A DNA stretch of 64,000 bases from Mobula hypostoma (GCF_963921235.1 NC_086123.1:9238001-9302000), one strand, 5' to 3'; positions 1 through 64,000 are shown, counted from the stretch's first letter. Numbers and translations: made by a program. The notes: generated by a model not told the origin, from the sequence alone.

Positions 1-443
1 AGGGGCGGTTAGATAAATTTGGTTCCACCCTTTATTAATCAAATATGGCCTGCACTTGTTCTAAGTTTGCAGAAAACTACGAAGTATTATATTTCAGATG
101 TATGCTTATCACAGCTAATTAACGGCCATCGCATTTCATCATGACATCAGTTCTGATGAAAACTCATCTATTAAGAACATCAATTCTGTGTTTTCCTTCA
201 CAGACCTTCTGAGCAGTTCTAACATTTTTCTTTTGCATTTCAGGCTTAAAGCATTTATACCATTTCCGCTGAGCAAATTTTATCTTGTCTTTTTAACTTC
301 AGTCAGGCCCAGTCCAGGACGTCACATGAATATTAATCAGCAATATCTTGCAAGGATCTACAAGAATAAAAAAGCTCCTATAAATTTTTGATCTGCAATA
401 ACCGATAAATTAAGGAAAATAAGTTGTATACATGTCATTACAG

Positions 444-525
444 AGTGGACATAACTCCAGATGGAATGAAGGCTATTTTGACTCTTTCCAATGGTGACAT
501 GCGACGATCTTTGAATATTTTGCAA
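444..525 (+). CDS. RFC5: Replication factor C subunit 5, internal exon (82 bp)
   Basis: cag|...|gtgagc boundaries; encodes VDITPDGMKAILTLSNGDMRRSLNILQ (RFC GDMR motif), closely matching vertebrate RFC5. Confidence 0.96.
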
Positions 526-614
526 GTGAGCTATTTTTATATTGTACAGGATTACAATTGTTGGTTATTTGTTGATTGCACTGAAACTAATGCAATTGTA
601 TTCTCAATTATTAG

Positions 615-744
615 AGTACAAACATGGCGTATGACAAAGTGACTGAGGATACAGTGTACACCTGCACGGGTCATCCACTAAAATCAGATATCGCAAACAT
701 CCTTGATTGGATGCTCAACAAAGACTTCACCACTGCATATAAGA
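615..744 (+). CDS. RFC5: RFC5 internal exon (130 bp)
   Basis: ttag| acceptor; STNMAYDKVTEDTVYTCTGHPLKSDIANILDWMLNKDFTTAYK; followed by GTATCCTTT donor. Confidence 0.96.
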
Positions 745-944
745 GTATCCTTTTAACTGAAGCCAGAAGACATTACATACTGTTAACAGAGCATTTCATT
801 TATTTTAAAATAACAAACAGAATTACATGGAAATAGTTCCTTCAACCCAACCAGTTGCTAATAAAACAAAATGAATAGACCAGGCAACCTTTGCCGTTGT
901 ACAAGAGGAAGACTTAACATTTCAAGTCAATGTCTTTTCATTAC

Positions 945-1050
945 AAAGCAACAGGCCAAATGCTGGAGGAATTTAGCAGGTCAGGAAGCATCTATGGAAA
1001 TGAATAAACAGTTGATGTTTCGGGCTGAGGATCTTCTTTAGGACTGGGGA
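945..1050 (-). mobile_element. Short Penelope-like element end with degenerate hammerhead
   Basis: Homologous to the 42.9 kb element end; perfect 11-bp TSD cttttcattac at 934-944 and 1051-1061. Confidence 0.7.
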
Positions 1051-1848
1051 CTTTTCATTACGTCTTTTCAGAAAAGGGTAAGAGAATTAACTTGGTTTTA
1101 AGCAAGTGCAGAGGAAACGAAAGTGAGAAGCAGAAGGAAAACTTGCAAAGTGTGATATAGGCAAAGAAGATTAAACAAGAAAATAAATGGAGCAAGGCAG
1201 AAATGTGTAATAATGGGAGAAGGTATAGATGTGAGTTGCAGATCCTACTATACAAAAATTTGCAAGCAGTCATTATCTGAAATTGTTGAATGCTAAAAGA
1301 AGCTTGTGAATTGCTCAATCAGCAGCATAGTCTAAATGGTCAAACTTGGGTAGAGTGGAGAGGAGATGGAGAATTAAAAGTAAAGTAATAGGCTCACTTA
1401 CATTTGGGTGACCAAATATAGAGGAAACCATATCATAACCTGTGTTTACAGGATACTAATTTCAAAGAAGTTAAAAAAATAGTGGTGGTTTACCTGTTTG
1501 AAGTGCTTGGGATATTGCTTAATGGAAAGGAAGTGGGAAAACTTGGATGTTACGACTCCTGATCAGTGACTAGGGTGGACAAGTGGTTTGCAGAGGAGAT
1601 GATCTCTGGAGAACGGAAAGGGAGGAAAAGGATAATGTTTAGCTGCAGTGTTATATTGAAAATGGTGGAAATAGTAGGGAAAATCCTTTGGAATATGGAA
1701 GTGAGAATAAGGGGAACTTATCGTTTTTAAGCTTGTGTCTATAAACCTCTGAATCCTGAGAAACTGTCCATCAATGTGTCCTGTACCAATTTAAGCAACC
1801 ATCAAATCATCACTAAACTTCTTCTCAGATAGAAGCAGCCTACAGTCT

Positions 1849-3390
1849 TAAGACCATAAGATGTAGGAGCGGAATTAGGCCATTTGGCCATTCGAGTGCT
1901 GTGCCATTCCATCATGGCTGATTTATTATGCCTCAACCCCTTTCCCCTGCCTTCTCCCTGTAACCTTTGAAGCCCTGAATCATCAAGAACCTATCAACCT
2001 TCACCTTAACTACACCCAATGACTTGGCCTTCACAGCCATCTGTGGAAATGAATTCCACGGATTCACCACTTTCTGGCTAAAGAAATTTTTCCTCATCTC
2101 TGTTCTAAATGAATGTCCCTCAATTCTGAGGCTGTGCCCTCTCATCCTAGACTCCCCCCACTTATAGGAAATTTACTCACCACATTCACTCTGTCTAGGC
2201 CTTTCAATATTTGATAGGTTTCAATGACATCCCCTCCCCCATACTTCTGAATGCCAGCGAGTATAGGCCAAAAGCCATCAAATGCTCCTGATATGTTAAC
2301 TCTTTCTTTTTCTGAGGTGAGGGGCCCAAAACTGTTCACAATACTCCAGGTGCAGCCTGACCAATTCCTTACAAAGCTCAGCATTACATCCTGACTTTTA
2401 TATTCTAGTCTGCTTGAATGCTAACATTGTATTTGCCTTCCTTACCACTGACACAATCTGCAAGTTCATCATTAATTTTCTCCCCATTTAGAAAATAATC
2501 CACGCCTTTATTCCTTCTGCCAAAATGCATGACCGTACAATTCCCTACATTATATTCCATCTGTCACTTCTTTTCCCATTCCCCCAATCTAAGTACTTTT
2601 GTAGATACCCTGCTTTCTCAGTATTACCTGCCCCTCTTCCTATCTTCGTATCGTCCATAAACTTGGCAACAAAGACATCAGTTCCTTTATCCACATCATC
2701 TTAAGCAGCCTGGTGCAGTGCCTTGTCAAAGTCCTTCTGAAGATCCAATAAACAACATCCACCGACTGTCCTTTGTCTATCCTGCCTGTATTTCCCTCAA
2801 AGAATTTCAGCATATTTGTCAGGCAAGATAGTGCTGTTAGAAAACCATGCTGATTCTATCCTATTTTGTGCCTCTGAAACCTCATCCTTAATAATAGACT
2901 CCAACAACTTTCCAACCACTGAAGTCAGGTTAACTGACTTATAATTTATTTTCTTCAGCCTCCCTCCCTTCTTAATGAGTGGGGTGACATTTGCAATTTT
3001 CCAATCCTCAGGCATGATTCCAGAATCTGCTGATTCTTAAGAGATCATGCCCCCATATTCTCTTCAGCTACCTCTTTTAGAACCCTGCGGTACAGCCCAT
3101 CTGGTTCAGGTGACTTACCTGACCTTCAGACTTCTCTGTTTCCCAAGCACCTTCTCTTTACTAATAGCAATTACTCCCATTTCTGCTCCCTGACACCCTC
3201 ACATTTCTGGTCTTCTGTTAGTGACAGAACACTAACGGAAGGACTCAACTACAAGCTGCTCCAAAAAGCCACATTTCATAGGCATTCTACAAATTCCCTC
3301 TTGGGGTCCAACACCAACCTGATTTCAAAAATCTACCTGCATTTTGAAATCCCCCAAATTTATTGCAGCATTGCTCTTTTTTGCATGCCT
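1849..3390 (-). mobile_element. CR1-type LINE, truncated and degenerate
   Basis: PEDWKIANVTPLIKKG...NY..V.LTSVVGKLLESII and EMRKNFFSQKVVNPWN motifs; short tandem-repeat 3' tail (taagaccataaga on +). Confidence 0.85.
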
Positions 3391-3968
3391 TATCCAGTCT
3401 TGTCTAGTGTTATATTTGTATTTTCTCTAACCCAGTAGAATTCCAATTATTTTGATTTCTGTCCTTCCTATTGAGAAGTGCAAAACTTGATACACTGCAC
3501 CAGCTGTGGCCTTTCTGAAGATTTGTATTGCCATACTATTACGTCATCTTTTTAATTTATTGCATATCATTATCATTTTAATAACTATTCAAAATAACTC
3601 GCAGACAGATAGAACTTCTGCTCAGTTAATATACTTGGAAACCTGTACAGATGCAGTCAAGTTCAAATAAATTTAAAAGTGAAATATATTTTTTAAAAAT
3701 TAGTTACAGTCAGTGACTTAAGCTTTTAGCATGTTTATATTCCCATATAAATAGTTAGTCTTTCAAATTCAAGGCATAAACGTGTTCCCCAGTTCACTGT
3801 ATAAACTACTTCTGTACAAAGTACTTCACATAATATGCAAGGATACAAACATTATTAGCAAGTTTCATCACGTGTAATGGTCAAGTTTGCCAGGCTGCTT
3901 GACTTTTTAATTGATGGGTGAATCAGTGGAACGTTTATTTTATTTAAATGCCTTGACTTTTTCTTCAG

Positions 3969-4046
3969 ATATCATGGAATTAAAGACGTTAAAAGGTTTA
4001 GCCCTGCATGATATTCTGACTGAGGTTCATACTTTTGTTCACAGAG
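3969..4046 (+). CDS. RFC5: RFC5 internal exon (78 bp)
   Basis: ttcag|...|gtaaga; (N)IMELKTLKGLALHDILTEVHTFVHR; phase joins the previous exon. Confidence 0.96.
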
Positions 4047-5191
4047 GTAAGAAGATTGAATCTCATGAAACAAACTATTAGCTTTGTTGCATGTGATAAT
4101 TTTATAACTTTTTATAAAAATTATATTATAAATATTGAATGTATATGCTTACCAAGAATCTGTTGACAATTTTTGTGTATTAATACCTCATAGACTCATC
4201 TTTCTGGCAAGTTGTTATTAAACTAGATTGGTACTATTCCCAGTATCATTCACTGTACTACCTTAGTAAAGATCAAGAATGAGGAAAATACGACATTTTT
4301 GTATTGTCCCTTCCATTTTATTTTACATTCAGATAAATCCAATATATCACCAGCTGCAACAAAAATCAACTTTCATCAGTTTGCAGGGAGGCAAGTGAAA
4401 TTAATAAGATGTAGTAAGTTAGTTTCTCAGAAAGACTAATTACTTCAAAATTGTATTTCATGGTGCTGCCTAGTTGTATGGTACGAATACAGTTGGCTCA
4501 GTTGGTAGCATTCAAGTCAGATTGCCGGAATTGTCTTTTCATTTCAGTTCTTACTAAGTGCACTATGTACATTTTTTGCATAATATATTAAAGTCTCATC
4601 CAGCCTTTCAGCTAGGCATTTTTTAAAAATTGCTGTGACTATTCAAACATTGCAGGGAACTTTCTTAGTTCACCCTTGTATTACATTCGGGATATGGTTA
4701 TTGGTGGCATAAATTATCTATCTAATTTGTTTCAATGGCTTCTTCTGTTTGGAATAGTCTTGTGAAGTAAGGGTGGCAAGGATAGCAGTGACGTAATACG
4801 TTATTTGTGAGAATTTAATAGTTTATTATTTGTTTTAAACAGCTTCCACATTTTTAATAAATTTGAATTCACATTCTCAATATTTATGATAGGTTTTCAG
4901 TTTGGTGTACTAATAACCAAAGATTTAAATGAAACTGCTAAACTGCTGTACTTATTCTAATCAATACTTTTGTCTTGATCAACATGAGATTAGTTGCCAT
5001 TTTTATTATATTATAAATTTCTTATTTCAGTGAGCCTTTATAACAGTAGTGTCTGCATCAAGTAATTTGATTTTTTTTGGCACAGCATGAATAGATAAAA
5101 ATGCTGTATGAGATGCATGTTCTGTAGAGATAAAAGTGCTTGTAGATTGTTAACCCTCTTCAATGGTATAGTTAGTTGTTGATTACTACGT

Positions 5192-5511
5192 TTGTGGCCA
5201 AGTGGTTAAGGCATTCGACTAGTGATCTGAAGATTGTGAGTTCGAGCCCCAGCCGAGGCAGTGTGTTGCGTCCTCGTCCTTGAGCAAGGCACTTAACCAC
5301 ACAGTGCTCTGTGACGACACTGGTGCCAAGCTGTATCGGCCCTTGCCCTTCCCTTCCCTTGGACAACATTAGTGTCATGGAGAGGGGAAACTTGCGGCAT
5401 GGGCAACTGCCTGTCTTCCATTCAACCTTGCCCAGGCCTGTGCCGTGGAGAGTGAAGACTTTCCAGGCGCAGATCCATGGTCTCGCAAGACTAACGGATG
5501 CCTTAAAAAAA
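5192..5511 (+). mobile_element. tRNA-derived SINE
   Basis: A box TGGCCAAGTGG, B box GAGTTCGAGCC, unrelated body, A-rich tail. Confidence 0.7.
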
Positions 5512-5809
5512 ACTACATTGTTATAATTTCTTTTATATGGAAATGCGGCTTAAACTATTTGCTATTTTAAGATGTTTGGTTTCTAGATTTCAAAATACAA
5601 ATTGCAGAAGATAACAAGTTGGTTTTGCTGATGGCTTACTATACTATACTTAAATTCTTGAGTTTCTTCCCATGTGAATATTTACTTCTGGGTAGGATTA
5701 TCCTTAAATCTAGATTTGGGTTTTCAGTGATCTATCTTTTCCAGATTTTGTCAATTGTTATAACTTTCAGTCAAAATTTAGTTTCCTATACCTGGCCTAA
5801 TTTCTGTTA

Positions 5810-6313
5810 ATGGCTAGACAATGGAGAGCATTTTAACAGGCTTCATTACTGTCTTGTATGGGGTACTGCTGCACAGGACCAAAATAAGCTACAGAAAGTT
5901 GTAAAGATTAGTCAGCTCCATCTTGGGTATGAGCCCCCATCGTATCCAAGATATCTTCAAGGAGCGGTGCCTCAGAAAGGCAATGTACATTGTTAAAGAA
6001 CCCCCATTACCCAGGGCATGCCCTCTTCTCATTGTTACTGTCAGGAAGGAGGTGCAGAAGCCTGAAGACACTCAACAATTCAAGAACAGCTTTTTTGCCT
6101 CTGCTATATGATTCCTAAATGGACATTGAACCCATGAACATGACCTCACTTTTTTAATATATGATACTGTTCTTGCACTATTTTAATCTATTTAATATAC
6201 ATATATATACTTTTACTTTTTTTCTATATTATCATGCATTGCATTGTACGGCAGCCGCTAAGTTAACAAATTTCACAACGCATGCGGTGATAATAAACCT
6301 GATTCTGATTCTG
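5810..6313 (+). mobile_element. Rex1/Babar-like LINE 3' fragment
   Basis: ESILTG.ITV.YG-like and KNSFF motifs; aataaa followed by (gattct)n tail. Confidence 0.65.
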
Positions 6314-6476
6314 ACTTTCTTTAGTTTTAGTTATTTATAAGCTCGCTGTATCTTTTATCTAGTGAGTGTATTTATTATACACAAATGAAATTTAAAATCC
6401 AGAACTAGAATAGCCTTTATTTCTAATCCTGCACCTGAGCTGTTGGTCTGAATTATAGAAAATATACTGTAGCTAC

Positions 6477-6862
6477 CTAAGGCGGCAGTGTGGGGATACA
6501 TCCCTACCAAAGGAGGTGTAAAGTGCTCCTTCCCTCCGCTAGTCTGCTGGTAACCCTTGGGCAAGGTGTAGCACCTGCTTAGCCCCCTCTCCCAATCAGG
6601 GTCACGTGAAACCATGGGAGCAGGTGGTGGATTGTCGTGTGAGTAGCTGGCGCATATCTTGAGTGCTGGTTATGTGACCATTGGCGCAAAGCAAACAATC
6701 TCTGAAGAGTATTGATAATGTCTGGGGTCACCTGTCTTGTAAAGACACTGCACAAAGGAAGACAATGGTAAACCCCTTGTAGGAAAATTTGCTGAGAACA
6801 ATCATGGTCATGGGTCCATGATTGCCTGCCTGCTATGACATGGCACAAAATAATGATGATGA
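6477..6862 (+). mobile_element. Short non-autonomous retroelement, RTE-related (tentative)
   Basis: GC-richer island ending in a (gat)n-like tail; family assignment from memory only. Confidence 0.35.
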
Positions 6863-7689
6863 CAACTGTAGTTACCAAGAAATCATCCAGATGATTCAAT
6901 TCCACAGGAACAATGAAATATGCTAAACAATATTGTCTGTGTATCATAACTAATTTTCTGATCTAGTATACTGTGTTTGCACCACAGATATTTAACATAA
7001 TAGCATTTACATTAGTAACATAGAGCATTTAACTGATAGAGAAATAAGCAGATCAGTGATATTTTGTAAATTAGTAAACATTTTGAAAAGGTAATATTGA
7101 GCTTGAATATTAGAATAACAGTCTAAACCATCAATCGTGTTTAGTAAAAGTTGAGGAGAGCAATTGTACAATATTTATTTAAATATATGTACAAATCTTG
7201 TTCCTTTTAAAAACATTTTTATTGTGCATTGATAAATTCCATTCCTTAATCTGACTAAGATCAAGATTTCTTTTTTCTTGGGTTGTGTCATGGATGGGAA
7301 GGGGCAGGACCAGGGCTAGGTGGAAAGTTGGGAGAAACATAGATTAGTTTCAGTGGGAAATAGAAAATTGTTTTGTGCCCCGTCCCTCAAATACCTTTGC
7401 CAGAAGCACAGTAAGGGCGCTTTTGTATACTCTGTGATGCTTTTGATCCCACCTGCCAGGTTGATTCTATGGTGCAGGAGGTCTTATTGTACAAGATTTA
7501 TCTAGCTCTTAAATAAAAGGTCTATTGTCTGCTTGTTTAAAGTGATAGAGGTGGGGAATTGCTAGGAACATATTTTTGCAATGGATATGCCCAGATGAGG
7601 AACAGCTCTGTCATTTGGGCACTAGGAATGTTTTTCCAGATAGATCTAGTGACCAACGAGGTCCTATGCCACATAATCAAAGCAGAGTA

Positions 7690-8594
7690 CAGTCAGCCCT
7701 CCTTATCCGCGAGTTCCGCATGCGCGAATTCAACCAACCGTGAATCGAAAAAACCTGCAAGTGTTCTTCCACCACTTGNNNNNNNNNNNNNNNNNNNNNN
7801 NNNNNNNNNNNNNNNNNNNNNNNNNNNNNNNNNNNNNNNNNNNNNNNNNNNNNNNNNNNNNNNNNNNNNNNNNNNNNNNNNNNNNNNNNNNNNNNNNNNN
7901 NNNNNNNNNNNNNNNNNNNNNNNNNNNNNNNNTTGGGATCAGAAGAAAAACGGGAGTTCTCTTACTAAGTAAGTCGGAACAGGTACATCCGGTATTATTT
8001 AGCGTCAGTTAGTCAAACATTTGTCTTAGTATATAGTATATATTTTACCTTTCTATGCATATAAAACACTCAAGAAACGTATGTTTCAGCGCCGGGCTTG
8101 GGAACAGAAGTTCCCGAGTTCGATCCAGTGACAGACCGCTCCCGAGCCAGGTTGATGTGGAGGATTAAAAACCCAACACCCCAAAACCCAATAATTAAAC
8201 CACTGCATTGCTCAGTAATAATTGTAGCTTTTATCGGGGCAGGGCCTTTCTCACTTTATCCTTTAAAATTGTTCCGATCGTTGACCAGCTGCAGCCTAAC
8301 ACTTTTCCAATGACCAATGGCATTTCACCTCTTTCCGATCGCTTTATAATTTCCACTTTATTTTCAATCATGATCGTGATTATTTTCGTGAACAGAAACA
8401 ATGCGGATTCAGAGCTCCGCCGCCAGGTCCTAATGTCTACCGCACTGAGACAGGTTAAATAAGGTCCAGGGTTCCGTTGGGTCCTAAGGTCCACCTCATT
8501 GAGACAGTTTGAATAAGAGACTTGAGCATCTGCGCTTTTTGATATCCACGAGGAGTCCCAGAACGAATCCCTCGCGGATAAGGAGGGCCAATTG
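7690..8594 (-). mobile_element. Tigger/pogo-type non-autonomous DNA transposon
   Basis: TIRs cagtcagccctccttatccgcga / tcgcggataaggagggccaattg; TA TSDs; internal psq-HTH remnant IENKVEIIKRSERGE...STIGTILKDK. Confidence 0.85.
7779..7932. other. Assembly gap (154 N)
   Basis: Run of N. Confidence 1.
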
Positions 8595-10764
8595 TATGTG
8601 CTCAGTTGAAGGCTACAGTCGAATGCCTGATGGATCCCCGGCCTCTCAGTTGCCTCAATTCCTCCAGCCCTTCCCCAACTTCTGTACCCTCTGGCAATCT
8701 ACTACAATTTTCATTCCTCATAGTGTCATGTGCCCTATATTCCATTAATAAAATCACTCAATCAGAATTGGCCTCACTGCATAGTTCATTTTGACCCTTG
8801 TAAATCAGCCCATTGACTACTGGGCTTGCATATTAAAATTGCTAACAAACAGCAATATGAAACAAACTGAGACGCTGCTCAAATTGCAGTGTGCTCAAAT
8901 TGTAGTTAAGCCCAGTGCAGTTTGAGAGCCACTTTCAAGACTGGGTTCAAATTTAGTAAAGGAAAATTTTTATAAATCTAGCTGATGTGCCTTCTGTCTA
9001 CAAGTACCACCTTTAGGAGTCGTGTTATCTATTTATTGTCTGTATTGTATTTGCGTTCCGCATCCTCACTCCGAATTGAGGTAATTTGTCATGTAGGTAT
9101 GGGCGGCAGTTAGCGGACGGCATGCAGCATTAAAATAAACATTTATTTTTCATTGCTGCTTGCCTTTGAATTTGATCCAGTTTTACTAGTTTTGTTTTAC
9201 ATGAGTTGCAGAAGAGTCAAATGATTTTATTGTTGGTTTTTAATAAAGGATCAAATGTACTTTTTCGACTTGGAATTTATTTAGTTGTAAGCGTGTCATA
9301 CAGTGTGATACTCCCTCACTTAGCCTCTCAGTGACTTTTAGTTTGTTTTCAAGTAGTTGCTACATTTTGTCAACAAAAAATTTTGTATACCAAACAAGCA
9401 CCAGTTTATGGCAAAGCCATCAGCACAGACTACTTCACACGGTGTTTCACGTTCTGGACAAAGAGGATTGCTCGGACCTGTTGGTGGAAAAAGAATTTCA
9501 ACACAAGGGAGTGTAAAGAAATTCCTTGCAGTTATTTGAGATAACTACCATCACAACACTGAGCAGGCACATCGGCAATGTGGGCAGCTGAAGCAACAGG
9601 CTTACCTGTGGCTTTGTGTTGATTCATGCTGTGTGTTTATGGATTGAACACAGTTTGAGTGGTCAATGTTGCCTGTCCATTGGGGACCGTAGCTTGATTG
9701 TGTGGTGTTTTCCTGATGTTTTGTCGTTCTGTTTTATTGGAGTGCTGAAAGGCCTGGCTTCTTGTGTGGTTTGTAAAGTTCGTGTTTGCTGAAATATTGT
9801 CCAGGTTGCTGACATTTGAATTGAACACTGTTTATTTGGTTTGTTTGATGTGCGAATAGTGTGTTTGTTGCCTGTGTTGATTGAACAGAATTCTGCCAGC
9901 GCGTTCTGTGAACATGAGTGGATCAAAGGATTGGACTGATGTCGGTGGCTCTGAAATGGCGGGTCGCAAAAGTCTTCCAAAGGAATGTAAAATAAATGTG
10001 AACAAAGTCAAAGGTTTAATACCATTAATTAAGGAGCTTATGAAAAATCAAGAAAATGGCTCATAAGTGCAATCTCAGTTTGAGAACTTGACTAACCTTT
10101 GTGAAGCTGCCACTAAGCTGCCCGAGGATGAACTTGAAAAACAAAGTGAATGGTTCATAAGCATTGATTGGTAAAGACAGTAGTGCATTCAAAGAGGATA
10201 TGAAACAATGGCTAGCTCAAGCATTTCACATTGATGGCCATGTTCAATCTGATGCTGCTGCAATAAATGAAGACATTCCTCACCTTACAACAGACAATGT
10301 TTCTCAAGTTCCAATGCATGTTATGACTCCAGATACAACAGATAACATACAAGATAATGTGAAACGAAGTGACAGTGCGTCCTATGTTGAAAGCAGAAGG
10401 ACTAGCTTATGAAGCTCTGTTGCAGGAAGAACATCTTCCGTATCAACTACCTCCTCTGCATGCATTAAAGCAGAGGCTGATTTAGCATGTCAATGATTAT
10501 TGAAGGACAAACATGCACTGGAAGAGCAAGAGGAACAGCTGTGGAAAAGAAAGGAACAGCTTAAGTTGGAGGAAGAAATTGCCGGACAAATGGCATAAGT
10601 GCTGAGGGCTTCAAGTGTGTCAGGTGCTAAAAATGGTGCAACAGAACAGTCCAATGGCATGAATTCCTATGTTGAAAAGGCACAAAGAAAAACAAAAACA
10701 CCCAATGCCAGTACTGATTTATTCATTCCTCAAGTGTCAGGGAACATGAACAAGATCCCCAAGA

Positions 10765-10960
10765 AACAAACATCAAAGTTGCTAGTGAATACAGCAGGCC
10801 AGGCAGCATCTCTAGGAAGAGGTACATTCGACGTTTCGGGCTGAGACGTCGATTCTACCTCTTCCTAGAGATGCTGCCTGGCCTGCTGCATTCACCAGCA
10901 ACTTTGATGTGTGTTCCTTGAATTTCCATTATCTGCAGACTTCCTCGTGTTTGCGTTTTT
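10765..10960. mobile_element. Fold-back Penelope-end mini-insertion inside the BEL element
   Basis: ~78-bp inverted arms 10760-10837 / 10843-10920; imperfect TSD aagatccccaaga / aagatcccgaaga. Confidence 0.75.
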
Positions 10961-12496
10961 AAAAAGATCCCGAAGAGGTAGTTCAGGACCGTTTACTCTC
11001 AGCCTGCACTATTGAGGCACTCTGAACCTATGTCATGACGCAACAGTTCAGGGAACATTCACTAATAACGTGGAAGAACTCTTGCTTCTGACTATAGAGA
11101 TCAGAACAGTATTTTTGATATTATGAGAAAGCAAAATAAAATAACCTTATTGTCATAACAACGCCTTTCATCTTTGCCTGAAAGAGAGATTCAAATCTTC
11201 AATCGTGGTCCATTCATGAAGGCCTTTAAAAACAGTGAAAGCAAAACTGACAACCATAGTGAATGCCTCTATTTCCTTGAACAGTACACTAGGGGTCGCC
11301 CTAGAGAACTTGTTAGAAGTTACCAGTATGTTGACCCTAAGAGAGAATATATCAAATCTAAGGCTTTGGTAATGAACAGAAAATTCCACCCACCACCATG
11401 GTAAAAGTTCTTTCGTGGGTAACCATCAAATCTGAAGATGTGAAAGCTCTTCAAGATTATAGTCTTTTTCTTAGAGGCTGTTGCAATGCTGTGGAAGAAA
11501 TGCAATGCATGGGAGAGCTGGAATGGACATGCATGCCAATTTGTTGACTTTATAAAGAAACTGTTCTTTAAGCTTAGGGTGTCCTATGAACTGCAAGAAA
11601 AGCACAACCGTAGGGCTACTTTCATTGACATTGTTAATTTTATTGAAAGGCAAGTAAAGAATATAACATACCTGCTGTTTGGGAACGTACAGGATGCTCC
11701 ATCACTGGCAATAAGCAAAGGTGTGAATAAAAGTCACAACTTCATTCTAGAGCTGAAGGAACCAGCTTTGTCACTACTGTGGCCACTGAGAAGTAAAGCT
11801 AAAAAACTTAACCTGAAACTAAAGAGAGGAAAATAGTTTCATCAGCCAAAAGGGTTTGTCTGCACTGTAGTGTAGGGTGTGGACACGTTGGGATTTGTGC
11901 CCCCGGCCGGAGAAAAGGGCTCATAGTGAGAAGATTTTCTTCCTAAAGTAAAATGGTGTCGGCTTTGGTTGTTTGTGTACAGGACACATCAGCAAAGATT
12001 GAAGGAAGCGTCTTTCATGCAAGGTATGCAGTTTTAAGCATCCCAGCGTACTTCATATCCACTCACGGGAAAGGAGAGCAGAATCAGAGCAAGTCTTGAA
12101 AGAATCATATGCAGTAGTGTGCAGTGCTGTGGTATCCAGATGCCTTGCAGGGGCTGGCGATCATGATTGTACCCTTCCCACAGTTCTAGTACGAGTCAAG
12201 TCTAAGAGGGGTAACAAGACAGTGGTTACTTGTGGTTTCCAGGAGCAAGAGAGCACAACAGTTGTTTGCACAGTGGGCCTCGTTAACAAGCTCAACCTCA
12301 CAGGAAAAAAGGACGCGCATTATCTTGTGCACCATGGATCAAGAGAAGGTTGTGAATAGCTACATTGTTTCAGGATTGGAAGTGGCTGGCTTAGATGGTG
12401 AAAATTATTGTGAACTACCAAATGTCTATATGCAGGAAAGTATGCCTGTCCACAGAGGAAACATTCCATGACAGAGGGATCTCCGGGATAGTACCC

Positions 12497-13264
12497 TGTG
12501 ACGGGTTAAAGAACCAGCAGAAATGGAAAACACCTTGGAGTCTGGTATTGCTGTTAACTAATGCTATTTATTAGTTACTACGCAATACTGTAATATAAAT
12601 TCAGAGAAATCAAACAGGCTAGCAATGATTTTAAGTATATATATATATATATATATATAAACCAAGCTTCTTCAAGCCTAAGTGTAAATGGATACAGTTT
12701 TACGATGATAAGTAAAGGTCAGTTAAGTTCGTGATATTGAGTTGTGATGGAGAGAGAGAGGTGTGGTTGCCCAAGTAAGCCGATGCCGTCAATTCTTCCC
12801 GTTGTCCTCCGAAATCCTTTAGTAGTCACCGAATGTGACCACAACAAGGGGACCGTTTTCTGTGGTGGCGTTATCAACCCAGGCGAGGGTTGGACACACT
12901 AATAACTTCCCACTGGTCACACCTTTTCCACACTGCGAGAGCCACTGATCGATTCTCCTGATCGATCGTCTAAAAACCCACCTTTCTGTGGGCACAACAA
13001 AGCTCATCCAGTGTCCAAAATCATGTGTCTGTCTACCAGCTGACCTTGTATTTATCTCACCATGCTGAACACCAGCTGTCCATCAAGTAGCTCCTCCCTT
13101 CTTTCTCTGTAGGAACTCAGAAGCTAGCAGGGTCCTTGCAGAAATTCCAAACAAACTGTGAGCAACCTTCGCCTCTCTCTCTCTTGATAACAAGATGTTT
13201 GTGCTGTACAGCTGTCTCTTTTTAAAAGCACAGTTCATAAGGGATAATTCAGGATCCCGTCACA
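12497..13264 (-). mobile_element. Probable solo LTR nested in the BEL element
   Basis: TG...CA ends with 9-bp terminal inverted repeat tgtgacggg/cccgtcaca; BEL coding sequence resumes on both sides; AATAAA on - strand near the left end; TSD not clearly resolved. Confidence 0.65.
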
Positions 13265-14058
13265 CCTGAAACATGTCTGTTTGCCAAAGTTTGATTCAGA
13301 AGTCGAGCTGCTGATAGGCACTAATGTGCCTAAGGTATTGAAGTCATTGCAAGTGATTCGCAGTGTTAATGATGCAATTGGAACAATGTTGGTTGGACTG
13401 TGAATGAACTTCTGAAAGGAGTCAATGGTGATGAAAGAGAATGTGCGTAGCCAGAGCTGACGGTTAACAGGATCTGAGTTTTGAACTTGGATGAGCTTTG
13501 GCAGTAGCAGTTTAAAGCAAACTTCCCTAAATACAGTCAGGATGAACAACCCGGTTTGTCAAGAGAAGAGCATGAGTTCATGGAGCTGGTTGCAAATTTT
13601 CAAAACTAGTGGATGGCCACTACCAGATTAGTTTTTCTTTGAGAAAGGAGATTGACATGCCAAATAATAGGAAGATGACAGAACAGCGTGCTCTAAATCT
13701 AAGGAAGAGGTTTAACAGGGATTTGTCATTTCACACTGACTACACAACTTTCACGAAGGACATCATCTCCAAAGGTTCTGCCGAAAGCGTGCGTGCGGAG
13801 GGTCTGGTATGCAGTGATGGGAAAGTTTGGTATATTCTACACCATGCTGCACACCTGTTTATCACCCCAGAAAAAGGAAACTCCATTTTGTGTTTGACTG
13901 CTGAGCGATTTTTCAGGGAACATCACTAATGCTGAGATCTTACTAGCTCACTGATTGGAGTAATGACCAGATTCGGAAAGGAACCGGTGGTGATCGTGGC
14001 AGAACGTGAGTCAATGTTTCATCAGGTTAAAGTACCAGCGGAAGGTGCAGCTGACAAT

Positions 14059-14677
14059 ACGGTGTCAGTTACAGAGATGTTTGATGTGACCTGGGAGGAA
14101 ATATGTGACAGACAAGTTGAGAAAAGTGAGATGAGAACAATAGAATAGTAAACAGATTATTGATGTTAGTGAATAGTCGATCAACGATTATGCTTCAAAA
14201 CTTGTGGATGACATTTGAGTCATGAACAAGTGATGATTGCTGTCCTTGACTACATTCGTAACAATTTGGCATTGCAATGTCTGCATGAACTCCACAAGCA
14301 ATTTCAGGCAGCCACTGGGGTGAAGTGATAGACCGGCACATGATTTGAATCACTTGAAAGGTTTGATAATGCCAACAAGATGTACAATGTAATACTGCAA
14401 GATGATCCAACAAACACAGCAACATGGAAACCGCTGAAGCCATCTGGGAAGTGAATGACTATCTGGAACAGTTTGTTGGAGATCAAGAGGCATGGCACGG
14501 ACTAACAGAGCTTTATTTCAATGAGCACAATTATGAAAAAAGCTGCATTTTTCTTGGAAGAATTTATGATGACCAACGCTCAGAGTCAATTTTACTGTCA
14601 GCATTGCACAGAGGTGAAATACACTCAAGGTGAATTTGAAAACCTGGAAGTCTCTTGAAAGTACTTTTCCCAAGCAC
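14059..14677 (+). pseudogene. EMC2: Processed (intronless) EMC2/TTC35 pseudogene fragment captured in the BEL element
   Basis: Frameshifted reading VTEMFDVTWEE...INDYASKL.DDI...EQVMIA.LDY...LQDDPTNTA...[21 protein letters not shown]...[25 protein letters not shown] follows EMC2 from the N-terminus for about three quarters of its length; start codon position reads ACG; stops and frameshifts. Confidence 0.9.
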
Positions 14678-15659
14678 ACTGGGTTCTGAGTACAAGAAGT
14701 ACCCAAGGGCACTATCTAGCCTGGGGAAGAGGGGTGCCATTCCACTTTTAGAATCAACAAGACCATAATGCCACATGAACCCCAGGAGACATTATGCTTA
14801 TATTTGATAACACAGTGCTTCATAAATTATGGATCTCAGGAAGAGTGATTCAAACCTTTCCAGACAGAAGAGGATTTGTGCAGCAGGTGTGCATCAAGAT
14901 CAAGATCGGCTGTCTGGACAGGCCTATAACCAAGATCTTGTCTTCTACGGGAGGCAGAGATTTGAGTAGCTATAGCTACAGGTGTAGAAGCTTCACTTAC
15001 TTTGGTTGTTTGACTTCATGACATTGACTTGACTTACTGAATTGACAGAGGGTGGTGGTAAAGATCACTCTGTACTGGGCTAAGTACTAGAAACCTCTGG
15101 TCTAGATGACTGTTTAAAGAAGAAAGAAGATATTAGCATGAATATTAAAATGTGTTGATAATATGTAAATGTTTATCCTTAAAGATTTCATGTCTCCTAA
15201 TTTGTAATACGTAGCTGTAATTATTATAGTGTTTTAATAATTAGGGGTTGGGATGTAGAAACCATATATCTATTTATTGTCTGTATGCTGTGCATCCTCA
15301 CTCTGTGTTAAGGTAATTTGTCACTTGGGTTTGGGAGGCGGTTAGCGGGCAGTATGCAGCATTTGGTGGGGACTAAAGTAAACAAATAGTCACCTGTTCA
15401 CTTTTGCAGCATATAAAGGGGGAGGGGGAGAGCATATTTTTCTGCTTGTCTTTGTTTGAATTTGATACAATTACGCTCATTTTGTTTTACGTGAGTTACG
15501 GAAGAGTGGAATGATTTTATTGTTGGTTTGTAATAAAGGAATAAATGTACTTTTTCAACTTGGAATTCAGTTAGTTGGAAGCACGTCGTAGAGTGTGATA
15601 CTCCCTTACTTAGCCTCTCAGCAATTTTTAGTTTGTTTTCAAGTAGTCATTAGTCATGT

Positions 15660-15960
15660 CGAAGTTTAAAATAAAGTTTATCAGAGTACATACATGTCAC
15701 CACATACAACCCTGAGATTCCTTTTCTGCAGGCATACTTAGAAAATCTATAGAACATTAACTGTAAACTGTAAACAAGCTGTGCAAATGCAAATATAACT
15801 AAATAGTAATAAATAATGAGCATGAAATAATATAACAGAGTCTTTAAATGAGTGTAGCTATCCCCTTTTGTTCAAGAGCTTGATGGCTGAGGGGTTGTAA
15901 CTGTTCTTGAACCTGGTGGTGCGAATTCCAAGGCGCTTGTACCAAGAGCATGGCCTGATG
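15660..15960 (-). mobile_element. Rex1/Babar-like LINE 3' fragment
   Basis: TTRFKNSY.PS motif on - strand; homologous to 21815-22100. Confidence 0.6.
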
Positions 15961-16477
15961 AGAAAAGACCGTCACCTCACTCAAGTCTCTGTATATTTCT
16001 ACTTAACAAATATTTAGTTGGTGTTATAACATCAAAATCCATTTGTACCTTTTTGAAATAGCAATCTTTGGTTGAGCATTTCAAAGGTTAAAATGCAGGC
16101 GGAAACCACGAGATATTGGGGCATATAACAAAATATTGGTGGAGAGAGGTGGGTTTTAAGCAGCATGTGGACACTTTCCTGAATTGGACTGCAGCCGTGG
16201 ACTGCAAACTGTGTTTTATAGCTTGTGTCACCTTCTGAAAGTTGGAAGATGTAAAGAGTTAAGGATGATAGTTTCAGGCATTGTTGCCCATATCAGATTT
16301 GAATCATGGCTACAGCAAGTGACATTTGGTTATGTGAAGAGGAGGCACCTCGATCAGTGCACCCTAATTAAGTTAGAATAAAAATGGACTTCCGTGATAG
16401 TCCATTGTGAGTATGACCTGTGCCCCCAACTTCCTTTCCTCTTTTTCCAACTTCTGCTTTTCCTTCCTCCCCTTGAT

Positions 16478-17636
16478 ATAAGACATAGAAGCAATATTAG
16501 GCCATTTGGTCCATTCAATCAGCTCTACCATTCCTTTATGGCTGATTAATATCTCTCTCATTCCCATTTTGCTATTTTTCTGTACTTTTGACACCCTTGA
16601 TAATTAAGAACCTATCAACCTCCATTTTAAATATACCCAAAGACTTGGCCATCATGGCTGTCTGTGGCAACGAATTCCACAGATTCGCCACCCTCTGGCT
16701 AAAGAAGTTCCTCCTCAACTCTGTTCTAAAGAGACATCCTTCTATTCTGAGGCTGTGCCTCGGGTCCCGGACTCCCCCACTATAGGTAACATCCTCTCCA
16801 CATCCACTCTATCTAGGTCATTCAGTATTCGATAGGTTTCAATGAGATCCCACTGCTGCACTGTTCTTCTAAACTCCAGCGAGACAGGACCAGGGCCATC
16901 AAACACTCTTCATGCATTAACCCTCTCATTCCTGGGATCATTCTTGTGAGCCTTCTCTGGACTCTCTCCAATGTTAGCACAACCTTTTTGAGATAAGGGG
17001 CCCAAAACTGCTCACAAGACTTCCAAGTGTAGTCTGACCAATGCCTTGTAATGCTGATGCTTTATATGCTTGCTCTTATATTCTAGCCCTATTGAAATGA
17101 GTGCTAACATTGTGTTTGCCATCCTTACCATTGACTCAGTCTGCAAGTTAACCGTTAGGGAATCTTGCATGAGCACTCCCAAGTCGTTTTTCACCTTGGA
17201 TTTTTTGAATTTTCTGGTCACTTAGAAAATAGTCTACGTGTTTGTTCCTTCCACCAAAGTACACTTCCTTATACTATATTTTATCTGCCACTTCTTTGTC
17301 CATTCCCAAATCTAAGTCCTTCCTTCCTCAACATTACCTGCCCTCCACCTATCTTCATATCGTCCACAAACTTGGCCACAAACCTGTCAGTTCCATCATC
17401 TGAATCATTGACATACAGTGTAACATAAAGAGAAGCAGTCCCAATGCTGACCCCTGCCGAACACCACTGGCATTCAACAGCCAACCAGAAAAGACTCCTT
17501 TATTTTCACTCTTTGCCTCCTGCCAGTCAGGCATCATCTATCCACTGCAAGTATCTTCCTTGTAGTACTGTGGGCTCTAATTTTGTTTAGCAACCTCATG
17601 TACTACACCTTGTCAAAAGCCTTCTGAAAATCCAAG
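16478..17636 (-). mobile_element. CR1-type LINE fragment
   Basis: VAKFVDDMKIGG, DLGVLMQDSL, YKALVRLHLE motifs. Confidence 0.85.
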
Positions 17637-19493
17637 ATAGGTCATTGTAGAAGTACTGCCACAGCCAGGGGCCACAGTAAAACCATTTAGAAGGCAGACA
17701 AAAGCAGTGGACTCCCCTTCCAGAGTAACTTGAAGGATGTCATTCTATGTATAAAAATCAGATCTGACATTCTCTGGTGTTGCACCAATAACATAAATGT
17801 AATACTGTAAAATGCAAAACGCTGCTTTAATTATGATATAACCATAGTATAAACCACTTAAATTATTGTTGATTATACGAAGGATGCAATATGAATTATT
17901 TCATTCTTTATATCTTGTGTTTTAGCTGGGTGTTTCATGTTGCTATAGCTAAGAAAAGATGTTTGGAGAAATCTCATGGTTGCATTTAGTAATCAGTATA
18001 CTTTGATAGCTTGTTACAGCTGTGTTCCGTCAAATACTTAGCAGAAACCAGTTCCTAAATCCAACACCATCTGCTGGGTGATGCTGGATGTTTTCAGGCT
18101 TCTGTCTCCCTGGAGACCATTGCTGTTTCCATAACAACAAGATGTTCTGTTGTAGGAGGAACCACTAGGTGCTTTTGAGAGTATGGTTTACCAAATTACA
18201 AAAATATGCCTGATATTTGGTTTATCTTTAGTACATTTTGATTTGATCATATTGCCTGTGTCAATTTACTAAATTAGCTGTTCGTTCCAAGAATATGCTA
18301 CCTTTTACCTCATGCGGTTGAGTTATGGGTTAGCTTGAGTATATTGTTGATTGCAAAGTTTCTAAATTTGAACACTTCAAAACAATCGTAGCTTAACAAT
18401 TTATTTCTTATGTGCATTAAGATCTTGTTTTTATAAACTTTAAAATAAAATTGGCAATACCTTATTTTGTCACTATTGTTACTTGTCTCTCATCACAGTT
18501 AATGTTCCAAATATTTCATTTTGTTTTTCTCCTTATTCCAAAATCAGTTGTCAGATTCTTTGTTCTCAGTGCCTGATGTCTTCCCTGGGATAATGGCCAG
18601 CCCCTCCATCTTCTGTGAAACTTTTTTGTAATCTTGCAACTTTGATCAACCATTTGATCTCTCTCCCAATATCTCCCCAGCTTTGTCAAGCATCCAGAGG
18701 TGTTTTTTTTTACTTTTGAAGAGTTGACACTGTTGCTTGGCAATTGCAGAATCAAACTATAAGTGCATTTACATAATTGTAATAAATATACCAGATTTCC
18801 CCTATTGTGTCTTCTATTTGTTTAAAATAAATATCCTCCGTGTATTTCTCACTGTGATAAACATTGTAAGTTTGCAAGCTAAAGAAAATAATCAACCATT
18901 TTGAATATCATAAAAAAGATTACAGATGGTGGAAACTGTCAGTCATTACCACGTTCAAACTGACTCTGGTCAGCTTTCCCAGATGCTTTCTAACTTCTTG
19001 TGAAATTCCATTGCTTTGTTTTATACCCAAGCAGTTTCTTTTGTATATCATTGATTTTTTTAAAAACTCAAGTCATGGGATGGGGAAGACCAGCATTTGT
19101 TTCCTCTGTAGGATAATTTCAGAGAGTTATGGGGCTTGTAGCCTAAAACCCATTAAGGAAAACTGATCTTCTCCAAAGGATACTCGGTTTGACATCTCAG
19201 ATATATTTCATGTCACAGTTTGTGAGATTAGCTTTTAATTCCAAATTTGTCCATTAAAGTTTCAAACTGCTATGGTTGAAACTCCTTTATTTTTTGGATC
19301 ATATTCTTCCAATTTAATATCTATGACATTGAACCCAAATGAGTACTCATGGATCATATCATACATCTTGCAATGGGATTTGCTCCATTAGTCCTCTGTG
19401 TTTTCTGTTTCATCCCACCACGTTGAAAATTCAGCTTTTTTTAAAATCGTGTACTTGGATGATTAACAGTATTATGATGCTCTTGTTTTTCAG

Positions 19494-19548
19494 TTGATTT
19501 GCCATCTTCAACTCGCATTCATCTATTGATCAGGATGGCAGATATTGA
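19494..19548 (+). CDS. RFC5: RFC5 penultimate coding exon (55 bp)
   Basis: tttcag|...|gtaagt; (V)DLPSSTRIHLLIRMADIE. Confidence 0.94.
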
Positions 19549-19834
19549 GTAAGTAACCTAAGTTTTTCCATTAACTTGACAATCCCATGAAATGGTATGA
19601 AAATATGTAGAATATATGCCTTAAGCATGATGGGGTTGAGTAAAGAAACAACTTCAGTCATTGATGGAGGGAGTCCATTCAGCCAGTGCTAATTTGTCAC
19701 CTTTCCCTCAAGGCACTGTAGTAGTTCTTCCTTTGTTATTTATCTCACTCCCCTTTGAATCTACCTCCACTACTACCCACTGTTCCTGATTCAACTATTT
19801 GAAGCAGTTTGATGACGATGTTAACCAACTTCTG

Positions 19835-20200
19835 GAGGCAATGGCGAAGGGAGGGGTTGATAGGAAGCTGCAAGCCATGACAACAATTAGCGAGGTGTCT
19901 CCTAGTGGAGGTTAGTTGTAGGGGATTTGTAGCCCGTTCTTTAGTTCGAGCCTTCAGCATTTTGGGCATGGAGGGAGAAAGGAAGAGGAGAGCCATCCAC
20001 AGTACCACCGATGCGGCAGAGAGGGCCTCAAGATGGCTGTGGCTCAAAAGAGGGGAGCCATGGAGTCATAAGTCTGGACACAAGCTGGGGTCTGATCAGC
20101 CCCGGCTGGGTCACCTGAAGGAGGTTGTATGATGTTGAAAGACCTGAAACACCCGATGATTCCAGGAGCATCACTGAAGATGTGTCCAGAAGCATCAATA
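19835..20200 (+). mobile_element. HERO-like (RLE endonuclease) non-LTR retrotransposon 3' end
   Basis: EVSCRGFVARSL...AAERASRWLWLKR C-terminal motif followed by a 3'UTR. Confidence 0.65.
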
Positions 20201-21039
20201 GATGTATCTACACAGCTGCTTTTTTAAAAAAAGTTTTTTCCTTCCTATTTGGAGCCTCAGCTTCTGAAATGGGAGAGTTAAAGCCAATAGTTGAATATTT
20301 TGAATAGCAATTGATGAACTTTAAGAATTTTATTCAGCAGTTTCCAGAAAGTTAGTTTCCTACTTTGAAAGTTTATTTATGATTATATAAAATATAAAAT
20401 TGCTTTCTTTTGTCGTCAACCAGATTATCTTTAGTCTTGACACCTTTTATGATAGAAATTTAGAGCTGTGTGGGAGTAAAGACAAAAAGGGGGGAAACTG
20501 GTAATCTGATAATTACTCAATCTCTGCTGTGACGTATACAAATTTAAGATAGCAGACACATAAAACATGGAAAAGGAAGATTGAGACTTAAAGATGATTA
20601 AAGCAAATATTAAGTACTGCACTTCCATAGTTTACAAAATTAACTCAATGTTTATTGAACTGTTGCAGAGGAAAAGGATGGTTAATTGGTTTAAACGCAT
20701 TGGAACTTTCAGAATAAGACCTGATTGTGTTCATGGATTTGAAAAGAATTTAGAGGAGAGATGTTGTTTCTGACAGGAAAATTTAGGATGGGATGGTCTC
20801 ATGAAGAAATTGCCTAATTATGACAATTGATCAGAAGCTTGTTAGAGGATTAAATCTTCCATTTTTCACTGTTGTGGAGAATTCCAATCTGATGAATTTT
20901 GGACGATCAGGAGAAATTAGTGGAGTAGGCTTGGAGGGTAGGCATGGTTTTCTGTTTGTTCTTGTAGACAAACGTAGAAATGGACAAGTTAAACAAATAA
21001 TACTCTCCCATTGGACTTCAGATGTGTCATCTTTATCAC

Positions 21040-21250
21040 TTTCCTCATCTTTATATTTCCCACCTTGGTGTTTTGGTACAATATGTTTGACGATTGCATC
21101 CTCCAATTCTTCATTTTCATTGTAACATTCAAGATGATTGTGGATGCTTTCAAATTCTTCGTAATTCCCAAATTGAGGTAGTGAAATCGTTTCATTTTCA
21201 TTCTTGCCCTCCCTGCTATTGAGTACATCTACAGGATCATTGTTACAAGA
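21040..21250 (-). mobile_element. Tigger-like transposase C-terminal remnant (tentative)
   Basis: Acidic stretch NYEEFESIHNHLECYNENEELEDAIVKHI resembles the pogo/Tigger C-terminus. Confidence 0.4.
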
Positions 21251-21673
21251 AAGCAGAATCCATCATCGTAGACCTCCCACCACTCGGGTCCTGCTCTCTT
21301 CTCACTACAGCCATCAGGAAGAAGGTACAGAAGCCTTAGGGGACTCACCACCAGGTTCAGAAACAGTTATTATTCCTCAACCATCAGGCTCTTGAACCAG
21401 AGAGGATAACTTCACTCAACTTCATTTGTCTAATCACAGAACTGTTCTCAACCTATGGACTCACTGTCAAGGATTCTTAATCTCATCTTCTTGATATTTA
21501 TTTTTTCTTTTGAATTACAGTTTGTTGTCTTTTGCACACTGGTTATCCACCTGCTTGGGTGCAGACTTTCATTGTTTCTATTATGGTTATTGGATTTATT
21601 GCGTATACCCGCAAGAAAATGAATCTCAGGGTTTTGTACAGACATATGTATTTGATAATAAATTTACCTTTAA
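21245..21673 (+). mobile_element. Rex1/Babar-like LINE 3' fragment
   Basis: PSGRRYRSL.TRFRNSYYSSTIRLLN; aataaa tail. Confidence 0.65.
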
Positions 21674-21814
21674 CTTTTCTGGCATCTCCAAGCCTGAATA
21701 CTTGAAACTGCAGTGAACAAAACTGTTCTGAAATTGTCTTAATGTTCTTTTCTTGCTACCTGTCAGTGATAAACTGTAGTGCCTGTAAAAGACTAACCCT
21801 TGTAGGCAGGCAAT

Positions 21815-22725
21815 TCTTCAAAGTAAAATATGTTATCAGAGGACAGACATGTCACCACATACAACCCTGAGGTTCTTTTTCCTGTGGGCATACTCAGCAA
21901 ATCCATAGAACAGTAACTGTAAGCGGGTTCAAAGAAAAACACTGAATATAAATAAATAGCAATAAATAAGGACTATGAAATAACAAGATGGAGTCCATAA
22001 AATTAGACCATCAGTTGTGGGAACACCAGATAAAGAACGAGTGTAGTTATCCCCTTTTGTTCAAGCGCCTGATTGTTGAGGGGTAGTAACTGTTTTTGAA
22101 CCTGGTGGTGCGGGTCCTGAGACACGTGTACCTTCTATCTGATGGCAGCAGTGAGAAACGAGCATGGCCTGGATAGTGAAGATCTTTGTTGATGGATGCT
22201 GCTTTTCTATGGCAACATTTCCTGTAGATGTGCTCAATGGTTGGGAGGGTCTTACCTGTGATGTACTGGGCCGAATCCACTACCTTTTGTAGGGTTTTCC
22301 ACTCGAAGCCATTGGGGTTGACATACCAGGCCGTAATACACCCAGTCAGCACACTTCCCACCACACACCTATAGAAATTTGCCAAGGTTTTTGATGATAT
22401 GCTGAATCTCCACAGATTTCTGAGGAAGTAGAGACACTGTTTTGTTCCTTTGCAATTATATTTATATGATGGGTTCAGGACAGGTCCTCTGAGAAGTGAC
22501 ACCCTCTCTGCCTCTGATGATTACTGGCTCCTGGACCTCTGGTTTTCCTCTCCTGCAGTCTACAGTCTGTTCCTTGAACTTATTGACATTAAGTGCGAGG
22601 TTGTTATTACTACACCACTCAGCCAAATTTTCTATCTCCTCCTTGTAGGCTGATTTATTACCACCTTTGATATGACCCACAATAGTGGTGTCATCAGCAA
22701 ACTTATATATGGTGTTGGAGCTGTA
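21815..22725 (-). mobile_element. Rex1/Babar-like LINE RT C-terminal fragment
   Basis: IYKFADDTTIVG...NNLALNVNK and CLYFLRNL...FYRCVVGSVLTGCITAWY...TTRFKNSYYPSTIR. Confidence 0.8.
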
Positions 22726-22809
22726 TATGCTTCCAAAACATGGTTCACCAACTTCTTGAATCAGGATCTGGCAGTCTAAATGAATACATAATACAAGCAC
22801 ACATATCTG

Positions 22810-23560
22810 AGCAACACACACAAACTGCTGGAGGAATGCAGCAGGTCAGGCAGCATCTATGGAAATGAATAAACAGTGGATGTTTTGAAAGGAAACCCTT
22901 CATCAGGACTGGAAAGGAGGGGCAAAGATGCTAGAGTCAGGTGGTGGTGGGAGGGGGAAGAACAAACTAGAAAATTTGAAACTATGTGAAAGTGGGTGGG
23001 GGAGGGAGGGAGAAGTAAGAAGCTGGGAGGTGATAGGTGAAAAAAGTAAAACCCTGGAGAAGGAGGAATCTTAGGAGAGGAGAGTGGACCATGAGAGAAA
23101 GGGAAGGAGGTGCACTGAGGGAGGTGATAGGGGGAGAGAAGAGGTCAGAGTGGGGAATTGATGAGGAGGTAAGGGAAAAATGATTACCAGATGTTGGAAA
23201 AATCTATGTTTCTGCCATGAGATTGGAGACTACCCAAATGATGATTTGCTCCTTAAACCTGAGATTGGCCTCATTGTGGCAGAATGTCAGAATGGGAATG
23301 GGGATAGGAATTAAAATAGTTGACCATCATAAATTCCATTTTTTGATGATGGAGCAGAGGTATTCAACAAAGCAGTCCTAAATCTATGCCAGAAGTGACC
23401 CCAACAGATTCTCAGGCAAAGTGTTGCCTCACCTGAAAGGACTGCCTGGGGCCCTGAAATAGAGGTGAATGGGCAGGTGTCGCATTTTTGCCACTTGCAG
23501 AGGGGTCAGGAGGAAGATTAGTGAGCAGGGATGAATGGACAAGGGAATCACAGCAGGAGC
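22810..23560 (-). mobile_element. Penelope-like element 3' fragment
   Basis: QGPRQSFQVRQHF (start of the GIY-YIG region) plus degenerate hammerhead end near 22875-22912. Confidence 0.75.
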
Positions 23561-23656
23561 ACTGTAATATACTATAATTTGACATCTTAAAAATAAAGAA
23601 ATAAAACTTCATATCTGATTCTGAACAATGCTGACTTTTTGCCTTTATTTTCACAG

Positions 23657-23753
23657 GTATAGGTTGGCATCAGGAACCAGTGAGAAAATCCAGTTAAGCT
23701 CGCTTATCGCTGCTTTTCAGGTTGCCCGTGATATGGTTGTAGCTGAAGCCTAG
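23657..23753 (+). CDS. RFC5: RFC5 terminal coding exon (97 bp to stop)
   Basis: tcacag| acceptor; YRLASGTSEKIQLSSLIAAFQVARDMVVAEA-TAG, matching the RFC5 C-terminus. Confidence 0.96.
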
Positions 23754-24735
23754 TGCCTTGTGAGAAACTACACTGATAAATTAAACATTGTTTAAAATTT
23801 TCATGTTTGGAAGTCAGCTTTGATCAGTATTTTGTCAAACACAAATTTCAAGGATTGATAGAGATACTAAAACAGAATTCAGCTGCACTTTCATGACAAA
23901 GGCTTTAATGTTGTAATAATGTTTGAAATCTCAAGTTTGAGATTTTCTCAGTCCATCTATAGTTTACAGCTGCCTTGCCATATTCCAACAAATACTAACA
24001 GGAAAGTGGGCACTAGTTCTGGGGAAATCCAAAACCCATCGTGCTTGAATAATTTAACACAAGTCATCACTTTTTTCCTGTAGTATTTTGTTTTGTGTTG
24101 GGCAAAAAAAAAGAGGTTAAAATGCCAAAAACATATATGAAGTGATCTGCAAATTTAACCACCATCACCAGCTTTGAGAATTTGTTTCAAAACAGATGTA
24201 CCGTGTCTTATTGGCCAATTTGGTACAATATAGTAACTGACAGAGAAAAAAATTAAGTTGCAAATTAAATTTTTACAAAGTGTACAAGCCTTGAAGTTTT
24301 TTAAACTGTTTCCCATCATATTAATAGTTTCCTGCTATGTTGACAGACATGTAGATACTGGCCAAAACAGAACAATGAAGTTCACAAAAATGCATTTAAT
24401 TTTGTCTGAGGCAGTGAGCAGCAATTCCTGTTGTATAGCATTTCCAAATATTTTCTGCACTTAGTGGACTTATTATAGAGTTAAAACTAAAATTCAAGCA
24501 GTACCTTATTGTGCAATCAAAATGTACTTTTTCTTAGAATAAGTAGTTGCAAAGCTAAGTTTTTTTTTGTGTTTATCCTCAATATAAGACCTCATGGTCC
24601 ATTTCAATGTTGTCCATGCTATGCTTGTGCTTATGCTTGTGTTCTGCTCAAACCTCCTCCCATCATCTAAATTTCAGTACATGCTTTTATTTCCCCTTCA
24701 TTTAGAGGGAGGCTGAATAATCAAATCTCTATACT

Positions 24736-24879
24736 AGCAACACACACAAAATACTGTAGGAACTCAGCAGGCCAGGCAGCATCCAGGGAGAAAAGTACAG
24801 TCGACATTTTGGGCTGAGACTCTTCGGCAGGACTGGGTGTTGCTTGGATTTCCAGCAGCAAAAGATACTCTCGGTTGAG
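24736..24879. mobile_element. Short Penelope-end insertion with inverted tail
   Basis: Perfect 11-bp TSD atctctatact at 24725-24735 and 24880-24890. Confidence 0.75.
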
Positions 24880-25988
24880 ATCTCTATACTGTCTGCTTCA
24901 GCTATTCCTAATTGTAGCAAGATAGCACTTAATCATTCACAAGGACTAACTTAAATTGCTGAAAATTTATCTGTGTAACAAATCCTGACAGTGATTATTA
25001 GATGAAGACAAAACGAGCCTGTTATATGGGAAATGTTTTTTGCTGAATTAATATGATTAAGGCAATTATTGTGTTTCATAAGTTGTACTAAAGCAAAACC
25101 TATATTTCCAACAAATCAATGCAAGATTTTAATTTCATAAGTTCTATAAGAATTATGATCAAGTGGCCAAGCTTTCTTCTACAAAAGGTACAAATATTTG
25201 TTGAAATGTAGTATTTCAAACTACTGCAGTTGGACTGTGTTTCCTCACAATTCCAAGTCTTAAAATCTGTTTCCACACAGATTTTATTTCACTAAACAAG
25301 ACAACATACATGAAGCAGCAAGTTGATAATTCCATTGAAATGGACAAAAATACAAACTGTTCCAATAAATTGAACAAAATTTAGTGTGTCATATTATACT
25401 GCATTGTATTTAGGTGTTTTCATGGAAACAGCAGGAGGCTAAAGGATTGATACAGCTCCATAAATAGTGAAATGGTTATGGGCATAAGGATTATTCAGAG
25501 CGCAATGTTTATTCTGGAGCAGAAATGGATTAACCTGCCCCTGTGGTGTGTGGTAAGCCTGTGGCTTGACTTGCAGCATGAGACAAGTGTATGGAAGTCA
25601 AATGGCAAGAATGAATATTTGGTTAAGTGGATTGTTGAGATTATACAAGGCAGAGACTACAGGAGGAGATCATGGCAATGTTCATGGGTTAAACTGAGCA
25701 AAAAATCTAACAACTGCTTACCATAAAACCTTTAAAGTGCAGATGTGCATTCAAAGCAAACACTTTTCCCAATGTACAAAAATATTCATTTTAAAAAAGT
25801 TTGCTGAAAAAGCTTCAGAGCCTCTTCAGCAAAGACAAATGTAAAATCACATTGAAAATTTGGCATTTTGGTGCAGCAAGATTATAATTGTGAGTGATCA
25901 CATCTCAAAATGTGACAGTTAAAATTTAATTCTGTAAGATATAAAGTGTGTTATAGTCATACCTGTAAAGCTATCGATTAAGACAAAT

Positions 25989-26027
25989 CCACTTCAGTTT
26001 TAGTCCCACTTCAGTTTTAGTCCCACT
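25989..26027. repeat. 17-bp tandem duplication (ccacttcagttttagtc)x2
   Basis: Direct reading. Confidence 0.85.
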
Positions 26028-27074
26028 GACTGGCCATACAAGCAGAAATATTTTTTTTAAAAATCCTTTCCTCTCTTTCCCCCACCACCACCACCACTTC
26101 AATATATTTCAATTCAATTCTACCAGGGGTTAAAACCAGCCTGTGGGCAGGTAAACAGGAATATTAACCGACCAAAATACTGATCCAAAGAGAAAAAGGC
26201 AAGTTAAAACATTAGCCAATTACAAGTTCTAAAATTAACCGATTATGATCAGCAATCCAAACATGAAATGGTCAACCAGATTATAATTTTAAACGAGTTA
26301 CAGAAGAAGCTACAAATGAATTAGCAACAGATTTGTAATTATTTTTCAAGGACTTCAATAGCTGTAATCAGTATTTATAAAATAATGAAATGATTTAACA
26401 AGGATGTACAATATAGTATTTTTCCCCCACTGGCTAAATGAATTAAACCAAAGAACCAAACTTCTTGTGAGGATTCTTTAAATTGCAATGGTAACCACTT
26501 TCCACAGATACTGTACAATTTGGCCTGCTTGAGTGCTTCCAGTACTTGTTTTTATTTAGATTGTCTTGTGACTTAGTCGACTGTTTTGGGTGGGGGGGGG
26601 GGAGGTATTTTGTCGCAACATGGAGGCATACAAATAGAACATTTATTGGACTTCTTTCTCCAGATAATTTTAATTTTCATAGTTAAATAGCAAATCATAT
26701 TCACCAATCTCTATGTACATTGTAATAAATATATTTGATAGGCTGTGTCAGTTCAAAACAGGGTAAGTTCTAACGGTAGACAAAAATATTCTTAAAACAG
26801 ATGCTAGAATCAGGAATTTTAAAAAAACACTGGAGGAACTCTGACTGAAGCAGCATCTGTGGAGGCAAAGGAATTCTTGAACAGCACTCAATTTTTAATT
26901 TAATATAAAGCAATAAATACATAAAAAAGGGTCTTGGCAGTAATATTGTAATATAGTTGTAGAGAATTTTAATAAAGTGCACGTTGATATCTTGGTTTTA
27001 AAAATATACAAGTAAATTGTCTGATATGACAGTTTACTTTTCCTCCCAAATTGTTTACATCTCACAGGTGTAAA

Positions 27075-27237
27075 CTAGAATGTCTTATAAATTAAAAACT
27101 CCTTCATCTTTTTAGGCACTTGTAGGAGCATAACCTGCTGGGTCGACATCACATGGCGCAGAGCAATGCGGCAAATGTGTTGTAGAGTTGGCAAGACCCT
27201 AGGTATTGTCCAGAATTTAACATGGCCATCTCGTGTC
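27075..27237 (-). CDS. WSB2: WD repeat and SOCS box protein 2, last coding exon (SOCS box)
   Basis: TRDGHVKFWTIPRVLPTLQHICRIALR...VPKKMKEFLIYKTF-stop; ttccag acceptor; tail-to-tail with RFC5 as in human. Confidence 0.95.
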
Positions 27238-27324
27238 CTGGAATAGTTGAAAGAAAAGGTGTAGGTCACAAACTAGTTCACGTAAGTACATGAAAACTAA
27301 AGTCTGCAATATTAATTAAATACT

Positions 27325-27596
27325 CTTATTTAGAGATACAGCGCAGAATAGGTCCTTTGAGACACACCATGCAGCAACCCCTGACAACCCCAATTTCACC
27401 CTAAACTAATCACGGAACAATTTACAATGACCATTTAACCAACCCAGTATGTCTTTGGACTGTGGGAGGAAACCTGAGCACCCGGAAAAAACCCACACAT
27501 TCCAAGGGGAGGACGTACAGAAGACGCCGGGATTGAACTCAGTTTCCCCGAGCTGCAATAGCTTGGTGCTAACCGCTACACTGCCTTAGCACCCCA
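27325..27596 (-). mobile_element. V-SINE (HE1-like)
   Basis: tRNA-like head plus V-domain gtgggtttt..ccgggtgctcaggtttcctcccacagtccaaagac. Confidence 0.75.
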
Positions 27597-27736
27597 GATT
27601 CTGTGTCACAGACAACAGTGATCAAATATTGGTAGGAGGCATGTAATCTTCTCAAGTCAGTGCTTCCCAAGATGTGTCAGCTAAATTAAGCACATACACC
27701 AAAATTATATAGAATTAAACCATAAAGCATCCTTAC

Positions 27737-27844
27737 CCTGTAGCCAGTACACCACCATGTGGAGAGAATGTACAACACAACCCATTCACCAAAGGGGCAA
27801 TTGTTACTGGTTTTTGTAAAGCCAAGGACCAAATTCTCAACAAT
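27737..27844 (-). CDS. WSB2: WSB2 exon 8 (108 bp)
   Basis: LLRIWSLALQKPVTIAPLVNGLCCTFSPHGGVLATG; AG/GTAAG boundaries. Confidence 0.94.
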
Positions 27845-28161
27845 CTAAACAAAAATACAAATGTATAATCTTCAATTGTGATTAAAGAATAATTAGCCTT
27901 TTACCCAAGTGCACCAAAAACAAACTAGAGCAATAAAATAAGTAATTTAATAAATCCTCTAGTGTAAAGACAGATTACAAATCTAGCCACATAACCAACA
28001 GAGCATCATTTAAATTACAGGGGAGGAGTGGAACATGTGACTTCTCTGCACACACAGTCAGGATTGGGGAGTATGCAAGGGGGGGACCTGTATTTTCCTA
28101 TCTGAAACACTTCCAAATGTTAACTCCCCCCCCCAAAAAATAAAAGAAATAAGGAACTCAC

Positions 28162-28278
28162 CCGTCATCAGCCACTGAGGTAAGATTTAAACCCTCCTGG
28201 GAAAAGGAGACTGCTCGTACAAAGCCAGTGTTGAAACCACTATCAATATCCATAGCAGTAGCAGTGGGGACACAATGT
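28162..28278 (-). CDS. WSB2: WSB2 exon 7 (117 bp)
   Basis: HCVPTATAMDIDSGFNTGFVRAVSFSQEGLNLTSVADD; AG/GTGAG boundaries, phase consistent. Confidence 0.92.
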
Positions 28279-28819
28279 CTGCAATATAGCAGTTTTACAT
28301 TAATAGTTCAATCTAATTCATAGAGTTGTTTTAAAAGACAACTATTAACTAATACAAACAATTCTCCCCTTCAGATCTGGGGGGGGGGGGGGGTCTTTCT
28401 TTTGCCTTGCCAGAAATTGTTCTCTGATACAAACTGCAAACCACATCTGTAACTCAAGAGCTGGATAGTGACCATAAAATTGATGTGCTGCCTAAAATAA
28501 TTATGAATGGTCAGTTAATTCTGAAGTTAATATTTTCTGTGATAGTTATATTTCAATTCCAACAATTAGTATGTAGTTTGGGTTCCAACTAAACCATAAA
28601 ATTCTGGAGCCGGTTTAGGAGTGATTTTAGTATCACAATAGCATTTTTGACCAATGTCCTAAACTAACATTAGAAATCAGTATAGAAAAACCATATCTAG
28701 GGAAGAGAGTTTTGTTTTATGTAGGCAATTTATTTTTACCTCAGGACCTGGATATCCCTAGGACATTGTCCATGTGCCTGCCATCTTCAGTTGCTTTATC
28801 AGTGAACTAGTCTCCATCA

Positions 28820-29510
28820 GTGATTCATCCTCAGGGATATTCACTGATGACTGCACAATATTCAGTTCCATTCACACCTCATCAGTTAATGAAGTAATCT
28901 GTGTCCAAAAGCAGCAATATCTCAACAATGTTCATGAGTGGGCTGACTCGTAAGTAATATTAGCAGCATGCACATGCCAGGCAATTATCATTTCCCCATG
29001 TTCTTTAACAGTACTGTCACTGCAAAATATCTCACTATAAATATGCTGAGGGGCAGCAATGACCAGATACAAATTGGACTTGCCTTTCTCCCCAAAATAC
29101 TTACAAGTCAGGAGTGATAAACCCCTCCATTTGCCTGGATGAATGCAACTCAACATCCAGCATAGAATGCTAGTTACGTTAGCAAACTACCCATCACCCT
29201 AAACATTCACAATCAGTGCACCTTGTTTGCAGTCTGCCATTTTAAAGATACGATCCAAAAGATTCTTCCAGTGTAAGCTGCCACAATTTCTACCCCCTTG
29301 AAAGAAGAGGTACAATAGCGCATGGGAACTCCATAGCTACCTGCAAGTTCACCTCTTCCAAGTCTCAGTGTGTTAAGATCAATATTTCTTTCATTATTAT
29401 GTCATTATCTGGTAACTTCCAATGTGAACAATTCCACAGCACATTCATCTGCGCCTCATTTCGGATAATTAGGAATAGCCATAAATCATAACCTTGCCAG
29501 TGAAATATTT
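28820..29510 (+). mobile_element. Old L2/CR1-group LINE fragment
   Basis: F.DDCT.F-like RT motif remnant (ttcactgatgactgcacaatattc); highly degenerate. Confidence 0.45.
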
Positions 29511-30046
29511 TTACACCTCATTAGCATTTTATAACCATGTCTACACACCTACTTTCATCTATTATTTCCCATCTTATCATTTCAGCGTTTATCTCAACGG
29601 CTTCTTTTGTCTTGCACCCAACCTATTTAATAAATTCTCTCCATCCAATTAATCTTTCTTTCTTTAGCCCCACATGTATAGTGATACTGCTATTCCTAAT
29701 GAGAGTGGAAATTAATTAGACAATTCCCTAGGAACTGCATTGCTGCAAATGTCCAGGAATGATTTTGTAATTAACCTCTTACTGCGATTTCATTTAAGGA
29801 ATCACCCTGCTTCTATCAGGAATCCCTACCATAGATTTTGTCATAAGTTTTTTTTAAAAAGGAGGCTTAAGTATTTGCTTTCTTTTGACCTAATACATTA
29901 ACAGCTACTTTTTCAACAGATGCAGCTATGCTAATTCCAGCATTTTATTATTTCCCTCTGCAGCGTACATATTATTTCTTCTTGCATAAAAGTCTTGCTG
30001 GAAATCTTGTACTGCCCATCATCTGTGACACAGTGCTGTTAGCCAT

Positions 30047-32330
30047 TCACAAGACCGCAAGATATAGGAGCAGAATTAGGCATAGAGTCTGTTCTGCCAT
30101 TTCATCATGACTGATCCAATTTTCCTCTCGGCCCCAATCTTGTGCCTTCTCCCTGTATCCCCGCCCCCCCCCCCCACACACACACACACACCATATCCTG
30201 ACCTGACACACACACACACACACACACCATATCCTGACCTGACCAGTCAAGAATCTTATCAACCTCTGCCTTATATATGTATAAAGACGTGGCCTCCACA
30301 GCAGCCTATGGCAAAGAATTCCATAGATACACCACTCTCTGACTAAAGAAATTCCTCATCTCCGTTCTAAAGGACACCCCTCTATTCTGAGGCTGTCCCC
30401 TCTGGTCTTAGACTCTCCCCACCATAAGAAACATTGTCTCCTAATCCACTCTATCAAGGTCTTTCACCATTTAATAGGTTTCAATGAGGTCACCGCTCAT
30501 TCTTCTGAATTCCAGTGAGTAGAGGCCCAGAGCCATCAAACACAGTTAATATGGCAAGCCATTCAATCCTAGAATCATTTTTGTGAACCTTTGAATCCTC
30601 TTCAGTTTCAGTACATCCTTTTGAAGATAAGGAGTCAAAACTACTCATATTACACCATGTGAGGGCTCACCAGTACTTGATAAAGTCTCAACATTACATC
30701 CTTGCTTTTATATTCTAGTCCTCTGAAAATGAATGCTAACATTGCATTTGCCTTCCTCACCACAGGCTCAAACTGCAAATTAACCTTTAGGGAATCCTAC
30801 ATAAGGACTCGCAAGTCCCTTTGTGCCTCAGCTTTTTGTATTTTCTCTCCATTTAGGGAAATAATCAACCCTTTCACGTCTTCTACCATGTGCATGATCG
30901 TACACTTCCCTTTACAGCATTCCATCTGCTACTTCTTTGCCTATTCTCCCAACCTGTCCAAGCCCATCTGTAGCCTCTACTTCCTCAAAATTACCAGCCC
31001 CTTCACCTATCTTCAGATTGTCTGCAAACTTTGCAACAAAGCCAGTTCCATTATCCAAATCATTGACATATAACATAATAATAAAAATTAAAAACAAAAA
31101 TTGGTCCCAACACATCAATAGTCACCAGCAGTCAACCAGAAAAGGTTTCCTGTATTCCCATTCTACCTCCTGCTAATCAGCCTTTGCTTTATCCATGCTG
31201 GAATCATTCCTGTAATAACATGGGCTCATAGCTTGTTTAGCAGCCTTACATGTGGCACCTTGTCAAAGGGCGTATGAAAATGCAAGTACACAACATGAAC
31301 CAATTCTCCTTTGTCTGTCCTGTTTGTTATTTCTTCAAAGAATTTTAACAGATTTGTCAGGTAAGATTTTCCCTTAAGGAAGCCATACTGACTATAGCCT
31401 ATTATCGTGCCTCCAGGTACCCCCAAAACCACATCCTTAACAATTGACTTTAATATCTTTCCAACCTCTAAGGTCAGACTAACTGGCCTATAGTTTCCTT
31501 TCTTCTGCCTATCTCATTTCTTGAAGAGTGGAGTGACATTTGCAATTTTCCTGTCTTCCAGAACCATTTCAGAATGTAGTGATTCTTGAAGGATCATTAC
31601 TAATGTCTGCACATTCTCTTCAGCCACCCTGAGGTGTACACCATCTGGTTCAGGTGACATAGCTACCTTCAGACTTTTCAGTTTCCCCAAGAACTTTCTC
31701 TCTAGTCATGGTAACTTTACACACTTCATGCCCAACACGTGGAACTCCACCATATTGCTAGTGTCTTCCACAGTGAAGACTGAAGCAAAATAATTAATTC
31801 AGTTCATCCATTTCATTATCCATCCCCATCACTGCCTCTCCAGCTTCATTTTCCAGCAGTCTGATATCCACTCTTGCCCCTCTTTTACACTACGTGTCTG
31901 AAGAATCTTTTGGTGTCCTCTAATATTATTGGCTCACTTACTTTTGTATTCCATCTTCACCTTCTTCAGACTTTTCAGTTGTCTTCTGTTTTTTTAAAAT
32001 ATAAAAAGGGTTCTCAATCCTCTAACTTCCCACCACACTGTTGTGTCATATTTCCTTTAGAATACTTATTCCTCTTTTGGATGTATTTATCCTATGCCTT
32101 CTGAATTGCTTCCAGAAATTCCAGCCACTGCAGCTCTGCTGTCATCCTTGCCAATGTTCTGTTCTAATCAAATCTGGCCAACTCCTCTCATGACTTTGTA
32201 ATTCCCTTTACTCCACTGTAATACTGATCCATCTGACTTTAGCTTCTCCTTCTCAAATTCCAGGGTGAATTCAATCATATTATAATCACTTCCCTCTAAG
32301 GGTCCTTTTACATTAAGCTTGCTGATCAAA
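30047..32330 (-). mobile_element. CR1-type LINE, degenerate
   Basis: QYGFLKGKSYLTNLLKFFEEIT, PFDKVPH, VAKFADNLKIG motifs. Confidence 0.85.
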
Positions 32331-33447
32331 TACACATTCACTCAGCACTTCCTATGGCTTTTTGTGTGTTCTTTGTCATCATTAACCTGTTTCATTTAAA
32401 AGTAATTTGTAGAAAATTTGTAATAGAAGGCAACCATTGTAGTCCAGAGTGTTATAATGCACACAGAGACAGGCCCAACTAGTCCATGCCTATTAAGTTG
32501 TCTACTTGAGCTGGTCACATTTGCCTGCACTTGGCCAACGTCTATCTAAACTTCCTATCCTACCCATGCATCTGTCTAAATGTGCTTTAAATGTTGTAAC
32601 TGTGCCTACTTCTTAAGTATCCTCTGCAGCTCCTTCCATATACCCACTACCCTTTGTATGGAAAAACTTAACCCCCTGAGAGGAAATCTTTTACCCCTCA
32701 GTTTAATCCTAGGCCCTCTAGTTTTAGACTCCTCTGCCCTGGGAAATGTAGGTCACTAACTTGAAATGGTTGCTATCCCTAAACAGGCTATGTGATACCC
32801 AGAGTATTTCAAATTCATTTAGTGTAAGATAGTAAAAAATTATTCATTTTTTCTGGACCTGGCAATTTCTGATAAGGACAACATTAACTACCCATCCTTA
32901 AAGGCCCTCAAAAAGTAGTACTTAGCTGCCTTCTTGAACCACAGTAGTTGTGATGAAGGCTCTCCCAAAATGCTGTTTGGTAGGAAACTCCAGGATACAG
33001 ACTTCATGACCAATGATACAATTCCAAATCTAGGTGGTGTGCAGTTTAGAGGGGATCTTGCAATTGGTAGCTAGTGTGTCTTCTGCCCTCCTTTGTGGTA
33101 GAGTACATGGGTTTAGAAGGTTCTACTGGAGCAGCCTAGATATGTAAATGAAATGCATCTGGTAGATGAAACATACTACAGTCACTGTTGCGAGAATAGG
33201 AGGGAATTATGTTTTAAGAGGTAGATGGTGCATCAATCAAGAGAGTTGTTTTGACCTGGATGGTGTCAAGCTTCCCAACAGTTGTTGGAGCTGAACATTG
33301 GAAAGAAGAATTTTATCAAGCCCTGAGGAGCACCTGTGATGATGTCCTAAGGCTGGCATGATAGACCGACAAATACAACTATCTCTTGTGCAAGTATGAA
33401 GAACAGAAGAGATTTGGCAATAAATGTTCACACAGATCCTCCTCTAC

Positions 33448-33620
33448 CTCAGTTTCATCAAGCTTTCTCCAGTGTGCGCATCCCACACGATTACATGTGT
33501 GTCATACGATGCAGTCGCTAATAATGCTCCATCAGGGGAAAATTCACATGAAACGACATCGCCGCTGTGTCCTTCTAATTTCCGAATCATCGTATATGAA
33601 GTTGTGTTCCACAGCAAAAC
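33448..33620 (-). CDS. WSB2: WSB2 exon 6 (173 bp)
   Basis: VLLWNTTSYTMIRKLEGHSGDVVSCEFSPDGALLATASYDTHVIVWDAHTGESLMKL, WD40 repeat. Confidence 0.95.
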
Positions 33621-33724
33621 CTGCAATTGAACAATACCCTATTTATTACAACTGCCACGCCTAATGTAGAAAATGTACAGAGTTAGTAGCCAACACACAA
33701 TACCAGGCTTTATGTTAATGTGAA

Positions 33725-34105
33725 CCAAAGACACTCTGCAAATGCTTCAAATCTTAACACATACAAAATGATGGAAGAACTCAGCAGGTCACGCAACATC
33801 GAGGGAGGTGAATAAACAGTTAATGTTTCAAGTTGAGGTCCTTCATTGGGACTGGAAAGGAAGGGAGCAAAAGCCAGATTATGAGAGGGTGGGGGGTGCA
33901 AGTAACAACAAACGATTGGTGAAATCAGGTGAGGAGCAAGTTGAGGAAGGGGATGAAGGAAGATGGAAGGGGTTCGGTGGAAAAGCTAAAGGGATGAAGA
34001 AAGAGGAATCTAATAGATGAAGGGTCTCAGCCCAAAACATCGACTGTTTATTCCTCTCCATAGACATTGTCTGATTGCTGAGTTCCTCCAGCATTGTGTG
34101 TGTGC
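33725..34105. mobile_element. Fold-back Penelope-end insertion
   Basis: Element end on - (33730-33860) and again on + (34017-34105); candidate TSD tgttaat. Confidence 0.65.
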
Positions 34106-34419
34106 TGTTAATAAAGTATTTAGGATTTTCCAACTCTTTATAATATACTGCTAACTTGAGGACCTCCTCACCACCTTTGTCAAAGCTGAAAAAATCTTGC
34201 TTGTGAATATAACTATTCATGGCACCTTTTTTTCCAGTATTGGTATGTCTTGACACTGGAAAAAGTGTCAACTTTGCCTCCTCTTAAATGTGCTAACTGT
34301 TGTACTGTAAAGCACATTCAAATTTGACTTTTGGAGCCAAGACACTGTGATAGGTTTCATGTCAGTTTCCAAGTTGCTTTCTAATTACAAGTACGTCCAA
34401 AGCTTGTAGCACTGAATAC

Positions 34420-35767
34420 ACAAGACCATAAGATATAGGAACAGAAGTAAGCCATTCGGTCCATCAAGTCTGCTCCATCATTCAATAATGGGCTGACTCA
34501 ATTCTTCCAGTCATCCTCACTCCCCTGCTTTCACCCCATATCCTTTGATGCCCTGCATAATCAAGAACCTACCTCTGCCTTAAATACACCCAATGACTTG
34601 GCCTCCACAGCCGCTTGTGGCAACAAATTCCACAGACTTACCACCCTCTGACTAAAGTAATTTCTCTGCATCTCAGTTCTAAAAGAACGTCCTTCAATCC
34701 TGAAGTCGTGCCCTCTTGTCCTAGAATCCCCTATCATGGGAAATAACTTTGCCATATCTAATCTGTTGAGGCCTTTTAACATTCACAATGTTTCTATGAG
34801 ATCCCCCCTCATGCTCCTGAACTCCAGGGAATACAGCCCAAGAGCTGCCAGACGTTCCTCATATGGTAACCCTTTCATTCCTGGAATTATTCTCGTGAAT
34901 CTTCTCTGAACCCTCTCCAGTATCAGTATATCCTTCCTAAAATAAGGAGCCCAAAACTGCACATAATACTCTAAGTGCGGTCTCACGAATGCCTTAGAGA
35001 GCTTCAACATCACATCCCTGCTCTTATATTCTATACCCCTACAAATGAATGCCAATATTGCATTCACCTTCTTCACAACTGACTCAACCTGGAGGTTAAC
35101 CTTTAGGGTATCTTGCACAAGGACTCCCAAGTCCCTTTGCATTTCTGCATTTTGAATTCTCTCCCCATCTAAATAATAGTCTGCCCATTTATTTCTTCCA
35201 CCAAAGTGCATGACCATACACTTTCCAATATTGTATTTCATTTGCCACTTCTTTGCCCATTCCCCTAAACTAAGTCTCTCTGCAGGCTCTGTTTCCTCAA
35301 CACTACCTGCTCCTCCACCCATCTTTGTATCATTGGCAAATTTAGCCACAAGTCCATTAATACTGTGGTCCAAATCATTGACATACATTGTAAAAAGCAG
35401 CGGTCCCAACACCGACCTCTGTGGAACTCCGCTGGTAACCAGCAGACAGCCAGAATAGGATTCCTCTATTCCCACTCTCTTTTGTGTTGACCAGCCAATG
35501 CTCCACCCATGCTAGTAACTTCCCTGTAATTCCATGGACTCTTATCTTGCTAAGCAGCCTCGTGTGCGGCACCTTGTCAAAGGCCTTCTGAAAATCCAAG
35601 TACACATCTACTGCATCTCCTTTGTCTACCCTGCTTGTAATTTCCTCAAAAAATTGCAGTAGGTTTGTCAGGTAGGATTTTCCTTTCAGGAAACCATGCT
35701 GGTTTTGGCCTATCTTGTCATGTGCCTCCAGGTACTCCGTAATCTCATTCCTAACCATCGATTCCAA
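34420..35767 (-). mobile_element. CR1-type LINE, relatively young RT fragment
   Basis: ORFs 35375-35827 and 34783-35475: QHGFLKGKS, DFQKAFDKVPH, GVPQ.SVLGPLLF, KFANDTK. Confidence 0.92.
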
Positions 35768-36496
35768 AAGCAGAGTGAAGGATGCCCATGGCGTTTCAGA
35801 GAAATCATCAAGAGGAGGTGATTCCAAGTAGAACTAAAAGCCTAGTCAAACAGGCAAACAGCAGGCCGAGGAGAGTTTCAAAAAGATACACAGAATAACA
35901 GTGTAAACTAGTTCTTGACAGCACACTGTATAAAGGCACAGGTTAAAGTGAACTCAGGTAAACATGACTATCTGTTCTGATATCAAATCCACAATCTGAT
36001 TAGTTTGTACCAATTTATGGGAGGCTGCCATTCACTTCTTACCAATTCTGAATGATTGTCTGCAAGCCAGAGACATCTTGGCCATTAGGTAGGCCAGGAA
36101 AAGAGTAATGTAAAGACAGACAAAGAATGAACAGATAAGAAATGGAAATTAAGAAATGGATACCTAAATTATTGAGTATACCCCTGAACTCCCAGAAGAC
36201 TGATTATGGCAAACTTTAGGCTCAGATGTTGTTTTAATTAACAAAGGCAGAAACAAAAGAATCCATTGGTCACAGGAAGACATGATCACATTGTTCTTGG
36301 TTGAACAATTACAATGGCAGATTTGACTTATACTTGTAATTCTGCCTTAATGATGAGTAAATATTAAAGAACCATAATAAAACTATTTTAACACAAATAT
36401 GCAAATTTTAGCTTCAAGCCAAACCAAATATGTAAAATTATCAGTCTCAAAGCCTTATATTAGCTGACCTTTACCATTTAAAAATTGGAAACTTAC

Positions 36497-36597
36497 AGTC
36501 TTTCCTCCTCCCACAGAACATAGTTTACTCGAGTCAGGGGAAACTGCACAACAATAGACCCACTGTCTGTGGCCATCTAATACATGTAGTACTTTAC
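36497..36597 (-). CDS. WSB2: WSB2 exon 5 (101 bp)
   Basis: GKVLHVLDGHRQWVYCCAVSPDSSKLCSVGGGKT; cag|...|gtaagt. Confidence 0.95.
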
Positions 36598-37269
36598 CTG
36601 CGGTAGAAGAGAAAAGGAAGTTTGTCATACTAAAATAATACTCACGTTTGTATTTTACATTCATGAGTGAGGTTAAATATTTCTGGGAGTGGCAGAGTCA
36701 AAAGGGAAACACCCAACTTGAAAGCCATTTCCTGTCATGGAGATTCCATGAATTCCAATTGACAGATAACATCACAGATCAACTTCATCTCTAATTTCAT
36801 AAATAATAGAAGTAGGTCCCCAAGTTTCCGGCCTAAATGACTCAAATCATTTTTGGAATGCTTATAAAATTCCCCAGCTGACCAAAGTATTAACTCTTTC
36901 TGGAATGATAATTCAATGCAAAAAAAAAAACCAAGGATAATTGTATGTTACCCGAATTACTAGCCTTACAGTATAATACCTAAAATGGTGGGCAAATTCT
37001 GTTTAAAATAGAGTAAATTAATTAGATTACAAAGGATATTTTAAATTTGCATCCACCATTCCCTCCCCTTCCTCTGTCCCACTTGCTGCTTATATTACAA
37101 ATGATCCAGCCCCCAAGAGCTGTCCAATGGTTGACCCCAAGATAAATTCTATCTTGATTTCCAGTTCTCCTCTGTTAAACTTTTCTTTCTTAACTTGGAC
37201 TTACATCTGATAATTAAAGGATGAATCTATTGTACCAGCACATTAGATGGTTATTAAATTGATGCAAAG

Positions 37270-37450
37270 GATGCATCAGCAGCATTGCAGCTGCTGTTAC
37301 AGAGTTCCGATCCTGACCTAGGGCGCCAAATGTGGAGCTTGCCAATTCTCTCTGTGATGGCATGGGTTTTCTACTTGTGCTCAGTACTCCTTCCACATCC
37401 AAAGATGTGCTGGTACTTTGATGGGCAGCTGTAAATTGCCTTTTAGAGCA
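37270..37450 (+). mobile_element. Degenerate V-SINE
   Basis: tgggttttctacttgtgctcagtactccttccacatccaaagatgtgc resembles the V-domain. Confidence 0.5.
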
Positions 37451-37724
37451 GGTGGCTGGTAGGTTGCAAGCCACATGAGAGAGAGCAGGTTATGACATGA
37501 TAAATGAGGGAACAGGGGACTGGAATGTTTCCTATGGATTTGGCTACCCTGTTATAGAAAAGACTCCGTTAAGCTGGAAAGAGTACAAAGAAATTTTATG
37601 AATAATGTTGCCAGGAGTTGAGGGTCTAGGTTAGAGGGAGAGGTTGGATAGACTAGGTCTTTATTCTTTCAAGTGCAGGAGACCAAGGGGTAACCTTATA
37701 GAGGTGTACAAAATCTTCTTGTAT

Positions 37725-38640
37725 AGTTCTGGATCACTGGTCACGAATGCCACAGATATAGCCCTCAGCAGACTATGAATCTCCTAGCTCATCCGTAGCT
37801 TTTGGTTTGGGCACATCTGGTATATTTTTGAAGGTACACACTCATCCACACAGATTTTGATGAAGTCAGTGACAACTGTGGCATATTCATTCAGATTTGA
37901 AGATGAGTGCCCGAATATTGTCCAGTCCACCAACTCAATGCAGGCCTGTAAGCGCTCCTCTGGCTCCCTCAACCGTATCTTCATGGTCCTCACTACTGGT
38001 GCTGCAGCCTTTAGTCTCTGTCTATATGGTGGGAGTAGAAATACCGCCAGGTGATTGGGCTTTCCAAAGTGTGATCATGGGATAGCACGGTAAGCATTCT
38101 CGATGGTGATATAACAGCGGTCAAGTGTTTTGGCTCCTCTGGTTCCACTGGCGACATGTTGATGGTAATTGTTCAGAGACTTCAAGCTGGCCTGGTTGAA
38201 GTCCCCTGCAATATTAGAGGAGGCATCAGAGTACGCTGCATTGTGCCTGTGATGGCAGAGGTCTCCCTCGGCAAATAAAGAGGATGACATTTGACCTCTA
38301 GATGTTCCAGGTTGTGAGACAGAACCATCATGTCTGTACATCACAACGAGTTAATCAAAAAGAGTGCTGCGTCCACAAAGTTGGGGGACAACCATGTTTC
38401 CGTGAAGTAAAGTACACAGCAGCCCCTGATGTCCCTCTGGTACAGCAATCTTGCTCTGAGGTCTTCAATTTTATTTTCCCCCGAGACTGTACATTCACCA
38501 GCAGGCTAGTCAGGATTGTGGGTCTAAGGCTTCAGTGTTTCAATCGTACCCGCAAACCAGCGCGCCATCCCCACTTCTGTTTTCTTAAAGGAAACTGCAC
38601 TCACAACCAGAGTCTGCAGTCCAGGATCTGTCAATTTTGA
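37725..38640 (-). mobile_element. Rex1/Babar-like LINE endonuclease-region fragment
   Basis: IAGDFNQASLK...TRGAKTLDRCY (APE) and LNEYATVVTDFIKICVDECVP motifs. Confidence 0.7.
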
Positions 38641-40365
38641 GTACCAACAGATTTTTTTAAAAAAACGTCTTAAAACGATGCTGCTCACTAAAGTACTGTA
38701 CCCATGTCTGTGACTGGATTTCAGCTGTAGTGCTCCTAAAAGGGAATATTTCACGATTCCTATCGGAGCTGCATGCAAAGAGTTGCTACTTATCTGCACC
38801 ATCTTAGCTTTAAGATGAATAGGGAAAGTCTTAGGAAGCCAAGAAGGGCAACTTGTTTCCACCGAGAGTAGTGAGTATATGAAACAGGCAGCCAGAGGAA
38901 GTAGTTGACGCAAAACACAGCAACAACATTTGAAAGGCATTTGGACACACAAGTCGATAGGAAAGATTTGAAGGATATGGGAGAAACACTGGTAAATATG
39001 ACAAACTTAGGTGGGCAACTTGATTAGCATGGATGAATTAGGCCAAAAGGCCTGTTCCCACGCTGTATGACTGACAGATGGGATTGCTCTGAACGCTGGC
39101 ATAGACTTGATGGCTGAATGGCACCCCATGTTGTAAGGAAATACGACAAATTAGCAATGGAGTAGAGAATCTGTGAGAATGGATTAGTATGGTTAATATT
39201 CTGTACAAGGACTTAAAAAAAAAAGTACAGCAAAATACAACCAAGCCTGTGGAATTACAGCACGGATGTGAAAGTTCAGTGCGAGAGACTTGCACTGAAC
39301 TTCTTTTTAAATTGGAGTGTGGCATGTAATGACATCATCCTTCAGGTGCTAGTATTAACACCAGTACTCTCTTTGCCATTTATTGACGCATGAACTTGGA
39401 AACAAAGCACAAATTTTGAAGTATGCTTTTGATATGATACTAAGTAATAAACAATAAATAGGACTACAGATGTCAGCAAGGCAAACACAGAAGTTTAATG
39501 CATAACATTTTAATGGGAGAAATGAGAGAAGAGGTAAACAAACTAAATTTAAAGAGGATACAGAGAGAAAACAGAAAGCCAGGAAATAGAATATGTACCT
39601 ACACAGATTTTTACAGGTGGTAAGAAAAGTTAAGAATACCATTTAAACGAAGAATTATAATTGAGATACAATGGGTGCAGAAAGTATATAGCAACAGAAC
39701 TGAATAGGTGTTGGGAAAGTACAAGGTGCCACCTTTTCAGAATAAGACAATAGCTGTTGTCAAGATGCAAAGGAAATTTACCAGAAAGCAGGTAACCTGG
39801 TACCTGCTACCTGGTAGTTGGAGATATTTGGGTTTTTCCCCACCTTATAGCAAAGGTGCTTTGGAGACTTGTGTGTTTAAAAAAAAATCAGAACAAATGT
39901 TTTCAAAGAATTAGTAACGAGAAACTGCTTCCACTCTTAGACATGCGTCTGATCACAATAAACAAACTGGAGGTTTGGCGAAAGGCTATGCAAATATGCG
40001 AGGCCAGTAAGGTGGTTAAGTTACTTTCAACTCTGCCTATTGTGTTCATGAGTATTATTCAGAATGAAGGGTGATTTTTTTTCCATTTCGTTTCTTCAGA
40101 AATTAGCGTGGATGAATAACCCAATCAACCTTTTATTCCTTTTCAACCTAAATTCTTGGGCTCTCCTGGAGAACTAGAAGCCATACATCCCTATAAAATG
40201 GAGATGAGGAGGAATTTCTTTAGCCAGAGGGTGGTGAATCTGTGGAATTCAATTGTCACAGACAGATAAAGAGGCCTAATTCTGCTCCTGTGGGTTATGG
40301 TGTTATGTTGAAATTTAATTCACAAGTTAAACAGCCTGTTTATACTTCAACCTCATGATAAAGTA

Positions 40366-40747
40366 CAGTGCTGTGCAAAAGTCTTAGGCACCCAAACTAC
40401 ACGTGTGCCAAAGACTTTTGCACAAAACTGCCTTTGTCAACATGGAAACGGTGAGGGAGTTTGTAAATCTGGTGGGAGCAAAGGATGTGGGGAATGGACC
40501 TCTGGGAGAAGTGTGGGACAGGTGCCAGAGGAGTACTTGCTTCCTCTCCTCTTCCTTCCTTTCCCCAGTGGTGATTCCCCTCTCCCTGCCTCCTTCCCAC
40601 TCTCAGTCCACAAAAGAGACCCATATCAGAATCAGTTTATTATCGCGTCGGCAGGAGTATAGTGCAATACATAAAATTACTCAAGTATTCAAATACTCAA
40701 ACACACACGTACATACACACACACACACAGACTTTTGCACAGGACTG
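40366..40747. mobile_element. Tc1/mariner-type MITE
   Basis: TIRs cagtgctgtgcaaaagtc / gacttttgcacaggactg with TA TSDs; extra internal TIR copy at about 40411-40430. Confidence 0.7.
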
Positions 40748-40778
40748 TATTGAAAGGAAAATAAAGGTTTTCATTTAC

Positions 40779-40910
40779 CTTTCTGTTGTAGGTCCCATAC
40801 ACGCAAAGTTGTGTCTCGTGATGCAGAGACCAGCATGAAGTTTTTGTTGGAGATAAAAGCAAAACACCTCACCACAGCCTGATGGCCTTTTAAATTGAAG
40901 AGTAGATGCG
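40779..40910 (-). CDS. WSB2: WSB2 exon 4 (132 bp)
   Basis: HLLFNLKGHQAVVRCFAFISNKNFMLVSASRDTTLRVWDLQQK; tag|...|gtaaat. Confidence 0.94.
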
Positions 40911-42987
40911 CTACAACAGAAACAGATAACAACATGCTATGAAAATACAATCCTTTCTATCACATGTCAGTGCATAGAACATTTGCTGGGTCTGACTCTG
41001 GAGAAAACTTCGAGGAGTTTAGCTTTCCCATATCCTTCTTGCCAATATTTAATACCTAGGCTTGCAAAATACTTAACTGCAGTGGAGAAGATCAATCCAA
41101 TATGTGCAAAACGTATGAGCTGTAACATATTGCCATGAGATTAACCCAAGATTATTCTCATACCTTTCTACTATACAACATGGAATACAAAAGCACAGGA
41201 GCAGGAGCAGACCACTTGTCAGCATGAAACATGTTTAGCTGTCAAAATCTCTGCTCTTCGTTAAAATCGTGACTGCCCTCATCTTTATACTCCTGCCCAT
41301 TTCTCCATACTCACAATTGCCTCAGAGGCCAAAAAACCTGCCCATCTCAGCCTTGATCATGCCTATAGAATTCCCAAGATTCACAGCCCTTAAAAGGAGA
41401 AATTAACTTCTCACCTCAATCTTAAATGAGTGACTTTTAATTTCAAAAGTCTGCCCCCAATTCTAGATTTCCCCCACAAGGGGGAAGCATCCTCTCGAAA
41501 ACTCTTTTTAACACCCCTGAGAATATTAAGTATTTCATTAAAATTACCTCTCATTCTTTTAAACTTGCAAGTTCTGTTTCAACCTGTTCAACTTTTCATA
41601 ATGTCAACCCTTTACCCCAGGAATCAATATAATGAACTTCCTTTGAAATGCCACTGCAGCAGGTTTATCCCTTATGTTAGAAGGCCAAAAACTAGTCACA
41701 GTTCTCCATATATGGTCTCACCAATTGTACAATACTTTCAAAACTGCAACCCCTTTTCAGTCAAAGATCAGTTAACAAATATTGGGTGTGAAACTCTTCA
41801 CAGTAAGAAATAACTTTATCGATGTTACTTTTTATTTTTTAAAAAATGCTCTAGCCAATTGTTCAGAAAAGAAATCCCCAAAATATAATTTTACTCTGAT
41901 CCTGACCTAACACCTTAGCATCCATTCATCATACACTGGATCTTATGTTTCTCACGCGTTCTATCATTAGCACATTCCTATATGCTTCACTTTATGATGA
42001 CCATTACTTAACTTGAATACCTTGCTATCATATCAATGAAAAGGAACCAAACTTGTTTCTGAAGTTCAAAGCAGAAAGAAACAACACTGAAGGAATACCA
42101 TTGCAAGCATGAACATGCCCGGTTGTCAATGGGACCATTTGCAACATTAAACAGTTAGAATGCACTTTTGCATCTTGTAGTTCATCATGCAATGGCATCT
42201 CCACGGTTTGCTTGCACAATACATGCCAATGATATAGTTTAGAGGAGTGTCCGTGGAGTCACCAGGGAGGGGCTGCTGACTCGGGGTGTGCTCCTTTTGG
42301 TTTCTCTGACAGTACATTCCAAATTCCTAACGGAGGATGAGAACACACTAAGCTACAATTCCCCTGAACACCTTATAACTAGCCTTAGGACTTGCATCAC
42401 CAGGTTCAAGAACAATGACTATCCCTCAACCATCAGGCTCTTGACCAAAAGGTGATAACTACACTCAGTTACCCATCCATTGAGATGTTCCCACAACTAA
42501 TGATCTCACTACGAGGAATCTATCTTGTTATCTCATGTTCTCGTTATTTATTGAAATCTGCATTTGCAGTTTGTCATCTTCTGAGCTCCAGCTGATCTTC
42601 CATTGATATAGTTACTATTCTATAGACTTGCTGAGTGCACCTGTAGGAAAATGAATATCAGGGTTGTATATGGTGACATGTATGTACTCTGATAATAAAA
42701 TTTACTTTGAACTTTGAGAGCAGCAGACACGTGGTATCAGCCCGAGCTGCAAGGTCCCTCAACATCACACATGGTCTTGACTACCACCAGACTTTCAAGG
42801 TCACTATGTCTAAACTCTAGGATTTCTATGCCTAAAAACTCTGTGGGATTACCTTTCTCAGAAAATAAACAACACTGTTTCTACATCGCACACACGAGGA
42901 AATCTGCAGATGCTGGCATTTCAAGCAACACACATGAAAGTTGCTGGTGAACGCCGCAGGCCAGGCAGCATCTCTAGGAAGAGGTAC

Positions 42988-43023
42988 AGTTGACGTTTCA
43001 GGCTGAGACCCTTCGTCAGGACT
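42988..43023 (-). ncRNA. Minimal hammerhead motif, left-arm copy with stem I mismatch
   Basis: agtc-CTGACGA-agg(gtctcag)cct-GAAA-cg-TC-aact; C:A mismatch next to the cleavage site. Confidence 0.65.
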
Positions 43024-44420
43024 AACTGAAAGAAGAGCTTGTAAGAGATTTGAAAGTGAGAGGGGGGAAAAGGGAAGATCCGAAATGATAGGAGAAGACA
43101 GGAGGGGGAGGGATGTAGCCAAGAGCTGGACAGTTGATTGGCAAAAGGGATATGAGAGGATCATGGGACAGGAGGCCCAGGGAGAAAGAAAGGGGGGGGG
43201 GAACCAGAGGATGGGCAAGGAGAATAGTGAGGGGGACAGAGGAAGAAAAAGGAGAGAGAGAGAAAGAATAAATGTGTGTATATTAATAAATAACAGATGG
43301 GGTACGAGGGGGAGGTGGGGCATTAACGGAAGTTAGAGAAGTCAATGTTCATGCCATTGGGTTGGAGGCTACCCAGACGGAATATGAAGTGTTGTTCCTC
43401 CAACCTGAGCGTGGCTTCATCTTTACAGTAGAGGCGGCCCTGGATAGACATATCAGAATGGGAATGGGATGTGGAATTAAAATGTGTGGCCACTGGAAGA
43501 TCCTGCTTTTTCTGGTGGACAGAGCGTAGGTGTTCAGCGAAATGATCTCCCAGTCTGCGTCGGGTCTCGCCAATATATAGAAGGCCACATCGGGAGCACC
43601 GGATGCAGTATATCACCCCAGCCGACTCACAGGTGAAGTGTCGCCTCACCTGGAAGGACCATTCAGGGCTTGTCCATTTGTCCTCATCCCTCCCCACCGA
43701 TCTCCCTCCTGGCATTTATCCTTGTAAGTGGAACAAGTGCTACACATGCCCTTACACTTCCTCCCTCTCTACCATTCAGAGCCCCAGACAGTCCTTCCAG
43801 GTGAGGCGAAACTTCACCTGTGAGTTGGCTGGGGTGATATACTGCATCCGGTGCTCCCGATGTGGCCTTCTATTTATTGGCGAGACCCGACGCAGACTGG
43901 GAGATCGTTTTGCTGAACACCTACGCTCTGCCCGCCAGAGAAAGCAGGATCTCCCAGTGGCCACACATTTTAATTCCACATCCCATTCCCATTCTGACAT
44001 GTCTATCCACGGCCTCCTCTACTGTAAAGATGAAACCACACTCAGGTTGGAGGAACAACACCTTATATTCTGTCTGGGTACCTTCAACCTGATGGCATGA
44101 ACACTGACTTCTCAAACTTCCGCTAATGCCCCACCTCCCCCTCATACCCCATCCGTTATTTATTTATATATACACATTCTTTCTCTCACTCTCCTTTTTC
44201 TCCCTCTGTCCCCCTCACTATACCCTTTGCCCATCCTCTGGTTCCCCCCCCCCCTTTTCTTTCTCCCTGGGCCTCCTGTCCCATGATCCTCTCATATCCC
44301 TTTTGCCAATCAACTGTCCAGCTCTTGGCTCCATCCCTCCCCCTCCTGTCTTCTCCTATCATTTCAGATCTCCCCCTCCCCCTCCCACTTTCAAATCTCT
44401 TACTAGCTCTTCTTTCAGTT

Positions 44421-44456
44421 AGTCCTGACGAAGGGTCTCGGCCTGAAACGTCGACT
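44421..44456 (+). ncRNA. Minimal type I hammerhead ribozyme motif (Penelope-associated)
   Basis: agtc-CTGACGA-agg(gtctcgg)cct-GAAA-cg-TC-gact: intact core, stem I agtc/gact, stem II agg/cct, palindromic ACGT stem III; predicted cleavage after C44452. Confidence 0.8.
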
Positions 44457-46319
44457 GCGCCTCTTCCTATAGATGCTGCCTGGCCTGCTGCGTTCACCAG
44501 CAGCTTTGATGTGTGTTGCTGTTTCTACATGTTACTTCGTCTGTATTCTGAAGGCTCACCACACCTTCCGAAAGGCAATTCATGACGGACAACAAATGGT
44601 CAGATACAAGTGAACAAAAAAAAACTAATGCAGATGTCAAGCTAATGTAATATTCTAGAATGCAAACTTCCCAGGGCAGCCCACAGAGGAGGAAACATAC
44701 CTCTCTGCCAAAACTGACAAAGTGGCAGCATTAGCACTTAGAGGCAGGCCAGTTTCCTGGTTGAGAATCGGAATGTTTGAAGGATTTACTGACCAGTTAC
44801 TTGCATTACAGGATCTTTCCTGATGGCCCTGTAGCTAACAAAAAGTAACACTATACATTAAATAGGTGTACTTTTCAGAGCTCATTCAATGTACGTACTG
44901 GAATAAACATAACACCCTTACATGTCAATAGCATTCTCATTGAAAATAAAGACATTACTCACAATACTTTGATTTTAACCCCGTATACAAAAGGTACTGA
45001 TATTTAATCACTGGATATCTTTATATTGGAAAATGCAATTGCAGATATAAATACATGATTTTCTTTTTTAAAAAAAAAGGCTATGCTCTGTAAACTGAAG
45101 GACAACATACTCTCTTGCTCTTGAATACTTTGGACTCCACATTCTGAAAATCACCTCAAACAGTAATTTTCCCAAATATTACAAATGATCTCATCAATTC
45201 ATCTTATGCAGCATAAAATAAAATAAACCTCAGTGCACGGACCAGTGTGGAAGAATCGTGGGGAAATAGGCTGGGTTTTTATTCCCTGGAACGAAGGAAC
45301 CCGAGGGATGATCTAATTAAGGTTTATATAAAATAACAGGCATTGGTAGGGTAGATGGTCAGAATCAGTTTTCTCCTTGGAGAGAGAGAAAAAAAAACAA
45401 GAGCATAGATTTAAGGTTAGAAGACGACATTTCATTGGGGATTTGACAGGAAAGATGTCTTAAGAAAAGGTGGTTGATAATCTGGAGCTCTGTCACAGTA
45501 AGTGGTGAAATCAGATACAATCTGATTAAAAGGGTATTTACAGAGGCACTTAAATGGACGAGGCACAGCAAAACAGCTTAATGTAGACAAATGAGATTAG
45601 TATTCTTGGGTAAAAAAGTTGCCATTGATGTAGTGAGCCAGAAGTTTCATAGAGATAACACTAAGCTGCCTTTGCCATAATTAATATAGTGAGAACACCA
45701 TACAAACAATTGGCTCAGAATTCAGTATTGTTAAAAACAAAACATTCCGAGTGACCCTAGATCAAGTTGCTCATAGATATATAAAATGTTTACATGTTGA
45801 TAAACAGTTCGTTTCACTGGAACCACGTGATCTAATAAATACAAATACATTGCTCATCTTAAAATGCATGCAGAAATATGCTGCCTGTTTATTGTAGATT
45901 ATATGATGTTGTAATAATGAAAATGAACCTTAGTAAAAATTCATGTCTGACCAACATAATTCCTCCCAGCAGCAACCCTAGCCAAGTGAATCTAAGGGAT
46001 GGGCAAATCGAATAAGAGCAACTCTGTTATAGTTGAGTGATTGTAAATAATGGGATGGGTTAAAAATAAATCCTTTTAAAGAAAGGCACTCCTGTTGATG
46101 ATTACATTGAGGTTTCAACTCTACTGTTGCATTCAAAAACCAAGTATATAGATTAGAGGAAACAATAAATGGTTTCCAAGTAAAACTCTATTTAACATTC
46201 AGCCTAGCCCATCACAAATCATCCAAGCAATGAAAGGAGGTTGAAACAAGAAATGGCAGTCACCTTTTGTTGGGCACCCCTCCCATAATAGCTCCCAAAT
46301 TCACTGAACCTTTGCAAGT

Positions 46320-46445
46320 CATACAAAATGTAGGAGGAACTCAGGTCTATGGAAAAGAGTAAACATTCGACATTTCAGGCTGAGATCCTTCTTCAGGACT
46401 CGGTTGGGGGGGGGGGGAGGAAAGAGGGGGAGAAGATGCCAGAAT
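46320..46445 (-). mobile_element. Short Penelope-end insertion
   Basis: Degenerate hammerhead end; candidate TSD cactgaaccttt / cattgaaccttt. Confidence 0.55.
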
Positions 46446-46654
46446 ATTGAACCTCATTGAACCTTTATTGTTCATTCAATTCCACAGGGAAAATATACAG
46501 ATTTCGAGTGAGAGAGTTTTCGATTAAGCCAGTATTACTGATTCTCTTTTTAAATATAGAAATAATTTGAATCTTGTAATTATACAGGAGAAACATGCAA
46601 AACAACCTAATGCTGATACTTAAATGTGTTCCCAGCTCTACATGCAGCTGAACA

Positions 46655-47595
46655 AATTTGCAAGAAAAAGTTTATGAACACTTTGCAATTAACTGGTCTT
46701 CTGCATTAATTATTCATAAAATGTGGTCTGATCATCATCTATGTCACAATAATAGTCAAACATAATCTGCCTAAACTAATAAAACACAAACAATTGTACT
46801 TTTCATGTCTTTATTGAACACATTGTTTAGTCATTCACAGTCCAGGCTGCAAAAAGTATGTGACCCCTTGTAGTTAATAACTGGTAGAACCTCCTGAACA
46901 GCAATAACTCCACCAAACGTTTTCTGTAGCTGCAGATCAGACTTGCACGATGGTGAGGAGGAATCTTAGACCACTCCTCCATGCAGACTGTTTCAATTCA
47001 TCAATATTTCTGGGATACCTTGAGTGAACAGCTGTCTTCAGGTTGTGCCGTAGCATCTCCATTGGGTTAAGGTCTGGACTCTGACTTGGCCATTCCAAAT
47101 CACAAATTTTCTTTTTAAACCATTCTGTTGTTGATTTACTATTGTGTTTTGGATCACTGTCTGGTATCATCCAACTTCTATTAAGCTTCGGGTGACAGAC
47201 TGCTGCCCTAACATACCCTTGTAAAATGTCTTAATACAATCTTGAATTCACTGTTCCCTCAAAGACTGCAAGTTGTCCGGGCCCTGAGGCAGTAAGGCAG
47301 CCCCAAACCATGATGCTCCTTCCACCAGGCTTTATAGTTGGGATAAGGTTTTGGTGTTGGTGTGCTGTGCCCTTTTTCCTTCAAACACAGCGGTGTGCAT
47401 TTCTGCCAAAAATGTCAACTATTGTCTCATCTGTCCACAGAACATTGTCCTAGAAGTGTTGTGGAATATCCAGGTGGTCTTTTGCAAACTTGATACATGA
47501 AGCAATGTTTTTTACTGGAGAGCAGTGGCTTCCTCCATGGTGTCCTTCCATGAACACCATTCTTGTTCAACGTTCTTCCTTACGGTGGGCATATG
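46655..47595 (-). mobile_element. Tc1 transposon 3' part
   Basis: DPKHNSKST..W...LEWPSQSPDLNPME Tc1 catalytic-domain motif; IR/DR-like terminal sequences. Confidence 0.85.
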
Positions 47596-47986
47596 ATCTC
47601 CATCAGGATGGCCCTTAAAGTACTACAGTTAATTTTAAGTGTCTTTGAGTTAGCAAAGGAAGATACAATTTCATATCCCACAAGATCATAAAACATTTGG
47701 AGGCACGCTTAATCAGTCAAACTGTGAACCACCCTCTCCCCACGCTGAAAATATACTCACTGTCAGCATCTACCACACGTCAGACACTTACGTTTGATTT
47801 AAAAAAACTCCTGAGAGGTATTTGCATCACTGAACCTATAACTTCCAGGAGGTTAATATTTTGAGAGAGGAAAAATAGATATTTTGCATACAAATGGTTT
47901 AAAGGCAGCTGCTCCTCTGGGTGACAAGTACATTCTATCACCACAACACCATTGCCAACATAACAGGATACCTCAAGACATTTTAC

Positions 47987-48207
47987 CGGTAGGCACTTCC
48001 CACAGTTTGATTTCTCCATTTGAAAGACCTGTGGCGAGGATCATTCCCGAGCGCTTGCTCTGGTTCGCTGACGACTGACTTCTGTTCTCAGAGGGAGGGG
48101 ATCCAATTGCTAACCCCCACACATTCTGACCACAGTCGATTATCTTTTCACCACACTGGCTTTTTGCCTTGCCATCCGATTTTAAACGACTTGTGCTTTT
48201 ACGGCTT
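47987..48207 (-). CDS. WSB2: WSB2 exon 3 (221 bp)
   Basis: SRKSTSRLKSDGKAKSQCGEKIIDCGQNVWGLAIG...MILATGLSNGEIKLWEVPT; tacag|...|gtaaaa. Confidence 0.93.
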
Positions 48208-48362
48208 CTGTAAAAACGAAAAGGTAAAAATATTGCTGATTAAGAATTCGCTGACCATTTTAGGATGAAAAACTTCTGCCTGTACAAATACAAATCCATT
48301 TGCGCTAGGTCAGCAGCTAACACAGTCTTCACTGTGATGGACCAAGCAAGTGATTTATTTCA

Positions 48363-49128
48363 TATATAACCATATGACAATTACAGCACAGAAACAGGCT
48401 ATCTCGGCCCTTCTAGTCCATGCCGAACTCTTACTCTCACCTAGTCCCACCGACCTGCACTCAGCCCATAACCCTCCATTCCTTTCCTGTCCATATAACT
48501 ATTCAATTTAACTTTAAACGACAACATTGAACCTGTCTCAACCACTTCTGCTGGAAGCTCATTCCACACAGCTACCACTCTCTGAGTAAAGTAGTTCCCC
48601 CTCATGTTACCCCTAAACTTTTGCCCTTTAACTCTCAACTCATGTCCTCTTGTTTGAATCTCCCCCACTCTCAATGGAAAAAGCGTATCCACATCAACTC
48701 TATCTATCCCTCTCATAATCTGAAATACCTCTATCAAGTCCCCCCTCAACCTTCTATGTTCCAAAGAATAAAGACCCAACTTGTTCAACCTTTCTCTGTA
48801 ACTTAGGTGATGAAACCCAGGTAACATTCTAGTAAACCTTCCCTGTACTCTCTCTATTTTGTTGACATCTTTCCTATAATTTGGTGACCAAAACTGTACA
48901 CAATGCTCCAAACTTGGCCTCACCAATGCCTTGTACAATTTCAACATTACATCCCAACTCCTATACTCAGTGCTCTGATTTATAAAGGCCAGCATACCAA
49001 AAGCCTTCTTCACCACCCTGTCCACATGAGATTCCACCTTCAGGGAACTATGCACCATTATTCCTAGATCCCTCTGTTCTACAGCATTCTTCAATGCCCT
49101 ACCATTTACCATGTATGTCCTACTTTGA
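48363..49128 (-). mobile_element. CR1-type LINE 3' end (young)
   Basis: Open ORF: QRDLGIMVH...LYKALVRPSLEHCVQFWSP...RRLRGDLIEVF...FTQRVVAVWNELP. Confidence 0.92.
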
Positions 49129-49229
49129 TGTTCACAGAGAAACCCAAACATTTTAATTGCAGTTATTTTCCTGATAATTCTATGCACATTTAATATTATT
49201 TATTTAACAGCATGTCACAGGAACCAGCC

Positions 49230-49630
49230 TCCTCTCTATGGACTCTGTCTACACTTCTCACTGCCCTAGTAAAGCAGCTAGCGTAATCAAAGACCCAACC
49301 CATACCTGGCATTCTGCCCTTAACCCATCAAGCAGAAGATACAAAAGCCCAAAAGCACGTTCCACCGGGCTGAAAAGCAGCTTCTGTTCCACTGTTATCA
49401 GACTCTTAAATGATTTGAAGGAGGTTTGACCTCACAATCTATATCATTTTGATTTTGCACATCATTGTTTACCTGCACTGCACTCTTTCAGTATCTTTTA
49501 GACTTCATTCTGCATTGTTATTGTTTTACCTTATTCTAGTTCAACACACTGTGTAAAGACTTGATCTGTATAAACACTATGCAATATAAACTTGCACTGT
49601 ATCCTGGAATATATGACAAGAACAAATCAA
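49230..49630 (+). mobile_element. Rex1/Babar-like LINE 3' fragment
   Basis: KAASVIKDPTH...SRRYKS...KSSFCSTVIRLLN. Confidence 0.6.
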
Positions 49631-50149
49631 TGCCAATATTCATTTGTATAACACAGAAACCAACCAGTCCAGCTTTCCTCGCCCAACCAGCAGGTTAAGC
49701 ATTATAGCTAAACAGTTTCCACGTAAATAGATGTATCCTATCCAACTTAATTACTAGCAGAAAGGGCAACACCACTCTGTTGGTAAAGTAGTTTCGTAGT
49801 TGTTCGCAGGCTGACAATGACATTTCAATTCTTAAACATTGCACAGCCTCTGAAATCCAATGATTAAGTTTACCAAGATATAATGATTCAGACATTTTTC
49901 TAGACAGGTCAAAGGTTCACATGTCTGTGGCTAGATTATCTCAACAAGGTGGTAGATATGTAACATTTCATCCGGGAAACACAAAGTTATGGCTTGGGCG
50001 CTTTGTGTTTAAGAAGAATTAGCCAGGGTTCCTCCTCACAGCTCAGTGGATCTGTGTTTGTTTGGACATCATGTGAGATTAGCTCATGATCTCCTGTAAT
50101 ATTCTCAAGGTTAGTACAATCTCAGATGGCCATGAGAAGGCATATAGGA

Positions 50150-51000
50150 CTGAGACAGATCAGCTGGTTGAATAGTGTCGAAACAGTAACCTCGCACTCA
50201 ATGTCAGCAACAAACAAGGAACCGACTTCGGACTTCAAAAAAAAGGGAAAAGAGAGCAGTTCTCACTGAGGGGTCAGTAGCGAGAAGGATGAGCAGCTTC
50301 AAGTTTTTCTGCGTTAGTGTCTCAGAGGATCTGTACTGGGCCCAACGTATTGCAGCAGTAACAGAAGATAGCAGCAGTACTTCATTAAGAGCTTGAGGAG
50401 ATTTGGTACGTCAAAGACTCGGTAGGTGTACGGCAGAGAGCATTCTAAGTGCTCTGGACCTGCCATGCACAGGATCTCAAGAAGCTGCAGAGAGTTCAGA
50501 CTAAACTAGGTCTATCACGAGCACAACCCCCTCACCCTCCCACCAAAAATCAAAGACATTCATTTACTTAGTGATTCAGTGCAGATTAGGCCCTTCTGGC
50601 CCATCAAGCTATACTACCCCAGCAATCCCAACCTAATTCTGGGACAATTTACAATGACCATTTAACCTACCCAATACGTCTTTGGACTCGCAAAAGGAAA
50701 CCGTCAAGAGGAGTGTCTCAAGAAGGTGGCATCCATTATTGCGGACCCTCACCATCCGGGACATGCCCTCTTCTTATTACTACCATTAGGGAGAAGCTAC
50801 AGGAGCCTGAAGATGCACACTCATCAATTTAGGAACAGTTTCTTCCCCTCTAATCAGATTTAAGAATATTTGATAAACTACCTCATTATTCATCTTTTCC
50901 ACTATTAGTTCTTAGAGATTTTTATGTCTTTACACTGTACTGCTGCTGTAAAACAACAAACTTCACATCATTTGTTGGTCATAATAAACCCAATTCTGAA
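50150..51000 (+). mobile_element. Rex1/Babar-like LINE fragment with nested V-SINE piece (about 50570-50700, -)
   Basis: NNLALNV-like and HPGHALF motifs; aataaa tail. Confidence 0.55.
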
Positions 51001-52068
51001 ACTGCAGTAAATAATGCCCACTTGCACAAGATTGCAGAGGATAACCAATAGTACTGAGTCATTCCACAAGGAAGGTTATCTAAAGAAAAAGGAAGATTGG
51101 TAGCGAAGATTACAAAGCTAATATAATCAGATATATTTTTTTCAAAGACTTATGTTTATATTAATTAACATCGAGCTAGAAGAGTGGAACATCATCTGCA
51201 GTTCCTCATCCTTGGAACAATTCTAGTAATTGTTTCTGAATTCTCTGAAGGACCTTCTCATTTTTCCCTCCCACAGTGTACTGACTGAAATTGGAGAATG
51301 TACCCCATGCATTGATATTCAAATCAAGAATCCTCACCCTGAACTCTGAGAAGCACCAATTTCTTCCAGAACAGCCATTTATCACATTTCCGCTCTCTGC
51401 CCCATCCTTCATACTCCAGACTATTTATTCTAAGTAGATCTTTTTTTGTGTAACGTTTCACAGCTTCTGATAATGCATAAAGCTGATAACTGCATTCCTT
51501 TAATCAACTTTTCATATTGGCAACCAATAATAAGTTTGCTTTTAAATCCTTGTTAGCTTCCCCTTTATAATTCATGCTTCTGCAAGTGACTGTTAATTTT
51601 CTCTTATCAACTCACCCTATTCTTTCTAAAGGCTTTCCTACCAAAAGTTAAACCGTCAAGTTTGTGATTACTGAGCATATCCTCACAATGGTTTTAAACA
51701 AGGTTTCATACTTCGCATTTTATAGGCCACTGGAACTCCCCTGCATTTCCTGACACAGACCAGCTTCAATTGGTGCCATCCACATAGGATACAGATCTCT
51801 GATAACATTGGACAACAATTTTTCTCGAAATTGTTGCTTCTTCAGAAATTTATTTTGTTTATGATAGACTGCTTGGAGCAGAACACAAATATAATTTCAG
51901 ACTACTTGTATCACGTAGGAATTTGGAGAAACAAATTAACTTTCTCTGAATATAGTGTGTTTAATTGTGTAACAGTGCTGATGCCTTGCAATACTGTAGT
52001 TCAACTTAGCTAAAACTGTTTTGTTGATGACTTTCATTAGTACTTAGTGTCTGAGGCTTCCCGCTTAA

Positions 52069-52856
52069 GGCTACGTCCACACTAGACCGGATAATTTTGA
52101 AAACACCGGTTTTGCTTAAAAACGATAGGCATCCACACCAGGCGATTTTGAAAATACCTCTGTCCACATTAAAATGGATATTTGGGTGAATCTCCTCCTA
52201 CTGGGCATGTGCAGGACACGTCTACAGAAAACAAGCGAAGAGGAAACAGTATACTTGGTGCACATTTGTCCAGTTACAGACTAGAAAAATTTAAAAGTAA
52301 GTTGCCAAACGACGGACAGCTGTTGGCTCTCGCGCAGGAGGACTTAAAACTAAACAAAAAATACTGGAGCGTATGGAGGCAACCGACAGGGAGCTTGCGG
52401 ACAGTATGACCTGGCTGACAACGAACATCGAAAAACTGACCAACTCTGTTGCAGAGGGATTTGCAATGATGAGGAATATGATGCCGCCCCCCCCCAGTAC
52501 TTTTCACTGCCACAATACCAGCCTCACAGCCACTACAATAGCTACACATACGGACACACAGACCCCTGGATGGCCCCACCAGCATCTTCCCCACTCCCAC
52601 AGAGGGGTCACTCTGGAAACATTTCCTACAGCCATAGTCTCTTCACCGATGAAAGGGACGACAGGTTTTTTAAAACCTCCGGTTACCCCGTACACAGAAC
52701 ACCCAACCAGTGTTTTCAGATTTAAACACTCTGGAGAGCGTTTTAGAAAAACTCTGTTTTTGGGGGAGGAAGACGCCGTTTCAGTGTGGATGGAGGGTCA
52801 AAATGAAGAGAAAAAGCTTCGGTTATGGATTTATCTGGTCTAGTGTGGACATAGCT
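52069..52856 (+). mobile_element. PIF/Harbinger non-autonomous transposon
   Basis: TIRs ggctacgtccacactagaccggataa / ttatctggtctagtgtggacatagct; TAA TSD at 52066-52068 and 52857-52859; internal helical ORF remnant. Confidence 0.85.
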
Positions 52857-53125
52857 TAAGTGTCCAACAGTAGTCAGTCAGCATTGATGGAGTCTGGTTG
52901 CCCTGATACCGTTTCTCCATGACTGCGATGTCGTGGTGAAATCTTTCACCATGCTCATCACTGACAGCGCCAAGATTTGCAGGGAAGAAGTTGACGTGGG
53001 AATGCAGAAGTGGAATCTTTAGTGACATGTTGCACTGCATGGTTTTGTATGCTTGAAGCACGTTGACAACCCAGCTGCATATAGTTACCAAGAAAATTTT
53101 CAACAACATCCTGAATGTCTTCCAC

Positions 53126-53298
53126 TCACAAACAAGAGGAAAATCTGCAAATGCTGGAAATCCAAGCAACACACACAAAATGCTGGAGGAACTCAGCGAC
53201 CCAGGCAGCACTTATGGCAAAGAGTATAGTTGACATTTCGGGCTGAGACCCAGCTGCAGCCTGGCCTGCTGAGTTCCTCCAGCATTTTGTGTGTATTA
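53126..53298. mobile_element. Fold-back Penelope-end mini-insertion
   Basis: Element end on - then inverted copy; imperfect TSD gaatgtcttcca / gaatgccttcaa. Confidence 0.7.
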
Positions 53299-53701
53299 CC
53301 CGAATGCCTTCAATGAGATTCTATTCACATAGGATAAAGACCTCTGGTAACACCGAACGACAATTTTTTTCTAAGTGTTGTTTCCTCAGAAATTTTATTT
53401 ATGATAGACTGCTTGAATCATTCCAGAAGTTCTTCACATTGCCTGTCATTGAAGACCTGTTTGATTTGCGGACCAACAAAAATGCCTTCCTTAATCTTGG
53501 CATCAGTTCTTCAAGTCAAGTCTATTGTCTTTTAACTATATACAAGGTATATAACCATATAATGTATATAGAAATGAGACAACGTTTCTCCAAACCAGGG
53601 TGTAAAACACAGTAGTGTACATGACACACATAACATGATAACTTACGAAGGCAAGGATAAAAAAAAAATCACACAATAACTACAGCGTATTAATATTAAG
53701 T

Positions 53702-54274
53702 GGGGTGTGTGGGGGTGTCAGGGAGGGGTAGTACCTCTGGTGGGGGAACATGCCGCGTCCTTTTCAGGGCGGTTAGTCCACCTTTGGTCCCCACCTGGCA
53801 CTCAGCTCTCACCTGTGGCTCCCCGTAGCTGTTTGCATGCGACAGCGGCCACACCCCGGGCAACGGCTTCGACAAGCCAGCTAAACCAGGTGAAGGTAGC
53901 CGACGGGTCTCAAACCCTCGGTGAGATAGGGAGTTGTCTATCCCAGCATGTGAAGACAGACTCCGGCGGATTGAGCGGACGACACCTATGGAAGGTCCAA
54001 CGGTCAAGAAGGCGGTCTCTGCAAGCGTCGTGGAACGTGTAGAGCAGGACAAGACACAGAAGACGTCCTGGTCATCCACTGCGCCTAGTCCCATCTCTAG
54101 CCGTCTCGACTCTTGTCTTGCCACTGGATCCAGATGGGAATTGGGAAGAGAGAGTGAGGCTGACGCTGCGCAACTCTCCCTCACTTAAATCCAAATGACG
54201 CGCTAGTCTCGACACCATCATGATGGTGTCGAGGTCCTCATCGACGTCAACGATGGACGAACAACCAACCAAGC
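53702..54274 (+). mobile_element. GC/CpG-rich short non-autonomous retroelement, RTE-related (bipartite type, tentative)
   Basis: 10-bp TSD aatattaagt at 53692-53701 and 54275-54284; (caac)n 3' tail; inserted in a Rex1-like fragment. Confidence 0.6.
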
Positions 54275-55469
54275 AATATTAAGTATTTTAAGATACGGAA
54301 CAGATTAACCAGTGACACTTCGAATATGATGCGGCAGAGTTCAGAAGCCTATGGCTTGGGGGAAGAAACTGTTTCTCATACTGACCATTCCTATTTTATG
54401 CATCGGCACCTCCTGTCTGATGGTAGAAAGTTAAAGAGGGTGCTGAATCGATGGGTGGGATCCTTAATAACACTAAGGTCCCAGCGTACGCAGTGGTCCT
54501 CATAAATGTCCCCGATGAATGGTAGGGAGACCCCTATGATCCTCTCAGCTGTTCTCACAGTCCTCAGTAGGGACTTCTAGTCTGATGCTCGACTCCTCCC
54601 AGACTAGATGGAGATACAACTTGTCAGGACACTCTCAATGGTATTCAAAAGTATTCAGGAAGCAAAATCTTTATTGTCCAGTAATGTGTCTAAGTCAATG
54701 AAAAGAGCTTTTTGGGTTGGATAGATAGTTATAATCATAGTCACCGAAAACTCAAAAGATGATCTATTACTTGTATTCCATTAAACAAATTTAGATACAT
54801 TGTAATCATAATCCACTTACTGATTTAACCAGAACAACAAAATCTTGGCTGTAGTACCAAGGGTCTGATCACAGATTATTTTTAGGAATCATTAAGTAGA
54901 TTTTTTTAACCAATCTTAACACATTCTGCTAGTTGAGAATATTCTTAGTTATGACTTCATCTAAGAGCAATACCTTTGTGAATGAGAGACAGGCTACAGA
55001 GTTCCTCATGGAGTTGGGGCATGACCCAGTAATCCTGTATCTGCTGTCAGAAAAATATTACTGATGGAAGTGGTAATTACAACCATTTTCATGCAGCCAG
55101 AAGCATGCACTACAGCACTGTCATTTGTGGCAATGTTTTCTGGTCTACCTACTGGACACCAGCAAAAAGCAATGCGTCACATAATCCCCCTCTCATTTCC
55201 ACTAAGTGGGCTCCGAAAACGGTACCAATATTGATGCATTAATAATGTCAAACCATTTGCAGACATCCAGTCTCCTACACACTTCTGCATTTTTCCCAAC
55301 CACAAAGCACAATTCTTATTCTGTCGTGACTCGAGAGACTGTCAAGAAGCAGGGGACATAGCTCTCAATTACTTTTATTAATCCTAGGGCAATCTCAAAC
55401 CATGTGATCTTAGGGGAGCACAAACAGGCTGTGATCAAAGATGACGTAACAGTTTGTTTAAAGTTATAC

Positions 55470-55975
55470 ACACTCAGTGGTTACTTTATTAGATACCTCC
55501 TGTACCTAATAAGGTGGCCATTGAGTGGATGCTTGTGGTCTTCTGCTGTTGTAGCCCATCTACTGCAAGGTCTGATGTGGAGATACTCTTCTGCACACCA
55601 CTGTTGTAACATGTAGTTACTTGAGTTACTGTCACCTTCCTGACAGCTGGAACCAGTCTGGTCATTCTCCTCTGACCTCTCTCATTAGCAAGCCATTTTG
55701 GGTTTTTGTTGTTGTTTTTCTCACCATTCTCTGTAAACTCTAGAGACTTGAATGTGAAAGTCCCAGGAGCTCAGCAGTTCCTAAGATACTCAATGCACCC
55801 CATCTGGCACTAACAATCAGTCCACGGTCAAAGTCACCTAAATCACATTTCTTCCTCATTTTGATGTTTGGTCTGAACAACAACTGAACCTCTTGACCAT
55901 GTCTGCATGTTTTTATACATCAAGTTCCTGCCACAAGATTGGCTGATTAGATATTTGCATTGATATTTGTACAGG
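55470..55975. mobile_element. Tc1-like MITE
   Basis: Terminal motif cactcagtggttactttattag with internal inverted copy ctaataaggtggccattgagtg. Confidence 0.55.
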
Positions 55976-56137
55976 CTGTTTTCCTTTTCAAGTTACATTG
56001 TATCCATCTTTATTCCCAGTCCTGTTTACTGGTGGATTGATTTGAGCAAGATTAAATTTGCTGCCCTTATAATAATCTGTTTGAACAAAGTCTAAGATGA
56101 TGGATGCATGGAGAACAATTGAGATTTCAATGCAACA

Positions 56138-57410
56138 AGACCATAAGACATACATAGGAGCAGAATTAGATCACAGCCCAGATTCTGCTCTGTCATTCCA
56201 TCATGGCTGATTTATTATCCCTTTCAACTCCATTCTCCTGCCTTCTCCCCATAATCTTTGACACCCTGACTAACCAAGAACCAACCAACCTCTGAAAGTC
56301 TGAGTTAGCACCATCCACTGAATCTCCTTTGTCTATCCTGCCTGTTATTTCCTCAACGAATTCAACAGATTTGTCAGGCAGGATTCCCTCTTAAGTAAAT
56401 CATGCCAACTTTGGCCTACATATACCTCCAAGTACCCTGAGACCTCATCCTTAGTAATCTTCCCAACCACTGAAGTTAGCCTCACTGACCTATAATTTCC
56501 TTTCTTCTGCCTCCCTCCCTTCTGAAAGAGTGGAGTGACAGTTGCAAAATTACCAGCCTGAAGAACAATTCCATAATCTAGATATTCTTGAAAGATCATT
56601 ACCAATGCCTCCACAATCTTTTAAGCTTCCTCTTTCAGAACCCTGGGGTGTCACGCAGCTGGTCTGGATGACTTATCTGCCTTCAGGCTTCTCAGCTTCC
56701 CAAGCACCTCGTCCTTAGTAATAGCAACTACACTCACTTCTGCATCTTCAGTTCTGTATTCAACACCTTTCCAATTTTGCCCCCATGTTACACTTCACCT
56801 CATCCCACTGATGCGACTTTCCCATACTCTCTGCCTGTCTGTCCTCACAGTCTGACTACACACTGCATCGACTTGTGTACCAACAGCCCCATCCTGAGCC
56901 CTATCGCTCTGGTTCCCATCCCCCTGCCAACTTAATTTATACCCTCAACAGCTCTAGCAAACCTGCCCGTAAGGATATTGGTCCCCCTTGGGTTCAGGTG
57001 TAAAATAAGGTAGTTGAGTCCTGGTAAAGGGTCTCAGCCCGCAATGTTGACTGCTTACTCTTTTCCATAAATGCTGCCTGGCCTGCCGAGTTCCTCCAGC
57101 GTTTTGCATGTTGTTTCAGATGTAACCTGTTCTTTTTGTACTGCTCATATATTCCCCAGAAGAGATCCCAATGATCCAGAAATTTGAAACCCTGTTCTAT
57201 GCACCACTTCCTCAACCACTCATTTATCTATATCACCATCCTATTCCTGCCCTGATTAGCATGTGACATTGGGAGTAATCCAGAAAATACTACCTTGGAG
57301 GCTCTGTTCTTCAGTCTTTTCCCTAACTCCCTGTACTCACTGTGCAGCACCTCTTCCCCTTTCTACCTATGTCATTGGTGCCAATGTCTACCACGACCTC
57401 TGGCTGTAGG
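56138..57410 (-). mobile_element. CR1-type LINE, internally deleted, with nested Penelope end at about 57004-57114
   Basis: VTPLFQKGGRQKKGNYRSVRLTSVVGK and esterase-like WCIEQGFKFLDHWDLFWG motifs; nested TSD ttcaggtgtaa / ttcagatgtaa. Confidence 0.75.
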
Positions 57411-57608
57411 CACTCTGAAACCTGGTTTTTAAGAAGCTTCCCAATCCTCCAACATCCCACTAATTATTACTCCCAATAGTAATTTTGCACACCTGAGTTA
57501 AGAAAGCATCACAGCAAAATCAAAGCAAAGCTCTGGAAGAAATACAAATATAATAACCAATCACAAACATTTTGCTTGATTTTTTGAAGAATGAATTTGA
57601 AAACTTAC

Positions 57609-57783
57609 ATTTTACAGCTTTCAGGTGGCCAAGGAATCAATTTTACAATATTGTGCCCTTGTGACCATGCAAAGTACGAGCCATCAGGTGAAAATGCGAC
57701 ACCCCAAGTTTCACAGCCAGGTTTGATATCTAATTCACGAGATCGTTTGGGTATGAGCTTTGCAACCGAAAGAGACCCAGCTT
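57609..57783 (-). CDS. WSB2: WSB2 exon 2 (175 bp)
   Basis: AGSLSVAKLIPKRSRELDIKPGCETWGVAFSPDGSYFAWSQGHNIVKLIPWPPE; tacag|...|gtaagt. Confidence 0.94.
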
Positions 57784-58007
57784 CTGTAAAACAAAAGCAT
57801 ACTGATGCATTACAAATAGCGCCATCACACTAGCCTTTCATGCAGGATTTGTAAATTCATTAAGTCCTTCCCCACTTTTACAACTTTGGTATTCAACAGG
57901 ATCCATTATCATAAAAACTGAATATAATGTAATGATAGCAATTATTTCAATTAACAGAAAATATTTTTTTTTAGAAAAAAGACAATTTCCTTATGAAGCA
58001 ACAAATA

Positions 58008-58510
58008 ACCTGGTATTCCAGCTGCAGTGCTGTCGACAAAAAAGCCTTGCAGAGGGTGGTTAGGGGAGCAGAGAAGGTTACTGGGGTCTCCCTACCTTCT
58101 GTCCAAGACCTCTTTCAGAGTCGATGCCTCCAGAAGACACGGCACATCATTAAAGACCCCTCACACCCTCTCCATGAACTGTTTGTTCTTCTTCCATCAG
58201 GCAAACGTTACAGGAGCATCAAAACTAAAACCACAAGGCTACTAAACAGCTTCCTCCCACAGGCAGTCAGACTGCTAAATAGCCGCTCTACCTGACTCTG
58301 CTTTGGACACTTTTAACTTGCACTGGACACTTATAACTGATTTAACTGACATGTGGCTGTTGTGTTTTACTATTTATTGTTATTTTTATTATTTAGTGTT
58401 GCATTTGTTATGTTATGATTGCACTGCTCCTGGGAAATGCTGTCTCATTCTGCCCTGCAGAGCTGATGTACGGTTAGAATGACAGTAAAGTTTTTTGGAT
58501 CTTGAATCTT
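58008..58510 (+). mobile_element. Rex1/Babar-like LINE 3' end
   Basis: KALQRVVRGAEKV...IIKDPSHPLHELFVLLPSGKRYRSIKTKTTRLLNSFLPQAVRLLN; (atcttg)n tail. Confidence 0.8.
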
Positions 58511-58884
58511 GAATAATCTGGAGGAGCTCAACAGAGTGAGCCACATCTGTGAGGGGTGTGGTTGGAGGTGGAATAGTCAGCATTTTAGCTCGAACCCCTG
58601 CTTCAGGATGGAGTGGTGAGCGGAGATGGCCAGTATGGAGAGGGGACACCGTGAAGCGGAAGCCCGGGGTGACTTGTAGACTGACGAGGGATGGCGGCTG
58701 ACAGGGAGGCTGAGCTTGGCAAGAGTAGCATGGGGTGAAGTTGCAAGACAAGAGAGCAGGTGGCTGGTGGACTAGCAAAAGTAAAAAAAAATGTAGATGA
58801 ACCGAGTTTGGGGGTGGGGATGGAAGAGGGAAGGGCAGGACGCAGGACAGCTACTGGAGGGTAGTAAGCAGCAACAAAATTCTA

Positions 58885-59198
58885 GCAACACACATCAAAG
58901 TTGCTGGTGAACACAGCAGGCCAGGCAGCATCTCTAGGAAGAGGTACAGTCAACGTTTTGGGCCGAGACCCTTCGTCTGGACTAACTGAAGGAAGAGTTA
59001 GTAAGAGATTTGAAAGCGGGAGGGGGAGGGGGAGATCCAAAATGATAGGAGGAGGGGGAGGGATGGAGCCAAGAGCTGGACAGTTGATTGGCAAAAGGGA
59101 TATGAGAGGATCATGGGACAGGAGGCCTAGGGAGAAAGAAAAGGGGGGGGGAACCTAGAGGATGGGCAAGGGGTATAGTGAGAGGGACAGAGGGACTC
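58885..59198 (-). mobile_element. Penelope-like element end, same subfamily as the 42.9 kb element
   Basis: Near-identical to 42924-43240; 16-bp TSD with one mismatch (cagcaacaaaattcta / cagcaacacaattcta); hammerhead core mutated. Confidence 0.85.
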
Positions 59199-60329
59199 CA
59201 GCAACACAATTCTACCCACTTGTAATAATTTCCACAGCCCTTAAATCATTATAAGTGGGAAGTGAAACACAAGTCACTTCCTGCTCTCATACAAATGAAA
59301 TTAGTTTAAAATCAAATCACATTTTGTTGAGTCACATTTGTTCGTGATCAATATTAAAAGATTCCAACACAATTAAACACCCCATGTCAATCGCTTGTCA
59401 AAGTGGCATTCAAAAATCTTTCATTCTCCAAAACATTATTTCTATATTAAAATGGGGCTGATGCCTCTGAGTGAGAACTACAAGATCGACACTCCTTTCT
59501 AATTCAGAGGTGCATTTTTTTTATAAATGGATTCTATTGTGTTTCTTTATTTTGTAGATGCCTGTAAGAAGACAAATCTCAATGTTTGTATAAACTATAC
59601 ATATTTTGATAATAAATGTAATTTGACTTAGAAATTCATCTATTCCTTAAAAAAATCAGAAGCTATATACTGGGATGCAAAACTACTTCAGTTTCAAATC
59701 ATCCATTGTCGGTTATCAAAAGCTGGCAGATAAATAAGAAAGATGCAAGATAAGAAAGACCCTATTTCCAATCTGGCTGTGGACCCCAGGCTGGAAAGCT
59801 CTGCTCCAAGGGGACTAAAGAGATCTCCATGCTCAAATCCCTCTTATAGAGAGGGCCAAATAAAAACATTTAATGAGCTTATGCCCTTACAAAACGCATC
59901 CCCTGATCCATCCAAAATAAAAATAACCACACTAACTTGCAAAAAAAAGTGTCAATGGCGACTGAGACATAGCATTGACTCAAGGACAAGAAAATAATGG
60001 GTTCATATCTCACTCCAGATTTTCTTTAAGAGAATAGTGAATCTCCGGTGTTCTCTATCCCAGAGGGTTGGGATGCAAGTTCTTTGCTGATACGTAAAAG
60101 AGGAAGTATGTATCTTATAGATGTATCAGGGGATTGAGGGTTTTGGGGAATTCAACAGAAGACACGAAGCCTGAGGTGGATCAGACAAGATATTGAATGT
60201 CACAGACACAGTGGCCAATTTCAGATCCGCTTTTCTTATATTCTTAAAATATAAAAATTGAAAAATGACAAAATTATCATCCAGATCATTTCTTCTTTTG
60301 ATAATATACCCTTAACACTTCCCTTTGTA

Positions 60330-61200
60330 ACTTGACCTTTAACTTCCTGACCAACGGACCTCAATCAGTAAGGATAGGCAGCAACATTTCCACCATGATT
60401 ATTCACATAACTGATCTTCATCCTCAGTCCCTTACTCTACTCACTTCCTCTATAGTTGTTGCACTTCATTCTGTATTGTTACTGCATTACCTTGTTCAAT
60501 CTCAAAACACTTTGATTTGATCTGCAAGAACAGTGTGCTAGACAAGTTCTTCACTGCACCGTGGTACATGTGACAATAATCAACCAGTATCACTTTACAC
60601 TCACTACTGCAGAGCCAGATTCTGCCCGAAGCCCAACTACAAGTAGTTTCCATTTGAAGTGACTGCAGTGGGCAGTATCTCAAATATCAATGAATCAGAG
60701 TACAGGAAGGAGATCGGGAGCCTGGTAACCTGGTGCCATGACAACAAAATGTCAACAAAATAAAAGAACTGGTCATTGACCGCAGGAAGGATGGGGGCGT
60801 GGGGCAGTCCACACGCTCCTTCTACATCAATGGTACTGAAGTCAGGAGCGCGGACAGCTTCAAGTTCCAAGGAGTAAATGTCACCAATACCCGCCCAAGT
60901 AGACGCCCCGGCCAAGAAAGCTCATCAGCGTCTGTGCTTCCTCAGCAGGCTAATGAAATGTGGCACGTCTCCTTTGACCCGCACCGGTCTTTATCGATGC
61001 ACCATAGAAAGCCTCTTACCTGGATGCATAACGGCTCGTTACGGCAACTGCTCTGCCCATACTGCGGAGCGTTGTGGACCGGAGCTCGGCGCATCACAGA
61101 GACTAGCCTTCCCCTCCATGAACTCTGTCTACATTTCAGTAACGTAACCAGCATAAATCAACAGGCTTCTCATTGTATCTCAGTACATGTGACAATAATG
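60330..61200 (+). mobile_element. Rex1/Babar-like LINE fragments
   Basis: NFLTNGPQSVRIG; KKAHQRLCFL...YRCTIESLLPGCITARYGNCS. Confidence 0.7.
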
Positions 61201-61849
61201 AAACAACTTATCCGGTCTAGTAACTGCTTTGAACTCAAAAAAAAAATCCGATTCTTTGTTTTCTTTTGTAATATTGGTCTGGTAACTTCACACAATCAAT
61301 AAAGCCAACAGGGATAATCCAGGCACCAGGTATCACTTGAATCCAACACCACCAAGTGACATTGAAAAAAATACTGTCTCCAAAATGTGATCCATTGTGG
61401 TGCAAGTAAATGGATTTGTTGGCAATACCACGGGAGTAAAACTTGTTATTCATTCACGGTTGCAGTGTTGGCAGTTAACCAACGAAATTCGCTTGCTTTT
61501 CCTGATCTAAATGTCCGGTTAATGAAACAAAACGCCAATTATAAGAAGGGGGACCAGTAAAGTTCAGCCTGAGCTGCTAAAATAGCACTAGCGTTAGAGT
61601 ACCGCTCAACTTTTAGGAGGGGGGCGAGAAGAAAGAACGGTGACGTTATCTAGTTTAGGGCTTCCAAAAGGGGCTCACATATCATTTTCCCGACTTTTTC
61701 GCAAGCATATTACATTTAGACTAAGTCCCTGGTCCAGATGGAACACATATAGCTATTAACGTTTTCCACAGCGCAACCCGATTAATAACAATATATCTCG
61801 ACAATTTATATATAAAATGCATGTTTAAACTTCACTGGAATTCTGGAAT

Positions 61850-62300
61850 AACGCAATACGCAACCCGGCAACGTCCAGTGCGTGGTTTCTGGAGACCGGA
61901 ACGCCCAACCTTCACTGACCTGCGCTGCATTCAATATATTCGTCCATCAATACGAAGACATTCAGCTGTTGGGCGGCGTACAGATAAGAGTAAATCTGCT
62001 TTACGTTTCGGCTTTCGTATGGTTTAAAATCTTCTCCCCTTCACTCCAACCACTCTATGTGAGATGACTTCTATATTTTAAAAAAACACGCACAGAGTCA
62101 AATTTAATCACCGGTCAGCAGCACGTAGATAGCCCCGAAACGAGTTACACTGCAACATACTGGTTGGAAATATAGAAGTCAACCCCTCCCTTTCACCAGT
62201 TGACCCTCACCACGTGATCCGGCCCAGCTGATTGATTGACACCGGTTGGCCAGAGCGCCCCCTAGCAGCAATGAAAGTGAGAAGTGCCTTTTTCTGACTC
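61850..62300 (-). promoter_or_regulatory. Probable WSB2 promoter / 5' region
   Basis: Local CpG enrichment; CACGTG at 62211-62216; TACGTGC on - at 62121-62127; CTCF-like motif at 62254-62270. Confidence 0.5.
61920..61947 (-). CDS. WSB2: WSB2 probable first coding exon (28 bp, MDEYIECSA)
   Basis: ATG plus phase-1 donor CAG|GTCAGT in a CpG-enriched region; joins exon 2 in frame giving 1218 nt / 405 aa; too short for homology support. Confidence 0.6.
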
Positions 62301-62729
62301 TTGCGGTTTCCAGTGGATTAAATTTTGGAAAGCAATCGCCGTTTGCTTTTGTCATCCTTAGCTCAGGAATACTACTTCTAGCTGGAAGATCGTACATTAC
62401 TGCCACACAACAGAAATTTAGGGACAACCCTTTGGTTGCCGCTCCAGCCCATGGTAGGAATGGAACCCAGTGCCACTCTGTTGAAAGTTTTATGTCATGC
62501 ACTAGCACTGGAGTTTTGTTTTGGGTAACTGAGAAGAACGACGAAGGAAGGAATTATATAGATATTGTCTATACATGTCGTCCTACCTTATGGACATTTA
62601 AGAGACTCTTAAATAGGCACGTAGATGACAGAAAAAGTGTAGGGTTAGAATGGGTTAAAAGGTTGGCAAAACATTTTGGGCCAAAGGGCCTGTACTGTGC
62701 TGTAATGTTCTATGTTCAATATTCTATAT

Positions 62730-64000
62730 GGACTTTAGGACAGAATTTGACAAGGTCCGCAAGGTAGGAGGTTCAGGCACTTGGGATCCAAGGCAATCCG
62801 ACAAATTGGATCCAAAATGGGAGCTGGGAGGGAGAGGACAGTAGTAAAAGGATGCTTTCTGATTGGAAGTCTCTGGTCAGTGGTGGGTTGCAGGGATTGG
62901 TGGTAGAACTCTTGTCATTTGTGATATAAATGACTTGAATGTGAAGTAGGAGATCTGATTATTAAACATAGAACATAGAATAGTACAGCACAGTACAGGC
63001 CTTTCGGCCCACAATGTTGTGCCGACCCGCAAACCCTGCCTCCCATATAAGCCCCCACTTTAAATTCCTCCATATACCTGTCTAGTAGTCTCTTAAACTT
63101 CACTAGTGTATCTGCCTCCACAACTGACCCAGGCAGTGCATTCCATGCACCAACCACTCTCCGAGTAAAAAACCTTCCTCTAATATCCCCCTTGAACTTC
63201 CCACCCCTTACCTTAAAGCCATGTCCTCTTCTACTGAGCAGTGGTGCCCTGGGGAAGAGGCACTGACTATCCACTCTATCTATTCCTCTTATTATCTTGT
63301 GCACCCCTATCATGTCTCCTCTCATCCTCCTTCTCTCCAAAGAGTAAAGCCCTAGCTCCCTTAATCTCTAATCATAATGCATACTCTCTAAACCAGGCAG
63401 CATTCTGGTAAATCTCCTCTGTCCCCTTTCCAATGCTTCCACATCCTTCCTATAGTGAGGCGACCAGAACTGGACACAGTACTCCAAGTGTCTGCAGATG
63501 ACATGAACATTGGTGGTAGTGAGGGACGTTGTCTGTGGCTACAGCAGGATATTCGATAGGATGAAACATTAGAGTGTTAGCACATGGAATTTAATACAGA
63601 CCAGTGCATAATGCTGCATTTTGGTAAGTCATATAGGTGTAGGACATATAATGTAAATATAATAACATATGATGAACTGAGGGAGTCCATAGTTTCTTAA
63701 AGTTGTAACACAGGTCCATAGGAAAGTGAAGAAAGGGTGCCACACTTGCCTTCTTGAGTCATGACATAGAATATGTTGGGTGTTGCAAATTTACAAGACA
63801 TTGACTACATCATGCTTGCTGTTCTGGTCAGCACACTATAGGAAGGATACGATTGTACTGGAGAGAATGCAGAGCAGATTCACCCAGATACTTTCTGGAT
63901 TGGAAGACCTTGGTTATGGGGTGAGATTGATAAGATGGACTTGTTTTTCCTGAAGTGAAGAAGGCTGAGGGGCAACCTGATAGAAGTATACAAGATTATG
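62730..64000 (+). mobile_element. Older CR1-type LINE, runs off the window end
   Basis: FDKV, LFVI.INDL-like, ADD, LERMQSRFT remnants; interrupted by 62965-63492. Confidence 0.7.
62965..63492 (-). mobile_element. Young CR1 3' end nested in an older CR1
   Basis: ERRRMRGDMI.VHKI...FFTRRVVGAWNALP; catagaa tandem tail on +. Confidence 0.85.

Follow-up and report, generated by a model that had tools for sequence, protein, structure and literature searches.

Our analysis of a 64,000-nucleotide stretch of Mobula hypostoma DNA, referred to here as the window, identified what is by homology a BEL/Pao LTR retrotransposon, in which about 2.5 kb of pol has been replaced, not interrupted, by an EMC2-like copy followed by a short filler. 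With respect to the anatomy of this chimera, the copy lies on the same strand as the element, is intron-free and truncated at its 3' end, carries neither a poly(A) tail nor a target site duplication (TSD), and is enclosed in an element with both LTRs present. Since the replaced pol, the lack of poly(A) and TSD, the shared orientation, the two LTRs and the 3' truncation occur together, the best explanation, and in our judgment the probable one, is an LTR-mediated retrocopy, wherein a spliced EMC2 mRNA was captured by BEL/Pao template switching.

The BEL/Pao element and the limits of the replaced segment

The copy of the retrotransposon, decayed and now non-autonomous, spans 9023 to 15656 on the plus strand, as delimited by its LTR pair and by gag-pol homology to BEL polyproteins. 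Direct repeats spaced 6.2 to 6.3 kb apart align as a 5' LTR of 342 nt (9023-9364, plus strand) and a 3' LTR of 403 nt (15254-15656, plus strand), both with TG...CA ends, with 81% identity across 333 aligned columns (K2P 0.23). Assuming a neutral rate of about 1-2.5e-9 per site per year, integration would date back some tens of millions of years, up to about a hundred million, an age at which later deletions are plausible. Adjoining the 3' LTR on its upstream side, we read a purine-rich run resembling a polypurine tract (15240-15253, plus strand), and the sequence from 15190 to 15269 is conserved in the marine-metagenome relative L001 (blastn). Next to the 5' LTR no primer-binding site was recognized, and Rfam and tRNA scans of the window returned nothing. 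A candidate 5-bp TSD of the element itself (9018-9022 and 15657-15661) agrees in 4 of 5 bases and is weak, a match of this kind having about a 1.5% chance per boundary choice with several choices possible. The cis-acting ends of the element are all kept, which we count in favor of capture.

By its gag-pol domains, as far as these are present, the sequence places the element in BEL/Pao (Belpaoviridae-type). The region from 11111 to 14043 (plus strand) matches a BEL gag of the DUF1759 type, the protease region and the N-terminal part of the reverse transcriptase (RT) in tblastn searches with P0151, P0005 and P0033 and in phmmer searches; it is one broken gene region, disrupted by many stops and frame changes and by some 0.8 kb without a match. 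With a 117-aa piece of it (13576-13926) as the query, exhaustive phmmer searching gave 1150 matches, including full-length BEL/Pao polyproteins whose Pfam content comprises DUF1759, RVT_1, Peptidase_A17, Integrase_H2C2, rve and DUF5641. The second region of homology (14782-14940, plus strand) corresponds to the last part only, about 55 residues, of the DUF5641 integrase C-terminal domain, as detected by Pfam, by tblastn and by tblastx to L001 and other relatives. With Pfam alone this is the sole BEL domain recognized in the element, the piece 14779-15018 matching profile positions 40-92 with an E value of 1.9e-7 (31.7 bits, cut-off 23.1). Within the matched segments of the retained gag-pol (2.1 kb) there are 14 stops and at least five frame changes.

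The surviving parts are colinear with the BEL polyproteins P0151, P0033 and P0124, and this allowed us to define what has been lost. In P0151, an 1864-aa protein of Nile tilapia (Oreochromis niloticus) with DUF1759, RVT_1, Peptidase_A17, Integrase_H2C2 and DUF5641, residues 305-1051 align by tblastn to 11111-14043 and residues 1807-1857 to 14785-14937, leaving about 755 residues missing from the element in the window. Absent are the RT core, the Peptidase_A17/RNase H region, the integrase zinc finger and core, and the first 39 positions of DUF5641.

We furthermore determined the limits of the replaced segment against 24 natural BEL relatives from metagenomes, 22 of them from JGI metagenomes, using tblastx. 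The closest BEL relatives share 55 to 78% identity with the element at the protein level, and P0154, encoded on L001, reaches 78% over the RT piece and is an ordinary BEL RT. On the left side, matches to the relatives stop at 14034-14049 (mode 14043), on the right side they begin at 14785-14797, and the interval from 14050 to 14784 is covered by none of the 24. The distance between the two matched points is 741 nt in the window versus 2.3 to 2.7 kb in the relatives (2674 nt in L001 and 2297 to 2580 nt in L011, L012 and L020). These boundaries are sharp and consistent across the 24 relatives and the 22 metagenome loci. A preliminary description of this DNA had proposed that the BEL RT match ends near 14045, that the BEL integrase C terminus resumes near 14780, that most of RT, RNase H and integrase was replaced and that both LTRs are present, and our data agree on each point, with pol being broken on both sides of the insert. 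At the 5' junction, a zone of 9 to 15 nt (14044-14058, plus strand) separates the end of the BEL matches from EMC2 residue 1 at 14059; it consists either of the final bases of BEL or of a short leftover from the 5' untranslated region of EMC2.

Three further observations concern the element and its relatives. A BEL relative on an ENA metagenome contig (P0134, 247 aa) has the RT start joined straight to the integrase end, with no host cargo, from which it follows that large internal deletions of this part of pol recur in the BEL family. Between the 5' LTR and the first recognizable gag homology, about 1.7 kb (9365-11110) had no match in anything searched. The stretch of about 0.8 kb within 11111-14043 is matched neither by the tilapia BEL polyprotein nor by the metagenomic relative closest to the element, contains a TA-type microsatellite, has no other copy in the window and is probably a further nested insertion.

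The EMC2 segment and the adjoining filler

The segment from 14059 to 14676 (plus strand) corresponds to residues 1-218 of the 297 residues of EMC2 (ER membrane protein complex subunit 2), numbered after human EMC2 (PDB 6ww7_B, 297 aa), which served as the reference. Stop-free pieces of 14053-14748 were searched one by one against the PDB, together with two short single-frame reads carrying X at stops. The matching pieces cover residues 3-20 (E value of 0.22), 28-55 (2.4e-5), 55-88 (1.4e-6), 97-125 (2.5e-5), 136-179 (4.6e-14), 172-211 (1.4e-10) and 198-218 (4e-4). All of them match EMC2, in colinear order and in sense orientation on the strand of the element, with about 50 to 65% identity to the human protein in the aligned pieces; the Pfam profile TPR_EMC2 also gave a match, weak and sub-threshold. 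At the level of sequence, the similarity to EMC2 is far beyond chance. An origin of the whole structure as an assembly chimera or from chance similarity is therefore extremely unlikely, with six or seven colinear EMC2 pieces reaching E values down to 4.6e-14, with both parts of the chimera decayed to a similar order inside one LTR pair, and with no gaps near the junctions; nothing specific speaks for such an artifact, the run of 154 N at 7779-7932 (an assembly gap or mask) being far from the region.

Vertebrate EMC2 is, as a matter of general knowledge, a multi-exon gene, and introns are expected on this basis in the parental gene. With 618 nt for 218 codons, the segment has no room for an intron. 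At its start the copy extends as far as the initiator codon position, and it ends 79 residues before the C terminus, such that the 3' end is missing and the 5' end is not. It contains about seven in-frame stops in 0.6 kb and at least four frame changes, and ATG has been lost from the Met position, a decay of an order similar to that of the BEL part with its 14 stops in 2.1 kb. As the frame is broken and the last 79 residues are absent, the segment is a pseudogene fragment and not a functional EMC2. No part of the chimeric copy has coding capacity now, and most likely it has no function. For annotation, the value of this result is that the locus should be recorded as an EMC2 pseudogene and not be called a gene.

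No poly(A) was found at the insert, where the longest A run within 14001-14900 is 6 nt, and no TSD surrounds it. The sole repeat common to both flanks, a 7-mer shared by the left flank and the filler, was considered as a TSD and rejected, as repeats of this length are expected at about chance level (about 0.4 expected). The EMC2 insert consequently lacks the 3' poly(A), the flanking TSD and the 5' truncation by which LINE-mediated processed pseudogenes are recognized. These data bear directly on another possible history, in which an EMC2 processed pseudogene made by a LINE was inserted into the RT region of an already integrated BEL copy, after which deletions took away the 3' part of the pseudogene with its poly(A), one copy of the TSD and about 2.5 kb of pol. 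The setting is not unfavorable to such a course of events: the element is ancient and has been struck by others (a MITE-like insert and the unmatched stretch of about 0.8 kb), the window is rich in CR1-type LINEs, and internally deleted BEL copies such as P0134 occur in nature. We nevertheless regard it as unlikely. The insertion would have to be followed by at least one large deletion starting exactly inside EMC2 and most likely by another event for the filler, in total at least two or three further events, and no remnant of a poly(A) or TSD is left. CR1-type LINEs are not known to produce processed pseudogenes efficiently, which also speaks against this history. Moreover, it would make coincidences of the same-strand orientation and of the in-frame entry and exit. 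The EMC2 segment was entered in the frame of BEL pol and left in the same frame, and EMC2 plus the filler would once have been in frame with the integrase remnant, an agreement expected by chance alone in about 1 of 9 cases.

The filler itself (14677-14781, plus strand) comprises 105 nt, or 35 codons, and is neither EMC2 coding sequence nor recognizable BEL. Searches against the PDB, Pfam, 150 BEL proteins and the 24 BEL loci, in all frames and on both strands, gave nothing significant, and neither did a DNA alignment with L001. We considered whether the filler represents, in decayed form, the first 39 positions of DUF5641, for which its length nearly fits, but in every relative the identity drops from about 55 to 60% to noise exactly at 14782-14785, and we rejected this assignment. 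The filler may instead derive from a third template or from a noncoding part of the EMC2 transcript. The preliminary description had likewise noted, on the basis of sequence features, about 620 bp of decayed, intronless EMC2 from its start region, then about 100 bp of unassigned sequence, and no poly(A) or TSD around the insert; all of this was confirmed, and EMC2 homology, whose absence would have undone that account, is strong.

A filler of this kind would also result from a DNA break in an integrated BEL copy that was repaired by end joining, with the loss of about 2.5 kb and the capture of a free EMC2 cDNA fragment and another small fragment. Such repair would account in one event for the replaced segment, for a partial cDNA without poly(A) and for an unrelated 105-nt piece. 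Yet it leaves the agreement in orientation and frame to chance, events of this type are rare compared with template switching in virus-like particles, and there is no direct evidence for one; we therefore consider it very improbable.

A model for EMC2 capture and its relation to known systems

For capture by template switching, we infer the co-packaging, the order of the switches and the integration as a unit as follows. First, BEL/Pao genomic RNA and a spliced EMC2 mRNA were probably packaged together. During minus-strand cDNA synthesis, RT would have started with the 3' LTR region, passed through the polypurine tract and about 55 terminal codons of pol, and then left the BEL template. It may next have copied about 105 nt of a third template or of another part of the EMC2 transcript, and would have gone on along the EMC2 mRNA, entering at codon 218 and proceeding to the 5' end of the message or nearly so. 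Returning to the BEL RNA within the N-terminal part of RT, it would have finished normally, and the chimeric cDNA, with both of its LTRs, would have integrated as one unit and undergone neutral decay since. The most economical history is a single reverse-transcription event with two or three template switches. Template switching onto EMC2 mRNA had already been put forward in the preliminary description; its structural predictions all held, and the mechanism itself would be the best explanation of them.

LTR-mediated retroposition has been documented across animals, including for BEL/Pao elements and in fish (Tan et al. 2016, Genome Res 26:1663, PMC5131818). Its signature consists of a replaced internal open reading frame (ORF), a stronger 3' truncation, the lack of poly(A) and TSD and the presence of both LTRs, and microsimilarity between the mRNA and the element at the switch points is a hallmark in the literature (PMC5131818). 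Such retrocopies sometimes involve more than two switches or inserted filler, with 2 to 26 nt of de novo sequence at the junctions, and of the informative zebrafish retrocopies, 5 of 7 are attributed to LTR-mediated events (PMC5131818). Among the BEL/Pao cases, CG4799_CG11924_r is carried by the Pao element BATUMI, and a mosquito retrocopy is flanked by BEL18_AG (PMC5131818). In the window, flanks from the same element in the same orientation are likewise found, with BEL RT on the left and DUF5641 on the right, both on the plus strand within one LTR pair; a segment of the ORF is replaced, poly(A) and TSD are missing, there is no 5'-truncation bias, and both LTRs are there.

The chimera is like the retrocopies of Tan et al. 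(2016) in that a partial, extensively 3'-truncated host cDNA without poly(A) or TSD has replaced an internal part of the ORF, in the same orientation and between both LTRs, with a BEL/Pao element involved and with extra switches or filler possible. It differs in its great age and complete decay, the published retrocopies being young or polymorphic, in having a cartilaginous fish as its host, and in showing no sign of transcription or of further copies. In addition, its filler of 105 nt exceeds the 2 to 26 nt described for de novo sequence at retrocopy junctions (PMC5131818), which is a point against capture, as are the single copy known among the material searched and the age of the element, given that later deletions are plausible in an element this old.

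Analogously, in retroviral transduction and in the human HERV-K / FAM8A1 processed pseudogene (PMC5131818), host mRNA sequence is fused between gag-pol and the 3' end, and replication genes are lost while the LTRs are kept, resulting in a replication-defective chimera. Unlike in retroviral transduction, the cargo in the window shows no sign of past expression, selection or propagation, the element belongs to BEL/Pao and has no recognizable env, and the cargo is a housekeeping subunit of the ER membrane complex. Plant LTR elements, such as maize Bs1 and those containing rice retrocopies (PMC5131818), resemble it as non-autonomous elements with host cDNA as cargo, but the plant elements form recognizable families, some of them transcribed, whereas the chimera described here is a single known copy. 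With LINE-mediated processed pseudogenes it shares an intron-free, decayed copy of a host mRNA, which here has neither poly(A) nor TSD, is cut short at its 3' and not at its 5' end, and lies in sequence that was replaced and not interrupted.

Both the mechanism and this kind of structure are already established, and EMC2 in a BEL/Pao element is a further example, tidy and not of a new kind. Our literature search found no report of an EMC2 retrocopy and nothing on BEL/Pao cargo in sharks or rays. The present case adds a BEL/Pao-borne example from a cartilaginous fish to the LTR-mediated retroposition already shown in insects, zebrafish, chicken and mammals. It also lends support to the idea that host transcripts have long and widely entered vertebrate genomes without pseudogene production of the L1 type through template switching in virus-like particles. 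If orthologous loci in other batoids were compared, it could become a dated example.

Copy number and surroundings

With respect to dispersal, we found no second copy of the chimera in the 64-kb window and no chimeric ORF in protein collections, and a protein search for EMC2-like ORF fragments of similar length, as other retrocopies would give, yielded no candidate. None of 16 ORFs from the window was on record in an exact look-up in a collection of 15 billion proteins. The one protein-collection match to the junction ORF, P0154, was rejected as a chimera, being the ordinary BEL RT from a marine metagenome described above. Among the JGI metagenome contigs, in a scan whose patterns were drawn in part from the junction and the start of EMC2, all 22 BEL loci match the BEL part of the junction ORF only (query residues 1-41) and continue as RT. 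A dispersed, cargo-carrying family has thus left no sign in the window, in the protein collections or in the 24 metagenomic BEL relatives.

A more far-reaching reading we regard as unlikely. Here the element would have belonged to a non-autonomous elasmobranch BEL/Pao family that once propagated, with EMC2 joined in frame to pol on either side and with the 105-nt linker being a piece of a second captured transcript. The order of parts in such a family would have been the RT N terminus, EMC2 residues 1-218, the 35-codon linker and the integrase C terminus, an arrangement that shares the low probability of the reading as a whole. If true, this would make it a multi-gene, transduction-like cargo element in cartilaginous fish.

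The window consists of repeat-rich vertebrate DNA with about 40% G+C. A MITE-like short palindromic repeat lies at 10760-10955, and one copy of it (10760-10920) equals its own reverse complement at 89%; this copy is inside the BEL element, upstream of the recognizable gag. Further copies, 86 to 91% identical, are found at 42887-43009, 44435-44520 and 58877-58969. Fragments of CR1-type LINE RT, mostly on the minus strand, occur at 16740-17540, 22047-22821, 34783-35827, 48441-49187 and 62915-63340. For the 248-aa CR1-type ORF at 48441-49187, the best named relatives are from Mobula hypostoma (89% identity) and Leucoraja erinacea (85%), with Hypanus sabinus also among them, pointing to a batoid elasmobranch as the most likely host. 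Finally, two overlapping ORFs on opposite strands (43323-43715, minus strand, and 43603-44100, plus strand) contain near-identical cysteine-rich segments. By eye, we take these segments to resemble the GIY-YIG-type endonuclease module of Penelope-like elements, which suggests an inverted pair of such elements.
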